From assembly GCA_934193515.1 (NCBI GenBank), contig CAKPVJ010000003.1, forward strand, positions 68,931 through 132,930: 64,000 nucleotides of DNA, read 5' to 3'. The DNA is from an uncultured Megasphaera sp. (lineage in GTDB: Bacteria; Bacillota; Negativicutes; Veillonellales; Megasphaeraceae). The position numbers were made by a program, and so were the translations under genes. Of this stretch, positions 1 to 64,000 are shown one piece after another. Below the pieces are notes generated by a model, which did not search any database, was not told the DNA's origin, and saw only the letters and a program-made list of their open reading frames with translations. Each line of letters starts with the position of its first letter. Within the stretch, counting starts at the first letter, position 1.

Positions 1-198
1 GTCCAGTCCGGACAAGCCGTAGCGATTACCGGCGGTGTAGGGGAAGCCCTCATTGCGACGGCATTTGGCTTGTGCGTTGCGATTTTGTCCCTTATCGTAC
101 ATGCGTATTTTACGCAGCGGTTGGACCGCATCATTACGGATATGGAAATGTGTTTTTCGGCATTGGAATGGATGCCGCAGGAAAAAACGGGGCGGTGA
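1..198 (+). CDS. exbB: ExbB/TolQ/MotA-family proton channel, C-terminal fragment (5' truncated by window edge)
   Basis: Frame-1 translation VQSGQAVAITGGVGEALIATAFGLCVAILSLIVHAYF.. matches the conserved last TM helix of ExbB/TolQ. Stop TGA at 196-198 sits directly upstream of exbD. Confidence 0.6.
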   Translation, partial: VQSGQAVAITGGVGEALIATAFGLCVAILSLIVHAYFTQRLDRIITDMEMCFSALEWMPQEKTGR

Positions 199-202
199 GT
201 GC

Positions 203-616
203 ATGAGACTGCGAGACAGGCGCTCTTTTACGAAGCCAGAAGTTATGATTATTCCGATGATAGACATCATGTTTTTCCTGCTGGTCTTTTTTATGATTAG
301 CACGCTGTATATGGTGGATATGAAGACGGTCCCTGTCAACCTGCCGCAGGCATCCCATGCCGAAACGCAGACTACAGTGACCTATCTGGTAACCATGAAA
401 AAAGACGGCTCACTTTGGCTGGAAGATAAAGAAATTACTAAAGAAGAACTGCTGAAAAAAGCGCAGACCGAACAGCGGCGCAATCCGCAGTTTTCTGTGG
501 TGCTGCGGGCCGATCAGGGCCTAGATTACGGCAAAGTCATTGCCCTGCTGGATGAAATGAAAGGCGCCGGCATCAACCGCTTTGGTTTGGCTGCAGAAAG
601 CGGGGGTTCTAAGTGA
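203..616 (+). CDS. exbD: ExbD/TolR biopolymer transport protein
   Basis: Internal ATG at 203 of ORF 53..616. The N-terminal TM segment IIPMIDIMFFLLVFFM is typical of ExbD. Position is immediately after exbB and before tonB. Confidence 0.8.
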   Translation: MRLRDRRSFTKPEVMIIPMIDIMFFLLVFFMISTLYMVDMKTVPVNLPQASHAETQTTVTYLVTMKKDGSLWLEDKEITKEELLKKAQTEQRRNPQFSVVLRADQGLDYGKVIALLDEMKGAGINRFGLAAESGGSK

Positions 617-1479
617 CGCAGGAAGAACGGGATAAACGGATGGCTGCCGCTATATCCATCGGCCTGCATGTGATTGTGTTTGGCTTACTGGCAGCCGGCG
701 GCATGTTCACCTTTCTGCAAAGCCATTCTCAGGCGCCGCCTGTGGATGTAACCGTATACAATGAAGAGTCACAAGATGATACACCGGCAGCCGGCAATGG
801 CGAACCCGCTTCTAACGGCGGTGGCGGCAGCGGTGAAACGTATCATATGCCGCAGGAAAACATGCCGACGATTAGTGAATCCTATACGCAGGAAGTACAG
901 GAACAGCGGGAAATCAAAAAAGTCATGCAAACGCAGGGCATCAGTGAAGAAAAAGCCAAAGCCATCGTTGCGGCCAAAAGCGATGCCGAAAAGCCGGCGG
1001 CAGATGCTGTTTCCGGCAATACTCATCCTGGCGATACTGTAGCAGGTGATACGGCGGCAGGCGATGGTTCCAGCGGCCCCGGCGGCACAGAAGGATCGGG
1101 AAACAACCCGAATGCGGCGCCGGGATTGGGAACGGATGCAAACGGCAATCCCAATGGCGGTGACCCGAATGGGGACCGGCACAGCGAAGGCAGACGGCCG
1201 GCCACGAAGGCTCGTTTGATTTCGCAGCCCGATGTCAATTCCTATTACCCGCAGGAGTTGCGGCAGAAAAATATTACCGGGACGGTGACGGTTCATGTCG
1301 TCATTACGGCAGATGGTACCGTAAGCAGTGCGTCTGTGAGCGGCTCGTCGGGCTATGCGGCAATGGATGCCGCGGCCGTGCAGATTGCCTACCAATGCCA
1401 GTACGAACCGGCACGCAATGAGCAGGGTGAAGCCGTTGCGGCAGAACGCAATTTGAGTATACCGTTTGTATTACAATAA
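613..1479 (+). CDS. tonB: TonB-family energy transducer with a Gly/Asn/Asp/Pro-rich linker and C-terminal TonB domain
   Basis: N-terminal TM anchor, long low-complexity linker, and a C-terminal ~90 aa TonB-type domain (NITGTVTVHVVITADGTVSSASV..). GTG start overlaps the exbD stop. Confidence 0.75.
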   Translation: MTQEERDKRMAAAISIGLHVIVFGLLAAGGMFTFLQSHSQAPPVDVTVYNEESQDDTPAAGNGEPASNGGGGSGETYHMPQENMPTISESYTQEVQEQREIKKVMQTQGISEEKAKAIVAAKSDAEKPAADAVSGNTHPGDTVAGDTAAGDGSSGPGGTEGSGNNPNAAPGLGTDANGNPNGGDPNGDRHSEGRRPATKARLISQPDVNSYYPQELRQKNITGTVTVHVVITADGTVSSASVSGSSGYAAMDAAAVQIAYQCQYEPARNEQGEAVAAERNLSIPFVLQ

Positions 1480-1531
1480 ATTGCAGCATGACAGTCCATT
1501 TAAGTATTCGATTACAAGGGGGAGTTTTTTT

Positions 1532-3433
1532 ATGATACGCAATAAGGCATTACTTTCATGCATTTGCCTTTCCATGGCAGGAAGCCTGGGCATATGGGCA
1601 GCAGATACGACAGAGTATGATACCGATACGATTGTCGTTACGGCGAAGCGGTATGAAGCACCTAAGCCGCAGCAAACGGCACTGCCTGTCACCACGCAGA
1701 TTCAAAAACAGCAGTCCAACATGACCGTTGTAACGGCGAAAGATATTGAAAAGAATAACTATACGACGACACAGGAAGTTTTAAAAAATATCAATGGCGT
1801 TACGATGACAGAACAAGTACCGGGTACATCGGCGTATATTCGATTAAACGGTGACGACCGAGTATTACTCTTAGTAGACGGCCAGGCTATTACGAATGCC
1901 CAAAGTGCCGCATACGGACGTGGTACGACTGATTTGCAAACATTGCCGGGGGCTGAAAATATCGATCATATTGAAGTTACCAAAGGCAGTGGTTCTGTCA
2001 AATACGGCAGTGGAGCTGTTGGCGGCGTTATTAATATTGTGACTAAAAAAGGACAGGAAAACAAAACGACGTTAGATGTCAATACCGGTTCTTGGGGAAC
2101 ACACAATTATACTCTGACAAATGGCGGCAGTCATGGAAACACATCATGGTATGTAACGGGTGGTATAAGCCATCGCAATTATTATAAATTTAACGATACG
2201 GCATATACTGCAGACAAAAGCCGCGGCGATTACAATAAAGACTTCCTGACGGCCCGTATTGATCAAAAATTGAATGACAGCAGTTCTCTTACTTTTAACG
2301 TCGTTCATACCCAGTTTGACGGACATGCGACTAATATTATTAAGACAAAAAACAAAGTGCCTATTTGGCCGTATGAAATTGGTAATAAAAAAGTAGAACG
2401 GCTGAATAATAATTATAATGTAACCTATCATTTTGGAGAAAATACGGCAACGCCTGGTTTTATTCGATATTTTAATGATTATTCTGCTAATCTTTGGACA
2501 AATCATTTCCATTCCCGCACACAGGGGATTCAGGCTGAAAATAGTTGGAAATTAGGAACGAATCAAATCTTGACAGGCGGCGTGGAATGGACGAAAGATG
2601 AAGGTTCCAATACGGAAGCTAGATATATAGATAAAAAACGCACCAACCGAGCTGCGTATTTGGAAGACAGCATTACAACAGGCAAACTTACTGTTACGCC
2701 GGGGATTCGTATTGATGACAACAGCCAGTTTGGTACACATAAAACGCCGCGCATTGCGCTAAACTATCAGGCTAATAATAAATTTAACGTGTATGCAAAC
2801 TGGAGCCGGGTTTTTGCGGCACCGAAACTCAATGATTTGTATTACACAACAAAAACGTCAAAAGGTAACCCGGATTTAAATCCGGAAACAGGCTATACGC
2901 AAAATATCGGATTTTCGTATCAACAGGATCCTAAAACAGCATTTACTGTTAATTTCTTCCGCAGTGGTATTGACAATGCCATTCGTTGGGAAGGCAGAGG
3001 AACAGGTCATGCTAACGTTAGAAACTTAAACAGAGAAGAAAAACGGGGCATGGAATTGTCCATGAACAAGACGATTAATGACAGCTGGGATTATGAACTG
3101 GGATATTCTTATATTCATGCCAAAATTGATGAAGGCAAGGGACTTCATTTTGATACGACTTTCAATCGTCCGAACGGATATCATGCAGGACTTCATTTCC
3201 ATCACGATGCATGGAAAGCCAATGTGCTCATGAATGCCGGAACGGGACGCAATGACACATATTATCTCCATGATTCGTATATTACCTGGGATGCTAATGT
3301 CAGCTATGATGTAACCAAAAATCTGACATTGTATACTCAAGTCAGCAACTTAACCAACGAAGGCTATGATATGTATTATACGTATCCGTCTGCCGGCCGC
3401 TGCTGGTTGTTTGGTGCTAAATACACCTTCTAG
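1532..3433 (+). CDS. btuB: TonB-dependent outer-membrane receptor, BtuB-like (vitamin B12/corrinoid)
   Basis: Signal peptide from internal ATG 1532 with SD AAGGGGGAG upstream. TonB-box-like DTIVVTA, plug and beta-barrel segments, C-terminal aromatic YTF. The genomic context is a corrinoid ABC importer. Confidence 0.8.
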   Translation: MIRNKALLSCICLSMAGSLGIWAADTTEYDTDTIVVTAKRYEAPKPQQTALPVTTQIQKQQSNMTVVTAKDIEKNNYTTTQEVLKNINGVTMTEQVPGTSAYIRLNGDDRVLLLVDGQAITNAQSAAYGRGTTDLQTLPGAENIDHIEVTKGSGSVKYGSGAVGGVINIVTKKGQENKTTLDVNTGSWGTHNYTLTNGGSHGNTSWYVTGGISHRNYYKFNDTAYTADKSRGDYNKDFLTARIDQKLNDSSSLTFNVVHTQFDGHATNIIKTKNKVPIWPYEIGNKKVERLNNNYNVTYHFGENTATPGFIRYFNDYSANLWTNHFHSRTQGIQAENSWKLGTNQILTGGVEWTKDEGSNTEARYIDKKRTNRAAYLEDSITTGKLTVTPGIRIDDNSQFGTHKTPRIALNYQANNKFNVYANWSRVFAAPKLNDLYYTTKTSKGNPDLNPETGYTQNIGFSYQQDPKTAFTVNFFRSGIDNAIRWEGRGTGHANVRNLNREEKRGMELSMNKTINDSWDYELGYSYIHAKIDEGKGLHFDTTFNRPNGYHAGLHFHHDAWKANVLMNAGTGRNDTYYLHDSYITWDANVSYDVTKNLTLYTQVSNLTNEGYDMYYTYPSAGRCWLFGAKYTF

Positions 3434-3572
3434 TATTAGGAAAAACGCAATATGGTGATAGTGACAAGCTGTCATATAAAGTTTGTCTGAATGTAGTATT
3501 ACATGGGAGAAAGCTGTCGTCTAGTACGATGGCTTCTTCTCCTGATTTGGCAGGAAGGGGCAGGTAACGTAT

Positions 3573-4544
3573 ATGAAAAAATGGTTAATGAGTTTATGTC
3601 TTTGTATCTGCATGGCGGCTGTAGGACTCAGCGGCTGTACGCCGCAGAATGCAGCGACGACGGCCAATAGCTCGCAAAGCAAAGGGGTATATGCTGAGAT
3701 TACGGATGATGCGGGCCGTACGGTTACGCTCAAAGAAAAGCCGCAGCGCGTTGTCGTCTTATCGACGTCTATTTTGAATTTTGCAGCGGCTGTTGATGGC
3801 GATGTGGCAGGCAGAGCGACGGTCAAATCGGAAGACGCATCGATTGCCGACAAATATAAAGATGTCCCCGAGGTCGGGCCGGTATATAATGTCAGCGCTG
3901 AAAAAGTCATGGAATTAAAGCCGGATTTGGTTATTGCGAGCGCCAAACAGCATCAAAAACTGATTCCGATTTTGGAACAAAACCATATCCCTGTTATTGC
4001 CTTAAAGAGCAAATCCTACGACGATGTCAAGCGCAATATGGAAATCATTGGCCAAGTCTACGGCAAAGAAGATGCGGCCAAAGCGAAAATCAGCGAAATG
4101 GATACAGAAATTGCCGCTATCGTAGATAAACTGCCGCAGGAAAAGAAGAAAATCGCTATTATTTATGCTACGCCGAGTGCCGTATCGGTACAGCTCCCTA
4201 GCAGCATTGCCGGCAATGTAGCGGACATTCTCCATTTTGAAAACGTCGCTTCTGCTGTACAGCAAGACGCCAAAGGTGCTGAAAAAGTGCCGTACAGCAT
4301 GGAAGCGTTAGTAGAACAAAATCCGGATATTATTTTCTTTACATCGATGGGACAAAAAGATAAAATAGAGAAAAGACTCCAGGAAGATGTCAAGAGCAAT
4401 CCTGCTTGGGGGACGCTGCGCGCCGTCCAGGAAGGACAGGTATACGTACTGCCGGAAAATTACTTCTTGCTCAACCCAGGGTTGGATTACCCGAAAGCCA
4501 TAGCATATATGGCGAAACTTGTTTATCCAGAGGTATATAAATGA
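3573..4544 (+). CDS. btuF: ABC transporter periplasmic substrate-binding lipoprotein, BtuF/FhuD (cluster A) family
   Basis: Lipobox LSGC after the signal peptide; class III periplasmic-binding-protein fold signature. Followed by a FecCD permease and an ATPase. Confidence 0.75.
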   Translation: MKKWLMSLCLCICMAAVGLSGCTPQNAATTANSSQSKGVYAEITDDAGRTVTLKEKPQRVVVLSTSILNFAAAVDGDVAGRATVKSEDASIADKYKDVPEVGPVYNVSAEKVMELKPDLVIASAKQHQKLIPILEQNHIPVIALKSKSYDDVKRNMEIIGQVYGKEDAAKAKISEMDTEIAAIVDKLPQEKKKIAIIYATPSAVSVQLPSSIAGNVADILHFENVASAVQQDAKGAEKVPYSMEALVEQNPDIIFFTSMGQKDKIEKRLQEDVKSNPAWGTLRAVQEGQVYVLPENYFLLNPGLDYPKAIAYMAKLVYPEVYK

Positions 4545-5542
4545 ATCGAATACTAGCGGGAACTTCCCGCACAGCTTGGCGATGGGCAATGCTCATCGTT
4601 TTTGCTGTATCTGCCCTTTTGGGAATTACGCTGTCTGTAGGCGCTGGTGCTGCCTCTATTCCTATCCACAAAGTGCTGCAGATACTGATCTTTCCGACGG
4701 CAAATATGGCAGACCAAATTGTTTGGAATCTGCGGCTGCCCCGTGCGTTGACAGGGGCGATGGTAGGTGTTAATTTAGCAGTATCCGGAGCGATTTTGCA
4801 GGCCGTCATGCGCAATCCGCTGGCTGACCCGCATATTATCGGTATTTCAGCCGGCGCCGGCATTACGGGAATTTTGGTGCTGGTCGTCCTGCCGGCATGG
4901 ATGTATCTGATTACGCCGGCCGCTTTTCTCGGTGCTATGACGGCAGCCGTTTTGATTTACGTATTGGCGTGGAAAAATGGTATCAAGCCAGTGCGGATTA
5001 TTTTGGCAGGCGTAGCGGTATCGGCCTTTTTGAGTGCCGGGATTTCCGGCATCCTTATTTTTTACAGCGACAGAGTGCATGGCGCGCTCATGTGGATGGT
5101 AGGCGGCCTGGCTGCGCGCAGCTGGGATGATGCGACGATGATTGCGCCGTATGCAGCTGTAGGCATCGTGCTGGCTCTTTGGGGCTCATATTATCTCAAC
5201 ATGCTGCAGCTGGGCGATGACATGGCTCGGAGTCTGGGCGTCAATATTGAACGGACGCGTGTATGTCTGACAGCGGTAGCGGCACTGTTGGCAGCCAGTG
5301 CGGTCAGTGTGGCCGGGCTGCTGGGGTTTGTCGGCCTGATTGTGCCCCATATCGTGCGCCTTTTGGTGGGAACGGATTACCGTTATATTATTCCCGGTTC
5401 AGTGCTGTTGGGAGCGGCAGTAGTGACGCTGAGTGATATCGTGGCGCGGGTATTGTTTGCGCCGATAGAACTGCCTGTAGGTCTGATTATGGCCTTTATC
5501 GGCGCGCCGTTCTTTTTGTTTTTGCTGAGAAGGGAAGTGTAG
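4541..5542 (+). CDS. btuC: FecCD-family ABC permease (BtuC-like)
   Basis: About 9 TM helices and conserved FecCD motifs (LRLPRALTGAMVG.., GLIVPH). Its start overlaps the btuF stop. Confidence 0.85.
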   Translation: MNRILAGTSRTAWRWAMLIVFAVSALLGITLSVGAGAASIPIHKVLQILIFPTANMADQIVWNLRLPRALTGAMVGVNLAVSGAILQAVMRNPLADPHIIGISAGAGITGILVLVVLPAWMYLITPAAFLGAMTAAVLIYVLAWKNGIKPVRIILAGVAVSAFLSAGISGILIFYSDRVHGALMWMVGGLAARSWDDATMIAPYAAVGIVLALWGSYYLNMLQLGDDMARSLGVNIERTRVCLTAVAALLAASAVSVAGLLGFVGLIVPHIVRLLVGTDYRYIIPGSVLLGAAVVTLSDIVARVLFAPIELPVGLIMAFIGAPFFLFLLRREV

Positions 5543-5545
5543 GCA

Positions 5546-6367
5546 GTGGAAGCAGCCATCCGAGTGGAGCATCTTTCCGTTGCGATAGGCAAAAAGGAAA
5601 TTCTTCACGATATACATATGGAAATTCCTAAAGGCGGCATCATTTCTATTATTGGCCCGAACGGCTGCGGCAAAAGTACGCTGCTGAAAGCTATGAGCCG
5701 CATGCTTCAGCCTAAAGAAGGGCATGTTTATGTTTATGGAAAAGATATACGTTCTTTTGGGCGCAAAGAACTGGCACGGCAGATTGCCGTACTGCCGCAG
5801 ATTCATCAGGCTCCCAATGACGTGACGGTAGAGGATTTGGTGCAGATGGGACGCTTTCCCTATCGGACGCTGTACCGTTCGTTTTCAGCAGAAGATGCCC
5901 GTTATGTCGATAAAGCCTTGTATGCCGTGCAGATGCATACGCGCAAAACCGAACTGGTGCAGCATCTGTCCGGCGGGGAGCAGCAGCGTGTCTGGTTGGC
6001 AGTACTGCTGGCACAGCGGTCCTCCATTTTGTTTTTGGACGAGCCTACGACGTATTTGGACATACAGCATCAATTACGCATGATGAAACTGCTGGGGCAT
6101 ATCAATGAAAAATTGGGACTGACCATTGTCATTGTGCTGCATGACATGAATCAGGCCCTGCAGTATACGAATTATGTCATTGCCATGAACGAAGGCCGCA
6201 TTGTTGCTGCCGGACAGCCGCAGACCGTGATTACGCCGCAGCTGATACAGTCGGTGTTTCATGTTCATGCCGATATAGTGACGACGCAGAGCGGACAGCA
6301 GGCAATCGTGCCGGTGGGCTTGGATAAGGAGGGACAGTATGGACGCCTTCACCATAAAAGACGGTAA
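5546..6367 (+). CDS. btuD: ABC transporter ATP-binding protein (BtuD/FepC-like)
   Basis: Walker A GPNGCGKST, ABC signature LSGGEQQRV, Walker B LFLDEPT. GTG start. Confidence 0.85.
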   Translation: MEAAIRVEHLSVAIGKKEILHDIHMEIPKGGIISIIGPNGCGKSTLLKAMSRMLQPKEGHVYVYGKDIRSFGRKELARQIAVLPQIHQAPNDVTVEDLVQMGRFPYRTLYRSFSAEDARYVDKALYAVQMHTRKTELVQHLSGGEQQRVWLAVLLAQRSSILFLDEPTTYLDIQHQLRMMKLLGHINEKLGLTIVIVLHDMNQALQYTNYVIAMNEGRIVAAGQPQTVITPQLIQSVFHVHADIVTTQSGQQAIVPVGLDKEGQYGRLHHKRR

Positions 6368-7478
6368 AAAGCTGCGGTGCGGCTATACGACCGGGACGTG
6401 TGCCGCAGCCGCTTCTAAAGCAGCGGCCGTCATGGTCCTGACAGGCCGGGCGATATCGACCGTGACGGTGAAGACGCCCAAAGGAATTGTCTTGTCGCTG
6501 GAACTGGAAGATATTTCCCTGCAGCCTCATGCCGTATCCTGTGCGGTGCGCAAGGATGCCGGCGATGACCCGGATATTACCAACGGCATGTTGGTATACA
6601 GCACAGTAGAACGAATAGACAGCGGCATAGAAATCTGCGGCGGCCGCGGCGTAGGCCGCGTTACCAAGGCAGGATTGGCCTGCCGGCCCGGTGACTGGGC
6701 TATCAACCCGACACCGCGCCGCATGATACGGGAAGCATTGCAGGATACAGCTGCCGGCCTGGGCTATACAGGCGGCTTCCGTGTTACGATTTCGCTGCCC
6801 GACGGCGAAGAACTGGCCAAGAAAACGTTTAATCCCCGGTTGGGTATCGAAGGCGGCTTATCTATTTTGGGTACATCCGGGATTGTCGAGCCCATGAGTG
6901 AACAGGCTCTTGTCGATACGATTCATACGGAAATGGATGCGCGGCGCGCTGCCGGCAATACGCATTTACTCGCTTTTTTTGGCAATTATGGCGTGGATTT
7001 CAGCCGGGATACGCTGCAGCTGGACGTATCACAGCGCGTGACGATTAGCAACTATGTCGGTGAAATGCTGGATTATGCCGTATACAAAGGATTTCATGAC
7101 GTACTGCTTATCGGGCATATCGGCAAGCTGGTCAAAGTGGGACAGGGCATTATGAATACGCATTCCCGCTGTGCCGACGGCAGAACGACGCTGCTGGCCT
7201 TGACGGCAATGCTCCAAGGTGCGGATGCGGCCGTAGGCCAGGCTGTGTATGACAGCATTACGACAGACGAAGCCCTGCGGATTTTGCAGGAACATCAGTT
7301 GCTGGAATCCGTGATGGCTGCCGTTTGTGATAAAATAGAATATTATATGAACCAGCGCGTGCATCAGCAGCTGGTGACAGGTGCTATTATTTTTTCCAAT
7401 GTCTATGGCGTGCTGGGATGTACGTCACAGGCAAAACAGTTAATCACGTATCAACAACACAGGGAGGACCACCGATGA
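6339..7478 (+). CDS. cbiD: Cobalt-precorrin-5B (C1)-methyltransferase CbiD
   Basis: N-terminus LRCGYTTGTCAAAASKAA and overall CbiD family similarity. First gene of the cbi block. Confidence 0.85.
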   Translation: MDAFTIKDGKKLRCGYTTGTCAAAASKAAAVMVLTGRAISTVTVKTPKGIVLSLELEDISLQPHAVSCAVRKDAGDDPDITNGMLVYSTVERIDSGIEICGGRGVGRVTKAGLACRPGDWAINPTPRRMIREALQDTAAGLGYTGGFRVTISLPDGEELAKKTFNPRLGIEGGLSILGTSGIVEPMSEQALVDTIHTEMDARRAAGNTHLLAFFGNYGVDFSRDTLQLDVSQRVTISNYVGEMLDYAVYKGFHDVLLIGHIGKLVKVGQGIMNTHSRCADGRTTLLALTAMLQGADAAVGQAVYDSITTDEALRILQEHQLLESVMAAVCDKIEYYMNQRVHQQLVTGAIIFSNVYGVLGCTSQAKQLITYQQHREDHR

Positions 7479-8188
7479 AAGGAACATTGTACTGCATAGG
7501 CGTAGGTCCGGGAGATCCGGAACTGCTTACGGTAAAAGCCGTCAAGTATATTCAAAAATGCCCGGTTTTGGCAGTCCCGCAGGGACATACCGGCGTGACG
7601 ACGGCCAAGAGTATTTTACTGCAGGCCATAGAAAACGGCGCGGCTGTTGATTTGCAGGATAAACTGATTTTGACTGTTGATTTTCCCATGACGCGGGATG
7701 CGGCCGTCTTGGAAGAAGCCCATGCAGCCGGCGCGGCAGCCATAGAAGCCCAGCTGCAGCAGGGACGCGATGTAGCGCTCATTACCTTGGGATGCCCGAC
7801 AGTGTATGCGTCGAGTATTTACGTGCATCGCCGGATTCATGACGATGGCTATGCGACAGAAATCATTCCGGGCGTGCCGAGTTTTTGCGCAGCAGCGGCC
7901 AGACTGCAGCAGCCTCTTTGTGAACAAGACGAACCGCTGACGATTATTCCAGGCGGGCGCAAAGACAGAAAGTCCCTGTTATCCGCACCGGGCAGCAAAA
8001 TTATCATGAAGCCGTCCGGCCCGTTTGCTTCCTTAAAGCAGGATTTGCAGGACACGCAGCAGCTGGCAGACACGGCGATGATAGAACGCTGCGGCCTGCA
8101 GGGAGAAACGATATATCATTCACTGGATGATGTAGAACGTACGGCATATTTTTCCGTACTTCTCGTCAAAGAAAAGAAAGAGGTATAG
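7475..8188 (+). CDS. cbiL: Cobalt-precorrin-2 C20-methyltransferase CbiL
   Basis: Tetrapyrrole methylase N-terminus MKGTLYCIGVGPGDPELLTVKA. Internal ATG at 7475 preceded by SD GGGAGG. Confidence 0.8.
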   Translation: MKGTLYCIGVGPGDPELLTVKAVKYIQKCPVLAVPQGHTGVTTAKSILLQAIENGAAVDLQDKLILTVDFPMTRDAAVLEEAHAAGAAAIEAQLQQGRDVALITLGCPTVYASSIYVHRRIHDDGYATEIIPGVPSFCAAAARLQQPLCEQDEPLTIIPGGRKDRKSLLSAPGSKIIMKPSGPFASLKQDLQDTQQLADTAMIERCGLQGETIYHSLDDVERTAYFSVLLVKEKKEV

Positions 8189-8220
8189 CATTACTATTTG
8201 GAGTTTTTATTGTCAGGACA

Positions 8221-8249
8221 TGATAGCAGGCATTTTGGCTGCCTGCTAT
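8221..8249 (+). other. 9-bp perfect stem-loop (TAGCAGGCA/TGCCTGCTA) in the cbiL-cbiF spacer, no U-tract
   Basis: Seen directly in sequence. It lies inside the polycistronic cbi block, so it is more likely an mRNA processing or stability element than a terminator. Confidence 0.3.
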
Positions 8250-8274
8250 GATATCGTAAGAAAGCAGGGATAGC

Positions 8275-9057
8275 ATGGTTTATTTTGTAGGCGCAGGTCC
8301 CGGTGCCGTCGATTTGATTACTGTCAGGGGCAAACACCTTTTGGAAACTGCCGATGTCATTATCTATGCCGGTTCTTTAGTTAATCCGCAGCTGCTGGAC
8401 TATGCCCGGCCTGCCTGCCGCATCTATGACAGCGCAGGCATGACGTTGGAAGAGGTCATTGCCGTCATAGAAAAAGCGGAACAACGGGGACATATGGTGG
8501 TGCGGCTTCACACGGGAGATCCGTCTATTTATGGCGCCATCCGGGAACAGATGGATATTTTGCGGGAAAAACAGATTCCCTTTGAAGTCGTGCCGGGAGT
8601 CAGCTCGTTTTGTGCAGCAGCTGCCGCCGTGCAGGCAGAATATACGTTGCCTCATGTCAGCCAGTCTGTGATTATTACGCGCATGGAAGGCAGAACGCCC
8701 GTGCCGGACAAGCAAAAGATTGCTGACTACGCAGCGCATGGCGCGACAATGGTTATTTTTTTGAGTGCCAGCTTGCTGGAAAAGCTGCAGGCTGAACTCA
8801 TGAAGGGCGGCTATAACGGCCAAACACCGGCAGCGATTGTCTACAAGGCATCGTGGCCGGAAGAACAGGTATACCGCTGTACGGTAGATACGCTGGCACA
8901 GACGGCAGCTGTTCATCATATTGATAAAACAGCACTTATTTTGGTGGGTTCGTTTTTGGGCTCTTCTTATGAAAGAAGTTTGCTCTACCATCCGGCTTTT
9001 ACCCATGGATACCGGCAGGCAGAACCGGAAACACAGACCTACCCGGACAAGAAATAA
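8275..9057 (+). CDS. cbiF: Cobalt-precorrin-4 C11-methyltransferase CbiF
   Basis: MVYFVGAGPGAVDLITVRG.. tetrapyrrole methylase; CbiF/CobM family. Confidence 0.85.
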   Translation: MVYFVGAGPGAVDLITVRGKHLLETADVIIYAGSLVNPQLLDYARPACRIYDSAGMTLEEVIAVIEKAEQRGHMVVRLHTGDPSIYGAIREQMDILREKQIPFEVVPGVSSFCAAAAAVQAEYTLPHVSQSVIITRMEGRTPVPDKQKIADYAAHGATMVIFLSASLLEKLQAELMKGGYNGQTPAAIVYKASWPEEQVYRCTVDTLAQTAAVHHIDKTALILVGSFLGSSYERSLLYHPAFTHGYRQAEPETQTYPDKK

Positions 9058-9088
9058 CGCAGATTTGCCTAGTTAAGGGGGAATCCAT

Positions 9089-10141
9089 ATGAAAGCCTTT
9101 ATTTTTTCGTTTACAACAGCAGGTACGCAACTGGGGCTGCGCATTGGGACGTATTTGGCGGCCCAGAAATGGGAGGTTGCCAACGAAACCCTGCCTAAGC
9201 TGCTTCATTTGAATACACGGCTGCAGGCTTTTCCGCTCAATCTGCAGGAAGCCGTGCGGCTGGCTATGAAAGAAGCCCAAGCGCTTATTTTTGTGGGTGC
9301 GGCGGCGATTGCCATACGGATGACGGCGCCTCATCTGCGGGGCAAAGAAAAAGATCCGGCTGTATTAGTCATTGATGAAAAAGGGCAGTTTGTCATTCCC
9401 CTGCTGGCAGGACACATAGGCGGCGCCAACGGACTGGCACGCATGCTGGCAGCGATGCTGCACGGCCAGGCCGTCATCACGACGGCGACGGATGTCAATG
9501 ATTTGTTTGCTGTCGATGAATGGGCTGCCCGTCAGGGACTTCACTTGTCATCCCTGCAGGATGCCAAACAGTTTGCCGCAGAGCTGTTGGAACGAGGTCA
9601 GGCGGGCCTGTACAGTGAATTTCCTATTGGCGGCGATATACCGGCCGGTCTGATACGTACCCAAGAAGGGCCGGTAGGCGTGGCCGTTACGGTTCATGAA
9701 GACTGTCATCCTTTTGCCAAGACGGTTACGGCATATCCTGTTATTCTGCATATTGGCATTGGCTGCAAGCGGGGAACCAGCCGGGAACGGATTGCCCAGC
9801 GTGTCGAAGAAGATATGAAGCAGATACACGTCAGCTGGCACGCTGTGGCCGATATCAGCACGATTGATATTAAGAAAACGGAAGCAGGGCTGACTGCTTT
9901 TGCAGAGCAGCATCATCTGCCGATTCACTACTATACGGTGCGGCAGCTCAATGATGCGCCGGGGACGTTTATGTCGTCGGATTTTGTCCGCCGCATCATA
10001 GGCACAGACAATGTATGCGAACGGGCGGCTGTCTTAGCCAGTCACGGCGGGACGCTGCTGCTGCAAAAATCAGGAAAAGACGGCGTTACCGTCGCCATTG
10101 CTTGTGAAACATATACAGTAACATTTGACAAAAAGAGGTAA
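9089..10141 (+). CDS. cbiG: Cobalt-precorrin-5A hydrolase CbiG
   Basis: CbiG N-terminal, middle and C-terminal domain similarity. Sits between cbiF and cbiH as in canonical cbi operons. Confidence 0.75.
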   Translation: MKAFIFSFTTAGTQLGLRIGTYLAAQKWEVANETLPKLLHLNTRLQAFPLNLQEAVRLAMKEAQALIFVGAAAIAIRMTAPHLRGKEKDPAVLVIDEKGQFVIPLLAGHIGGANGLARMLAAMLHGQAVITTATDVNDLFAVDEWAARQGLHLSSLQDAKQFAAELLERGQAGLYSEFPIGGDIPAGLIRTQEGPVGVAVTVHEDCHPFAKTVTAYPVILHIGIGCKRGTSRERIAQRVEEDMKQIHVSWHAVADISTIDIKKTEAGLTAFAEQHHLPIHYYTVRQLNDAPGTFMSSDFVRRIIGTDNVCERAAVLASHGGTLLLQKSGKDGVTVAIACETYTVTFDKKR

Positions 10142-10148
10142 TACATAG

Positions 10149-10880
10149 ATGAAGCATAGGATTTACGTAGTAGGCATTGGCCCGGGAAAACAAGCAGGCA
10201 TGACCATTGAAGCACAGCATGTATTGGAGCAGTGTGACTGCATTGTGGGCTATAACACGTATATTAAACTGATTGAAGACCAATTTTCTCATAAAGAACT
10301 GCTCATGACCGGCATGAAAAAAGAAGTAGACCGCTGCCGCTTAGTGCTGGAAAAAGCACGGGAAGGCAAAACGACAGCGATTATTTCCAGCGGTGATGCC
10401 GGCGTGTACGGCATGGCAGGCATCATGCATGAAGTAGCTGCCGGATGTGACGATGTAGAAATCACCGTTGTTGCCGGCGTGACGGCTGCCTGCTCGGGAG
10501 CGGCTCTCCTCGGTGCCCCGTTGGTCAGTGATTTTTGCTTGATTTCCCTGAGCGACTTATTGACGCCGTGGGAAACGATAGAAAACCGCCTGGATTGTGC
10601 AGCTGCCGGTGATTTTGTCATTTGTCTGTATAATCCATCGAGCAAAAAACGGGCTGATTATTTGGAAAAGGCTTGTGATATTATTTTACGGCACCAGTCG
10701 GCCAGCACGCCGGCAGGCATTGTCCATCATATTGGCAGAGACGGCGAAACAGCAGAAATTACGACGCTGGGTCATTTGCGCAAAATGCAGGCCGATATGT
10801 TTTCTACTGTATTTATCGGCAACAGCCAGACGAAGGTATTGGACGGTAAAATGGTCACGCCGCGGGGATATACTGTATGA
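10149..10880 (+). CDS. cbiH: Cobalt-precorrin-3B C17-methyltransferase CbiH
   Basis: MKHRIYVVGIGPGKQAGMTIEA.. tetrapyrrole methylase; CbiH/CobJ family. Confidence 0.85.
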   Translation: MKHRIYVVGIGPGKQAGMTIEAQHVLEQCDCIVGYNTYIKLIEDQFSHKELLMTGMKKEVDRCRLVLEKAREGKTTAIISSGDAGVYGMAGIMHEVAAGCDDVEITVVAGVTAACSGAALLGAPLVSDFCLISLSDLLTPWETIENRLDCAAAGDFVICLYNPSSKKRADYLEKACDIILRHQSASTPAGIVHHIGRDGETAEITTLGHLRKMQADMFSTVFIGNSQTKVLDGKMVTPRGYTV

Positions 10881-11632
10881 AACGGGCCGTTTGGATTGTC
10901 GGCGGCACGACAGAAGGCAGGCTGCTGACGACCTATATCAGCCAGTTTGATGTATCGCTGCATGTATCCGTAGCTACGGCGTACGGCGCCTCTCTGCTGC
11001 CGAAAAGAGAAAATATTACTGTCTATGCGAAGCGAATGGAAGAACTGGATATGGAAGCCTTTTTGCAGCAGCAGCAAATCCAGCTGGTGATTGATGCGAC
11101 TCATCCGTACGCTGCGGCTGTGACGGCGCATGTACAGGCGGCCTGCGCGGCTCAACAGGTTGCCTATTGGCGTGTCGTGCGGCCTGAAGATACGTATACG
11201 GACTGCGTGACTGTCGATACAATGGAAGAAGCTGTCGATGTTCTAAGTCATACGACAGGGGCCATCTTTTTGACAACAGGCAGCAAAAACCTGGATGTAT
11301 TTACACAGATACCTGAATATACCAAGCGGGTATATGCCCGTATTCTGCCGACGATGATGTCACTGAAACGGGCATTGGACCTGGGCTATGAGCCATCTCA
11401 CTTGATTTGCATGCAGGGCCCTTTTTCTGTGCCGCTTAATACCGCCATGTTTTCTCAGTATAAAGCGGCCTATGTCGTTACCAAAGATTCCGGTAAGCCG
11501 GGCGGCTTTGCAGAAAAAGTCACAGCAGCCCGCAGCGCCGGTGCTGCGCTCATTGTCATCAAACGGCGGACGGAGCAGGGCCGTTCTTTGGAAGATATCA
11601 AACAGGCATTTCAGCGATGGTACAAGGAGTGA
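10877..11632 (+). CDS. cbiJ: Cobalt-precorrin-6A reductase CbiJ/CobK
   Basis: About 250 aa; N-terminal Rossmann-like VWIVGGTTEGR; CobK family. Lies between cbiH and cbiET. Confidence 0.7.
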   Translation: MKRAVWIVGGTTEGRLLTTYISQFDVSLHVSVATAYGASLLPKRENITVYAKRMEELDMEAFLQQQQIQLVIDATHPYAAAVTAHVQAACAAQQVAYWRVVRPEDTYTDCVTVDTMEEAVDVLSHTTGAIFLTTGSKNLDVFTQIPEYTKRVYARILPTMMSLKRALDLGYEPSHLICMQGPFSVPLNTAMFSQYKAAYVVTKDSGKPGGFAEKVTAARSAGAALIVIKRRTEQGRSLEDIKQAFQRWYKE

Positions 11633-11639
11633 TTATATC

Positions 11640-12848
11640 ATGCATGTCTATATCATTGGCATAGGGCCGGGCCACCCGGACTTGCTCACCATAGAAGCGA
11701 GAAAGGCGATTGCAGCAAGCAGCATCCTTGTCGGGGATAAACGCATGCTGCAGTTTTGGGATAGTGCAGCCAAGGAAGTACACGAAACGTACAAGCCGTC
11801 GGAAATCCGCCGTATTGCCGCATCCCATGCTGCTAAGACGGACAAGATGGCAGTTCTCGTATCCGGTGATGTCGGCTTTTTTAGTTTGGCAGAGCTGCTG
11901 CGCGATATTCCCGGATGCATTGTTACGCGGATTCCTGGTATCAGCAGCCTAGTGTATTTTGCAGCCAAACTGCAGATTCCCTGGCAGGATGCGTATATTA
12001 TCAGTCGGCACGGACGCCAGGCGCCGCTGGTCTGGGCCGTGCAGTGCCATCCTAAAGTGTTTTGCCTGACCGGCGGCGAAGATTCCGTGTCGGCGTTGTG
12101 TCAGGAACTTTGCCGATATGGACTGCAGGAGATATACGTGCAGGCTGGCATCGATTTGTCATATCCGCAGGAACGGATTGTTTCCGGTACTGCTGCGCAG
12201 CTGGCACAGCAGAAGCTGCAGGGACTAGCTGTTATGATGATACAGAATAACCGGGCCGCACGTCGGCCGCTGCCGCTTCATGGGCTCGATGACAGCCGTT
12301 TCCTGCGGGGCCGTGCGCCCATGACGAAGCAGGAAATCCGTTGTATCGCCATATCCAAGCTGCAGCCGCAGCCCGATGATACGATTTATGACGTAGGTGC
12401 CGGTACGGGTTCTTGTTCCATAGAGCTGGCTATGCAGGTGCCGTGGGGCCATGTCTATGCCATGGAAATCAACCAAGAGGCCCTGCAGGTGCTGCAGCAA
12501 AATAAAGAACAGTTTGCCGTCAGCCAACTGACTATCGTACCGGGTGATGCGGCTGATACCATACAGGCTCTGCCTGTGCCGCAGCGGGTCTTTATTGGCG
12601 GCACCAAAGGCAGACTGGAGCCTATTTTAGATAAGATTTACAAAAAAAATCCCTGCTGCATCGTCGTGATGACGGCCATCACTGTAGAAACGTTGGCAGC
12701 CGTGACGGCATATTATGCCCGACAAGCAGGGTATACGCTGGATATTACCCAGGTCAGCATTGCCAAAAGCAAAGCCGTAGGCACGTATCATATGATGATG
12801 GGACAAAACCCGATTTATATTTTGTCTGCGTACCCAAAGGAGAAATAA
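11640..12848 (+). CDS. cbiET: Fused CbiE/CbiT cobalt-precorrin-6B/7 C5,C15-methyltransferase (decarboxylating)
   Basis: Internal ATG 11640 (MHVYIIGIGPGHPDLLTIEA..) gives the CbiE methylase domain, then a CbiT-like SAM-MTase (DVGAGTGSCSIELA). The in-frame upstream extension from 11472 overlaps cbiJ and is rejected. Confidence 0.8.
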   Translation: MHVYIIGIGPGHPDLLTIEARKAIAASSILVGDKRMLQFWDSAAKEVHETYKPSEIRRIAASHAAKTDKMAVLVSGDVGFFSLAELLRDIPGCIVTRIPGISSLVYFAAKLQIPWQDAYIISRHGRQAPLVWAVQCHPKVFCLTGGEDSVSALCQELCRYGLQEIYVQAGIDLSYPQERIVSGTAAQLAQQKLQGLAVMMIQNNRAARRPLPLHGLDDSRFLRGRAPMTKQEIRCIAISKLQPQPDDTIYDVGAGTGSCSIELAMQVPWGHVYAMEINQEALQVLQQNKEQFAVSQLTIVPGDAADTIQALPVPQRVFIGGTKGRLEPILDKIYKKNPCCIVVMTAITVETLAAVTAYYARQAGYTLDITQVSIAKSKAVGTYHMMMGQNPIYILSAYPKEK

Positions 12849-14237
12849 ATGAAGCAAGCAGCCATTCCGCGCATACTCATCGCTGCCCCGCGCAGCGGCA
12901 GCGGCAAGACGACGATTGTCTGTGCCCTGCTGCGTGCTTGGCAGCGGCAGCGTCTTCATGCCGAAGCATTTAAAAACGGCCCCGATTATATTGATCCGAT
13001 GTTTCACTCCCAAGTGCTGCATACGCCGTCGCACAACTTGGATTTATTTCTGTTGGGGCGTGGGCATAGGGGAGAAGCCAATGTGAAATATCTCTTGGCG
13101 TCTCATGCGAAACAAGCAGACATTGCCGTGTTGGAAGGGGCGATGGGATATTATGATGGCATTGGCACGACGAGTGAAGCCAGTGCTTACGATTTGGCGC
13201 GGGCTACCCAAACACCGGCCATTCTTGTCGTAGACGGACGGGGTGCGGCTCTTTCCCTAGGAGCGCAGCTTCGCGGCATGGCTCAATTTTATGAGCCCAG
13301 TCATATTGCCGGCTTTATTGTAAACCATGTCAATGCCATGGTGTATGCCTATTTTCAATCGGCTTGGGAAAAGGCGGCCGGGATTCCTGCCCTAGGGTAT
13401 TTCCCGGATATGCCGGCATGCCGTTTTTCCAGCCGTCATTTAGGATTGATTACAGCGTCAGAAATTGCCGATTTGCAGGAAAAAATCGATACGCTGGCTG
13501 CAACGGCTGAAAAGACGCTGGACATTCCCGGCATCCTGTCGATAGCCCGTCAGGCACCGCCGCTTGCCTATGAAGAACCTCACTTTGCAAATATTGCTTC
13601 GGTTCGTATTGCCGTTGCCCGTGATGAAGCATTCTGCTTTTATTATGAAGACAGCCTGCATGTACTGGAACAGTTGGGAGCCGAGCTGGTCTTTTTTAGT
13701 CCTTTGCATGATGCGTCACTGCCGCCCTGCGACGGGCTGTATATTGGCGGCGGCTATCCGGAATTATATGCCGAAATCTGGGCAGCCAACCATACGATGA
13801 AACGGCAGATTTTTCAGGCGGTCCGCCAAGGTTGTCCTTGTCTTGCCGAATGCGGCGGCTTTATGTATATGCTGCAGGCGTTTCGCGATGATGCGAAATC
13901 CTATGCGGGCGTAGGAAGCATTGCCGGCATATCTCATATGACCCCGCGGCTGCAGCGGTTTGGTTACGTGACACTGACAGCACAGGAAGATACGATGCTT
14001 TGCCGGGCCGGCGAAACGATTCAGGCCCATGAATTTCATTATTCGGACAGTACCAACAACGGCACGGCATTTCTTGCGGCCAAAGCCCAGGGAAAACGCA
14101 GCTGGCCTTGCATCTACAGTCAAGGCCGCCTGCTGGCAGGATATCCGCATTTTCATTTTTTAGGCAATCCCGCATGGGCACGGCGTTTTGTGGTACAGTG
14201 TGATGCATACAGAAAGGAACAGCAGCATGAAAATTGA
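12849..14237 (+). CDS. cbiA: Cobyrinate a,c-diamide synthase CbiA/CobB
   Basis: N-terminal P-loop APRSGSGKTT and a C-terminal glutamine-amidotransferase-like domain. Confidence 0.85.
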   Translation: MKQAAIPRILIAAPRSGSGKTTIVCALLRAWQRQRLHAEAFKNGPDYIDPMFHSQVLHTPSHNLDLFLLGRGHRGEANVKYLLASHAKQADIAVLEGAMGYYDGIGTTSEASAYDLARATQTPAILVVDGRGAALSLGAQLRGMAQFYEPSHIAGFIVNHVNAMVYAYFQSAWEKAAGIPALGYFPDMPACRFSSRHLGLITASEIADLQEKIDTLAATAEKTLDIPGILSIARQAPPLAYEEPHFANIASVRIAVARDEAFCFYYEDSLHVLEQLGAELVFFSPLHDASLPPCDGLYIGGGYPELYAEIWAANHTMKRQIFQAVRQGCPCLAECGGFMYMLQAFRDDAKSYAGVGSIAGISHMTPRLQRFGYVTLTAQEDTMLCRAGETIQAHEFHYSDSTNNGTAFLAAKAQGKRSWPCIYSQGRLLAGYPHFHFLGNPAWARRFVVQCDAYRKEQQHEN

Positions 14238-14862
14238 ACATATTTTGCCGGCAGACATAGAAAAACGGAGCATGGAAATCATCGAAGAAGAATTGGGTGA
14301 AATCCAGCTGCCGGCGGCAGAAAAAAATATTATCAAGCGCGTCATCCATACGAGTGCCGATTTTGAATATGCCCGCACGCTGCGCTTCAGCCCGGATGCG
14401 GTGGCCAAAGGATTAGCAGCACTGCAGCAAGGATGCACGATTGTTACCGACACCAACATGGCCTACATGGGTATCAGCCAGCGGGGCTTGGAAACACTGC
14501 ACAGCACGAAAGTATGCTTTATGGCTGACGCAGACGTAGCCCGCATGGCCAAAACGCAAGGAACCACACGGGCTGTGGCCTGCATGGATAAAGCCTGTGC
14601 CATTCGCGGCCCCTTGATTATTGCCGTAGGCAATGCGCCAACGGCATTGCTGCGGCTTGACGAATTAATCCGGGCAGGAAAAATACATCCAGATCTTGTC
14701 ATTGGCGTACCCGTAGGGTTTGTCAATGTCGTCTACGCCAAAGAAATTATCATGCAGTCCGGCGTCCCCTATATCGTAGCCAAAGGCCGCAAAGGCGGCA
14801 GTACGATTGCTGCGGCCATTTGCAACGCGTTAATTTATACATTGACTCGGAAAAAAGCATAA
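14227..14862 (+). CDS. cbiC: Cobalt-precorrin-8 methylmutase CbiC/CobH
   Basis: Internal ATG 14227 (MKIEHILPADIEKRSMEIIEEE..) and CbiC family similarity. Last gene of the block. Confidence 0.8.
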   Translation: MKIEHILPADIEKRSMEIIEEELGEIQLPAAEKNIIKRVIHTSADFEYARTLRFSPDAVAKGLAALQQGCTIVTDTNMAYMGISQRGLETLHSTKVCFMADADVARMAKTQGTTRAVACMDKACAIRGPLIIAVGNAPTALLRLDELIRAGKIHPDLVIGVPVGFVNVVYAKEIIMQSGVPYIVAKGRKGGSTIAAAICNALIYTLTRKKA

Positions 14863-15163
14863 GATAAAAAATATATAACGCGTATGTTCTATTACAGGAA
14901 GATATGCGTTTTTGTTTCACTTCATCGGTATATATCATCCAGTATTTTGATTTATACGTACGCATATACGGGCATAAAAAATACGTGTAAACCTAGCAAA
15001 ACAGCCATTTTCAGCTGTACCAACTTTACGATGTAACGCGTTACCTTTATAGATAAGAATAAGAAGAGATAAGAAAAGAGAAGAAAAAATATATAGGTGT
15101 TATTTTTACCAAGATATATGTGACGTACTTTTTCTTTCTTTTTGATATAACCTATGGTACAAT

Positions 15164-15201
15164 AAAAAAAGAGATAGTCCGATGGTGGTACATCGGCTCT
15201 C
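15164..15201 (-). terminator. Bulged hairpin followed by U7 on the minus strand; probable 3' end of the toxin mRNA
   Basis: Minus strand reads GAGAGCCGATG-TACCAC-CATCGGACTATCTC then TTTTTTT. Confidence 0.35.
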
Positions 15202-15233
15202 CTCTATTGTTGTAATTTTGAAGAAGGCCGTGT

Positions 15234-15257
15234 ACCGCAAGGTATGCGGTTTTTTTC
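15234..15257 (+). terminator. Rho-independent terminator (ACCGCA-aggta-TGCGGT + T6) oriented for + strand transcription
   Basis: Perfect 6-bp stem plus a U-run. There is no + strand protein gene upstream, which fits the 3' end of an antisense sRNA convergent with the toxin gene. Confidence 0.4.
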
Positions 15258-15275
15258 AATTTATGTAAGAGTAAA

Positions 15276-15353
15276 TTACTTACGTACTGAAATAATCAGC
15301 ACAACTAATGTAGCAAAAGCTATCATCAAAGATAATGCTTCGTATACACTCAT
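15276..15353 (-). CDS. 25-aa hydrophobic peptide MSVYEALSLMIAFATLVVLIISVRK; candidate TxpA/BsrG-family (Hol-Tox) type I toxin
   Basis: Hand translation of the minus strand. Canonical SD AGGTGA sits 5 nt upstream of the ATG. The N-terminal M-S-V-Y-E-x-L-x-x-M-I-x-F motif matches B. subtilis TxpA/BsrG. It has a single TM helix and a basic tail, and is below the 60-aa cut-off of the ORF track. Confidence 0.45.
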   Translation of the reverse strand: MSVYEALSLMIAFATLVVLIISVRK

Positions 15354-15446
15354 GCTGATCACCTCGCTCTCGCAAGGAAAACCGAATACATCGAACTACC
15401 TCATATATAGTTTAGCAAATTTATGTTCGGACCGCAAGAGACAGGG

Positions 15447-15493
15447 GAACCATGGTTATATGTCGGTATACATATAATTCATGGTTCTTTTTT
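15447..15493 (+). terminator. Nested hairpin (GAACCATG..CATGGTTC) + T6, oriented for + strand
   Basis: 8-bp outer stem with an inner 7-bp palindrome (TATATGT/ACATATA), then TTTTTT. It lies just upstream (on the minus strand) of the toxin leader and just downstream of the corA 3' end. Confidence 0.3.
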
Positions 15494-15569
15494 GTCTTAT
15501 GGTATGAATAAAAAAAGCGTGTATGTTCCTTAGCGGGAATATACGCGCTTTATGTATGATATGTTTTTA

Positions 15570-16523
15570 TTAAAATAAATCTTTTCGCCACAGCATGGCA
15601 ATCGCTGCCAGGGCGCAAATGAGAGCGAGAATAATGATATAGAAAAAACCCATGGCGTTTTCTTGGAAAGGAACGGGGACATTGACGCCCCATAAGCTGA
15701 AGATAATGGTTGGTACGGCCAGGATAATCGTGATGGATGCCAAGAATTTCATGACCAAGTTCAGGTTGTTGGAGATGATGGAGGCAAAGGTATCGGACAT
15801 GCTCATGAGGATGTTGGAATACATTTCTACCATTTCGATAGCCTGTTTGTTTTCGATAATGACATCTTCCAGCAAATCTTCATCTTCTTCATACATTTTC
15901 AGCAGATGATGCAGGGAGGTGTTGCGCCGCAGCCGCATCAGGCGTTCCATAACGATACCGTTGCTGCGCAGTGCAGAGGTGAAGTACGTCAATGATTTCT
16001 GTAATTCCAGGAGCATAAAGAATTCTTTGTTGCGCATGGAATGCCGCAGGATTTCTTCGATATCGTCTGTGCGATGATTGATTTGCATCAAATACCGCAG
16101 GAAAAGCGTGGCGCTGCGGTAGAGAATTTGAAACAGGAATCGTGTTTTTTTGAATGTATAAAATAAAGGATATTTGTTTTGTGTAAAAGCCCGCATGACT
16201 TCCGTTGCCTGAATGCACAGGGTAATGATAAAGTCAGGCGTAATAAAAATGCCCAGCGGCAGTGTATCATAGCTGTCTGTTTCTAATATAATAGGAATAT
16301 TAATGACGACAAATATATAATTATCTTCTAATTCAACGTGAGAACGTTCTTCTGTATCCAGCGCGGTCTTCAGGACGTCAGTTGGGATTTCGGTGACCAT
16401 AGATACGAGCTGCAAATCTTCTGAATCAGGATTTACAACGTTGATCCATGACCCTTTTTCGGCAGAAGCCAAGGAAATATTGTCTTCCAAATGGCCATTA
16501 CTGTGTTTGTAAACTTGAATCAT
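15570..16523 (-). CDS. corA: CorA-family divalent cation (Mg2+/Co2+) channel with a GVN variant of the GMN signature
   Basis: 317 aa with a cytoplasmic N-domain and two C-terminal TM helices. The motif ..SLWGVNVPVPF.. sits at the position of YGMNF. SD GGAGAAG is upstream of the ATG, and a sigma70-like promoter (TTGACG-17-TATATT) is at 16583..16611. Confidence 0.75.
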   Translation of the reverse strand: MIQVYKHSNGHLEDNISLASAEKGSWINVVNPDSEDLQLVSMVTEIPTDVLKTALDTEERSHVELEDNYIFVVINIPIILETDSYDTLPLGIFITPDFIITLCIQATEVMRAFTQNKYPLFYTFKKTRFLFQILYRSATLFLRYLMQINHRTDDIEEILRHSMRNKEFFMLLELQKSLTYFTSALRSNGIVMERLMRLRRNTSLHHLLKMYEEDEDLLEDVIIENKQAIEMVEMYSNILMSMSDTFASIISNNLNLVMKFLASITIILAVPTIIFSLWGVNVPVPFQENAMGFFYIIILALICALAAIAMLWRKDLF

Positions 16524-16809
16524 TCCGCTTCTCCGTTTCCTCTTAGTTTTTGCGGGCTGTAACCCTAAATTCTAATATAAGCATAAATGGGAATCTCGTC
16601 AAGTGAAATACGAAATTTTACGAATTTTGCTTGTAAATTTATTGTAAAAAAGAAGCGCGGCGAGGGATGTTTCGACGTTCTTTCTGAGAAATCTTTTATA
16701 AATAAAGGGAATTTGCTATAATAAGATGTATTTAGGGTATAGCACGACGCAGCGGATACATGGCGGGAATGATGCCGTGTTCTGCACGGTGTGCGAAGGA
16801 GGATATATT

Positions 16810-17499
16810 GTGTTAGGTGTACTGATAAATGGGATTGCGTCATTTGCCGGCGCCGTATTGGGTGTATTGCTGAAAAAAGGCATTCCGGAACGGATTACGA
16901 AGCCGTTGTTTACGGCTATTGCCCTATGCGTCTGCATTATGGGTGTGCAGGGCGCAGTCAAGACGGAAAATTTACTTCTGCTCCTGGCATCGATGACGCT
17001 GGGCACGTTGCTGGGAACGATATTGCAGCTGGAAGAACGCATGCGTCGAAGCGGAGAATGGCTGAAGCATAAACTGGGAGCCGGCGGCGATTCCCAATTC
17101 GTTAAGGGATTTGTCATCGTAACCATTATGCAGGTCGTAGGCGCTATGGCTATTTTGGGCCCGGTGCAGGCAGCCCTGCTGAATGATTATTCCCTGCTGT
17201 ATTTCAAATCCGTGCTGGATGGTGTATCCTCTATTATTTTTGGTACGATGTATGGGATTGGTACCTTGCCGGTGAGCCTCGTCATTGTGGGCTATGAAAT
17301 GATTTTTTTTGTATTGGCCAATATGGTTTCTCCGCTGATGACACCGGATGTCATTCGAGAACTCAATGCCGTAGGCAGTGTTATGATTTTTGCTATTTCT
17401 TTGAATATGCTGGGCATAACGAAACTAAAAGTTGCCGATTATTTACCGGCTCTTTTTATACCTATTATATATTATCATCTCCTGGCGAGATGGTTATAA
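16810..17499 (+). CDS. DUF554-family integral membrane protein (YqgA-like)
   Basis: GTG at 16810 preceded by SD GGAGG. About 230 aa, polytopic. An extended -10 (TGcTATAAT) lies at 16714-16722. Confidence 0.6.
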   Translation: MLGVLINGIASFAGAVLGVLLKKGIPERITKPLFTAIALCVCIMGVQGAVKTENLLLLLASMTLGTLLGTILQLEERMRRSGEWLKHKLGAGGDSQFVKGFVIVTIMQVVGAMAILGPVQAALLNDYSLLYFKSVLDGVSSIIFGTMYGIGTLPVSLVIVGYEMIFFVLANMVSPLMTPDVIRELNAVGSVMIFAISLNMLGITKLKVADYLPALFIPIIYYHLLARWL

Positions 17500-17526
17500 G
17501 ATTTTCCGTGAAAGAGGAATACACTA

Positions 17527-20500
17527 TTGCAACTTTTGAAAATGGAGCTGCGGGGATTTAAGTCCTTTGCAGATAAGACAACCCTTACATTTGACAAAGG
17601 GATTACAGCGATTGTCGGACCCAATGGCAGCGGGAAAAGTAATATTTCGGATGCCGTCCGCTGGGTCATGGGCGAACAAAATGTCCGGCAGCTGCGCGGG
17701 CAGAAAGCAGAAGATATTATTTTTGCCGGAACAGAAAAACGACAGCCCCAGGGCGCGGCAGAAGTGTCGCTGTATTTTGATAACAGTGACCATGCGCTGG
17801 ATTTGGATTTTTCTGAAGTCGCTGTTACGCGCCGGTTGTTCCGCTCCGGCGAAAGTGAATTTTATATCAACAAACGGCCATGCCGACTTAAAGATATTCA
17901 CATGCTTTTTGCTTCTACTGGTATCGGGCAGGATTCGATGGCGGTCATCGGCCAGAATCGGGTAGACCGGATTCTCAACAGCAAGCCGGAAGAACGACGC
18001 GTTATTTTTGAAGAAGTAGCCGGTATCAGTCGATATAAAGGACGCAAGCAGGATGGACTGCGCAAAATCGCAGAAACAGAGCGCAATCTGGAACGCATTC
18101 AAGATATGATGAGCATGCTGGCAGACCGCATGGGCCCGTTGGCAGAACAAGCACAGAAAGTAAAACAGTTTCGGGCTTTGGACAGTGAGCGTATTTCCTA
18201 TGAAGGCACGCTGACATTGCAGGAACTGCGCAACTGTGAACGGCTGCTGTCCAAGGCGGAAAATTATCGTTTGGCTGCCTTGGCAGAACAAACTGCCGCA
18301 GAAAAAGAACTGGCCGCCATCGAGTCGCAGCGGCAGGAACTGCTGCAGACGATGGAAACAGAAGGCGAAAGGCTGCGAAACTTGGATGCGCAGGCTCTCA
18401 ACGCGCACAATGAATTGGACAGCATGAAGAGCCGTCATGATGCCTTTATGCAGCGGCAGGCCACGTTGAAGGAAAATGAAAAAGAACTGGCTGAAGAGAA
18501 ACAGGTCCTGCAGCAAAAGGCTGTACAGCTAAAAGAGCAGGAAGTCAGTCTGGCAGAACAGCAGCAGCAAAAGAAAACAGAGCTGGCCGCTGCAGAAAAA
18601 GGACTGGCGCTGACCGAAGCGTTGGCGGGTAAGGCAGAACAGCAGGCCGAAAAAGCCGCGGCTGATTTGGAAGAAGTAACGGCAGCCAATACAGCCCGGC
18701 AGCAGCAGGTGTTTGTTCTGCAGCGGGACGCGGAAGAACTGCGCCGCCGTTTGCAGGAAAACAACGCGCGGTATGAAGAAGTAAAACAGACGCTGCAGCA
18801 GCAGCGGGATGCCTGGAAACAGTCGCTGGCACGTTGGCAGGATGAAGAAACCAAATGCCAGGCCATGAAAAAAGAAGCGCAGGTATATGAAGCGGAAGCG
18901 GCTGCACAGCGGGAAACACTGAAAAAATGTGAAACTATGATGCGTGAAGCGGAGACGGCATACCGGCGTTTGCGGGGAACTGTCGATTCATTGACACAGC
19001 GTATTCGCGTATTGGAAAGCATGGAGCAGGAACATGAAGGCGTTGGCCGTCCTGTAAAAACGGTGCTGGACGCGCAGGCACCTTGGCGTTCTGGTATTTG
19101 CGGCGTCGTCGGTGAAGTATGCCAGATTCCTATACCGTATGCCACGGCACTGGATGTGGCCTTAGGCGCGGCGGCTCGTTATGTCATTACGCAAACGGAA
19201 AAAACGGCAAAGGCCGCTATTTCGTATCTCAAAGAACGGCATGCCGGCAGGACGACTTTTCTGCCGCTGGATACCATCAAAGAACGGACTCGGACGAACG
19301 ATGAAGAACGCGCGTCCAAGGAAGCGGGCATCTTGGGATTTGCCAATGAACTCATCACGTATGATGCGGCATATCAGCCTGTGTTTATGTCCCTGTTGGG
19401 GAAAACATTGATTGCGGAAACGATGGAAGTTGGTTCGGCCGTGGCACGAAAATACCGCCATCGGCTGCGCATCGTCTGCCTGGACGGCACCCAATTTAAT
19501 GCCGGCGGTTCGCTGACCGGCGGCAGCATGAAAGCCAAAGAAAGCTCGTTGATTAGTCGGCGTGTACTGCTGCAGGAATTAAAAGAAAAAGCAGCGGCCC
19601 AGCAAGCACAGATGGAAGAAGCCGTGCGTGTGGGAACTGCGAAACGACAGGAAGTCGAAGCGGCACGCGCCGCCATGGAAGCTGCAGAAGAAAAGCAGCA
19701 GCATAGTACGGTAGAGCTGCAAAAAGGAACATGGCAAATGACGACGGCGCAAAAAGAAGCACAGCAGCAGGAAGCGGCTTGGCATACGGCAGACAAACAG
19801 TGTGAATCACTGCTGCAGGTACGGGCCGATATGCAGGCAGAACTGCTGCAAAAGGAACAGGCGTTGGCAGAGGTAAAAGCCAGCCCGACAGCCGATACGA
19901 ATGCCTTGGAAGAAGCGCGCCGCAAGGCCTTGAAAGAAGCCGAATCGTGCCGCAGCATGCTGACAGACGGGCAGATTCATACGGCAACCCTGCGCGAACA
20001 GGTACGCCATATAGCAGAACAGCGCGTACAGCACAAACAAAATCAGGCCCAGCATGAGGCCGATTGCGACCGATTGGCACAGCGGGAAGCGGACCTGCAG
20101 AAGCGGCAGGATGAAACAAAAACCATGCTGCTTGATTTGGCGGCTAAAATTACGGCCAAAGAAGCGGAAACGCAGACGCACGATACGGCCAAAGAAGCCT
20201 TTTATAAAGCCAGAGAAGAAAATTTTAAACGCAATCAGAAACTGGAAGCAGCCGGAAAAGCCCAGCGAGAAACACTGCAGCAGTGCGGCAGCCGCGTGCA
20301 CAGTGCTGACGTGCAGCTGGAAAAATATCATGGGGAAATCCGGCACAATGAAGAACTGCTGGCCATGCAGGGATTGACGCGACAAGAAGCCATGGACAGG
20401 CGGCGGGACGGTTCGCTGAAAGAGCTGCATGAAAAAGTGAAGACGCTGAAGCAGCAGATAGCCGGCTTGGGGCAAATCAATCCCAACGCTGAAGAAGACT

Positions 20501-21081
20501 ATGAGGCAGCTGTCAAACAGCAGCAATTTTATGACAGCCAATGTGACGATTTGCGGGAATCTCGTACTAAACTGGAAGCCATTGTCGCTGAAATCGATGA
20601 TGCCATGGCCAAACAGTTTCGCCAGGCCTTTCAGGAAATCGGCAAACAGTTCCAGCAGATTTTCAGCAGGCTCTTTGGCGGCGGCACGGCACATGTCGTA
20701 CTCACCGATACCAAAGATGTCTTGACGGCAGGTGTTGATATCTTTATCCAGCCTCCTGGGAAAAAACAGCAGCAGCTGACGTTATTGTCAGGGGGAGAAC
20801 GCGCCCTGACGGTTATTGCGTTGCTGCTGGCGTTTTTGGCGTATCATCCGGCTCCGTTTTGTCTGGTCGATGAAGTCGATGCGGCGTTAGACGAAGCCAA
20901 CGTAGAACGAATGGCGCGCTATTTAAAAAATTACAGCGGCAATACGCAGTTTATTGTCATTACCCACCGCCGCAAGACGATGGAAGCAGCCAATACGCTG
21001 CAGGGCGTGACGATGGAAGAACGGGGTGTATCCCGGCTGCTGACTGTAAAAGTAGATGAATTATTAGAGAAAGGAACTTAA
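17527..21081 (+). CDS. smc: Chromosome segregation protein SMC
   Basis: N-terminal Walker A GPNGSGKSN, long coiled coils, hinge, C-terminal LSGGE signature and Walker B. TTG start 10 nt after the SD. Confidence 0.9.
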   Translation: MQLLKMELRGFKSFADKTTLTFDKGITAIVGPNGSGKSNISDAVRWVMGEQNVRQLRGQKAEDIIFAGTEKRQPQGAAEVSLYFDNSDHALDLDFSEVAVTRRLFRSGESEFYINKRPCRLKDIHMLFASTGIGQDSMAVIGQNRVDRILNSKPEERRVIFEEVAGISRYKGRKQDGLRKIAETERNLERIQDMMSMLADRMGPLAEQAQKVKQFRALDSERISYEGTLTLQELRNCERLLSKAENYRLAALAEQTAAEKELAAIESQRQELLQTMETEGERLRNLDAQALNAHNELDSMKSRHDAFMQRQATLKENEKELAEEKQVLQQKAVQLKEQEVSLAEQQQQKKTELAAAEKGLALTEALAGKAEQQAEKAAADLEEVTAANTARQQQVFVLQRDAEELRRRLQENNARYEEVKQTLQQQRDAWKQSLARWQDEETKCQAMKKEAQVYEAEAAAQRETLKKCETMMREAETAYRRLRGTVDSLTQRIRVLESMEQEHEGVGRPVKTVLDAQAPWRSGICGVVGEVCQIPIPYATALDVALGAAARYVITQTEKTAKAAISYLKERHAGRTTFLPLDTIKERTRTNDEERASKEAGILGFANELITYDAAYQPVFMSLLGKTLIAETMEVGSAVARKYRHRLRIVCLDGTQFNAGGSLTGGSMKAKESSLISRRVLLQELKEKAAAQQAQMEEAVRVGTAKRQEVEAARAAMEAAEEKQQHSTVELQKGTWQMTTAQKEAQQQEAAWHTADKQCESLLQVRADMQAELLQKEQALAEVKASPTADTNALEEARRKALKEAESCRSMLTDGQIHTATLREQVRHIAEQRVQHKQNQAQHEADCDRLAQREADLQKRQDETKTMLLDLAAKITAKEAETQTHDTAKEAFYKAREENFKRNQKLEAAGKAQRETLQQCGSRVHSADVQLEKYHGEIRHNEELLAMQGLTRQEAMDRRRDGSLKELHEKVKTLKQQIAGLGQINPNAEEDYEAAVKQQQFYDSQCDDLRESRTKLEAIVAEIDDAMAKQFRQAFQEIGKQFQQIFSRLFGGGTAHVVLTDTKDVLTAGVDIFIQPPGKKQQQLTLLSGGERALTVIALLLAFLAYHPAPFCLVDEVDAALDEANVERMARYLKNYSGNTQFIVITHRRKTMEAANTLQGVTMEERGVSRLLTVKVDELLEKGT

Positions 21082-21083
21082 CC

Positions 21084-22028
21084 ATGGGATTTTTTTCAAG
21101 ATTACGCAAAGGTCTGGAAAAGACTAAAAATTCACTGATTCAAAATATTGAAACCGTCGTTCGCGGCTATGCTAAGATCGACGAAGAAATGTATGAAGAT
21201 TTGGAAGCGATTATGCTGACTGGGGATATCGGTATTGAAACGACGGATTACCTTCTCGGCAAAATTCGCGAAGGCGTCAAATCCAAAGAAATTGAAGACG
21301 GCAATGATGTCGTTCCTTATTTGGAAAAATGTATCGTTGCCTTATTGGAAGAAAATAATGAACCCGTGCTGGACCGGACCGGTTCTACAGAAGTTATCTT
21401 TATTGTCGGCGTCAACGGCGTCGGCAAAACGACGACGATTGGCAAACTGGCTAAATATTATACCCAGCAGGGCAAATCCGTCATGTTGGCTGCCGGCGAT
21501 ACTTTCCGCGCCGCTGCTTCTGAACAGCTGACGATTTGGGCACAGCGCACCGGTGTACCGATTGTCAAGCATCAGGAAGGTGCCGACGCGGCAGCTGTTG
21601 TCTTTGATGCGACGGCATCAGCTAAAGCGCGCGGCATCGATATTCTTCTTGTTGATACGGCAGGACGGCTGCAGACCAAATCCAACTTGATGGAAGAACT
21701 GCGCAAGATGGCCCGCGTTGCCGGCCGCAACATTGAAGGTGCACCGCATGAAACACTGCTGGTATTGGATGCGACGACAGGACAAAACGCCGTCAGCCAG
21801 GCCAAACTGTTTGGCGATGTCGTACCTCTTACGGGTGTCGTATTGACTAAACTGGACGGCACGGCCAAAGGCGGCATCATTTTATCTGTCAAACGAGAAT
21901 TAGGCGTGCCCGTACGCTGGGTAGGCGTAGGGGAAGGCGTTGACGATTTGCGCCCCTTTGATGCTGCTCAATTTGCAGATGCCCTGTTTGATAAAAACGT
22001 AGAACAGCGGGAACAGGAAGACGATTAG
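21084..22028 (+). CDS. ftsY: Signal recognition particle receptor FtsY (short form, NG domain)
   Basis: GTPase motifs GVNGVGKTTT, DTAGR and TKLD. The conserved smc-ftsY arrangement is present. Confidence 0.9.
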   Translation: MGFFSRLRKGLEKTKNSLIQNIETVVRGYAKIDEEMYEDLEAIMLTGDIGIETTDYLLGKIREGVKSKEIEDGNDVVPYLEKCIVALLEENNEPVLDRTGSTEVIFIVGVNGVGKTTTIGKLAKYYTQQGKSVMLAAGDTFRAAASEQLTIWAQRTGVPIVKHQEGADAAAVVFDATASAKARGIDILLVDTAGRLQTKSNLMEELRKMARVAGRNIEGAPHETLLVLDATTGQNAVSQAKLFGDVVPLTGVVLTKLDGTAKGGIILSVKRELGVPVRWVGVGEGVDDLRPFDAAQFADALFDKNVEQREQEDD

Positions 22029-22042
22029 GAGGGAATACAGCG

Positions 22043-22504
22043 ATGTATGTAGGAAATATTAAGCAATGGCAAAACGAAGCAGCATATCTGCCGCCTAAAC
22101 TGGTGCCGTGGATTCAAAAACTGGCATCGTTAGACGTACAAACTCTGGCGCCGGGACGGCATGAGCTGGGAAACGGCAATTATATGAACGTGGATGTTAC
22201 CCAAACAGCTCCGGCAGCCCAGCGTACGATGGAAGCCCATCGGGCATATATTGACATCCAAATGGTCATTGAAGGCAGTGAAATCATAGGGTATCAGCCG
22301 ATTATGAATGCCGGTGAAGTAGTAGAAGACCGAAGCGCTGCCGATGCGTGGTTTTACAATCCATCGCTGGCAGCGGATACGCAGATTCATATGGGAGAAG
22401 GTACCTTTGCGGTATTTGCACCGGCAGACGGACACCGCTGCTTATGTGCGCCCGACGGCATCGGCCGCCCTATACGGAAAGTAATCATGAAAATTAAAAT
22501 ATAA
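22043..22504 (+). CDS. YhcH/YjgK/YiaL (DUF386) family protein
   Basis: About 150 aa. Motifs GNI.., YIDIQMV.EG and F.VF.P.D.H..C match E. coli YhcH. Confidence 0.7.
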   Translation: MYVGNIKQWQNEAAYLPPKLVPWIQKLASLDVQTLAPGRHELGNGNYMNVDVTQTAPAAQRTMEAHRAYIDIQMVIEGSEIIGYQPIMNAGEVVEDRSAADAWFYNPSLAADTQIHMGEGTFAVFAPADGHRCLCAPDGIGRPIRKVIMKIKI

Positions 22505-22685
22505 CCCCAAAACAGCAGGATACGAGAGTATATTCCTGTTTTCAGCGGCAAAGAAATATAAGATAACTCAGGGAATCTTTATTGACTTTTCATAGGCAGT
22601 ATATTAAACTATATCTTGGTACTGAGTTTTCGTTTTGAGTTTCTTTACTACGCAATGTATCAATTTTGATTTAGGATGTGTTGAG

Positions 22686-23282
22686 ATGGCAAAAGATATT
22701 CGAGAGAAAATTATTAAGGAAGCCCTGCGTGAAATCAATTGCCGCGGTTCGGACTTCCATATGGATGATTTAGCTCGAAATCTCCGCATCAGCAAGCGGA
22801 CGCTGTATGAACATTTTGCGTCCAAGCAGGCTATTATCGAAGAATCTCTTCTTTCTATGATGGGAAAAATTCAGGAAGAACACCGCAAACTGCTGGCTGA
22901 TCCGGATATGACAACAGAAGAAAAAATTATTAGTTTTTTTAAAGTAAAATCTAACAACATTACGGTATTATCGGTGCGGAAAACGACAGACCTGCTGAAA
23001 AAAATGCCGGATGTATGTGAAAAATTGGAAATTGCGCGAAAAGCGGATTGGGATATTTTAGGCCAACTGCTGGATACAGCACAGCAGGAAGATGATTTTA
23101 AGCCGTTTGATAAGTTTTTATTGATTCATATGCTGCACAGTGCAGCCGATGATGTCATTGACTACTTTGATAAAGTAAAACATGATTACTCTTTTCCAGA
23201 ATACATGGAACGATGTATTTGCGTCATTCTATATGGAATCAAAACAGATAGGGGGCAATTAACGAATGATAAAAAAGCATAA
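22686..23282 (+). CDS. TetR/AcrR-family transcriptional regulator
   Basis: N-terminal HTH (..LARNLRISKRTLYEHFASKQAI..). Sits directly upstream of the RND efflux genes; the promoter TTGACT-18-TAAACT lies between inverted repeats AACTCAG/CTGAGTT. Confidence 0.75.
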   Translation: MAKDIREKIIKEALREINCRGSDFHMDDLARNLRISKRTLYEHFASKQAIIEESLLSMMGKIQEEHRKLLADPDMTTEEKIISFFKVKSNNITVLSVRKTTDLLKKMPDVCEKLEIARKADWDILGQLLDTAQQEDDFKPFDKFLLIHMLHSAADDVIDYFDKVKHDYSFPEYMERCICVILYGIKTDRGQLTNDKKA

Positions 23283-24432
23283 GTTTCTTACCATGGGCGT
23301 CACCATATTGACTGTCGCAGCATTGCTGGCCGGTTGTGGTGCACAAAAGGGAGCACAAAAAGGTGCTGTTTCTGTTAATACGTATAAAGTAGAAGCAGAA
23401 GATACGCCGGTCAAGGCGGAATACAGCGGCACTGTCACGGCAACGGATAAAGTACCGGTACGTGCCAAAATTTCCGGCCGCGTTGTGGAAAAATACGTAC
23501 AAGGCGGTCAGAGCGTGACAGCAGGACAGCCATTGTTCCGTATAGACAGCCGCAGCTATGATGCGGCACTGCAGGAAGCCAAGGCTACACAGGCCCAGGC
23601 AGCTGCCAACCTTGCCAATGAACAGCTGAATTTACAGCGGTATCAGGCATTGGCCGATCAGGATGCGGTTTCCGTACAGACCGTAACGAATCAGGAAGCT
23701 GCTACACAGCAGCAGCAGGCTGTCTTGGAAGCACGGGCGGCACAGGTTCAGGCGGCACAGGACAATGTTGATGACACGATTGTGTATGCGCCGTTCGACG
23801 GCAAATTGAACGTAGATGATGTACCGGTCGGCACCTATGCGACGGCTGGTTCTACAGCATTAGTTACGATTTCTTCAACCAATCCGGTATTTGTTGAATT
23901 CTCCGTCAGTGAAGCAGAATATCTGCAGATGACGAAAAAAGCACCGGACGCACCGGGAAGCTGGGGCGACCATTTACAGCTCCGTTTGAGTGACGGCACG
24001 ATGTATGCCTATGAAGGCCATGTAACCCAGGTCAACCACGGCATGGACGGCAACTCCGGCTCTATTATTGTCAAAGCCGTATTTGACAATCCGGAAAACC
24101 TCTTGATTCCGGGCTTGTACGGCACAGTCGTTTCCGACACGCAGGTACAGCAGAAAGCCTTGCTTGTACCGCAGCGCGCCGTACAGCAGACGTTAGGTAA
24201 ATATTTCATTTCCGTTATTGATGAAAGCGGCCAGGCGCAAAACAAAGAAGTTACGCCGGGACAGAAAGTCGGGAAGTTCTGGATTATCAACAGCGGCTTG
24301 AATGACGGCGACTTGATTATTGTCGATGGCTATCAAAAAGCCAATGGCGCAACCTTGGATCAGCATCTGCTTTCTAAAGATGACGTAGAAAACGATACCA
24401 CGAGCAGTGACGCTGCAAGCCAGTCTAAATAG
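23266..24432 (+). CDS. RND efflux periplasmic adaptor (membrane fusion protein, AcrA/MexA-like) lipoprotein
   Basis: Lipobox LLAGCG, coiled-coil hairpin, and HlyD_D23-like beta-barrel domains. Confidence 0.8.
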   Translation: MIKKHKFLTMGVTILTVAALLAGCGAQKGAQKGAVSVNTYKVEAEDTPVKAEYSGTVTATDKVPVRAKISGRVVEKYVQGGQSVTAGQPLFRIDSRSYDAALQEAKATQAQAAANLANEQLNLQRYQALADQDAVSVQTVTNQEAATQQQQAVLEARAAQVQAAQDNVDDTIVYAPFDGKLNVDDVPVGTYATAGSTALVTISSTNPVFVEFSVSEAEYLQMTKKAPDAPGSWGDHLQLRLSDGTMYAYEGHVTQVNHGMDGNSGSIIVKAVFDNPENLLIPGLYGTVVSDTQVQQKALLVPQRAVQQTLGKYFISVIDESGQAQNKEVTPGQKVGKFWIINSGLNDGDLIIVDGYQKANGATLDQHLLSKDDVENDTTSSDAASQSK

Positions 24433-24446
24433 GGGGCGAGAAGACA

Positions 24447-27400
24447 GTGATATCTAAATTTTTTATTGACAGGCCGATTTTTGCTATCGTTATATCCCTG
24501 ATTATTTCTATTTTGGGTGTACTTTCGATAGTCACGCTTCCTGTCGCTAAATATCCAAACGTTACGCCGCCGCAGATTAGCGTATCTGCTACGTATGTAG
24601 GGGCCAACGCAGAAGTTATCGGCGATACCGTTGCCAGTGTCATTGAACGGCAGCTGATCGGCGTCGATGATTTGGTAAACATGGAAAGTTCCAGTAACGA
24701 CTCGGGCCGATATTCTCTGACCGTACAGTATGAAACGGGTTCTGATGATGATATGGATATGGTCAATACGCAGAACCGTATCAGCCAGGTACAGTCTACG
24801 CTGCCGCAGGAAGTTACCCAGACAGGCGTTACGGTACAGAAATCTTCCAGCGGTACAGCTATGGTATTCTCGCTGTACTCTCCGAATGGTTCGTATGATG
24901 AAACATTTATGAAGAACTATGCGACACAGTATTTCATGGATGAATTAAAAGGCGTATCCGGCATCGGCGATGTACAGGAATTTGGTTCTGACTATGCCAT
25001 GCGTATTTGGATGGATCCATTAAAAATGAGTGTCCTGAAAGTAACGCCGACGGATATTATTTCTGCCATTCAGACACAGAATACACAGGCTGCTGTTGGT
25101 ACTGTCGGTTCACAGCCGACGCCGTCGGACCAGACGTATCAATATACGATGCGTGCTGACGGCCGTTTGTCTACAGCTGATGAATTTAAAAAAGTTATTA
25201 TTCGCACGAATGCTGATGGGACGATGGTTCGTGTCGGCGATGTAGCCAGGGTTGAATTGGGTTCCAAGGATTATACTGTTCATGGCTATTTTGGCGGCCA
25301 GCCGAGTGCTACTTTTATGATTAGCTTGACTTCGGATGCCAATGCAATGCAGACCGTAAGCAATGCTACCAAAGTATTGGCTAAGGCAAAAGAATCCTTC
25401 CCGTCTGATTTGGATTATAAAATCGTATACGACAGCACGAAATTCGTAAAAGCATCTATCGAAGAAGTTATTATTACATTCGTCGAAGCCCTGCTTTTAG
25501 TTGCAGCGATTGTATACTTATTCTTACAAAGCGGTCGTTCTACGTTAATTCCGCTGTTGGCTGTACCAGTATCTCTGTTGGGTACATTTGCCTGCTTCAA
25601 AGTGCTCGATTTCTCCATTAACACGTTGACATTGTTTGCCATGGTATTGGCTATCGGCCTGCTGGTCGATGATGCCATCGTTGTTATCGAAGCGGTTGAA
25701 TATGAAATCAAGTACAACAGCAGGTCGCCGCGCGAGGCTACCATTATTGCGATGCAGAATGTACAAGGCCCGGTTATCGGCGTTGCCTGCGTACTGGCAT
25801 CCGTATTCGTACCGGTCGGCTTCCTCAGCGGCATGAGCGGCGTACTGTATCGGCAGTTTGCGTTGACGATTGCCGTATCTGTCGCCATTTCCGCGTTTGT
25901 AGCCTTGACGTTGACACCGGCTATGTGCGCATCCATTTTGCGTGTGCATAAGCCGACGGAAAATGCCCATGGCCTGTTCAAATTTTTCCAGTGGTTTAAT
26001 GCGACCTTTGACCGCATCGTCAACTGGTACGGCATTCGCTTAGCCTATTTGAACCAGCGCATCAAATGGTGCGTCGTGTTCCTGATTATTATTTCCGGTA
26101 TTTCCGGTTTCTTGTTTACCATTATTCCGACTGGTTTCGTACCATCTGAAGATAATGGCTTCCTCATGGTCAATACGACACTGCCGGAAGGCACGTCGCA
26201 GACAGAAACACAAAAAATTGCCAACAACTTGGGCAAATGGCTTGAATCACAGCCAGGCGTCAAAATGTCTATGAACGTCGTCGGCTTTAGTATGCTTGCC
26301 GGCGGCGCCAAATCCAACGGTGCCGTATCCTTCGTTTCTATGAACGACTGGGACGAACGTAAAACAAAAGACTTATCGGTTGATACGTTGGTTGGCAAAA
26401 CGATGATGCACGGCATGCAAATACCGCAGGCTACGGTTGTAGCTATCAACCCGCCGCCAATCGACGGGATGGGCGTATCCTCCGGCTTTACCATGCAGAT
26501 TGAAGACCGCGGCGGTCACACGACAGCCCAGTTAAATGACACGGTACAGAAGTTCCTGGCAGCCGCTCGGAAACGTCCGGAAATCGGCAACATTTATACA
26601 GCCTTTTCCAACGATACGCCAGGGTATAAACTGGATATTGACCGCGATAAAGTAGCTCGTGAAGGCGTTTCTCTGAGTTCCGTATATTCTACGCTGCAGG
26701 CTTTCTATGGTTCCTATCAGATTAATGATTTCACCATTTTTGGCCGTAACTTTAAAGTTGTCATCCAAGCTTCGCCGGAATACCGCCAGAAGATTGAAGA
26801 CAACAACAACTTGTATGTACGCAACTCCAAGAATGAATTGGTATCTATTGCCAACTTTGTTCGACCCAAATCCGTCGGTTCTGCTTCTATTATCAACCGC
26901 TTTAACGATTACCCGGCTATCAAAGTCATGGGGGCGCCTGCCAGCGGCGTCAGCTCCGGCGATACGCTGAAAGCATTGGAAGAAGTAGCAAAAGAAACGT
27001 TGGGTGAAGGCTATCAGTATGAATGGTCCGGCATGAGCCGTGAAGAAGTCAAGGCCGGCAACCAAACGATTTATGTCTTTGCCTTAGCACTGCTCTTTGT
27101 ATTCTTGGTATTGGCAGCCTTGTACGAAAGCTGGAAAGTACCATTTGCTGTACTCTTTAGTGTACCGACAGGCTTGTTTGGCGCGACACTCTTTACGTAT
27201 ATTTTCAACCAGACCAACAATATTTACTTCCAGATTGGTATTTTGGCTGTCATCGGCTTGGCCGCCAAGAATGCTATCTTGATTATTGAATACGCTAAAG
27301 TTCGTGTAGATGAACGCGGCATGGATCCCGTATCGGCAGCTATCGAAGCCGCAAAAATCCGTCTGCGTCCTATCATCATGACGTCCCTGGCATTTGTCGT

Positions 27401-27608
27401 CGGGTCTATCCCGCTGGCAACAGCTACCGGTGCAGGCGCAGCGTCCCGTGTTACCATGGGCATCGCCGTCGTCTTCGGTACATCCATGGCGACTATCTTA
27501 GGGGTATTCATCATTCCGATGCTCTTTATTTTAGTAGAAAAACTGGGGCATCGCGGAAGCTATACGAAACAAAAACCTCAAAACATAGGCAGAATGAGTG
27601 ACATATAA
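24447..27608 (+). CDS. RND multidrug efflux permease (AcrB/AcrD/AcrF family)
   Basis: 1053 aa; 12 TM segments with two large periplasmic loops; conserved AcrB motifs. No outer-membrane factor gene follows. Confidence 0.9.
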   Translation: MISKFFIDRPIFAIVISLIISILGVLSIVTLPVAKYPNVTPPQISVSATYVGANAEVIGDTVASVIERQLIGVDDLVNMESSSNDSGRYSLTVQYETGSDDDMDMVNTQNRISQVQSTLPQEVTQTGVTVQKSSSGTAMVFSLYSPNGSYDETFMKNYATQYFMDELKGVSGIGDVQEFGSDYAMRIWMDPLKMSVLKVTPTDIISAIQTQNTQAAVGTVGSQPTPSDQTYQYTMRADGRLSTADEFKKVIIRTNADGTMVRVGDVARVELGSKDYTVHGYFGGQPSATFMISLTSDANAMQTVSNATKVLAKAKESFPSDLDYKIVYDSTKFVKASIEEVIITFVEALLLVAAIVYLFLQSGRSTLIPLLAVPVSLLGTFACFKVLDFSINTLTLFAMVLAIGLLVDDAIVVIEAVEYEIKYNSRSPREATIIAMQNVQGPVIGVACVLASVFVPVGFLSGMSGVLYRQFALTIAVSVAISAFVALTLTPAMCASILRVHKPTENAHGLFKFFQWFNATFDRIVNWYGIRLAYLNQRIKWCVVFLIIISGISGFLFTIIPTGFVPSEDNGFLMVNTTLPEGTSQTETQKIANNLGKWLESQPGVKMSMNVVGFSMLAGGAKSNGAVSFVSMNDWDERKTKDLSVDTLVGKTMMHGMQIPQATVVAINPPPIDGMGVSSGFTMQIEDRGGHTTAQLNDTVQKFLAAARKRPEIGNIYTAFSNDTPGYKLDIDRDKVAREGVSLSSVYSTLQAFYGSYQINDFTIFGRNFKVVIQASPEYRQKIEDNNNLYVRNSKNELVSIANFVRPKSVGSASIINRFNDYPAIKVMGAPASGVSSGDTLKALEEVAKETLGEGYQYEWSGMSREEVKAGNQTIYVFALALLFVFLVLAALYESWKVPFAVLFSVPTGLFGATLFTYIFNQTNNIYFQIGILAVIGLAAKNAILIIEYAKVRVDERGMDPVSAAIEAAKIRLRPIIMTSLAFVVGSIPLATATGAGAASRVTMGIAVVFGTSMATILGVFIIPMLFILVEKLGHRGSYTKQKPQNIGRMSDI

Positions 27609-27646
27609 AAAACTGTCATCTGTTCTTGACCTAGTTAAAAACCAGC

Positions 27647-27694
27647 AAAGTGCTGTTTTGCATGCGTTGTGTACGCTGCAGGACAGCACTTTTT
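27647..27694 (+). terminator. Rho-independent terminator after the RND operon (10-bp stem AAAGTGCTGT/ACAGCACTTT, 26-nt loop, T5)
   Basis: Seen directly in sequence. Confidence 0.6.
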
Positions 27695-27802
27695 GGTTCT
27701 TTGATAAACAAAGGGAGCGTAAAATAGTTTGTACAAGAGGTGTATTGATAAAATCTTTTATAAAAGTATATACTATGTATATACGTAAGGAGAAACGGCA
27801 CC

Positions 27803-28051
27803 ATGGAAACAACAATTAAAATTCAAAAGTGGGGAAACTCACATGGGATACGGCTTCCTAAAGTCGTATTGGATGCGGTGCAATGGAAAGAAAATGATAC
27901 GATAGAAATTATTGAACAAAATGGAAGCCTGCTTCTCAAACCGATTGCACCTAAGCGAAAATCTATTGATGAATTGTTTGCTGGGTATCAGGGAGCGTAT
28001 AAAGCAAAAGAAATAGACTGGGGAGAAAAAGCGGGTAGCGAAATATGGTAA
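27803..28051 (+). CDS. mazE: MazE/AbrB-fold antitoxin
   Basis: 82 aa. The SpoVT-AbrB swapped-hairpin N-terminus (IQKWGNSHGIRLPK) is present, and the gene overlaps mazF by 7 nt. Confidence 0.7.
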   Translation: METTIKIQKWGNSHGIRLPKVVLDAVQWKENDTIEIIEQNGSLLLKPIAPKRKSIDELFAGYQGAYKAKEIDWGEKAGSEIW

Positions 28052-28374
28052 AACAAGGCTCTATTATCAAAATAAACTTTAATCCCCAATCAGGACATGA
28101 ACAGGCAGGGTACCGTTCTGCTGTAGTGATTAGCAACAACACGTTTAATGAAAAAGCCAGGCTAGCGATTGTTTGTCCTATAACGAATACAAAAAATAAT
28201 TTTCCATTGCATATTCCTTTAGATAACAGAACGATAACAACCGGATGCATCTTATGTGAACATATACGGGCATTGGACGTTGAATCCAGAGGATACCGCG
28301 TAGTGGAGCAGTTGCCGGAAGACCTTTTACAACAAACATTAAACATAGCATTTGCAGAGATTGATACCCCGTAA
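28045..28374 (+). CDS. mazF: MazF/PemK-family endoribonuclease toxin
   Basis: 109 aa; PemK-like fold motifs (GSIIKINFNPQSGHEQAGYRSAVVIS..VCPIT). Confidence 0.8.
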   Translation: MVKQGSIIKINFNPQSGHEQAGYRSAVVISNNTFNEKARLAIVCPITNTKNNFPLHIPLDNRTITTGCILCEHIRALDVESRGYRVVEQLPEDLLQQTLNIAFAEIDTP

Positions 28375-28379
28375 AACGA

Positions 28380-28413
28380 GAAGAAGCATGATTTTGTCGT
28401 GCTTCTTCTTTTT
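28380..28413 (+). terminator. Rho-independent terminator after mazF (GAAGAAGCA/TGCTTCTTC + T5)
   Basis: Seen directly in sequence. Confidence 0.65.
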
Positions 28414-28713
28414 AGTTGGGAGAGAAACGGCATTTCACGGCCCCTACTACTTGATGGTAAGTCCGTTGTAAAATGTTGGAGTGCATTTCAAATCATTTCC
28501 TAAGGATGGACGAAAGTGAAGGTTTCTTATATTTTTATTATGGAGCCTTTAAAATAAAAAAATTCCAGCGACATTCATAGATTTATTAGTCAAACGTATC
28601 AAAAAGAGCAGCAAGCAGAATTGATTGCAGGCATGAAAATCGTTATACTAAGGAAGAACGTATAGAAACATAATAAACATAATATACGTTTATACGTGAG
28701 GAGGATATATAAA

Positions 28714-29229
28714 ATGGCAGTATTGACAGTATTTTATTCTCGAGCAGATGAAAATTATTTTAATGGGGCACACAAGTATATTCGCGTAGGCAACACGGAA
28801 CGGGTTGCGCAGATGGTGGCAGAGATTACAGGTTCGGTATTGTTTAAGATAGAACAAGTCCAGCCGTATGCGGCATCGTATGATGCCTGTGTTGCCCAGG
28901 CCCGCCAGGATTTGCAGAATCAGGCACGGCCAGCATTGAAAGCACTGCCCCAGAATTGGGAACAGTATGATGAAATTTATCTTGGCTATCCGAACTACTG
29001 CGGCACGATGCCCATGGCCGTATATACGTTTTTGGAAGCACTCGACTTTTCCGGCAAAGTCATTCATCCGTTTTGCACGCATGAAGGCGGCGGCTTGTCG
29101 CATACCGAAAAGGATATTCAAAAGGCAGCGCCGGGAGCACGGGTAACGAACGGGTTGGCTGTGCATGGCAGTGCCGCAGCCGACGCCAAAGAAGCCGTCA
29201 GCGCGTGGATTGCATCTTGTAAGGCATAA
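28714..29229 (+). CDS. Flavodoxin-family protein
   Basis: About 170 aa with a flavodoxin-like fold. SD GAGGAGG sits 8 nt upstream of ATG 28714. Confidence 0.55.
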   Translation: MAVLTVFYSRADENYFNGAHKYIRVGNTERVAQMVAEITGSVLFKIEQVQPYAASYDACVAQARQDLQNQARPALKALPQNWEQYDEIYLGYPNYCGTMPMAVYTFLEALDFSGKVIHPFCTHEGGGLSHTEKDIQKAAPGARVTNGLAVHGSAAADAKEAVSAWIASCKA

Positions 29230-29252
29230 TTGGCATCGATATATACAAAAAT

Positions 29253-29290
29253 AAAGTCCTCGAATAGGTGTGTCTGTTCGAGGACTTTTT
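29253..29290. terminator. Bidirectional terminator shared by the convergent flavodoxin and C-N hydrolase genes
   Basis: 12-bp stem AAAGTCCTCGAA/TTCGAGGACTTT flanked by an A-run upstream and a T-run downstream. Confidence 0.6.
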
Positions 29291-29304
29291 CTATAGAAAC
29301 TAGA

Positions 29305-30096
29305 TTACAAATACCATTCCGGACGGCGGGTGGACAGATACGGTACTTGTTTTCGCAGCGCGGCGGCATCTGGCAGATGTATATCACAGCATACGAGTTG
29401 TTCTTGATCGTCTGCTTTGACGAGGACGTCGCCTTTGGGGGAGACGACGAGGGATTCGCCGGCAAATTCCATTGCCCCTTCCGTTCCTACACGATTGCAC
29501 ATGGCAATGAAGACTTGGTTTTGCATGGCCTGCACGCGGATTTCCCATTCAAATAGTTCCATCGGTTCGGCTTTGGTATTGGCTGTAGGAATCAGAATTA
29601 AATCGGCTCCCTTCAGCGTGCATGTGCGGATGCTTTCCGGCAGATGACGGTCGTAGCAAATGACGATGCCTACTTTGCCCCAAGGCGTATCAAACACTTT
29701 AAAACCATCATCGGATGGCGTGTAGTAGTCTTGTTCATAAAACTGTTTGGCCTGGGCGATATGGACCATTTTGGCAGAGTCCAGCCATTTCCCTTCCGGC
29801 GTCAGCCAAAGCGACGTGTCGTACCGCTTGCCCTGCAGTTCCAAATACAGGTTGGGAGACAGGTAGTAGTGATGCTGTGCCGCTTTTTGGCACAAAGAGG
29901 CAATCACAGGAGCGTCCGGCGTCAGACAGTAGGCGTCGGCGTTTTGCTTTTCATATTGAGGAAAGAACGGCGATAATTGAATTTCCGGAAAAAACAACAG
30001 GTCGCAGTCCCTGGCTTCATCACAAAAACGAAGTGACTTGGCGGCGTTTTTCTCCAGGGCTTTTTCCATAGACAGTTGAGCTAAGGCAAGTTTCAT
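29305..30096 (-). CDS. Carbon-nitrogen hydrolase (nitrilase superfamily) protein
   Basis: Internal ATG at 30096 (MKLALAQL..) and CN-hydrolase family similarity. The SD is a G8 homopolymer 5 nt upstream of the ATG. Confidence 0.75.
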   Translation of the reverse strand: MKLALAQLSMEKALEKNAAKSLRFCDEARDCDLLFFPEIQLSPFFPQYEKQNADAYCLTPDAPVIASLCQKAAQHHYYLSPNLYLELQGKRYDTSLWLTPEGKWLDSAKMVHIAQAKQFYEQDYYTPSDDGFKVFDTPWGKVGIVICYDRHLPESIRTCTLKGADLILIPTANTKAEPMELFEWEIRVQAMQNQVFIAMCNRVGTEGAMEFAGESLVVSPKGDVLVKADDQEQLVCCDIHLPDAAALRKQVPYLSTRRPEWYL

Positions 30097-30486
30097 AAAA
30101 TCCCCCCCCTTGGCAGTACCGTGTATTCGTTTAAAAATATACGAAAATTTTTTGAAAAAATGAATACTTTCATTATATTCCATGACAGAGAGATACGCAA
30201 TAAATGTAAGTTAAAAGAAGTCACAAAGAAAAATATTCTTGAATTTTAATCGAATATATTTCCTGTATATGGAAATGCGGGAAAATACGGATGGATGCCG
30301 ACATGACAGTCCAGCAGTTTGCACGGCGTCGTTTGCTTTGCTGTAAAATATACTATAATATATAGATGTATATAAGAAATACCTTGAAAGGCTTGTCGGA
30401 ATAGTGTATGATTTTAAAAGGTTTTATTACAATGTGATACGCAGCGCAGGCAGAAACTGCTTGCTGGAAAGTTAGGATGGAGATAT

Positions 30487-32760
30487 ATGCTGGAATTTCC
30501 AATTAAACGAACGATTATTATTGATGATACGAAAAAGAAAAAACGAGGCCGTAAGAAAAAAGCAGACGGCGAAAAAATGATCATCAATGGAACGGTAAAT
30601 CTACCGGAAAAGAAACCGTTGAAGAAATTAGATCCGCTGCCAAAGAATGCCAAAAATCTGGTCATTGTGGAATCACCGGCCAAAGCGAAGACGATTGAAC
30701 GCTTTTTGGGAAGCGAGTATAAAGTCATGGCCAGCCGCGGCCATTTGCGGGATTTACCGCGCAACCAGTTTGGCGTGAATATAGAAGATGGCTTTACGCC
30801 GTCGTATACGAACATGTGGGACAAACGCAAACTCATTGAAGAGCTGCAAAATGAATATGTCCGCTCTAAAAAAGTATATCTGGCAACGGACCCGGACCGC
30901 GAAGGGGAAGCGATTTCCTGGCATTTGGCGCATTTGCTGGAAATGGATCCCAAAGATACGTGCCGTGTCATGTTTCATGAAATTACAGAAAAAGCCGTAC
31001 ATGCCGGTATGCAGGACCCGGAACCGATTGATTTGCAGAAAGTGGATGCCCAGCAGGCACGCCGTGTTCTCGACCGTATTGTTGGGTACAAACTGAGCCC
31101 GCTCCTTTGGAAAAAAGTCTGCAAGGGTCTCAGTGCCGGCCGTGTGCAGTCTGTAGCCGTGCGGCTGATTTGTGAACGGGAAGAAGAAATCAAGGCGTTT
31201 GTGCCGGAAGAATATTGGACGGTCAGCGGAACGTATAAAACCGAAGACGGCCAAGTGCTGACGACAGAACTGGTCAAAATCCATGGAGAAAAAGCTGCCA
31301 TTGGCGACGGCGACACAGCTGCCCGGATTGCTGCGGACCTGCAGTGGGAAGCCAACGGCCAGGACGGCCATGCGCCGGACCGGATTACCAAGGTCGAAAA
31401 ACGCAAGCGTAAACGGCAGCCGCAGCCGCCTTTTACGACTTCGACGATGCAGCAGGAATGCGTCAGCAAATTGAATTTTGGCGCCAAAAAGACGATGATG
31501 CTGGCACAGCAGCTCTATGAAGGCCTGGATATCGGGGATCGTGGCCATGTCGGCTTGATTACCTATATGCGTACGGACTCGACGCGTATCAATGATGATA
31601 TGATACAGGCTGCCAGAGAATTTGTGACAGCCAACTATGGAGAAGAATATATTCCGCCGAAGCCCAGAGTGTATAAGACGAAACAATCCAGCCAGGATGC
31701 GCATGAAGCCATTCGTCCGACTTCGCTGGAATTGATGCCGTCTGTCGTAGCGCCGTACTTGTCGCGCGACCAGCTGCGGCTGTATACGCTGGTATGGAAT
31801 CGTTTCCTGGCCAGCCAGATGGAAGCTGTCGAAACGGAACACATGGCGATTACGATTGCCTGTGACCCGTATGAACTGCGTGCAGCCGGATATAAAGTAC
31901 TTTTCAAGGGCTTTACGGAGTTGTACGAAGATACGAAAAAGGACAAAACGCTCAGCGAACTGCCTCATATAGAAGAAGGGACGCTGGTGCATAATCAGAC
32001 CGTAGAACCGATTCAGCATTTTACACAACCGCCGGCCCGTTATACCGAAGCCAGCCTCATTAAGACGCTGGAAGAAAAGGGCATTGGCCGCCCGAGTACG
32101 TATGCGCCGATTATGGATACGATTCAAAACCGCAATTACGTAGAAAAGAAAGATAAACAATTTGTGCCGACGGAATTGGGCGTTGTCATTGTGGATTTGC
32201 TGAAGAAATTCTTTGAACGCATTATCAATGTCGGCTTTACGGCACACATGGAAGAAGAACTGGATGCGATTGAACAGGGCAAAGATACGTATACTCATGT
32301 CCTCCAGGAATTTTATGATGTCTTCAAGCCGGAAATGGACGTAGCAGAAGCACAAATGGAAAAAGTCACCGTAGCCGGCCAGGATTCCGGCCAGGTATGC
32401 GAACTTTGCGGGGCTCCCATGGTGTATAAGTTTGGCCGTTTTGGCAAATTTTTGGCATGCTCCAACTTCCCGGAATGCCGCAACACCAAAGCGATTGTAG
32501 AAGATTTGGGAATTACCTGCCCCAAATGCGGCAAAGGAACGCTGATTAAAAGAAAATCCAAACGGGGCCGTGTATTTTACGGCTGCAGTGAATATCCGGC
32601 ATGCGATTTTGTCTTGTGGAATCAGCCGGTAGATAAAAAATGCCCGGTATGCGGCAGCATTATGATTGTTAAACATTATAAAAAAGGACCGGATAAAATC
32701 TTCTGCAGCAACGCAGAATGTGAAAACCATAAAAAGGGAGAAGTAGTGAATGAAGAATAG
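30487..32760 (+). CDS. topA: DNA topoisomerase I with three C-terminal C4 zinc ribbons and an unusual ~47-aa Lys-rich N-terminal extension
   Basis: Toprim ([13 protein letters not shown]), the catalytic Tyr region, and three C-x2-C..C-x2-C ribbons. SD GGATGGAG lies before ATG 30487; an alternative ATG is at 30577. Confidence 0.9.
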
Positions 32761-34063
32761 TGTACTTGTCATCGGTGCCGGGCTGGCTGGCTCGGAAGCA
32801 GCTTATCAGCTTGTCAAGCGGGGAATTCCCGTAGAGCTTGCAGAAATGCGCCCTGTGAAGTCGTCACCGGCGCACCATACGGATTTGTTTGCCGAATTGG
32901 TATGCAGCAACTCGCTGCGGGCGGCGAATGTAGAAAACGCAGTAGGCCTTTTGAAAGAAGAAATGCGCCGTTTGGGCTCGCTGATTATGGAAGCGGCTGA
33001 TACGCATCGGGTACCGGCCGGCGGCGCGCTGGCCGTAGACCGCGTCCCGTTCAGCCAGTACATTACGGACGCCCTGCGCCAGCATCCGTTGGTCACTATC
33101 CGGCATGAAGAAATCACGACGCTGCCGGATGACCAAATCTGCATTATTGCGACAGGCCCGCTGACCAGCGATGCCTTGGCAGAAACGATCCAAACGATGA
33201 CAGGCGCGGAGTATTTTCATTTTCATGATGCGGCGGCCCCGATTGTCACTATCGAATCACTGGATATGACGAAAGTATATCGGGCTGCCCGCTATGGAAA
33301 AGGCGGTGCCGATTATCTCAACTGCCCCTTTACAAAAGACGAATACGAAGCCTTTTGGCAGGTGCTGACGACGGCAGAATGCGCGCAGCTGCATGAGTTT
33401 GAAAAAAACGACAACGTATTTGAAGGCTGCATGCCGATTGAAATCATGGCGTCCCGCGGTATCGATACGATGCGCTTTGGCCCGATGAAGCCTGTAGGCT
33501 TAGAACTTCCCGGTACGGGAGAACTCCCGTATGCCGTCGTACAGCTTCGCCAGGACAACGGCAGCGCGACGCTCTATAATATCGTCGGGTTTCAGACGCA
33601 TTTGAAATTCGGCGAACAAAAACGGGTCTTTTCGATGATTCCGGGGCTGGAACATGCCGAATTTGTACGGTATGGCGTGATGCACCGCAATTCATACATC
33701 AATTCCCCGATTTTACTGGAACCGACACTGCAGTACCGGCGCAACCGTAACGTATTTTTTGCCGGCCAGCTGACTGGTGTCGAAGGGTATTTGGAATCGG
33801 CGGCCATGGGGTTGCTGGCAGGCCTCAATGCGGCGCGCATGCTGCAGGGACAGGAATGCCTGACCTTTTCCAAGCGGACTGCCATGGGCGGCCTGAGCCA
33901 GTATATTTCCAGCGGCCCCAACGATAATTTCCAGCCCATGAATATCAACTTTGGCATTATGGAACCCTTGGGAATCAAAAAACGCATGAAAAAGAAAGAA
34001 AAAAATGCCTTATTGGCAAAACGTGCGTTGGAAGAAATTGACGAAATGAAGGAGAAGATATAG
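32750..34063 (+). CDS. trmFO: Methylenetetrahydrofolate--tRNA-(uracil54-C5)-methyltransferase TrmFO
   Basis: FAD-binding [12 protein letters not shown] plus Gid/TrmFO family similarity. Confidence 0.9.
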
Positions 34064-34064
34064 T

Positions 34065-34616
34065 ATGTCTGAATTAATGTCTACAGAATTTCATGCAACG
34101 ACCATTGTTGCAGTACAAAAAGACGGCAAAACCGCCATTGCCGGTGACGGACAGGTCACGATGGGAAACGCGGTCATTATGAAAGCAACCGCGCAAAAAG
34201 TCCGCCGCCTGTATCACGGCAAAATCATCAGCGGTTTTGCCGGCTCTGTAGCAGACGCGTTTACCTTGTTTGACCATTTTGAAGAAAAACTCAACGAATA
34301 TAACGGCAATCTCGTCCGCAGTGCTGTTGAATTGGCGAAAGATTGGCGTTCCGATAAAATCCTGCACAAACTCGAAGCTTTGCTGCTGGTAGCTGACAGT
34401 CAGCGTATTTTGCTGATTTCCGGCAACGGCGAAGTCATTGAACCGGACGACGGCATTTCTGCCATTGGTTCCGGCGGCAACTATGCGCTGGCTTCCGGCC
34501 GGGCTCTGCTGCAGAATACGGATTTGTCCGCCCGTGAAATTGCTGAAAAATCGCTGCATATCGCGGCCGATATTTGTGTATATACTAACCACAATGTCAT
34601 CGTAGAAGAAATCTAA
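34065..34616 (+). CDS. hslV: ATP-dependent protease subunit HslV (CodW-type)
   Basis: Close match to B. subtilis CodW, including ..[15 protein letters not shown].. and [13 protein letters not shown]. Confidence 0.9.
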
Positions 34617-34636
34617 GAGGAAACTGAGGAGAAGAA

Positions 34637-36046
34637 ATGAACGAAGCAGAATTAACACCGAAACAGATTGTAGCTGAATTGAATAAATATATTGTAGGAC
34701 AAACAGAAGCGAAAAAATCCGTGGCTATTGCCCTGCGCAACCGTTGGAGACGCAAGCATTTGAGTGAAGATATGCAGGATGAAATCATTCCTAAAAATAT
34801 TTTGCTCATCGGCCCTACGGGCGTAGGCAAAACCGAAATTGCCCGCCGCCTGGCTAAGCTGGTCGGTGCGCCTTTTATCAAAGTAGAAGCGACAAAATAC
34901 ACGGAAGTCGGCTATGTCGGCCGTGACGTAGAACAGATTATCCGCGACTTGGTAGCCAATGCCATCCGCATGGTGCAGGAACAGGAAAGCCAGCGGTTTG
35001 AAACCAAAGCGGAAGAAGAAGCCAACAAACGAATTTTGCAAGTATTCTGGCCGAAAAAGACTATAAAAGAAAAAGTAGTCAATCCGATGGAAGCTTTTTT
35101 CTCCAGCGATGATGATGACGATGAAGAAAAACAGCAGGAACAGCCGACACAGCTCGAAGAAGGCAAATCCGACCGCCGGCAGAAGATGTTTGAAGATATT
35201 TGCGCCCACAAAATGGATGAACGGGAAATCGAAGTAGAAGTCAAAGAACAGGAACGAGCTATTCAAGGTATCCTGACAGGCAACTCTACCGAAGAATTGA
35301 CCAATAACTTCCAGGAAATGCTGGGCAGCATTATGCCGAAAAAGAAAAAGAAAAAGAAGATGACTGTCGCTAAAGCACGGGAAATTTTTAAAGAAGAAGA
35401 ATTGGAAAAATGTCTGGATATGGATGTCATCGTCGATAAAGCCATTGAAGCGACCGAACAGGCCGGCATTGTATTTATTGATGAATTTGACAAGATTGCC
35501 GAAAAAGGCCGCGGCGGCGGCCCGGATGTATCCCGTGAAGGCGTACAGCGGGATATTCTGCCGATTGTCGAAGGTGCGACGGTCAATACCAAATACGGCC
35601 CGGTCAAAACAGATCACATTCTCTTTATCGCAGCTGGCGCGTTCCATGTATCCAAGCCCAGCGACCTGATTCCGGAACTGCAGGGCCGCTTCCCTATCCG
35701 CGTCGAACTGCAATCGCTGACCGTAGAAGATTTCCGCAAGATTTTGACGGAACCGAATCAGTCTTTGGTCAAACAATATACCTCTTTGCTGGCAACGGAC
35801 GGCGTAACGCTCCATTTTACAGATGACGGCATCGACGCGATTGCTGAATACGCCCACCGCGTCAATTTGGAAACAGAAAATATTGGTGCCCGCCGTCTGC
35901 ATACGATTCTGGAAAAGATATTGGAAGATGTAGCCTATGAAGCACCGGATATCGCAGATACGCAGATTGATGTCAACAAAGACTTTGTCTTCAGCAAGTT
36001 GGATGATGTTGTTCAGAATGTGGATTTGAGCCACTACATTTTATAA
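34637..36046 (+). CDS. hslU: ATP-dependent protease ATPase subunit HslU
   Basis: Walker A GPTGVGKTEIARRLA, an acidic I-domain, and a C-terminal sensor domain. Confidence 0.9.
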   Translation: MNEAELTPKQIVAELNKYIVGQTEAKKSVAIALRNRWRRKHLSEDMQDEIIPKNILLIGPTGVGKTEIARRLAKLVGAPFIKVEATKYTEVGYVGRDVEQIIRDLVANAIRMVQEQESQRFETKAEEEANKRILQVFWPKKTIKEKVVNPMEAFFSSDDDDDEEKQQEQPTQLEEGKSDRRQKMFEDICAHKMDEREIEVEVKEQERAIQGILTGNSTEELTNNFQEMLGSIMPKKKKKKKMTVAKAREIFKEEELEKCLDMDVIVDKAIEATEQAGIVFIDEFDKIAEKGRGGGPDVSREGVQRDILPIVEGATVNTKYGPVKTDHILFIAAGAFHVSKPSDLIPELQGRFPIRVELQSLTVEDFRKILTEPNQSLVKQYTSLLATDGVTLHFTDDGIDAIAEYAHRVNLETENIGARRLHTILEKILEDVAYEAPDIADTQIDVNKDFVFSKLDDVVQNVDLSHYIL

Positions 36047-36055
36047 GGGAGATAT

Positions 36056-37279
36056 ATGAGACCGTATACGAAATTATATGTAACCCGCAAGGGGGAACTG
36101 GCTGCTAAAAGCGGCCATCCCTGGGTGTTTGGGGAAGAAGTAACCCGCGTCGAAGGAGAATACAAGACAGGCGATATTGTCGATGTCTACAGCGCCAAAG
36201 ACCGGTACCTGGGTACAGGATTTGCCAATGATATTTCTAAAATCCGCGTGCGGATTTTGTCGGATAATGCTAATGACCGCTTTGATGACGCCTTTTGGCA
36301 GCGTCGTGTCAAATACGCTTTGGACTACCGCCGTACTGTCATGGGTCCCAAAGATTTTGCCTGCTGCCGTCTTATTTTTGGCGATGCGGACCAAATGCCG
36401 GGATTGACTGTAGACCGCTATAATGATGTCCTCGTGGCGCAGACGCTGTGCTACGGCATGGACCAGGTCAAACCAATTATTTTTAAGGCCTTGGTCGATG
36501 AGCTGGCTGCCATGGGAGTCACTGTCCGCGGTATTTATGAACGCAATGATGTCAAAGTCCGGGAACTGGACGGCATGGAACAGTACAAAGGCTGGTATCA
36601 AGCCGATTTTCTGCCGACACCGGGAAGCGTCTTGACGACGATTGATGAAAACGGCATCTACTATGACGTCGATGTAGAAAACGGTCAAAAGACGGGATTC
36701 TTTTTGGATCAAAAATATAATCGCCGGGCTGTTGGCAAGATTGCAGCAGGCCGGCACGTACTGGACTGCTTCACGCATACCGGCGCGTTTGCTCTGAATG
36801 CGGCCAAAGGCGGGGCTGCTTCGGTAGTTGCCGTCGATATTTCGCAGGAAGCTGTCGATATGACCAACGAAAATATTCAGAGAAATGGCTTGAGCCATAT
36901 TGTGACGGCCAAGCAGGCCAACGTATTTGATTTATTGACAGAGCTGGCAGAAACGAAGCGCCATGACTACGATTTTATTATTTTGGACCCGCCGGCATTT
37001 ACCAAATCAGGCCATACGGTACATAATGCGATGCGCGGCTACAAAGAAATCAATTTGAAAGCTATGAAGCTGCTGCCGCGCGGCGGTTATTTGGCAACGT
37101 GTTCGTGTTCGCATTTTATGCGCGACGACTTGTTCCGCCGCATGCTGCGGGAAGCGGCCAAAGATGCAGGCGTGCATTTGCGGCAGATTGAAGGACGCCA
37201 GCAGTCGCCGGACCATCCGATTTTATGGAATGTGCCGGAAACCGATTATTTGAAATTTTATCTGTTTCAAGTCGTTTAA
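36056..37279 (+). CDS. Class I SAM-dependent rRNA (cytosine-C5) methyltransferase, RlmI/YwbD-like (PUA + MTase)
   Basis: N-terminal PUA-like domain, then a Rossmann MTase (DCFTHTGAFAL) with a C-terminal catalytic Cys region. Confidence 0.7.
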   Translation: MRPYTKLYVTRKGELAAKSGHPWVFGEEVTRVEGEYKTGDIVDVYSAKDRYLGTGFANDISKIRVRILSDNANDRFDDAFWQRRVKYALDYRRTVMGPKDFACCRLIFGDADQMPGLTVDRYNDVLVAQTLCYGMDQVKPIIFKALVDELAAMGVTVRGIYERNDVKVRELDGMEQYKGWYQADFLPTPGSVLTTIDENGIYYDVDVENGQKTGFFLDQKYNRRAVGKIAAGRHVLDCFTHTGAFALNAAKGGAASVVAVDISQEAVDMTNENIQRNGLSHIVTAKQANVFDLLTELAETKRHDYDFIILDPPAFTKSGHTVHNAMRGYKEINLKAMKLLPRGGYLATCSCSHFMRDDLFRRMLREAAKDAGVHLRQIEGRQQSPDHPILWNVPETDYLKFYLFQVV

Positions 37280-37362
37280 GCATAGGGATTGCAGAAAAAA
37301 TATGCTATAATAGCACTAATTAACAAGATGATTCTACAAGCCAAAAAGGGGGAGACGGTATC

Positions 37363-38862
37363 ATGAAGTTTAGAAGTACCCGTTCAAATGAATGTGTTTC
37401 ACCATCCTATGCCCTGCTGCATGGGTTAGCCAAAGACGGCGGTTTATATGTGCCGGAAACATTTCCGGAAAACGTATTGCAGTATAAAGAGTTAGCCGGC
37501 AAGTCCTATCAGGAAATTGCAGCTGTCGTATTGTCATATTTCTTCACGAATTTTACAGATGAAGAACGAAAAAAAATGATTGCCGCAGCCTATAACAGCG
37601 AAACCTTTCGGGATGAACGAATTGTTCCCCTGCATTCCTTGGATGCCGACGTCAGCATTTCTGAATTATTTCACGGCCGCACCTTAGCGTTTAAAGACTT
37701 GGCGTTGTCGCTGTTTCCCTATCTGTTGACAGCTGCCAAAAAGCAGGAACAGGAAGACCGGGATATTCTCATTCTGACAGCGACGAGCGGCGATACGGGG
37801 AAAGCTGCCCTGGAAGGCTTTAAGGATGTAGACGGCACCAACATCATGGTATTTTATCCCAGTGAAGGGGTCAGCCCGATGCAGAAACAGCAGATGCAGA
37901 AGCAGGAAGGCGACAATGTCAAGGTATCGGCCATTTACGGCAATTTTGATGATGCGCAGAGTTTCCTCAAACGCGTATTTACCAATGAAGAAGTCAACGC
38001 CTATGCCAATGACAAGGGCGTACTGTTTTCTAGTGCCAACTCCATTAACATCGGCCGCCTTTTTCCGCAGATTGCGTACTATGTATCGACGTATGTATCA
38101 CTGGTCGATAACGGCGCGATTGCTGAAGACGAACCGTTTGACGTTGTCGTACCGACAGGCAATTTCGGCAATATCCTGGCCGGCTATTTTGCTAAGAAAA
38201 TGGGCGTACCGATTGGCAAGCTGATTTGTGCATCCAATAAAAACAACGTCCTGGCTGATTTCTTTGCGACAGGCGTATATAATATGAACCGTGAATTTTA
38301 TACGACAGACAGTCCGTCCATGGATATTCTGCTGTCCAGCAACTTTGAACGGTTCCTGTTCTATGCAGCCGGTGAAGATGCCGAAAAAGTAGCAACATGG
38401 GAAACGGATTTGCTGGAAACGGGCCGCATGTCCGTATCGCCGCAGGAATTGGCTGCGCTGACAGAAGAATTTGAAGGCGGCTGGATTGACGATGATGAAA
38501 CAGAAGCTGTCATTAATCATGTCTACAATGATTTCGGCTATTTGCTGGACCCGCATACGGCAGTTGCCTACGGCGTGTTCATGAACCGGCATAAACAGGG
38601 ACTGGATGCAGGCCGTCATACGGTCATTATGGCAACGGCGCATCCGTATAAATTCCCGCCGGTCATTTGCAAAGCCCTGGCGCTGCAGACGTACGAAGAT
38701 CCCTTTGATATGCTCATGGAAATCGGCAGTGTTACCGGCATGGCGCTTCCCAAACCGCTGGCAGCATTGAAAAACAAACCGGTACGGTTTAGCGATACCA
38801 TTGAAAAAGAACAGATGAAACAGGCCGTCTTATCGTTTGTAGATGCTATTAGTATGAAATAG
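37363..38862 (+). CDS. thrC: Threonine synthase
   Basis: MKFRSTRS.. with PLP-fold motifs of the long-form ThrC family. Confidence 0.85.
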   Translation: MKFRSTRSNECVSPSYALLHGLAKDGGLYVPETFPENVLQYKELAGKSYQEIAAVVLSYFFTNFTDEERKKMIAAAYNSETFRDERIVPLHSLDADVSISELFHGRTLAFKDLALSLFPYLLTAAKKQEQEDRDILILTATSGDTGKAALEGFKDVDGTNIMVFYPSEGVSPMQKQQMQKQEGDNVKVSAIYGNFDDAQSFLKRVFTNEEVNAYANDKGVLFSSANSINIGRLFPQIAYYVSTYVSLVDNGAIAEDEPFDVVVPTGNFGNILAGYFAKKMGVPIGKLICASNKNNVLADFFATGVYNMNREFYTTDSPSMDILLSSNFERFLFYAAGEDAEKVATWETDLLETGRMSVSPQELAALTEEFEGGWIDDDETEAVINHVYNDFGYLLDPHTAVAYGVFMNRHKQGLDAGRHTVIMATAHPYKFPPVICKALALQTYEDPFDMLMEIGSVTGMALPKPLAALKNKPVRFSDTIEKEQMKQAVLSFVDAISMK

Positions 38863-38895
38863 TATATAGTAGTATAATGAAAGCAGGCACATATC

Positions 38896-39792
38896 GTGAG
38901 TAAAGGTGTTATTTATATGATTTTTTCGGCATTGGCGTTCAGTATACAGAATGTCATTGTCAAAGAATTATCGTATACGATGGGAACCGGAGAAATTGGA
39001 TTTTTCCGTGGATTTCTCAGCGCGGTTTTGATATTGGGACTGATGAAGGCACAGCATATTCATTTTTCTCATTGTGACAAAGGTGCGCTGTGGTTTCGGG
39101 GAATCGCCGGCGGTATTGGCATGATTTGTATTTTTTATGCCCTGCGGGGAATGCCTTTGGCTGATGTGTCTATTTTATCGCAGCTGTCTGCATTTTTTGT
39201 CATGCTGTTTGCAGCTGTATTTCTCAAAGAAGTCTTGCCGAAAGGGGCAGGGCTTCCTTTGCTTGTCATTGTGGCCGGCGCATGCTTGGTCGTACGGCCT
39301 TGGAACTTTGCGTCTTTTAACGTCTATTCCCTGTTTGTGCTGGCACAGGCTGTCTGCGCGGCCGCGGCGTATACGACGATTAGCAAACTGACCGGCTCCG
39401 GCAAGCATCACCAGTATGAAATCGTGTTTTATTTCCTCTTTTGCGCAGCCGTTGCCAGTGCGGTGCTTATGGGATTTGATTTTAAAATCCCCAATTTACG
39501 GGAATGGGGATTCTATGTTTTATTGGGAATCGTTACGGTCATCGCGCAGATTTGGATGACGGAAGCGTATGCCAATGCCAATCCTGTCGTCGTCAGCTTT
39601 GTCGCGTATATCGGCGTATTTTTTAACGCCTTGTGGGGATTTGTCATTTTCAACGAATTCTTGACGCTCATGACGATCGTCGGCGGGATTTGTATTGTCG
39701 GCGGCTCGATGTATTTGACGAAGCTGAAACATGATGCAGCGGCTGTCAAACCGTCTGTAACGGTTCGCAGCATTAAAGGAGATACGAAATAA
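38896..39792 (+). CDS. DMT-superfamily (EamA-like) transporter
   Basis: Ten TM helices with an EamA duplication. GTG start, or alternatively ATG 38917. Confidence 0.6.
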   Translation: MSKGVIYMIFSALAFSIQNVIVKELSYTMGTGEIGFFRGFLSAVLILGLMKAQHIHFSHCDKGALWFRGIAGGIGMICIFYALRGMPLADVSILSQLSAFFVMLFAAVFLKEVLPKGAGLPLLVIVAGACLVVRPWNFASFNVYSLFVLAQAVCAAAAYTTISKLTGSGKHHQYEIVFYFLFCAAVASAVLMGFDFKIPNLREWGFYVLLGIVTVIAQIWMTEAYANANPVVVSFVAYIGVFFNALWGFVIFNEFLTLMTIVGGICIVGGSMYLTKLKHDAAAVKPSVTVRSIKGDTK

Positions 39793-40529
39793 TGAATGGA
39801 AAGACAATTTCGGAAACACATATAAAGATACTCTTTTTCGTTCTCCTAGTGGCCTTGTTGGGCGGCATACATATAGTACTTCCTGATTTTTATCAAACAG
39901 TTTGGGATTTATCCATCAGCGGCAACATGGACGGCACGATTGACTATTTGCGCTCTTTTGGCGTATGGGCCATGGTCGTCAGCATGATTATTGACATCGT
40001 CATCAATATTGTCGGTTTTTTGCCGTCCATTTTTATTTCTACGGCCAATGGCGTCTTGTTTGGTATTGGCACCGGGACGGTCGTATCCTGGCTGGCTGAA
40101 ACGATTGGCGTTATTATTAGTTTCTTTTTTATGCGGACGCTGTTTCGCAGCAAAGCGAAACAGGTCATTGAAAAGAGCCGCATGCTCAGCAAGCTGGATG
40201 AATACAGTACGCTCAAGGCGATGATTATTGCGCGGGCCGTGCCGTATTCACCGAACGGGCTTGTGACGGCGTTGGGGGCACTAAGCCATATCAGCTATCG
40301 GGACTATGCGATTGGCTGTTTGATTGGCAAGCTGCCGTCGGTAGCTGTGGAGGTTATCGTCGGGCATGATGTCGTCATGATGGAAGAACATTCACTGCGG
40401 CTGACTATTCTGGTTGTTTTGGTATCTGTTGTCTACGGCGGCTTGTGGTATTGGAACCGGCGCCACAACGCGAAAAAAGTGCTGATGCAAATGGAAAAAG
40501 ACATGAAGGATGAAAAAGGACGGTCGTAA
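39792..40529 (+). CDS. DedA/TVP38/TMEM64-family membrane protein
   Basis: Polytopic membrane protein with the SNARE-associated Golgi (DedA) domain pattern. Confidence 0.55.
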   Translation: MNGKTISETHIKILFFVLLVALLGGIHIVLPDFYQTVWDLSISGNMDGTIDYLRSFGVWAMVVSMIIDIVINIVGFLPSIFISTANGVLFGIGTGTVVSWLAETIGVIISFFFMRTLFRSKAKQVIEKSRMLSKLDEYSTLKAMIIARAVPYSPNGLVTALGALSHISYRDYAIGCLIGKLPSVAVEVIVGHDVVMMEEHSLRLTILVVLVSVVYGGLWYWNRRHNAKKVLMQMEKDMKDEKGRS

Positions 40530-40613
40530 TTAGGCATAGATACCTCTGAATATGGGACAGCTTCCCATGTTTGGAGGTGTTTTTTGGGGCTTTTTATACA
40601 AAAAGGAGAAGAT

Positions 40614-41951
40614 ATGGTACGAAGCATGACTTCCGGCAGTCCGATTCGATTGATTTTATCGTTTACGGTGCCGCTCTTAATTGGCAATGTATTTCAACAA
40701 TTTTATAATATTGCCGACATTATTATCGTTGGCCGCATTATCGGCGTGCATGCCCTGGCGGCTGTAGGGGCGGCCGGGCCGCTGTTTATGGCGTTGATTG
40801 GCCTGACGATTGGGCTGTCGTCCGGCTTTTCGGTCATTACGGGACAGCGGTTCGGCGCCGGTGATGAAGCAGGCGTGCGTCATTCTGTGGCGATGTCGGC
40901 CATGCTGGCTGTCGGGATTACGGCAATACTGACGGCTGCTGCCGTCATTCTCATGCCGCAAATCATGATTTTGATGAATATTTCTGATGAGCTGTACGAT
41001 GACTCGTATCAGTATATTATCATCATTGCCTACGGTATCATTGCCATGATGATGTACAATCTGCTGTCTGCCATTTGCCGAGCCTTAGGCGACAGCCGGA
41101 CGCCGTTGTACTTTTTGATGGTGTCTTCCGTGCTGAATGTCGGCTTGGCGCTGCTGTTTATTCAGCAGTTTGGCTGGGGCGTTCCCGGCTCGGCTATTGC
41201 GTTGGTCATTGCGCAGGGTATCTCTGCCGTATTGTGCTTTGGCTACATGCTCAAGCGGTTTCCCATGCTGCGCCTGACTCGCCGTGACTGGGTATGGGAT
41301 CGTGCGTTTGCTTGGAAGCATTTGCGGTTGGGCCTGCCGATGGCAGCGCAGTTTACGATTATTTCACTGGGCATTTTGGCAATTCAGTCGATTTGCAATA
41401 CCTTTGGACCGGAAACGATTGCCGGCTTTGTCTCTGCGACGCGTATTGAACAGCTGGCATTACAGCCCATGGTTTCCTTTGGCATTGCAATGGCCGTATA
41501 TTCTGCCCAAAATTTTGGCGCGCGCCACTATGAACGGATTCGGACTGGTGTGCGCCAATGCTCGCTCGTTTCCTTTGTTTTTTGTGTGGCGGCTATTTTT
41601 GCCATGCTGTTTTATGGCCGGGAATTGATTTCTATCTTTACGAGTGAGCCCGATGAGCTGCTCCTCGACCAAGCCTCGCTGTATTTGCGGACTTCTGTGC
41701 CGTTTTATCTCTTTTTGGGGCAGATTTTTGTATACCGCAACGCCTTGCAGGGCATGGGGATTTCCAGCGTGCCGCTGATCAGCAGTATTATTGAATTGGT
41801 GCTGCGCGGCGTGGCAGCCTTTGTGCTGGCAGGCATGTGGGGCTTTTTCGGTATCTGCTGTGCCAGCCCGATTTGCTGGGTAGCAGCCTGCTTGTTTACG
41901 ACGGGCAGTTATTTCTATGTACGCCGCACGATGAAACGGGCCGGTCAGTAA
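40614..41951 (+). CDS. MATE-family efflux transporter
   Basis: Twelve TM helices and the MatE N-terminus (LIGNVFQQFYNIADIIIVGR). ATG 40614 follows SD AAGGAGAA. Confidence 0.8.
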   Translation: MVRSMTSGSPIRLILSFTVPLLIGNVFQQFYNIADIIIVGRIIGVHALAAVGAAGPLFMALIGLTIGLSSGFSVITGQRFGAGDEAGVRHSVAMSAMLAVGITAILTAAAVILMPQIMILMNISDELYDDSYQYIIIIAYGIIAMMMYNLLSAICRALGDSRTPLYFLMVSSVLNVGLALLFIQQFGWGVPGSAIALVIAQGISAVLCFGYMLKRFPMLRLTRRDWVWDRAFAWKHLRLGLPMAAQFTIISLGILAIQSICNTFGPETIAGFVSATRIEQLALQPMVSFGIAMAVYSAQNFGARHYERIRTGVRQCSLVSFVFCVAAIFAMLFYGRELISIFTSEPDELLLDQASLYLRTSVPFYLFLGQIFVYRNALQGMGISSVPLISSIIELVLRGVAAFVLAGMWGFFGICCASPICWVAACLFTTGSYFYVRRTMKRAGQ

Positions 41952-42029
41952 AAAGATTGTCAGGCACGGCAATGCATGGTACAATAGCTGTGTTGTGATT
42001 GCGTTCGTTTGTTTGCATAGGGGGAAATA

Positions 42030-43850
42030 ATGGCACGGCCTATTGATATATTAAAACAATATTTTGGTTATACTGCGTTTCGGCCTGGCCAGGAAGAAGT
42101 CATACAGACACTGCTGCAGGGACAGGATTGCCTGGCTGTCATGCCGACTGGCGCGGGAAAATCTATCTGTTTTCAGATTCCGGCCCTGCTGCTGCCGGGC
42201 ATTACGATTATCATCTCACCGCTCATTTCACTGATGAAAGATCAGGTCGATGCCTTGATTACTCAGCAGATTCCGGCGACATATATCAACAGCCAGTGTA
42301 CCTTTGAAGAAGCGAAACAGCGGTTTGCCGCGATTCGCGCCGGCCGTGTCAAGTTGGTATATGTATCGCCGGAACGGCTGCAAAATGAGTTTTTTGCGTC
42401 CTTTATGCAGACCATGCCCATTGCCATGCTGATTATCGACGAAGCCCATTGTGTATCGCAGTGGGGCCATGATTTCCGTCCCAGCTACTGTGCTGTCAAA
42501 GACTGGCTGCAGACCTTGCCGCGCCGTCCGATTGTCGGCGCATTTACGGCTACGGCGACGGAAAAAGTAAAGCAGGATATGCTGGCACTGCTGGGACTAG
42601 AAAACGAACGCATTTTTATTGGCGGCTTTGACCGGCCTAATTTATATTTTCGCGTCGTCGCCAATGCCGATAAACTGCATTTTGTCTTGGCTTATATCCA
42701 AAAGCACCGCGGTGAAAGCGGCATTATCTATGCGGCAACGCGGAAGGAAGTAGACCGTGTATATACGGAACTGCGCAGCCGGGGACTGCGTGTCGGACGC
42801 TATCATGCCGGCATGAGCGACAGCCAGCGGCAGAAAGCACAGGATGATTTTACCTATGACAATACGGATATCATGGTAGCCACCAATGCCTTTGGCATGG
42901 GCATAGACAAAAGCAACGTCCGTTTTGTCATTCACTATCAGATGCCGAAAAATCTGGAAAGCTATTATCAAGAAGCCGGCCGTGCCGGACGAGACGGCGC
43001 ACCGGGAGAATGTATTCTGCTGTTTAACCGGCAGGATATTATGATTCAAAAATATTTGATTGAAATATCCGTCCACAATCCGCAGCAGCAGGAAAAAGAA
43101 CTGCAGATGTTAAACCGCATGGTGGGCTACTGCGAAAGCAGGCAGTGTCTGCGCCATTATATTTTGACTTATTTTGGCGAGCAGCCTGCATGGCAGCGCT
43201 GTGAAAGCTGCGGCAACTGCGATCAGGAAGTAGTCGAAGAAGACCGCACGCCGGCAGTACGCAACATCTGCCAGTGTGTCGATGAGCTGAAAGGGCGGTT
43301 TGGCCTGACGATGATTTGCGATATTTTAAAAGGCAGCCAAAATGCAAAAGTCAAACGATACGGCTTTCAGCGCAATACGTCGTTTGGCCTGCTGGGAGAT
43401 TTTTCAGGCAGTGAGATTCGGGATATGCTGCGCCAGGCGATTGACGACGGCTTTTTACAGCAGTCCGAAGGGCAGTATCCTGTGGTCAGTCTGACAGCGG
43501 CAGGCCGAGATGTACTGGCAGGCAACAGGCAGGTCGTACAGGAACGGGTGATTGCACCGGCTGAAGCGGAAGCCGTGCTTGCTAAGCCCAAACGCAGCGG
43601 TGTTGTCGATGAAGAAGCGCTGCGTCCTTTGTTTGACGCCTTGCGTGCCGCACGCTACGAATTGGCTAAAAAAGAACATATTCCGCCGTTTGTCATTTTC
43701 TCCGATGCGACGCTGTGGGAAATGGCTGCGCACCAGCCGCAGACGCTGGCAGATATGGCGGCCATCAAAGGTGTCGGCGAATTTAAGTTGAATAAATATG
43801 GAAAACGATTTATAGATGTCATTGCAAAAGCAGCAGAAACACAGAGGTGA
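42030..43850 (+). CDS. recQ: ATP-dependent DNA helicase RecQ
   Basis: DEAH helicase motifs, the RQC zinc-binding region (CxxC..C..C) and a C-terminal HRDC domain. Confidence 0.9.
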
Positions 43851-43855
43851 TTTTC

Positions 43856-45144
<1,289 letters not shown>

Positions 45145-45259
45145 GGCGGTTTCAGCATGTCTGCCTTATATAAATTCGGTTGACATTGCTTATCGATTAT
45201 GGTACACTAACACAAGAGCTAGAAGATAGCTGGAATTGTTTTTTTAGGAGGATTTTGTT

Positions 45260-45457
45260 ATGCACGGTAAAGTAAAATGGTTTAGCGCAGAAAAAGGTTA
45301 TGGCTTTATTGAAAGAGAAGATGGCGGCGATGTATTTGTACATTTTTCAGCTATCCAGGAAGATGGTTTCAAATCCTTGACTGAAGGTCAGGAAGTTGAA
45401 TTCGACATCGTTGATGGTGCTCGTGGACCGCAGGCTGCTAACGTAGTCAAAGCGTAA
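45260..45457 (+). CDS. cspA: Cold-shock protein (CspA family)
   Basis: 65 aa with RNP1 KGYGFI and RNP2 VFVHF. Promoter TTGACA-17-TACACT lies at 45181..45209. Confidence 0.9.
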
Positions 45458-45477
45458 GCAATATAGATCGACCTTTT

Positions 45478-45507
45478 AAACCGGTAACAGTTGTTACCGG
45501 TTTTTTT
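45478..45507 (+). terminator. Rho-independent terminator after csp (AAACCGGTAAC/GTTACCGGTTT + T7)
   Basis: Seen directly in sequence. Confidence 0.7.
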
Positions 45508-45579
45508 ATACGCATAAAATTAAAATATGATACAATATACCTGTACGATTACTAGCTGAAGCTCATAAAGGAGAAGGTC

Positions 45580-47322
45580 ATGAAAGGGAAGCGCGATATC
45601 ATAAAACGCAGGATTGAAGCCGCGCAGGGACGGATTCCTGCCGATTTGGTTATCAAAAACTGTCATATTGTCAATGTCTATACGCAGACGATAACGGAAG
45701 GAGATATTGCCGTTATCGATGGATATATTGCCGCTGTCGGCGGTTCCTATGAAGGACGGGCCGTATGGGACGGCAAGGGGGCCTATGCCGCACCGGGATT
45801 GATTGAAAGTCATATCCATATCGAGTCATCTTACGTCAGTCCGGAAGAATTCGGCCGCCTTTTGGTTCCGTTGGGCACGACGACGGCTATTGCCGACCCG
45901 CATGAAATCGTCAATGTCTGCGGGTTGGATGGGCTGTCTTATATGATGGAAGCAGCCAAACAGACAGCGATGGACATTCGCTATATGGTGCCGTCCTGTG
46001 TCCCGGCGACCGACTTTGACCACAGCGGCGCGGTCCTGCATGCGCCGGAGCTGCAAGAACCGCTTCGCAGTCCGGATACATTTGGGCTGGGAGAACTGAT
46101 GAATTATCCCGGCGTGCTGGCTGCAGATGACGACATTATAGAAAAAATCACAGCCGCGCAGGAAGCACATAAGGTAATTGACGGGCACAGTCCGGGACTG
46201 CATGGCGACGGGCTGCAGGCTTATATCGGTTCCGGCATTGCGACGGACCATGAATGTGCAGATATAGAAGATGTCCGCGAACGCATTGCTGCCGGTATGT
46301 ACGTCATGCTGCGCAACGGCTCGGCATGCCATGATTTGCCGCGCTTGATACAGGCTGTTACTCCGGCTTCTCTCAGACGCTTTCTGCTGTGTTCGGATGA
46401 TTTGCATCCCCATACGATTATGGCAAAAGGCCATTTAAATGAACATCTGCGCCTTTGCGTGCAGCACGGTATCTCAGCCGCCGCGGCGATTACGATGGCC
46501 ACGCTGAATCCGGCTGAATGCTATCAGTTGACAGACCGGGGCGCGCTGGCACCGGGAAAACGGGCCGACATCGTGTTGTTCCAAGACCTGCAGGATTTTA
46601 AAGCGCAGGCGGTATGGATTGCCGGAACGCTGGCAGGAAAAGACGGGACATACAGGCTGCCTTTTACGCGCAGTGATTACAGCCGTGTCAGCAGTACTGT
46701 CCATCTCCGTGATTTTTCCCAGGAAAAGCTGCGCATGCATCTCAAAAGCACGCATGTACATACGATTGATATCCTGCCGGGCAGTGTCGTAACGAAAAAA
46801 GGCACAGCAGATATTCAACTCGATGCCCAAGGTGATTTCGTATACAATCCCCAGGAAGACATCGTCAAAGTGGCTGTCGTCGAACGGCATCATGGGACCG
46901 GTCATGTAGGCTTGGGACTGCTTCGCGGCTATGGTCTGCAACAAGGGGCCGTCGCCGTATCGATTGCGCACGATTCCCACAATATTATCACGGCCGGCAC
47001 GAATACTGCCGATATGGCTGCTGCCGTAACCGAATTGGAACGGCAAAAAGGCGGTATGGTATTGGTGCTGAATGGCCGCGTCTTGGCGTCGATTCCGCTG
47101 CCGATTGCCGGCTTGATGAGTGACCAGAGCGGTGCCTGGGTCGATACGCAGATGGCATCCTTATACCACATAGCCCGTCATACTATGGGCATCCATGAAG
47201 ATGTCGATGTCATTATGACGTTATGCTTTATGTCGCTGCCGGTCATTCCCGCCATCAAGCTCATGGATACGGGCTTGTTCGATGTCGAATCCTTTTCGTT
47301 TATTTCTATAGAAGCAGACTAG
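45580..47322 (+). CDS. ade: Adenine deaminase
   Basis: Strong similarity to B. subtilis AdeC (DLVIKN..PGLIESHIHIESS..TDPHEI..), an amidohydrolase fold. Confidence 0.85.
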   Translation: MKGKRDIIKRRIEAAQGRIPADLVIKNCHIVNVYTQTITEGDIAVIDGYIAAVGGSYEGRAVWDGKGAYAAPGLIESHIHIESSYVSPEEFGRLLVPLGTTTAIADPHEIVNVCGLDGLSYMMEAAKQTAMDIRYMVPSCVPATDFDHSGAVLHAPELQEPLRSPDTFGLGELMNYPGVLAADDDIIEKITAAQEAHKVIDGHSPGLHGDGLQAYIGSGIATDHECADIEDVRERIAAGMYVMLRNGSACHDLPRLIQAVTPASLRRFLLCSDDLHPHTIMAKGHLNEHLRLCVQHGISAAAAITMATLNPAECYQLTDRGALAPGKRADIVLFQDLQDFKAQAVWIAGTLAGKDGTYRLPFTRSDYSRVSSTVHLRDFSQEKLRMHLKSTHVHTIDILPGSVVTKKGTADIQLDAQGDFVYNPQEDIVKVAVVERHHGTGHVGLGLLRGYGLQQGAVAVSIAHDSHNIITAGTNTADMAAAVTELERQKGGMVLVLNGRVLASIPLPIAGLMSDQSGAWVDTQMASLYHIARHTMGIHEDVDVIMTLCFMSLPVIPAIKLMDTGLFDVESFSFISIEAD

Positions 47323-47332
47323 GTGACAAACG

Positions 47333-48517
47333 ATGTCTATACCTGTATACCGATTATATAATGAAAGAAACAACCCCTATAAACTGGAACTGCGGGCCGG
47401 CAGAAACGGCTTATACAAAGAAGTGGCATGGGTTCACATTATGGAAGATACCGAGTATGCGTCTTTTTTGTCTAAAAATGAACTGATTTTTACGACCGGC
47501 ATGGGCAAAGGCGACAATGCCCGCTGGCTGCAGAAATTCATTGCGGCGTTGATTGCCATAGGCTCTACGGGAGTCGTACTCAATATCGGCAAATATATTA
47601 CTGAAGAAGATATTACCGAAGACGTTGCGGCTTTATGCAATGAACACCAATTTCCACTCTTTACGATGCCTTGGAATATTCGACTGTCCGATATTACACA
47701 GGATTTTTTGTATTCTATTTTTTTGACAAAGCAGAAAGAATATGAAATCGTCAGTGCCTGCAAACAGCTTTTCTTTGAGCAGCGTCCGCTGGAAGCGATC
47801 AACCGGCTCAAGCTGCATGGCTTTACAGAACGAGGAAATTATCAGGTCATGGGCCTGCATTTTCAGGATGTGCAGTCTGTAGACCAGCTGGAAACCTTAC
47901 TGACGTCATATAAATTTATTTTAAACGAACAGGGCGCAAAATATATTGTATTTCCTTTGAAAAAATTAATTGTTTTGATGATGAAAGTCGAAAACCCAGA
48001 CGAAGCGGCGAAGATGATACAGGACTTATACGTGCAGCTTCATGACCGGGAAGAAGTAAAGCCCGTCATCGGCAGCAGCATGATTGTATCCTCGCTGCAT
48101 GAATTGGCGATTGCTTATGAACAGGCCGTGTGTGCTGTCACATGGGCATGCGTTCACCGCAAACACTGTCAGTACTTTGGTGCGCTGGGCGTCTATGCCC
48201 TGCTGTTTTCGCAGCGCAACGACTTGGCCATGCGTGAACTTCATGACAAGGCGCTGGGGCCGGTACTGCAGTACGATGCGGCGCATAAGCGGGACTTGTT
48301 CCATACGCTGGAATCGTATATTGCACACAACGGCAGTATTCAGGCCGTAGCTCGGGAAACGTATGCCCACCGCAATACCGTAGCGTATCGGATTCAAAAA
48401 ATTGAAACACTGCTCCAATGCGATTTGAACGCAGAAGATACGCGTTTTACGTATTACCTGGCCTGTCATATTCACCATTACTTTCAAATTATGAAAGATA
48501 GACATGATATTTTGTAA
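47333..48517 (+). CDS. PucR/CdaR-family transcriptional regulator
   Basis: C-terminal PucR-type HTH (AHRNTVAYRIQKIETLL) and a GGDEF-like middle domain. Confidence 0.7.
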   Translation: MSIPVYRLYNERNNPYKLELRAGRNGLYKEVAWVHIMEDTEYASFLSKNELIFTTGMGKGDNARWLQKFIAALIAIGSTGVVLNIGKYITEEDITEDVAALCNEHQFPLFTMPWNIRLSDITQDFLYSIFLTKQKEYEIVSACKQLFFEQRPLEAINRLKLHGFTERGNYQVMGLHFQDVQSVDQLETLLTSYKFILNEQGAKYIVFPLKKLIVLMMKVENPDEAAKMIQDLYVQLHDREEVKPVIGSSMIVSSLHELAIAYEQAVCAVTWACVHRKHCQYFGALGVYALLFSQRNDLAMRELHDKALGPVLQYDAAHKRDLFHTLESYIAHNGSIQAVARETYAHRNTVAYRIQKIETLLQCDLNAEDTRFTYYLACHIHHYFQIMKDRHDIL

Positions 48518-48586
48518 TTAAATATGGCGTTTTCTTGTGCATCAAGCACAAAAACATAAAAAAATATTGGTTTTTCAACTCGTTGA

Positions 48587-48643
48587 GCCTTTTGCATTAT
48601 GTGTATATAATGGACACATAAGAAAGCAAAAGGCTGTTTTTTT
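48587..48643 (+). terminator. Nested hairpin (GCCTTTTGC..GCAAAAGGC with inner TATGTGT/ACACATA) followed by T7
   Basis: Seen directly in sequence. It lies 70 nt after the regulator's stop, and the loop carries TATATAAT. Confidence 0.5.
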
Positions 48644-48834
48644 ATAATGGTTAACGAAAATACATGATATTTTTTAAAAATATTTTGGTTTGCGTAGTAA
48701 ATGTGAAAAAACATGATAAGTTGGATGAGCAGAGGAGAGGATATGGAAAAAGAATGATGGATACGGCAAGTCCCCTTTAGCTAAATGATTGGGGCAGATA
48801 CAAAAATGGAGAAGAAGAAAGGAGGCGGATTGGT

Positions 48835-50187
48835 TTGGCGCATTCGCAAAGGCAAGAAAAAGATTTTAATGCATTTTTAAATCGGCTGACCGTGTATTGT
48901 GGGAGTACTAATTTTCTGGATGGCTATATTTTAGCGGCTATTGGCCCGGCATTGGTACATCTGGGACCTATTTTAAACCTAAATTCGTTTTGGACGGGGG
49001 CCATTGGGGCCGGGTCGCTGATTGGGATTTTAGTAGGAGGACCGATTTTTGGCTATGTTTCGGATAAAGTAGGGCGCAAGCTGCCGTTTATGGTTATCCC
49101 GATTGCCATGGCGATATTGTCCATTCTCTCGATGTTTGTCACTAGTGCAGAACAGTTGTTTATCGTGCGGTTCCTTTTGGGGTTGGTTATCGGGTCGGAT
49201 TATCCGAGTGTTACCTCCTATTTGGCCGAATATTCTCCGGCCCACCGGCGCGGCTTTATGATTGGCTGTCTGATGATTATGTGGATTTGCGGCATGACCC
49301 TGGGCGAAGTGGTTGGCTATATCGTATACGATTCAGCGTATAATTGGCAGATTTTATTGGGGATTACCGCTGTACCAGCTATCATTTTGGTGTACTTGAG
49401 ACGCAACTGTCCGGAATCGCCGCGTTGGCTCATGAATAAAGGACGTGTGGAAGAAGCAACCGCTATTATGAAAGAAATTTACGGCCCTGATGCAGACGTA
49501 TCTTCGCTGGAAGAAACGACTGTCAAAACATCGTATACAGAATTGTTTACGCCGAAATATTTAAAACGTATCTTTTTTGCCGGCATTTTCTGGGCAACGC
49601 AAGTACTTCCCATGTTTGCGATTTATATCTTTGGCCCATCGCTGCTCAAAGCAATTAAACTCAGCGAAGGAAAGGATTTGCTCCTTGGTAATTCGGTCAT
49701 TGGCTTGATTTTTGTTATCGGCGTCGTATTAGGCACGTTGATTATCGAAAAGTTTGGCCGCCGTCCGCTGATTATTTGGAGTTTCGTCGGCATGGCGATT
49801 GGCTTATTAGTCTTTGGGATTGTTGAAGAACCGCCATTCTGGCTGATTGTTACTGGTTTTACCGTATACGCTTTGGCATCGGGCCCTCCCAATGTCTTGG
49901 ACTGGGTATATCCCAATGAATTGTTCCCGACGGAAATTCGCGCAGCCGGCGTTGGCATGGCGACCTGCATCAGTCGATTCGGTCCGATTTTAGGTACTTT
50001 TGGATTACCCTATTATTTGGAAATGTTTGGCATTCAAATGACGATGCTTACCATGGTCGGTATCATTGCATTTGGCTTAGTTGTCTGCATCCTGATGGCA
50101 CCGGAAACACGGGGACTGAATTTAGCAGAAGCCAGCGGAGCCGTACCGATTGGCACGGAAGAAAAACGGAAAGCAGAAGAAGTATAG
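48835..50187 (+). CDS. MFS transporter (sugar porter/metabolite:H+ symporter-like)
   Basis: Twelve TM helices with the MFS motif GYVSDKVGRK. TTG start 9 nt after SD GGAGG. Confidence 0.7.
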   Translation: MAHSQRQEKDFNAFLNRLTVYCGSTNFLDGYILAAIGPALVHLGPILNLNSFWTGAIGAGSLIGILVGGPIFGYVSDKVGRKLPFMVIPIAMAILSILSMFVTSAEQLFIVRFLLGLVIGSDYPSVTSYLAEYSPAHRRGFMIGCLMIMWICGMTLGEVVGYIVYDSAYNWQILLGITAVPAIILVYLRRNCPESPRWLMNKGRVEEATAIMKEIYGPDADVSSLEETTVKTSYTELFTPKYLKRIFFAGIFWATQVLPMFAIYIFGPSLLKAIKLSEGKDLLLGNSVIGLIFVIGVVLGTLIIEKFGRRPLIIWSFVGMAIGLLVFGIVEEPPFWLIVTGFTVYALASGPPNVLDWVYPNELFPTEIRAAGVGMATCISRFGPILGTFGLPYYLEMFGIQMTMLTMVGIIAFGLVVCILMAPETRGLNLAEASGAVPIGTEEKRKAEEV

Positions 50188-50329
50188 GCAGTATACCTAG
50201 TTGATTCATAGTGAATAGAACAATTAGCAATAAAAATAAATACCCTAAAATGCGTTTTATTTTCAATGATTCTATTCGCTTCTCATTATATTAGTATTCA
50301 AATTTGCGAAAAGAAAGTAGGATGATGAC

Positions 50330-51688
50330 ATGTTAACAAACGAATTACCAAAAATTATAACAAGCACAGTACCGGGTCCGAAAGCGGCAGAAATTATCAA
50401 AGAACGCGCTGTCAATACACCAGATGCCATTCACTGCAGTTATCCTGTTGTTATGGATGAAGCACAGGGCGCGATCATTAAAGACGTAGACGGCAACTTG
50501 TTCCTCGACTGGATCGGCGGCGTCGGCGTATTGAATGTAGGCCATTCGCATCCGGAAGTCGTTGCGGCAGTGAAAGCGCAGGCTGATAAATACATGCACG
50601 GCATGTTCAATGTTGTTACGCATGAAGGCTATGTCAAATTGGCTGGCGAACTCAACAAACGCGTTCCTGTTCGCGGCGAACAAAAACAGACGATGTTTGT
50701 AAACAGCGGTGCAGAAGCAGACGAAAACGCTGTCAAGATTGCCAAAGCCTATACAAAACGCCCGAATATCGTCGTATTCTCCGGCGCGTTCCACGGCCGT
50801 ACGGTTATGACCATGGCCATGACTGCTAAAAAAGCATATGCCCAAGGCATGGGCCCATTCCCTGATGGCGTATATCGTGCTAAATATCCGTATATCTATC
50901 GCCGTCCGGAAGGCATGTCGGAACAGGAATATTTAGATGAATGCATTCAAAGCTTGTATGAAGTATTTGATGAAGCATCACCGGCACAATATGTTGCAGC
51001 GGTTGTTTTGGAACCATTACAGGGCGAAGGCGGCTTTATTCCGGCTCCGATTGAATGGGTGAAAAAACTTCGTGAAATCTGCGATGAAAACGGCATTCTC
51101 ATGATTGCTGATGAAGTACAGTCCGGCTTCGGCAGAACAGGCCGTCTCTTTGCTTCCCAGTACTGGCAGGAAGCTGGCGTAGAACCAGATATTATTTCTT
51201 CTGCTAAATCTATTGCCGGCGGCGTACCTCTCAGCATGGTTTGCGCTCGCAAAGAAATTTATGATGCTGTTCCGCGCGGTACGATTGGCGGTACCTTTGG
51301 CGGTAATGCCTTAGCCTGTGCAGCTGGCTTAAAAGTATTGGAATTGATGGATCGCGATCACTTGCCGGAACGTTCGTTGGAACTTGGCAAAAAATATGTA
51401 GATACCGTTACATCTTGGCAGGCCAAATATCCGGTTATTGGCGATGTACGCGGTCTCGGTGGCATGGTTGGCGTTGAATTTATCGATCCCGAAACAAAAG
51501 CTCCGAATCCGGAACTCGTCACCAAGCTGGTACAAGATACAGCCAAACATGGTTTGTTAGTAGAAAATGCAGGTTCTCACGGCCAGGTTATTCGTTTCTT
51601 GGCACCGCTCGTTATGACAGATGCACAACTGGATGCAGGTCTTGCTATCTTTGAAGCCTCTATCCGCCGTGTGCTGGGCTTGGAATAA
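50330..51688 (+). CDS. gabT: Class III PLP aminotransferase, 4-aminobutyrate (omega-amino acid) aminotransferase family
   Basis: Throughout similarity to E. coli GabT (..GGVGVLNVGHSHP..AFHGRT..DEVQSGFGRTG..KSIAGG..). Confidence 0.8.
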   Translation: MLTNELPKIITSTVPGPKAAEIIKERAVNTPDAIHCSYPVVMDEAQGAIIKDVDGNLFLDWIGGVGVLNVGHSHPEVVAAVKAQADKYMHGMFNVVTHEGYVKLAGELNKRVPVRGEQKQTMFVNSGAEADENAVKIAKAYTKRPNIVVFSGAFHGRTVMTMAMTAKKAYAQGMGPFPDGVYRAKYPYIYRRPEGMSEQEYLDECIQSLYEVFDEASPAQYVAAVVLEPLQGEGGFIPAPIEWVKKLREICDENGILMIADEVQSGFGRTGRLFASQYWQEAGVEPDIISSAKSIAGGVPLSMVCARKEIYDAVPRGTIGGTFGGNALACAAGLKVLELMDRDHLPERSLELGKKYVDTVTSWQAKYPVIGDVRGLGGMVGVEFIDPETKAPNPELVTKLVQDTAKHGLLVENAGSHGQVIRFLAPLVMTDAQLDAGLAIFEASIRRVLGLE

Positions 51689-51740
51689 AAGACCGTTCTT
51701 GATATAATACATATGTACTTTATAAAAAAGGATGGTGTAT

Positions 51741-52856
51741 ATGATGGATACATTTATGCTCAAACCTACCGTACTGGCGTACGATACGTGTAAAGAAATG
51801 GCAGAAGCCCTTCAAATTGGCGAAGGCGATTTGATGATTACGAACAAATACATCTATGACCCATATTTTGCCGACCTGCATTTGAAATGTGATGTATTAT
51901 TCCAGGAAAAATATGGTGCCGGTGAACCGTCTGATGAAATGGCAGAAGCCATGTACAAAGATTTCAAAGGCAATCCCAAACGTATTATTGCTGTTGGCGG
52001 CGGGACGATTATCGATTTGTCCAAATTCTTCTCACTGAAAACAACCACGCCGATTTTGGACCTCTATGACGGTAAAATCAAACCGGAAAAAGGCCGTGAA
52101 TTGGTTATCGTGCCGACGACATGCGGCACAGGCAGTGAAGTAACGAATGTAGCCGTATTGGCTCTTCTCAGCCGGGATACGAAAAAAGGTCTTGCTGTAG
52201 ACGAATTTTATGCCGATCAGGCCGTACTCGTACCGGAATTGTTGAAAACATTGCCGTATCGCGTATTTGCAACCAGCTCCATTGATGCGCTGGTACACGC
52301 TGTTGAATCGGCATTGTCTCCGAAAGCCAACGAAACGACAAAAATGTTCAGCTATCGGGCAATTGAAAAAATTCTGAATGGCTATAAACAGATTCGTGAC
52401 CATGGCCCGGAAGCGCGGATTCCGCTCTTGTCAGACTTCCTCGTAGCCAGCAACTATGCCGGCATCGCCTTTGGCAATGCCGGCTGTGCCGCTGTTCATG
52501 CATTGAGCTATCCTCTCGGCGGCAAATACCATGTAGCCCATGGTGAATCCAACTACGCTATGTTTACAGGCGTCATGAATTGCTACATGTCTATCAAATC
52601 GGACGGTGAAATTGCCGTCATGAATAAATTCCTGGCAGGCATTTTGGGATGCGACGTAGCCAATGTCTATGCAGAGCTGGAAAACCTGCTCAATATCGTA
52701 TTGCCGAAAAAGGCACTGCATGAATACGGCGTAACAGAAGACGACTTAAAAGAATTTACCGAATCCGTTATGCTCAACCAGGGCCGCTTGATGGCAAACA
52801 ACTTTGTCGTACTGGATGCGGACAAGGTATACAGCATCTATAAAGCGTTGTTCTAA
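51741..52856 (+). CDS. Iron-containing alcohol dehydrogenase, 4-hydroxybutyrate dehydrogenase-like
   Basis: Long colinear similarity to C. kluyveri 4hbD as recalled (..FQEKYG.GEPSDEM..IIAVGGG..IVPTTCGTGSEVTNV..SNYAGIAFGNAG..AVHALSYP.GG.YHV.HGE.NY..). ATG 51741 sits 6 nt after SD AAGGATGG. Confidence 0.75.
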   Translation: MMDTFMLKPTVLAYDTCKEMAEALQIGEGDLMITNKYIYDPYFADLHLKCDVLFQEKYGAGEPSDEMAEAMYKDFKGNPKRIIAVGGGTIIDLSKFFSLKTTTPILDLYDGKIKPEKGRELVIVPTTCGTGSEVTNVAVLALLSRDTKKGLAVDEFYADQAVLVPELLKTLPYRVFATSSIDALVHAVESALSPKANETTKMFSYRAIEKILNGYKQIRDHGPEARIPLLSDFLVASNYAGIAFGNAGCAAVHALSYPLGGKYHVAHGESNYAMFTGVMNCYMSIKSDGEIAVMNKFLAGILGCDVANVYAELENLLNIVLPKKALHEYGVTEDDLKEFTESVMLNQGRLMANNFVVLDADKVYSIYKALF

Positions 52857-52893
52857 TTCACATAACGATTAGAACATTGCCATAAACTCCAAG

Positions 52894-52945
52894 AAATCTC
52901 CTTTCAGCCGGCATTGGACCGTGTCGGCTAGGGGAGATTTTTTAT
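52894..52945 (+). terminator. Terminator hairpin (AAATCTCC..GGAGATTT + T-run) after the 4hbD-like gene
   Basis: Seen directly in sequence. Confidence 0.55.
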
Positions 52946-52974
52946 TTGTAAAATGGCAAATATACGAGTAGAAT
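52946..52974 (+). promoter_or_regulatory. Sigma70-like promoter TTGTAA-17-TAGAAT with conserved spacer AAATGGCAAATATA (copy A)
   Basis: Seen directly in sequence. Shares about 30 nt of near-identity with copy B at 54526..54554. Confidence 0.45.
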
Positions 52975-53179
52975 ATTTCGTATCATATAGAATGAAACAT
53001 AACGGAGGCGCCGCAGCCATTAGAATGCAGCGTCTTTCTTTTATGGCATTGGAGTATATTCTCATTTTGAATGATATATCGTTTGATTATTCATTTACAA
53101 ATAAAAAAAACAAGCCTATTATATACGTATAAGGAATGTGAATTTTATAACTTGTTTTTCTGGAAGAGAGGGATTTGTT

Positions 53180-54136
53180 ATGAGTATCAAAAAACGGATT
53201 GTTGGTGTTGTCGGCTTAGGTCATGTTGGTGCCCATGTCGCGTATAACCTGGGCATGATGGGTGTGGCTGATGAAGTAAAATTGTGTGATAAAAATACGG
53301 ATAAAGTAGTCAGTGAATGCAATGACCTCATGGATGCAGCGTATTTCATGCCTCACCGCGTCGTGTATAACGTCGTGGATTATGCAGGTCTTGCCGATTG
53401 TGATGTCATTGTCAATGCTATCGGCAAAATTGAATTATTAGCCACCTTAAACCGTGATAGTGAAATGGAAAATTCTGTACGGGAAGTAGCAGGCTTTGTA
53501 GAAAAGATTATGGCAGGCGGCTTTAACGGAATTTTTGTGAATATTACCAACCCCTGTGATGTCATTACGGATTTGGTACAAAAATTGAGCGGTTTGCCGC
53601 GAAATCGGGTATTTGGTACGGGTACAGGCTTAGATTCTTCGCGTTTGATTAGTGCCATTTCCCAACAGACGAATTTGGAACACCATTCGTTTACGGCGTT
53701 TATGATTGGCGAACATGGAAATGCCCAGATGGTTCCTTGGTCATTAATTTCCTTCCATGGCAAGCCCTTATCGGAATTGGCAGGCGATCCCCGCTTTGAT
53801 TTTGACCGTGAAGAAATGACAAAACGCGTTATTAACGGTGCTTGGACTACATTTAAAGGCAAACAATGTACCGAATATGGGGTAGCTGCTACGGGCGCGA
53901 CTGTTGTTCGTTCTATTCTTCATGACGAAAAGAAGATTATGCCTGTCAGTGCCTACCTTGACGGAGAATATGGTGAAACAGGCATTTATTGCGGGATTCC
54001 GGCGGTTGTTGGTGCTAACGGTATTGAACAAGTCATGGAATATACGTTGACTGCAGATGAAAAAACAGAATTTAAACGTTGCTGTGATGCCATTCGCGGC
54101 AATATTGCTAAAGCAGAACCATTTTGGAAGAAATAG
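53180..54136 (+). CDS. L-lactate/malate dehydrogenase-family 2-hydroxyacid dehydrogenase (Ldh/HicDH-like)
   Basis: N-terminal Rossmann VGVVGLGHVGAHVA, catalytic region IGEHGN. ATG 53180 follows SD AGAGGGA. The upstream leader is about 200 nt. Confidence 0.75.
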   Translation: MSIKKRIVGVVGLGHVGAHVAYNLGMMGVADEVKLCDKNTDKVVSECNDLMDAAYFMPHRVVYNVVDYAGLADCDVIVNAIGKIELLATLNRDSEMENSVREVAGFVEKIMAGGFNGIFVNITNPCDVITDLVQKLSGLPRNRVFGTGTGLDSSRLISAISQQTNLEHHSFTAFMIGEHGNAQMVPWSLISFHGKPLSELAGDPRFDFDREEMTKRVINGAWTTFKGKQCTEYGVAATGATVVRSILHDEKKIMPVSAYLDGEYGETGIYCGIPAVVGANGIEQVMEYTLTADEKTEFKRCCDAIRGNIAKAEPFWKK

Positions 54137-54170
54137 TATATCTTTCCATTCCAAAGAAATTCGCTAGTAT

Positions 54171-54219
54171 AACCGGCTGTACTGCATCTTGTAACCGATG
54201 ACAGACAGCCGGTTTATTT
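54171..54219 (+). terminator. Terminator hairpin (AACCGGCTGT/ACAGCCGGTT) after the ldh-like gene
   Basis: 10-bp perfect stem with a 24-nt loop, followed by a U-rich tail. Confidence 0.5.
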
Positions 54220-54525
54220 GTATACCATGGCAGCGATGAGAGTGAGTTGAAGGTGTCGGCAAAGGGGACATTATATGTGAAAAAATTCTCATAACATGCT
54301 TGCCGGGTATTACGTCATGACGAACCAGAATAGCACATCTTAAAAGAAGTTACAGCATCCGTTACGCCAAAATAAGGCTGTCAAAGGGATTTTTGGGCTG
54401 TATTTTTGTGTGTTTGGGAAAAATGGCTCGTTTTCACAAACAATGCTAGAAAGCATATATATGCATAAAACGAAGGCTGCAGCGGCTCTGATAGGAATAA
54501 CGTATACACTTTATTTGTTTTTTAC

Positions 54526-54554
54526 TTGTCAAATGGCAAATATAAGTGTAAAAT
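54526..54554 (+). promoter_or_regulatory. Sigma70-like promoter TTGTCA-17-TAAAAT with conserved spacer AAATGGCAAATATA (copy B)
   Basis: Seen directly in sequence. Lies upstream of the DUF3100 gene. Confidence 0.45.
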
Positions 54555-54644
54555 TTTTCATATACAGGGGTGTAAATATGTTAAAATTTTGTATGTATTT
54601 ACATCAAAAATCTCTATATTTCTATATTAAAGGAGGATATTGTA

Positions 54645-55967
54645 ATGGAGTTATTACGGTATTGGCGGATACATGTCTTTGCCTTGTGTCTCGTCGTGGT
54701 TGCTGAACTCATTGGCATCCAAAAATTTGGCTTAATCGTTTTCTTGCCTTTATTTTATGCATTAGTCCTTGGCGGTGTCATTAGTTATCCCAAATTTCAC
54801 ATCATGACAGATGACATGATGGAAAAAGCAGGGCTGTTTATGCCGATTGCTATGTTTTTCCTGCTCGTAAAAATCGGCCTGGGCATTGGCCCCAATCTGC
54901 ATATGCTGCTCAATTCCGGCTGGGCCCTGATTTTGCAGGAATTCGGCCATTTCTTTGGCACTCTGATTTTTGGCCTGCCTATGGCACTGTTCCTGAAAAT
55001 GGGGCGGGAAGCTGTTGGTGCCTGCTATTCTATTGACCGTGAACCGAATGTAGCCATCGTCGCTGAAAAATACGGCATGTTTTCGCCGGAAGGCCGCGGC
55101 GTTATGGGTATGTACATTTGCGGTACATTGTTTGGCGCGCTGTGGATTTCTATCCTTTCCGGGATTGTTGCCCGTACGGGAATTTTCCATCCCTATGCCC
55201 TGGCAATGGGCGGCGGTATCGGTAGTGCCAGCATGATGGCGGCTTCCGTCGGTTCGATTGTTGCCGTATTTCCGGAAGAAGCCCAGAAGATTCAGGCCTA
55301 TGCCGGCGCAGCCAACTTGATGACTTCGGTGCTGGGCGTATACTTTGCGCTCTTTATTTCTCTGCCCGTTACGGTCAAAGTCTATGAACTGATTACAGGC
55401 AAAAAGCGGCATGAAGAAATTTCAGAAGCAGAAAACGCCAAAGCAGCACAGCTGTCGGCAGAAGCAGCCAAACAGGCGGCAGAAGACGCAGCGGCTCTGA
55501 AAGACCAGAAGAGCCTGACGCGCGTGGACGACTTGCTCATTCTTTGCCTGACCGGCGTCCTGGGCTTTATCGGCAACATGGTTGGCAACTATCATGCCAG
55601 CGCGGCAGACAGCTTTACCGGCGCGCTGATTTTGGTCATCATCGCCTTTATTGGCTTGTGCATTGCCCATTTGCCGGTATTTCGCAAACTGCCCGTCGTT
55701 TTCTGGGTATCTATTTTTTCTGTTATTTGCTCTGTTCCCGGCATTCCGGGCACGGAATTTATTATTGAACACACGAAAAACTTCAACTTCCTGGCTACGA
55801 CGACGCCGATTCTGGCATACGGAGGCTTGTCGCTGGGCAAAGATATTCCGGCTTTCAAACGCCTGTCCTGGCGCATCGTACCGGTTGCCTTGATGGTAGC
55901 GACAGGTTCTTTCATCTGCGCGACAGTAATGGCTGAAATTATGCTTCATTTGGAAGGGATTTTCTAA
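54645..55967 (+). CDS. DUF3100-like integral membrane protein with an internal Ala/Glu-rich linker and a second membrane domain; putative transporter partner of the M20 amidohydrolase
   Basis: 440 aa. An N-terminal ~250-aa polytopic domain carries a GSASMMAAS motif, as I recall for DUF3100. A charged coiled-coil-like linker (AENAKAAQLSAEAAKQAAEDAAALK) follows, then a ~150-aa membrane domain. SD AGGAGG is 8 nt upstream. Confidence 0.45.
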   Translation: MELLRYWRIHVFALCLVVVAELIGIQKFGLIVFLPLFYALVLGGVISYPKFHIMTDDMMEKAGLFMPIAMFFLLVKIGLGIGPNLHMLLNSGWALILQEFGHFFGTLIFGLPMALFLKMGREAVGACYSIDREPNVAIVAEKYGMFSPEGRGVMGMYICGTLFGALWISILSGIVARTGIFHPYALAMGGGIGSASMMAASVGSIVAVFPEEAQKIQAYAGAANLMTSVLGVYFALFISLPVTVKVYELITGKKRHEEISEAENAKAAQLSAEAAKQAAEDAAALKDQKSLTRVDDLLILCLTGVLGFIGNMVGNYHASAADSFTGALILVIIAFIGLCIAHLPVFRKLPVVFWVSIFSVICSVPGIPGTEFIIEHTKNFNFLATTTPILAYGGLSLGKDIPAFKRLSWRIVPVALMVATGSFICATVMAEIMLHLEGIF

Positions 55968-55982
55968 GATAGAAGGGATAGT

Positions 55983-57290
55983 ATGACAAAAGAAGAATTA
56001 AAACAACAAGTCTGCCAGGCGATTGAAAAGCGGGCAGACGAAATCAAAGCCTTTGGCGAATCGGTTTTTGCTGAACCGGAACTCGGATATAAAGAACATA
56101 AAACTTCGCAAAAAGTACAAGATAAACTGGCCGCATTGGGCATTCCCTTTACGACAGGCCATGCCATTACCGGCGTCAAAGGGCGTCTCAAAGGTAGCCA
56201 TTCCCGCCGTACCGTCGCCGTACTGGGCGAATTGGATTCGATTATTTGCCGGAACCATCCATCGGCAGATGAAACGACCGGGGCCGCCCACTGCTGCGGC
56301 CATTATGTCCAAACGGCTGACATGCTCGGCGTGGCGATGGCGCTGAAAGATACGAATGCCATGCAGTATCTTGGCGGTGATGTCGTATTCTTTGCCGTGC
56401 CGTCAGAAGAATGCATTGAAATCGAGTACCGCAACGTTCTCCGCGAAAAAGGAAAAATTCATTTCTTTGGCGGCAAACAAGAACTGCTGTATCAAGGCGA
56501 TTTTGACGATATTGATGCGGCTATGGAAATGCATGTCGCGACGACGGATGACCCGCAGGGCAATATTTTTATCGGCGGCTCCAGCAGCGGCTTTATCAGC
56601 AAGCTCATCGATTATCACGGCAAAGCGGCCCATGCAGCTGCCGCACCGGATCAAGGTATCAACGCGTTGAATGCGGCTATGCTCGGCATTATGGGTGTCA
56701 ATGCGCTGCGGGAAACCTTCCGGGAAGAAGATTATGTCCGTTTCCATCCCATTATCAACAGCGGCGGCGATTTGGTCAATGTCGTACCGGATTACGTCCG
56801 CATGGAAAGTTATGTTCGGGCTGCATCTGCAAAGGCGATGAAAAAATATAACAGTGATATTGACAGGGCATTAACGGCAGGAGCTATGGCAGTAGGTGCG
56901 GCCTGTGATATCCATAATCTGCCCGGCTATCTGCCGATGTATCAGGACAAGAGTACGACGGCTCTCTTGGAAGCCAACTGCAGCGACATCTTTGGCAAAG
57001 ACCATATCATCCATGCGCCGCACAACGCAGGCAGTACCGATATGGGGGACTTGTCCCATTTGATGCCGATTATTCACCCTCATGTAGGCTGCGTACACGG
57101 TGCGCTGCACAGTGCCGACTATACGCTGTTTGAAGAAAAAACGGCATACATCAAAACGACACAAGTCATGGCTATGACGCTCATTGACTTGCTGTACGAT
57201 GATGCATCCGGCTTGGAAACCGTGCTAAAACAGTTCCATCCGATCATGACCAAACAAGAATATCTAGACTTTATGGCTTCCATTCACTAG
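55983..57290 (+). CDS. M20-family metallo-amidohydrolase/peptidase (M20D, aminoacylase/AbgB-like)
   Basis: Metal-binding region (HCCGH), dimerisation-domain pattern, and 435 aa length. Confidence 0.8.
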   Translation: MTKEELKQQVCQAIEKRADEIKAFGESVFAEPELGYKEHKTSQKVQDKLAALGIPFTTGHAITGVKGRLKGSHSRRTVAVLGELDSIICRNHPSADETTGAAHCCGHYVQTADMLGVAMALKDTNAMQYLGGDVVFFAVPSEECIEIEYRNVLREKGKIHFFGGKQELLYQGDFDDIDAAMEMHVATTDDPQGNIFIGGSSSGFISKLIDYHGKAAHAAAAPDQGINALNAAMLGIMGVNALRETFREEDYVRFHPIINSGGDLVNVVPDYVRMESYVRAASAKAMKKYNSDIDRALTAGAMAVGAACDIHNLPGYLPMYQDKSTTALLEANCSDIFGKDHIIHAPHNAGSTDMGDLSHLMPIIHPHVGCVHGALHSADYTLFEEKTAYIKTTQVMAMTLIDLLYDDASGLETVLKQFHPIMTKQEYLDFMASIH

Positions 57291-57319
57291 AAAGCGGCGC
57301 ATAGGTCAACATACGCAGG

Positions 57320-57368
57320 GCTGCGACAAAATGAAACGTTTTGAGTTCATTTTGTCACAGCCTTTTTA
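57320..57368 (+). terminator. Strong rho-independent terminator after the M20 gene (16-bp stem + T5)
   Basis: GCTGCGACAAAATGAA..TTCATTTTGTCACAGC followed by CTTTTT. Confidence 0.65.
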
Positions 57369-57559
57369 CTATACCGTTTTATGTGCATCGTTTGTAACAG
57401 TATGATTCATGTTCTTCCAACTTAAACTAAACACTTTTAAAGGAAGAATATGGTACATGACAGCTAAACACATTATATGACAGCTCCTCTCACATTGCCC
57501 GTCTGCACAAAATCCGTTCCTGTGGTATAATACGTAATAATGAAAGGAGTCTCGATAGT

Positions 57560-58279
57560 GTGTGGAACAAAGTAATAACAATGTTGTGCGCAGCTTGGAT
57601 GGGCGTGGCGGCAGGCTGTCCTGTCCATGCTATTACGCAGGAAGAACTCGTCTATGACCAAGTCAGCAAATATATTAACGGGCAGGATGCAGCCGATATT
57701 GCCCAAGATATCTGTGACGCTTCCTATACGTATCATGTCGATCCGATTTTGGTCGCAGCCGTATTTACGACAGAAAGCAATTTTGACAACTCCGCCGTAT
57801 CCGGCGTAGGCGCTATTGGCATTGCCCAGCTCATGCCGGACACGGCAGCCCAGCTCCATGTCAATCCGTACGACCGCAAAGAAAATATTTATGGCGGCGT
57901 AAAATACCTGGGACAAATGGTAGACCGCTATCGCACCTGGGATAAACCCTTTGTCTATGCTGAAGCGGCTTACAATGCCGGCCCCGGTGCCGTCGATAGA
58001 GCCGGCGGCGTACCGCATTATACAGAAACGATGAACTACGTCCAAAGCGTAGAAAAAACACGGCAGGAAATCTGGCGGATTGCCGGCGCAGAAGCCAGCA
58101 GCGGACGAGCCTATACGGCTGCCAATCCCTACCATCAGCCGCTGCACCAAGCAGCTAAAGAATTTCCCAGCCTGCAGGAATGGCATGCCCAACAAGCAAA
58201 AATGAAATCCAGCGCAGCCATCGCTAAAGATGTCCCCAAAACAGCTGCGTCTGTTAATCATGAAGAAACAGAAAAATAA
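57560..58279 (+). CDS. Secreted lytic transglycosylase (SLT domain)
   Basis: Signal peptide; SLT catalytic motif ..ESNF..AVSGVGAIGIAQLMP..YNAG... GTG start 8 nt after SD GAAAGGAG. Confidence 0.75.
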   Translation: MWNKVITMLCAAWMGVAAGCPVHAITQEELVYDQVSKYINGQDAADIAQDICDASYTYHVDPILVAAVFTTESNFDNSAVSGVGAIGIAQLMPDTAAQLHVNPYDRKENIYGGVKYLGQMVDRYRTWDKPFVYAEAAYNAGPGAVDRAGGVPHYTETMNYVQSVEKTRQEIWRIAGAEASSGRAYTAANPYHQPLHQAAKEFPSLQEWHAQQAKMKSSAAIAKDVPKTAASVNHEETEK

Positions 58280-58531
58280 AATATGCATCTCCTAAAATCC
58301 AGAGGAGATGGCTGAAATTACTACAGGCAGACGGCCGCTTGCAGTATTCTTGTTCATTTTCTTCAAACTTCAAACAAAAAACGAAAAGCTTTTAAAGAAA
58401 AAGCAGGGGATATGGCAGAGACTGTGAATACTGGATACCTGCAATGTGAATATGATACCTGTTTGCGTATGCTGTTCACACAGCATATTGGAGTATTTGT
58501 TATAAAATAGACTCTAAAATGAACAGATTTA

Positions 58532-58560
58532 TTGACAACGAATAGGTTTACGTGTAACAT
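58532..58560 (+). promoter_or_regulatory. Consensus-like sigma70 promoter TTGACA-17-TAACAT upstream of the capsule locus
   Basis: Seen directly in sequence. Preceded by direct repeats at 58423..58461 and a palindrome at 58468..58487. Confidence 0.5.
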
Positions 58561-58604
58561 ATGTGTTATAGTACAGTATTAGAGTAAACAAAGGGGCAAT
58601 ACAT

Positions 58605-59402
58605 ATGACATCTTTTTTTGATATTCATTCACATATTTTACCGGATATTGAAGGAGATGACGGTTCCCGCTCGATGGATATGACGCTGCAGATGCTGCGT
58701 ATGGCTGCAGAAGCAGGTACGACAGATATCGTTGCAACACCACATGTCAATCGCCGCGAAACAGTACCCCGCTGGGAAGATATAAAACAACGGGTTCAGC
58801 AAGTACAGGACGAAGCAGATAAAGCACAAATTCCGATTCATATCTATGCAGGTGCAGAAGTAGAAATGAACTATAAAGCCTTGGAATTTTTGCCTAAAGG
58901 CGGTAAACAGTATTGTCTCAATGAAACCCCATACATATTGGCAGAACTGACAGAACAAAGCCAGGTGGACCAGACAGAACAGCTTTTATTTGAACTCATG
59001 CTGCGGGGATATATTCCTATTTTGGCGCATCCGGAACGGTACACATGCATTATGCATCATCCGAATAGAGTACTGCAGTGGATGCAGCGGGGCGTATTGA
59101 CGCAGTGTAATATGGGAAGCTTTGTCGGTGCATTTGGAGAACATGTACAGCAGCGGGCAGAAAATCTGCTGCGCCATCACATGGTAGTATTTGTGGGAAG
59201 TGATGCCCATCGCACGGATTGGCGTACACCAGACCAGCGGAAAGGGCAGATGCAAATCCAAAAATTAGGCGGCAGCTTGGACGTATATACGAGTCATGCG
59301 GCCAAACTGCTTCAGGGAAAACCTGTGTATCCGCCTGATTTGCCAGCAGAATGGAAAGAAAAGAAGCGGGGATTTTTTGCCAGACTTTTTCATGGAAATT
59401 AG
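58605..59402 (+). CDS. cpsB: Capsular polysaccharide biosynthesis protein-tyrosine phosphatase (PHP family, CpsB/Wzh/YwqE)
   Basis: N-terminal DIHSHILPDIEGDDGSRSMDMTLQMLRMAAEAGTTDIVATPH PHP-domain signature. Confidence 0.8.
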   Translation: MTSFFDIHSHILPDIEGDDGSRSMDMTLQMLRMAAEAGTTDIVATPHVNRRETVPRWEDIKQRVQQVQDEADKAQIPIHIYAGAEVEMNYKALEFLPKGGKQYCLNETPYILAELTEQSQVDQTEQLLFELMLRGYIPILAHPERYTCIMHHPNRVLQWMQRGVLTQCNMGSFVGAFGEHVQQRAENLLRHHMVVFVGSDAHRTDWRTPDQRKGQMQIQKLGGSLDVYTSHAAKLLQGKPVYPPDLPAEWKEKKRGFFARLFHGN

Positions 59403-59553
59403 GCACGCTATAAAATCCATACGGAAAGGAATGAAATAGATGTATCCAATGAATATGCTGACTTACAAAGAAAATACATATGTTTCATATGCTTATGATG
59501 TGGATAGGTATGCCTTGAAAAATGGCGTTGTAGATAAGAATGAAAATGTTCTG

Positions 59554-59562
59554 CCCCCCCCC
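59554..59562 (+). repeat. Homopolymeric C9 tract (G9 on the minus strand)
   Basis: Seen directly in sequence. It lies in the wzh-wza intergenic region, inside a 43-aa SD-preceded ORF (59440..59571). Confidence 0.9.
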
Positions 59563-59722
59563 GCTGTGTAAATATTGCCATGTATTGCACTTTTTATGTA
59601 CCGATGTGTGGTGTGAGTAAAATATTTGCGTATATATCAATAAGGCAGCATAGCCATATGGTGCCTTTTTTGGCATGCTATAAGTACGAAGAGTTATAAA
59701 CGTAACTATAGGAGGTTTTGGG

Positions 59723-60376
59723 ATGAAGTATAAATTCATAACATCGTTGGTCGTCTTAGCAGGTATGACGACAGCCGCTTTTGCTGCAGACTATACCCTG
59801 CGGGCCGGCGACCAGCTTAGCATTATGATTACACAAGAACAAGATATTAGTACGACGACACAAAACAGCAACTATACGCCGTATCAAATTCGCCCGGATG
59901 GCAAGGTATCAGTACCGTTGGTAGGAGAAATCGAAGCCCAAGGAATGACCGTCAGCCAATTTACAGATACTCTTCGCCAGGGCTTATCCCGCTATATTGT
60001 ACAGCCTGATGTCGCTGTCAATATTGTCAAACTCGGCGGCGTACGTGTTTATGTATTTGGCGAAGTCAACAAACCAGGAGCCTATGAATTGACGAAATCC
60101 CACCGTGTGATGGACGCTATCGGGGCTGCCAACGGCTTTAACTGGGATACAGCCAAAAAGAAAATTTTCCTCATTCATCAGGACAACCCAGAAAAAGCGA
60201 TTCCTATCAACCTCAATAAAATGCTGCAAACCGGCGATATGACCGAAAACTATGAAATGCGGGAAGGAGATATTCTCTATCTCACCAAAAACAGCCGTAT
60301 CAGCTTTGCTAGAGACATTGCGCCTATCTTCTCGACAGTATACACGATGCAGCGTATTAAAGATCATGATGACTAA
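59723..60376 (+). CDS. wza: Polysaccharide export protein, Wza-like (Poly_export + SLBB)
   Basis: Signal peptide, Poly_export motif and SLBB domain pattern. SD GGAGG lies upstream. Confidence 0.8.
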   Translation: MKYKFITSLVVLAGMTTAAFAADYTLRAGDQLSIMITQEQDISTTTQNSNYTPYQIRPDGKVSVPLVGEIEAQGMTVSQFTDTLRQGLSRYIVQPDVAVNIVKLGGVRVYVFGEVNKPGAYELTKSHRVMDAIGAANGFNWDTAKKKIFLIHQDNPEKAIPINLNKMLQTGDMTENYEMREGDILYLTKNSRISFARDIAPIFSTVYTMQRIKDHDD

Positions 60377-60413
60377 TAGATTTTCTAAGATAGCATAGCC
60401 ATATCACTAAGGA

Positions 60414-61877
60414 GTGAACCGAGTGGAAGAACAAGTTATTGACTTGCGGGAACTTTGGCAAGTCATTTGGGAAAATAAAAAGACAATTGCCGCCGTTACG
60501 GCGCTGTTTACGGCCGGTGCCGGCGCGTATTTGCTGATTGCGTCGCCAACGTATCAGTCTACATCGCTGCTGCGCATCAAACAGAGCCAAGGGCTGGGAG
60601 CGTCTATCATGGACAAGCTGCCCGGCGGCTCGGATACGATGACCAAACAGCGTATGAATACAGATGCGGAAATCCTCAAGAGCCGCAACGTCATCGAACC
60701 GGTTATCAAAGCAACAGAAGAACCCGATGACGACGGCAAGTATCCGACCTATGAAACGTTTATCAAAAGCCACGTTACCACCAAACCGTTCAAAGATACA
60801 GAAATCTTACAAGTAGACGTAACCGGCAAAACACCGGAACAAGCCCAAAAAGCCAATCAGATGATTGTCGATGGCTTTTTAAAACGACTGGCAGAATTAT
60901 CTCATAAAGAACAGCAAGCTACGCGTCAATTTTTGGAAAACCGTGTCGGTACGTCTAAAAAAGAATTGGAAGATGCCGAAGGAAAACTGCAGTCCTACCA
61001 GAGTGCCAATCAAATTTATTCGACAGACAACCAAATGAAAGGCCTGACGGATAAATTATCTGAAATCGACAAAGCCAAAGCGGCAAACCAACTGGATATG
61101 GAAACGGCAAAAGCTGCCCTTGCCAGCGTCAACCAGCAGCTAGGCAGTGCCGGCACGAGTATTGCCGACAGCCCAGCTATTCAGCAGTATAAAGTCCAGC
61201 TGGCACAACTCGAAAGCACCAAAGCCAGCTATACAGGCAAATATACAGACGAACATCCCAAAATGCAGGAAATCAACCAGCAAATCCAGCAGGCGCAGGC
61301 CGGACTCAACAGCGAAATAGATAAAATCGTTTCCCAGCAGGCCCCGTCAAGCAACTCCGTGCAGCAAGGATTGTTGGCTGATAAATTCAAGAATGAAGCG
61401 GCATTAGCCGTTGCAGAAGGCAAGAGCCAGGCCATTGCTGACCTCGATGCCAAAAACAATGCGACCATAGCCGCACTGCCAGCCAAGCAGCGAGGCTATA
61501 TCCGCGTCAAACGAGATGCCGATGTCGCACAGGAAATCTATGTCATGCTGGCAAAACGCTTGGAAGAATCCAAAGTCGCAGAAGTCATGGTCCCCAATGA
61601 AGTCCAAGTCGTCGATGCCGCGACATTGCCGGAAAAACCCATCAAACCGCGCAAACTGCTGACGATGGTAATAGGCATCTTGTTGGGAGCTATCGTCGGA
61701 ACAGGTGTTGTCGTAGCCAAATCGCTGCTCAATCGCAAGATTAAGACAACGGACGATGTCGAAAATATCCTGGGACTGCCTGTTATCGGTATTATTCCTG
61801 AAGCAAGTGCGGCAGATAGACCCTATCAGCATAGAAATGTATTACAGAAATGGAGAGACAAGCTATGGAAGAAATAG
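60414..61877 (+). CDS. wzz: Wzz/CpsC-family chain-length determinant (BY-kinase transmembrane modulator)
   Basis: N-terminal TM, long periplasmic coiled-coil region, C-terminal TM. GTG start at 60414 or 60423. Confidence 0.75.
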   Translation: MNRVEEQVIDLRELWQVIWENKKTIAAVTALFTAGAGAYLLIASPTYQSTSLLRIKQSQGLGASIMDKLPGGSDTMTKQRMNTDAEILKSRNVIEPVIKATEEPDDDGKYPTYETFIKSHVTTKPFKDTEILQVDVTGKTPEQAQKANQMIVDGFLKRLAELSHKEQQATRQFLENRVGTSKKELEDAEGKLQSYQSANQIYSTDNQMKGLTDKLSEIDKAKAANQLDMETAKAALASVNQQLGSAGTSIADSPAIQQYKVQLAQLESTKASYTGKYTDEHPKMQEINQQIQQAQAGLNSEIDKIVSQQAPSSNSVQQGLLADKFKNEAALAVAEGKSQAIADLDAKNNATIAALPAKQRGYIRVKRDADVAQEIYVMLAKRLEESKVAEVMVPNEVQVVDAATLPEKPIKPRKLLTMVIGILLGAIVGTGVVVAKSLLNRKIKTTDDVENILGLPVIGIIPEASAADRPYQHRNVLQKWRDKLWKK

Positions 61878-62578
61878 AATTAATTGTACAAACAGATAGT
61901 AAATCTCCTATATCCGAAGCCTATCGAGCCGTTCGTACTAACTTACAATTTGCCAGCGCAGGTCGGGATATCAACTGCATCAGTTTTACGTCAGCAACAC
62001 CATCAGAGGGAAAATCGACGGCGATTTCCAACATCGCATTGGCCATGGCACAGGACGGCAAAAAAGTACTGCTCATCGATGCCGATATGCGCAAGCCCGT
62101 GCAGCATCAAATCTTTGGCCTGTTCAACAAAGGCCTCAGCAACTGTATCGCCATGAATATGTCGTTGGATGAGGCAATTCAGCCCAGCGACCATCCCAAT
62201 TTGGACATTTTGGCCAGCGGCCCTGTACCGCCTAATCCATCCGAACTGCTGGGTTCACAGAAAATGGATGAACTGCTGCAGCAAGTTAAGAATATCTATG
62301 ACTATGTACTCGTCGATATGCCGCCGGTACTCGCTGTTACCGATGCCGCTGTCCTCTCATCCAAAGTAGACGGCATCGTCTTTGTCATCCGATCCGGAAA
62401 AATCTCACCGGACGAAGCCAAATTGGCCAAATCCCGACTGGAACAAGCCGGTGCCAATATCCTGGGGGCCGTCCTCAACGCCGTCCCGCAGCGTCACAGC
62501 GGCTATGGTTACGGATACGGCTATTACTACTATTACGACGAAGAAGGGGAAAAACATAAAAAGAAGAAGCAACAGTAA
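61865..62578 (+). CDS. Bacterial tyrosine (BY) kinase catalytic subunit CpsD/Wzc-like with a C-terminal Tyr cluster
   Basis: Walker A SEGKSTAI, Walker A' and B, and the tail GYGYGYGYYYYY. ATG 61865 sits 7 nt after GGAGAG. Confidence 0.8.
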   Translation: MEEIELIVQTDSKSPISEAYRAVRTNLQFASAGRDINCISFTSATPSEGKSTAISNIALAMAQDGKKVLLIDADMRKPVQHQIFGLFNKGLSNCIAMNMSLDEAIQPSDHPNLDILASGPVPPNPSELLGSQKMDELLQQVKNIYDYVLVDMPPVLAVTDAAVLSSKVDGIVFVIRSGKISPDEAKLAKSRLEQAGANILGAVLNAVPQRHSGYGYGYGYYYYYDEEGEKHKKKKQQ

Positions 62579-62600
62579 GTATTGAAAGGAGAAACATACC

Positions 62601-63962
62601 ATGGGGGAACGGAAATTTCCGCAATCACGTAAATTTGTCATGCTAGTCGGCGACATACTGATTATGATTGGTTCCTACTGCCTGGCAACCGCATTTGTTT
62701 TAAATAAAAATATTTTGGCAGCCAATTTTACCATGTATTCCGATATGATGCTGGTTATGATTGTCATCAACGGCTTACTGTTTAACATTAACGGACTGTA
62801 TTCAATTGGCCGCAAACGATTTGCGGAAATCATTCTCAGCCTGCTGGTCAGCATGCTGGGTACAGCGGTCATTATGATGGCACTCAGCTTTTTTGTACGA
62901 GAATTTTCTTATTCCCGCGGCCAGCTCCTGACCAGTCTGGCTATCCAATGTATCGCCTTTATCGCTTGGCGCCGCGCGGCTTGGCATGTCGAACGCGCAA
63001 TTCATGCTCGGCGCAAAGCCTTTTTGCTGGGACCAAAAGAAGAATGCCTCCATGTCTACAATCGCTTGCTCCATCAGCCCCAGCTCAACTGGCATCTGCA
63101 ATATGTCTGCACGGATATGCATAAAAACTGGCAGTCTTATGCTGAAGAAACACAGGGCCTGATTGTTTGCCCCGGTGTGGCTAAAGCAGAAAAGAAAGCC
63201 GTTATCGACTATTGCTACCAGCACAACAAACAGGCGATTCTTGTGCCGGACATGTATGAAGTTCTGTGCAATGACGCAGAATTGGGAAAAATCGATGATA
63301 TTCCCGTCTTTGAAATCCAAAACCTGCAGCTGAGCCTGGAAAAACGAGTCCTCAAACGAACCCTCGATCTCATCGTTTCCGGTATCGCTTTTGTCATTGC
63401 GTTACCGTTTATGGCAATCTGTACACTGGCCATCAAACTCGGCGACCATGGTCCTATCTTTTACAGCCAGGTACGTATCGGCAAAAACGGGAAACCATTT
63501 AAAGTTCACAAATTCCGTACCATGCGGACGGATGCAGAAAAATACTCCGGCCCGCAGCTGGCAGAAGAAAATGACCCGCGCATTACCAAAGTCGGCAGAA
63601 TCCTGCGGGCGACACGCCTCGATGAACTGCCTCAAATCTGGAACGTCGTCGTCGGAGACATGAGCCTCGTAGGCCCTAGACCCGAACGTCCCTTCTTCGT
63701 CGAACAATTCGTCAAAGAAACGCCGGAATACGCCTATCGAACCAACGTCAAACCCGGCATCACGGGTCTGGCCCAAGTCTACGGCAAATATAACACGACA
63801 GCGTACGACAAACTGGTCTACGACCTCATGTACATCCAGCAATGCAGTGTCGTCGAAGACCTGATCATCATGATCCAAACCGTGCGCGTCATCTTCACCA
63901 AAAGCGCAACGGAAGGCACGGGGATTCAGCAGGAAAAGGATTTGAGCAGTTATGAAATATAA
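62601..63962 (+). CDS. wbaP: Undecaprenyl-phosphate hexose-1-phosphate transferase (WbaP/CpsE bacterial sugar transferase)
   Basis: N-terminal TM bundle and a C-terminal bacterial sugar transferase domain (..KFRTMR..DELPQ.WNV..GDMSLVGPRPE..). Confidence 0.85.
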   Translation: MGERKFPQSRKFVMLVGDILIMIGSYCLATAFVLNKNILAANFTMYSDMMLVMIVINGLLFNINGLYSIGRKRFAEIILSLLVSMLGTAVIMMALSFFVREFSYSRGQLLTSLAIQCIAFIAWRRAAWHVERAIHARRKAFLLGPKEECLHVYNRLLHQPQLNWHLQYVCTDMHKNWQSYAEETQGLIVCPGVAKAEKKAVIDYCYQHNKQAILVPDMYEVLCNDAELGKIDDIPVFEIQNLQLSLEKRVLKRTLDLIVSGIAFVIALPFMAICTLAIKLGDHGPIFYSQVRIGKNGKPFKVHKFRTMRTDAEKYSGPQLAEENDPRITKVGRILRATRLDELPQIWNVVVGDMSLVGPRPERPFFVEQFVKETPEYAYRTNVKPGITGLAQVYGKYNTTAYDKLVYDLMYIQQCSVVEDLIIMIQTVRVIFTKSATEGTGIQQEKDLSSYEI

Positions 63963-64000
63963 TAAGCGATTACATCGGGAAAGGAGTCTATAGGTGGAAA

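Follow-up and report, generated by a model that had tools for sequence, protein, structure and literature searches.

Locus and genomic context

The genes cbiC and corA lie with their 3' ends facing each other in the window (the whole stretch of Megasphaera DNA that was analysed, 64,000 nucleotides), flanked by cobalamin-pathway, DUF554 and smc genes. Between them, at about 15125-15440, is a module of ~315 bp that holds the open reading frame (ORF) of a small putative toxin. Each neighbour has its own terminator, at ~14878-14914 for cbiC, which ends at 14862, and at ~15510-15551 for corA. The sequence-only reading on which this analysis builds had spoken of an AT-rich island; the intergenic region is indeed AT-rich (GC ~0.33 vs 0.48 for the window), but "island" overstates the case, as the whole region is syntenic in a sister species, where the module copy is ~92-92.5% identical. 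The features of the module and its immediate surroundings are the following.

15155..15163, plus strand: extended -10 promoter of the predicted antisense RNA, TGGTACAAT; TGnTAnAAT invariant in 25/25 copies
15164..15201, minus strand: intrinsic terminator of the toxin gene, hairpin and U7; its complement forms stem-loop 1 of the antisense RNA
15164..15404, minus strand: predicted toxin mRNA, ~241 nt, from a start site at ~15404 to U7 (15170-15164)
15170..15256, plus strand: predicted antitoxin sRNA, ~87 nt, complementary over its full length to the toxin 3' UTR; parts are stem-loop 1 (SL1, 15171-15205), a single-stranded linker (15206-15218), the terminator stem (15228-15249) and U7 (15250-15256)
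15206..15218, plus strand: hypervariable linker, predicted to be single-stranded in sRNA and mRNA alike; candidate first-contact site
15276..15353, minus strand: toxin ORF, ATG to TAA (15278-15276), 25 codons, peptide MSVYEALSLMIAFATLVVLIISVRK
15362..15377, minus strand: hairpin hiding the Shine-Dalgarno (SD) sequence, CCUUGC-GAGA-GCGAGG, 6 bp with a GNRA-type loop; SD GAGGUGA at 15365-15359
15389..15402, minus strand: 5' strand of a long-range 5'-3' helix, GAGGUAGUUCGAUG; partner CAUCGGACUAUCUC at 15184-15171
15409..15417, minus strand: extended -10 of the toxin promoter, TGcTAAACT; TGnTAnAnT kept across modules from different contexts
15432..15437, minus strand: -35 of the toxin promoter as read from the sequence, TTGCGG, 17 nt upstream of the -10; TTG kept in homologous modules
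15447..15493, plus strand: accessory hairpin and T6, upstream of the toxin promoter

No second module copy was found within the window, and 70 distinct copies were recovered from Megasphaera genomes and gut metagenomes. They occupy many genomic contexts, often in tandem, with mobile or defence genes among their neighbours, and some adjoin integrase, resolvase or phage replication genes. The pattern used in a first genome scan fixed the terminator stems, which brought in an ascertainment bias, and the sampling was redone, anchored on the SD sequence and the start codon. A scan with a pattern of the 3' UTR gave matches in Megasphaera-type genomes only. Because the module is multi-copy, sits at many intergenic sites and is often in tandem or beside mobile or defence genes, its distribution suggests the behaviour of an addictive or selfish element. 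Two copies have lost the ORF and kept the antisense part; loss of the ORF with the hairpins kept had been listed as a possible refutation, but it is the expected decay route for such modules.

The putative toxin ORF and its peptide

The 25-codon minus-strand ORF is as the sequence-only reading had described it (15353..15276, encoding MSVYEALSLMIAFATLVVLIISVRK), down to the SD sequence, GAGGTGA (15365-15359), which is separated from the ATG by a 5-nt spacer. Its product can be read from the 25-residue sequence as one transmembrane helix (hydrophobic core L7-V23) with a basic tail (C-terminal RK), and the homologues also have C-terminal tails rich in K/R. That the ORF is unannotated, as had been said, agrees with the data: gene calls at the site are present in 0/10 conspecific contigs, and a collection of 15 billion proteins contains no exact match to the peptide.

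The peptide had been assigned to the TxpA/BsrG family on its N-terminal signature, and a profile search against Pfam PF16935 (Hol_Tox) bears this out with 40.1 bits (E = 3.2e-10, profile positions 1-22 of 34), above the gathering cut-off of 23.3 bits. With the same model, TxpA and BsrG score lower, at 31.3 and 34.5 bits. A Pfam scan of the peptide at E up to 10 listed no family beyond Hol_Tox; membership in the competence inhibitor family ComI (NCBIfam NF052249) was rejected on a score of 19.1 bits against a cut-off of 55. Homologues were searched with the peptide doubled in tandem as query, scores being given per single copy and matches needing exact shared 5-residue words, and PF16935 is present in 40/40 of those found. 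Those that carry a name are annotated as "putative holin-like toxin" and come from Megasphaera, Veillonella, Phascolarctobacterium, Enterococcus cecorum and Desulfitobacteriaceae.

Conservation of the peptide in related genomes had been proposed as a test that could refute the toxin, and the peptide is conserved, with a copy at the same site in the sister species. Strong purifying selection on the coding sequence is seen in a pN/pS of 0.074 and in the variable sites, which are distributed 6/0/15 over the codon positions, and intact ORFs of 24-26 residues occur in 67 of the 70 distinct copies. The toxicity of a 25-residue peptide is an extrapolation from the tested toxins, which have 38-59 residues.

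The predicted toxin mRNA

The toxin mRNA as predicted, with a leader at 15404-15354, folds with a minimum free energy (MFE) of -88.8 kcal/mol (z = -8.4 vs dinucleotide shuffles), and the RNAalifold consensus of 21 copies contains 73 pairs, with 99% of the cells paired. At its 3' end is the minus-strand hairpin with U7 that had been noted downstream of the stop codon, composed of the stem CCGATG/CATCGG with outer AGAG/CTCT (15201-15171) and U7 at 15170-15164. Between copies, the stems of this terminator vary by 3-4% and the loop by 34%, and its cells are paired on both strands (96.6% and 99.0%).

Two further helices are preserved on the toxin strand. The first is the GC helix of the SD hairpin, which masks the ribosome-binding site; its cells are paired in 100% of cases over the 70 modules, vs 90% for the other strand, and it has a compensatory pair (G-C in 50 copies, A-U in 20) as well as U.G/C-G and U-A/U.G variants. 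The long-range helix joins GAGGUAGUUCGAUG, a segment similar to the start of the antisense RNA, to CAUCGGACUAUCUC; 98.0% of its cells are paired on the toxin strand vs 88.5% on the opposite strand (77% in a further comparison), and one compensatory pair, A-U to G-C, is found in 3 copies. The closed form of the mRNA is predicted to be better by 13.6 kcal/mol than the form that retains the terminator hairpin. Around the homologues of Veillonella, Phascolarctobacterium and E. cecorum, a matching RNA architecture is found, in which the 5'-3' helix and the other helices have different sequences.

The predicted antisense RNA

The extended -10 box of the plus strand is present as TGnTAnA[AC]T in 69 of the 70 copies, and its variation falls at the n positions. 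A promoter scan gave no sigma-70 site for the plus-strand RNA, a miss that is accounted for by the fact that extended -10 promoters need no -35. The terminator at the other end is stronger than originally described, with a 9-bp stem CCGTGTACC/GGTATGCGG (15228-15249), a GCAA loop and U7 at 15250-15256, and no plus-strand protein gene feeds it, as had been stated, since cbiC stops and terminates upstream. Its stem cells are paired in 99.5% of cases on the plus strand vs 78.8% on the toxin strand over the 70 modules, and its U.G wobble pairs are compatible with the plus strand only.

The RNA between these elements has a predicted fold of -38.2 kcal/mol (MFE, z = -5.4). An overlap of ~90 nt with the toxin mRNA had been suggested; the overlap stands in the prediction, the figure becomes ~87 nt, and the RNA falls within the toxin 3' UTR over its full length, with 19 nt between its predicted 3' end (15256) and the stop codon. 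The duplex of the two RNAs, which had been put forward for prediction, is calculated at -172.5 kcal/mol. Promoter, terminator and complementarity, all read from sequence, thus support a predicted convergent antisense RNA that overlaps the toxin mRNA in its 3' region. An Rfam search of the region found no family at gathering score, only sub-threshold matches at chance level or driven by the coding part. Compensatory changes are absent from both antisense hairpins in the Megasphaera copies, where the stems are invariable; the support for these hairpins comes instead from the conservation pattern, the strand asymmetry and the comparison across genera.

The linker between the two hairpins differs from all of this. 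Its mean pairwise difference is 0.55, vs 0.00-0.04 for the stems and a pS of 0.40 for the ORF, and 8 of its 13 bases are changed relative to the sister species, in which neutral 4-fold sites differ by 0.225. The 13-nt sequence is distinct in every copy of one genome, while stems, promoters and peptide are near-frozen. It is conceivable, though rather unlikely, that linker and loops constitute a copy-specific recognition code, and that the copy of the first half of the antitoxin inside the mRNA competes for the same target. If the first RNA contact were made by the linker, Megasphaera would have several toxin-antitoxin pairs, in part independent of one another, whose divergence is driven by selection, comparable to plasmid incompatibility determinants.

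Proposed mechanism and alternative explanations

In this Megasphaera species, the locus is very probably a type I toxin-antitoxin module on the chromosome that belongs with TxpA and BsrG (Hol_Tox). From the minus-strand extended -10 promoter, an mRNA of ~241 nt would be made that encodes the 25-residue, single-helix membrane peptide, and from the plus-strand extended -10 promoter (15155-15163) an RNA of ~87 nt that would end at the strong terminator (15228-15256). The mature toxin mRNA is expected to close on itself, with its first ~45 nt paired to its own terminator region; comparison of the copies shows this structure to be conserved, and the pairing of ribosome-binding site and start codon would make translation poor. 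By analogy with known systems, the antisense RNA may make its first contact through the unpaired linker, after which a duplex of ~87 bp would zip up and displace the mRNA 5' end. That the antisense RNA opens the 5'-3' helix follows from the overlap of their positions, and degradation of the toxin mRNA in the duplex is assumed by analogy, with RNase III, which acts on RatA/txpA and SR4/bsrG, presumably making the cut. When the antisense RNA is lost, the toxin mRNA would build up and the peptide would harm the membrane or the envelope.

Alternatively, the product could be a small peptide with a harmless role in the membrane or in regulation, perhaps akin to ComI; it would be controlled by the antisense RNA and be neither a toxin nor part of an addiction module. 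It is far shorter than the tested toxins, proteins of the broader Hol_Tox family count as "putative" toxins only, and there is the weak NCBIfam match to ComI, the score of which is, however, well under the cut-off. The layers of silencing (a hidden SD sequence and AUG, a closed mRNA, an antisense RNA with a conserved promoter) are typical for toxic products, the decayed copies have retained the antisense part and not the ORF, and the multiple and tandem copies spread as addiction elements do, all of which makes a harmless peptide improbable.

Less probable again, and very unlikely, is that no antisense RNA is made and that the hairpins are bidirectional or leftover terminators between convergent genes. 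This would fit the position of the site, with a gene 3' end on each side (cbiC and corA), and the promoter scan that lacked a sigma-70 site; against it, both genes have terminators of their own, the hairpins are kept in contexts that lack convergent genes, the extended -10 box persists in all copies but one with changes at the n positions only, and the terminator stem is upheld by U.G pairs that work on the plus strand alone. A phage holin-type lysis protein or prophage remnant, which the "holin-like" family name and the copies beside integrase, resolvase or phage replication genes would suggest, is the least probable explanation and an extremely unlikely one: the window copy has no lysis or phage genes nearby, and among 2.9 million viral contigs, the 3' UTR pattern occurs in 1 and the coding pattern in 2. 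A type I toxin-antitoxin module thus remains the preferred reading.

Comparison with known systems

The bsrG/SR4 architecture that had been proposed for the locus is matched, including the 5'-3' helix (PMC3834814). The corresponding helix of the bsrG mRNA is formed by nt 1-35 and nt 232-262 and comes open when SR4 binds (PMC3834814). The two systems have in common the Pfam toxin family, a convergent antisense RNA directed against the 3' portion of the toxin transcript, an SD sequence in a short GC helix and an mRNA 5' end that pairs inside the 3' segment complementary to the antisense RNA (helix P1) (PMC3834814). They differ in size, the toxin having 25 residues here and 38 in BsrG, the antisense RNA ~87 nt vs ~180 for SR4, and the overlap ~87 nt vs ~123. 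The T1TAdb paper describes an overlap with the toxin ORF for antisense RNAs in the TxpA/RatA and BsrE-G-H families (PMC8594479); here, the predicted antisense RNA is confined to the 3' UTR and stops before the ORF. There is no sequence similarity to the bsrG RNA (Rfam BsrG RF01412, 15.6 bits against a threshold of 55), and while bsrG/SR4 belongs to the SPbeta prophage of B. subtilis, the module described here is found in a two-membrane Firmicute, is multi-copy and often tandem, and is not prophage-bound. An SR4-like effect on translation through a tighter SD helix gains no support from constrained folding, which leaves SD and AUG paired with or without a blocked antisense target, and was discarded.

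The txpA/RatA system, from the skin element of B. subtilis, shares the toxin family, the N-terminal signature and the convergence of the RNAs at their 3' ends, and its peptide has 59 residues against 25 here. The antisense RNA here is half the size of RatA, which has ~222 nt, or of SR4, and no match to Rfam RatA was found in the region at E up to 10. In the Bacillus systems, the complementary stretches are 100-140 bp long (PMC6562991). Decay in txpA/RatA depends on RNase III (PMC6562991), and by analogy, the same would be expected here.

PGAP entries for "putative holin-like toxin" in Megasphaera, Veillonella and Phascolarctobacterium share the peptide core YEALSLMIAFATLVVLI, but they give a protein name only, often with a false N-terminal extension, and neither an antisense RNA nor a type I system. 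The best Rfam match over the ORF is the Listeria RNA rli28 (RF01492), which is sub-threshold at 26.4 bits vs 45. The rli28 consensus consists of an SD sequence and xSVYERLTFMFAFATFVLMILDF, which reaches 20.7 bits on Hol_Tox against the cut-off of 23.3, so that the match is below threshold both as RNA and as protein and the likeness is confined to the coding part. The systems fst/RNAII (par) and hok/Sok also have small hydrophobic toxins and toxin mRNAs closed by 5'-3' pairing, but their toxins belong to other families. In par, direct repeats at the 5' ends mediate the pairing of the RNAs, and the target of Sok is the 5' region of hok mRNA.

Novelty and significance

Systems of this type are already known from Bacillus (TxpA/BsrG), and what appears to be new is the occurrence in this bacterial group. 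A 2019 review describes txpA/bsrG-like systems as restricted to few Bacillus species and one Paenibacillus (PMC6562991), and a literature search found no paper linking TxpA and Megasphaera and, among the papers listed, none linking "holin-like toxin" and Negativicutes. The module would extend the Bacillus-type type I systems, which have been studied experimentally, to Negativicutes (Megasphaera, Veillonella, Phascolarctobacterium), outer-membrane Firmicutes that are common in the human gut and mouth. It is well defined, at ~315 bp, with a predicted antisense RNA family that was previously undescribed and is a candidate for Rfam or T1TAdb, and it allows correction of annotations in which the 24-26-residue ORF is overlooked or made too long. 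If toxic, the 25-residue peptide would be close to a minimal version of the toxin family, which makes it handy for studying how such peptides act.

Minor features of the site

The accessory plus-strand hairpin with T6 that had been placed over the toxin leader is real, but lies upstream of the -35 and not over the leader. In the sister species, two of its inner-stem pairs are altered on both sides with pairing kept, and it is absent from the module copies in other contexts. The hairpin may block antisense read-through before corA, and it is uncertain whether it is part of the module. In two strain variants, a restriction-modification island is found, and both contigs end inside it; the island may replace the module or may merely part it from corA.

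The locus and the putative toxin gene

The 707-bp intergenic region between cbiC and corA, whose GC content is ~0.33 as against 0.48 for the window, contains a 25-codon ORF on the minus strand with a Shine-Dalgarno sequence (SD; GAGGTGA, five nucleotides, ATG) and two terminator-like hairpins close to it, all of which are present as the sequence-only reading had claimed. Together, the ORF and a predicted antisense RNA on the opposite strand form the module considered here:

cbiC, ends at 14862, + strand, flanking gene
14878-14914, terminator of cbiC
15155-15163, + strand, extended -10 box of the antisense RNA, TGGTACAAT
near 15170 to 15256, + strand, predicted antisense RNA of ~87 nt (terminator stem 15228-15249, U7 15250-15256; terminator 15228-15256)
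15353 (ATG) to 15278-15276 (TAA), - strand, toxin ORF encoding MSVYEALSLMIAFATLVVLIISVRK
15417-15409 (extended -10) and 15437-15432 (-35), - strand, toxin promoter, conserved pattern
15510-15551, terminator of corA
16523..15570, - strand, corA, flanking gene

Neither the ORF nor the module has a second copy in the 64-kb window, no gene is called at the site in ten conspecific metagenome contigs, and the exact 25-residue peptide has no record among 15 billion proteins. The proposal that this is a type I toxin-antitoxin module of the TxpA/BsrG kind is supported by family score, selection, promoters and strand-specific structure, and is very probably correct.

Against the Pfam family PF16935 (Hol_Tox), the peptide scores 40.1 bits (E = 3.2e-10), above the gathering score of 23.3, which bears out its assignment to the TxpA/BsrG type; no other Pfam family matches it at E up to 10. 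TxpA and BsrG score 31.3 and 34.5 bits on the same model, and the peptide is therefore a member at least as typical as these founding toxins. The competence inhibitor ComI was rejected as an identity, the NCBIfam score of 19.1 lying below the cut-off of 55. A search with the peptide written twice in tandem as query returned 40 proteins, all of which carry PF16935. The named homologues are annotated as "putative holin-like toxin" and come from Megasphaera sp., Veillonella, Phascolarctobacterium, Enterococcus cecorum and a Desulfitobacteriaceae bacterium; many of the gene calls have a spurious N-terminal extension or, where the stop codon has been lost, continue into the 3' UTR. In an E. cecorum locus (L040, 2001-2132), 16 in-frame codons precede the Hol_Tox core, starting from an ATG with a strong SD (GAGGGTGG), and the SD of the internal MSVYE start is weaker.

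The Listeria "sRNA" rli28 (Rfam RF01492) gives a sub-threshold hit to the window at 15279-15424 (- strand). Its consensus reads as an SD followed by xSVYERLTFMFAFATFVLMILDF, a peptide that scores 20.7 bits on Hol_Tox (cut-off 23.3), and rli28 itself could belong to the family as a toxin mRNA.

Conservation and mobility of the module

The module, ~315 bp long (about 15440 to 15125), is conserved and mobile. Among ten conspecific contigs obtained by CorA-anchored look-ups, eight have the ORF unchanged, and the intergenic region around it is 98-100% identical to the window. In the other two (L007 and L008), homology stops directly after the corA terminator; from their position 7021, equivalent to ~15507 and below, the place of the toxin module is taken by genes for a type III restriction-modification system (ResIII/RE_endonuc and N6_N4_Mtase) and a DUF4391 gene. 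Their CorA protein is identical, and both contigs end inside this island, so that the module may have been either replaced or merely displaced. When one genome per species was scanned for the 3' UTR pattern, matches were confined to Megasphaera genomes (M. massiliensis NP3 and several Megasphaera sp. included) and one MAG. A contig of that MAG, from a sister species (L035), is 92.5% identical to the window along 8 kb and has the module at the identical site, with a peptide differing by one amino acid.

Diverged homologues led to modules in unrelated contexts: between secDF and a gene adjoining ruvC, in three tandem copies beside a phage-type integrase (L013), between a pyruvate formate-lyase-like gene and a sigma-54 activator, adjoining Thoeris and IS genes, and adjoining a resolvase. 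Tandem arrangement is common, with two or three complete modules repeated at intervals of about 335-395 bp (L013 2325-3274; also L028, L030, L033, L036 and L046). Within the L013 array, the copy at 2988-3239 has a 16-nt duplication in its 5' UTR.

A second, unbiased sampling of metagenomes, anchored on SD and start codon, brought the total to 70 distinct modules, of which 67 have intact ORFs (24-26 residues), one is truncated and two lack a stop codon. Variable sites by codon position number 6/0/15 and pN/pS is 0.074 (18 distinct coding sequences), showing the peptide to be conserved in related genomes. Two decayed copies have kept the antisense part and lost the toxin ORF: in L034 (6286-6473), most of the ORF is deleted and the antisense promoter, hairpins and terminator are kept, and in L029 (5438-5567), unrelated sequence takes the toxin's place.

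The predicted antisense RNA

The convergent plus-strand RNA that had been proposed gains support at the sequence level from its promoter and terminator. Opposite the toxin strand, the box TGnTAnAAT shows no change in 25/25 copies, and 69 of 70 have TGnTAnA[AC]T, variation being confined to the two n positions; since the box sits past the end of the toxin transcript, constraint on the toxin strand cannot explain its conservation. The RNA is predicted to fold into two hairpins and an unpaired linker (-38.2 kcal/mol, z = -5.4). The terminator stem includes U.G and G.U pairs on the plus strand, which on the toxin strand become C.A and A.C mismatches. In the 70 modules, 99.5% of cells of this stem are paired on the plus strand against 78.8% on the toxin strand, and rare changes at the two wobble positions preserve plus-strand pairing. 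This upkeep on one strand only indicates that the plus strand is made into RNA.

Covariation is absent from both hairpin stems within Megasphaera because the stems hardly vary at all: the mean difference between pairs of copies is 0.00-0.04 for stems, 0.25-0.35 for loops and 0.55 for the linker, with an ORF pS of 0.40. In the linker (15206-15218, + strand), the sister species has another base at 8 of the 13 positions, compared with 0.225 at 4-fold degenerate sites (P about 0.003, for a region chosen post hoc). It is hypervariable in all copies, even between tandem copies of one genome, in which the stems are invariant. No Rfam family matches the toxin or the antisense RNA, and the predicted antisense RNA family is new.

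The predicted toxin mRNA

A toxin promoter pattern, TTG-N17-TGnTAnAnT, is conserved among the modules. The predicted mRNA of ~241 nt ends at the U7 of 15170-15164 and folds at -88.8 kcal/mol (z = -8.4). In this fold, the hairpin CCUUGC-GAGA-GCGAGG buries the SD and the AUG pairs with codons 17-22. All cells of the SD hairpin are paired in the 70 modules, one pair being G-C in 50 and A-U in 20, and the loop stays of the GNRA type (GAGA, GGAA or GAAA). The first 14 nt of the mRNA, GAGGUAGUUCGAUG, pair with the 3'-end CAUCGGACUAUCUC in a helix that reaches ~29 bp in the alignment consensus. For this 5'-3' helix, the share of paired cells is 98% on the toxin strand and drops to 88.5% and 77% on the opposite one, and one pair switches from A-U to G-C. 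The closed form is predicted to be more stable, by 13.6 kcal/mol, than the fold that keeps the terminator hairpin. Because the 3' strand of the helix sits inside the antisense target, the toxin mRNA begins with a 5' UTR similar to the antisense RNA's first half, and GAGRUAGUYCGAUG is common to both.

Comparison among modules shows a selected small ORF, two putative promoters under selection, a plus-strand terminator, an SD hairpin and a 5'-3' helix.

Comparison with known systems and proposed mechanism

The toxin here has 25 residues, as against 38 in BsrG and 59 in TxpA, and its host is a two-membrane Firmicute, unlike those of the Bacillus systems. The antisense RNA here, at ~87 nt, is shorter than RatA (~222 nt). 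It is likewise shorter than SR4 (~180 nt; PMC3834814) and lies wholly within the toxin 3' UTR, without ORF overlap, whereas the T1TAdb paper describes antisense RNAs of the TxpA/RatA and BsrE-G-H families as overlapping the toxin ORF (PMC8594479). The predicted 5'-3' helix matches the probed structure of bsrG mRNA, where a helix joins nt 1-35 to nt 232-262 and its 5' strand is freed when SR4 binds (PMC3834814). The UTR sequences of modules in Veillonella, Phascolarctobacterium and E. cecorum are different, but their layout is shared. They have an extended -10 box opposite the toxin strand, a plus-strand terminator just past the stop codon, an SD enclosed in a local hairpin, and an MFE fold with a 5'-3' helix of 22-29 bp; their 5' UTR, too, repeats the beginning of the antisense RNA. 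According to a 2019 review, the only carriers of txpA/bsrG-like systems are a few Bacillus species and one Paenibacillus (PMC6562991); our literature search found no paper tying TxpA to Megasphaera and, among the papers listed, none tying "holin-like toxin" to Negativicutes.

By analogy with Bacillus type I systems (PMC6562991), the antisense RNA would pair with the toxin 3' UTR; the duplex prediction suggested by the sequence-only reading gives ~87 bp at -172.5 kcal/mol. The duplex would open the 5'-3' helix and RNase III would then cut, and upon loss of the antisense RNA the toxin mRNA would accumulate. The linker, unpaired in both predicted RNAs, is likely the first site of contact. An additional, SR4-like sequestration of the SD is unsupported, as no predicted state leaves the SD or the AUG unpaired. 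With clean comparative evidence, a minimal toxin and a hypervariable linker, the module is a good experimental object.

Flanking structures

A further plus-strand hairpin, long and interrupted and followed by T6 (15447-15493), had been placed over the toxin leader; the hairpin exists, and lies upstream of the toxin promoter instead. Between the window and the sister species, two of its inner-stem pairs have changed on both sides and are still paired, which suggests that the structure is under selection. It may halt read-through from the antisense RNA ahead of corA; on the plus strand, no promoter that would feed it was recognised.

The ~200 bp that separate the module from the cbiC terminator (14917-15125) are highly conserved with the sister species, with few differences in 15024-15123. 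Within this stretch lie a perfect palindrome of 12 bp, GTAACGCGTTAC (15033-15044), and, at about 15050-15090, a tract rich in purines; in strains L002 and L006, 9 nt are inserted near 14961. A similar GCGTATG/CATACGC-like stem motif recurs in three terminators, those of cbiC, corA and the antisense RNA (14893-14916 and 15233-15256, for instance, are 79% identical), which could be chance or a local terminator style. The sole above-gathering Rfam match in the window is a cspA thermoregulator (RF01766, 88.9 bits) at 45117-45507 (+ strand).
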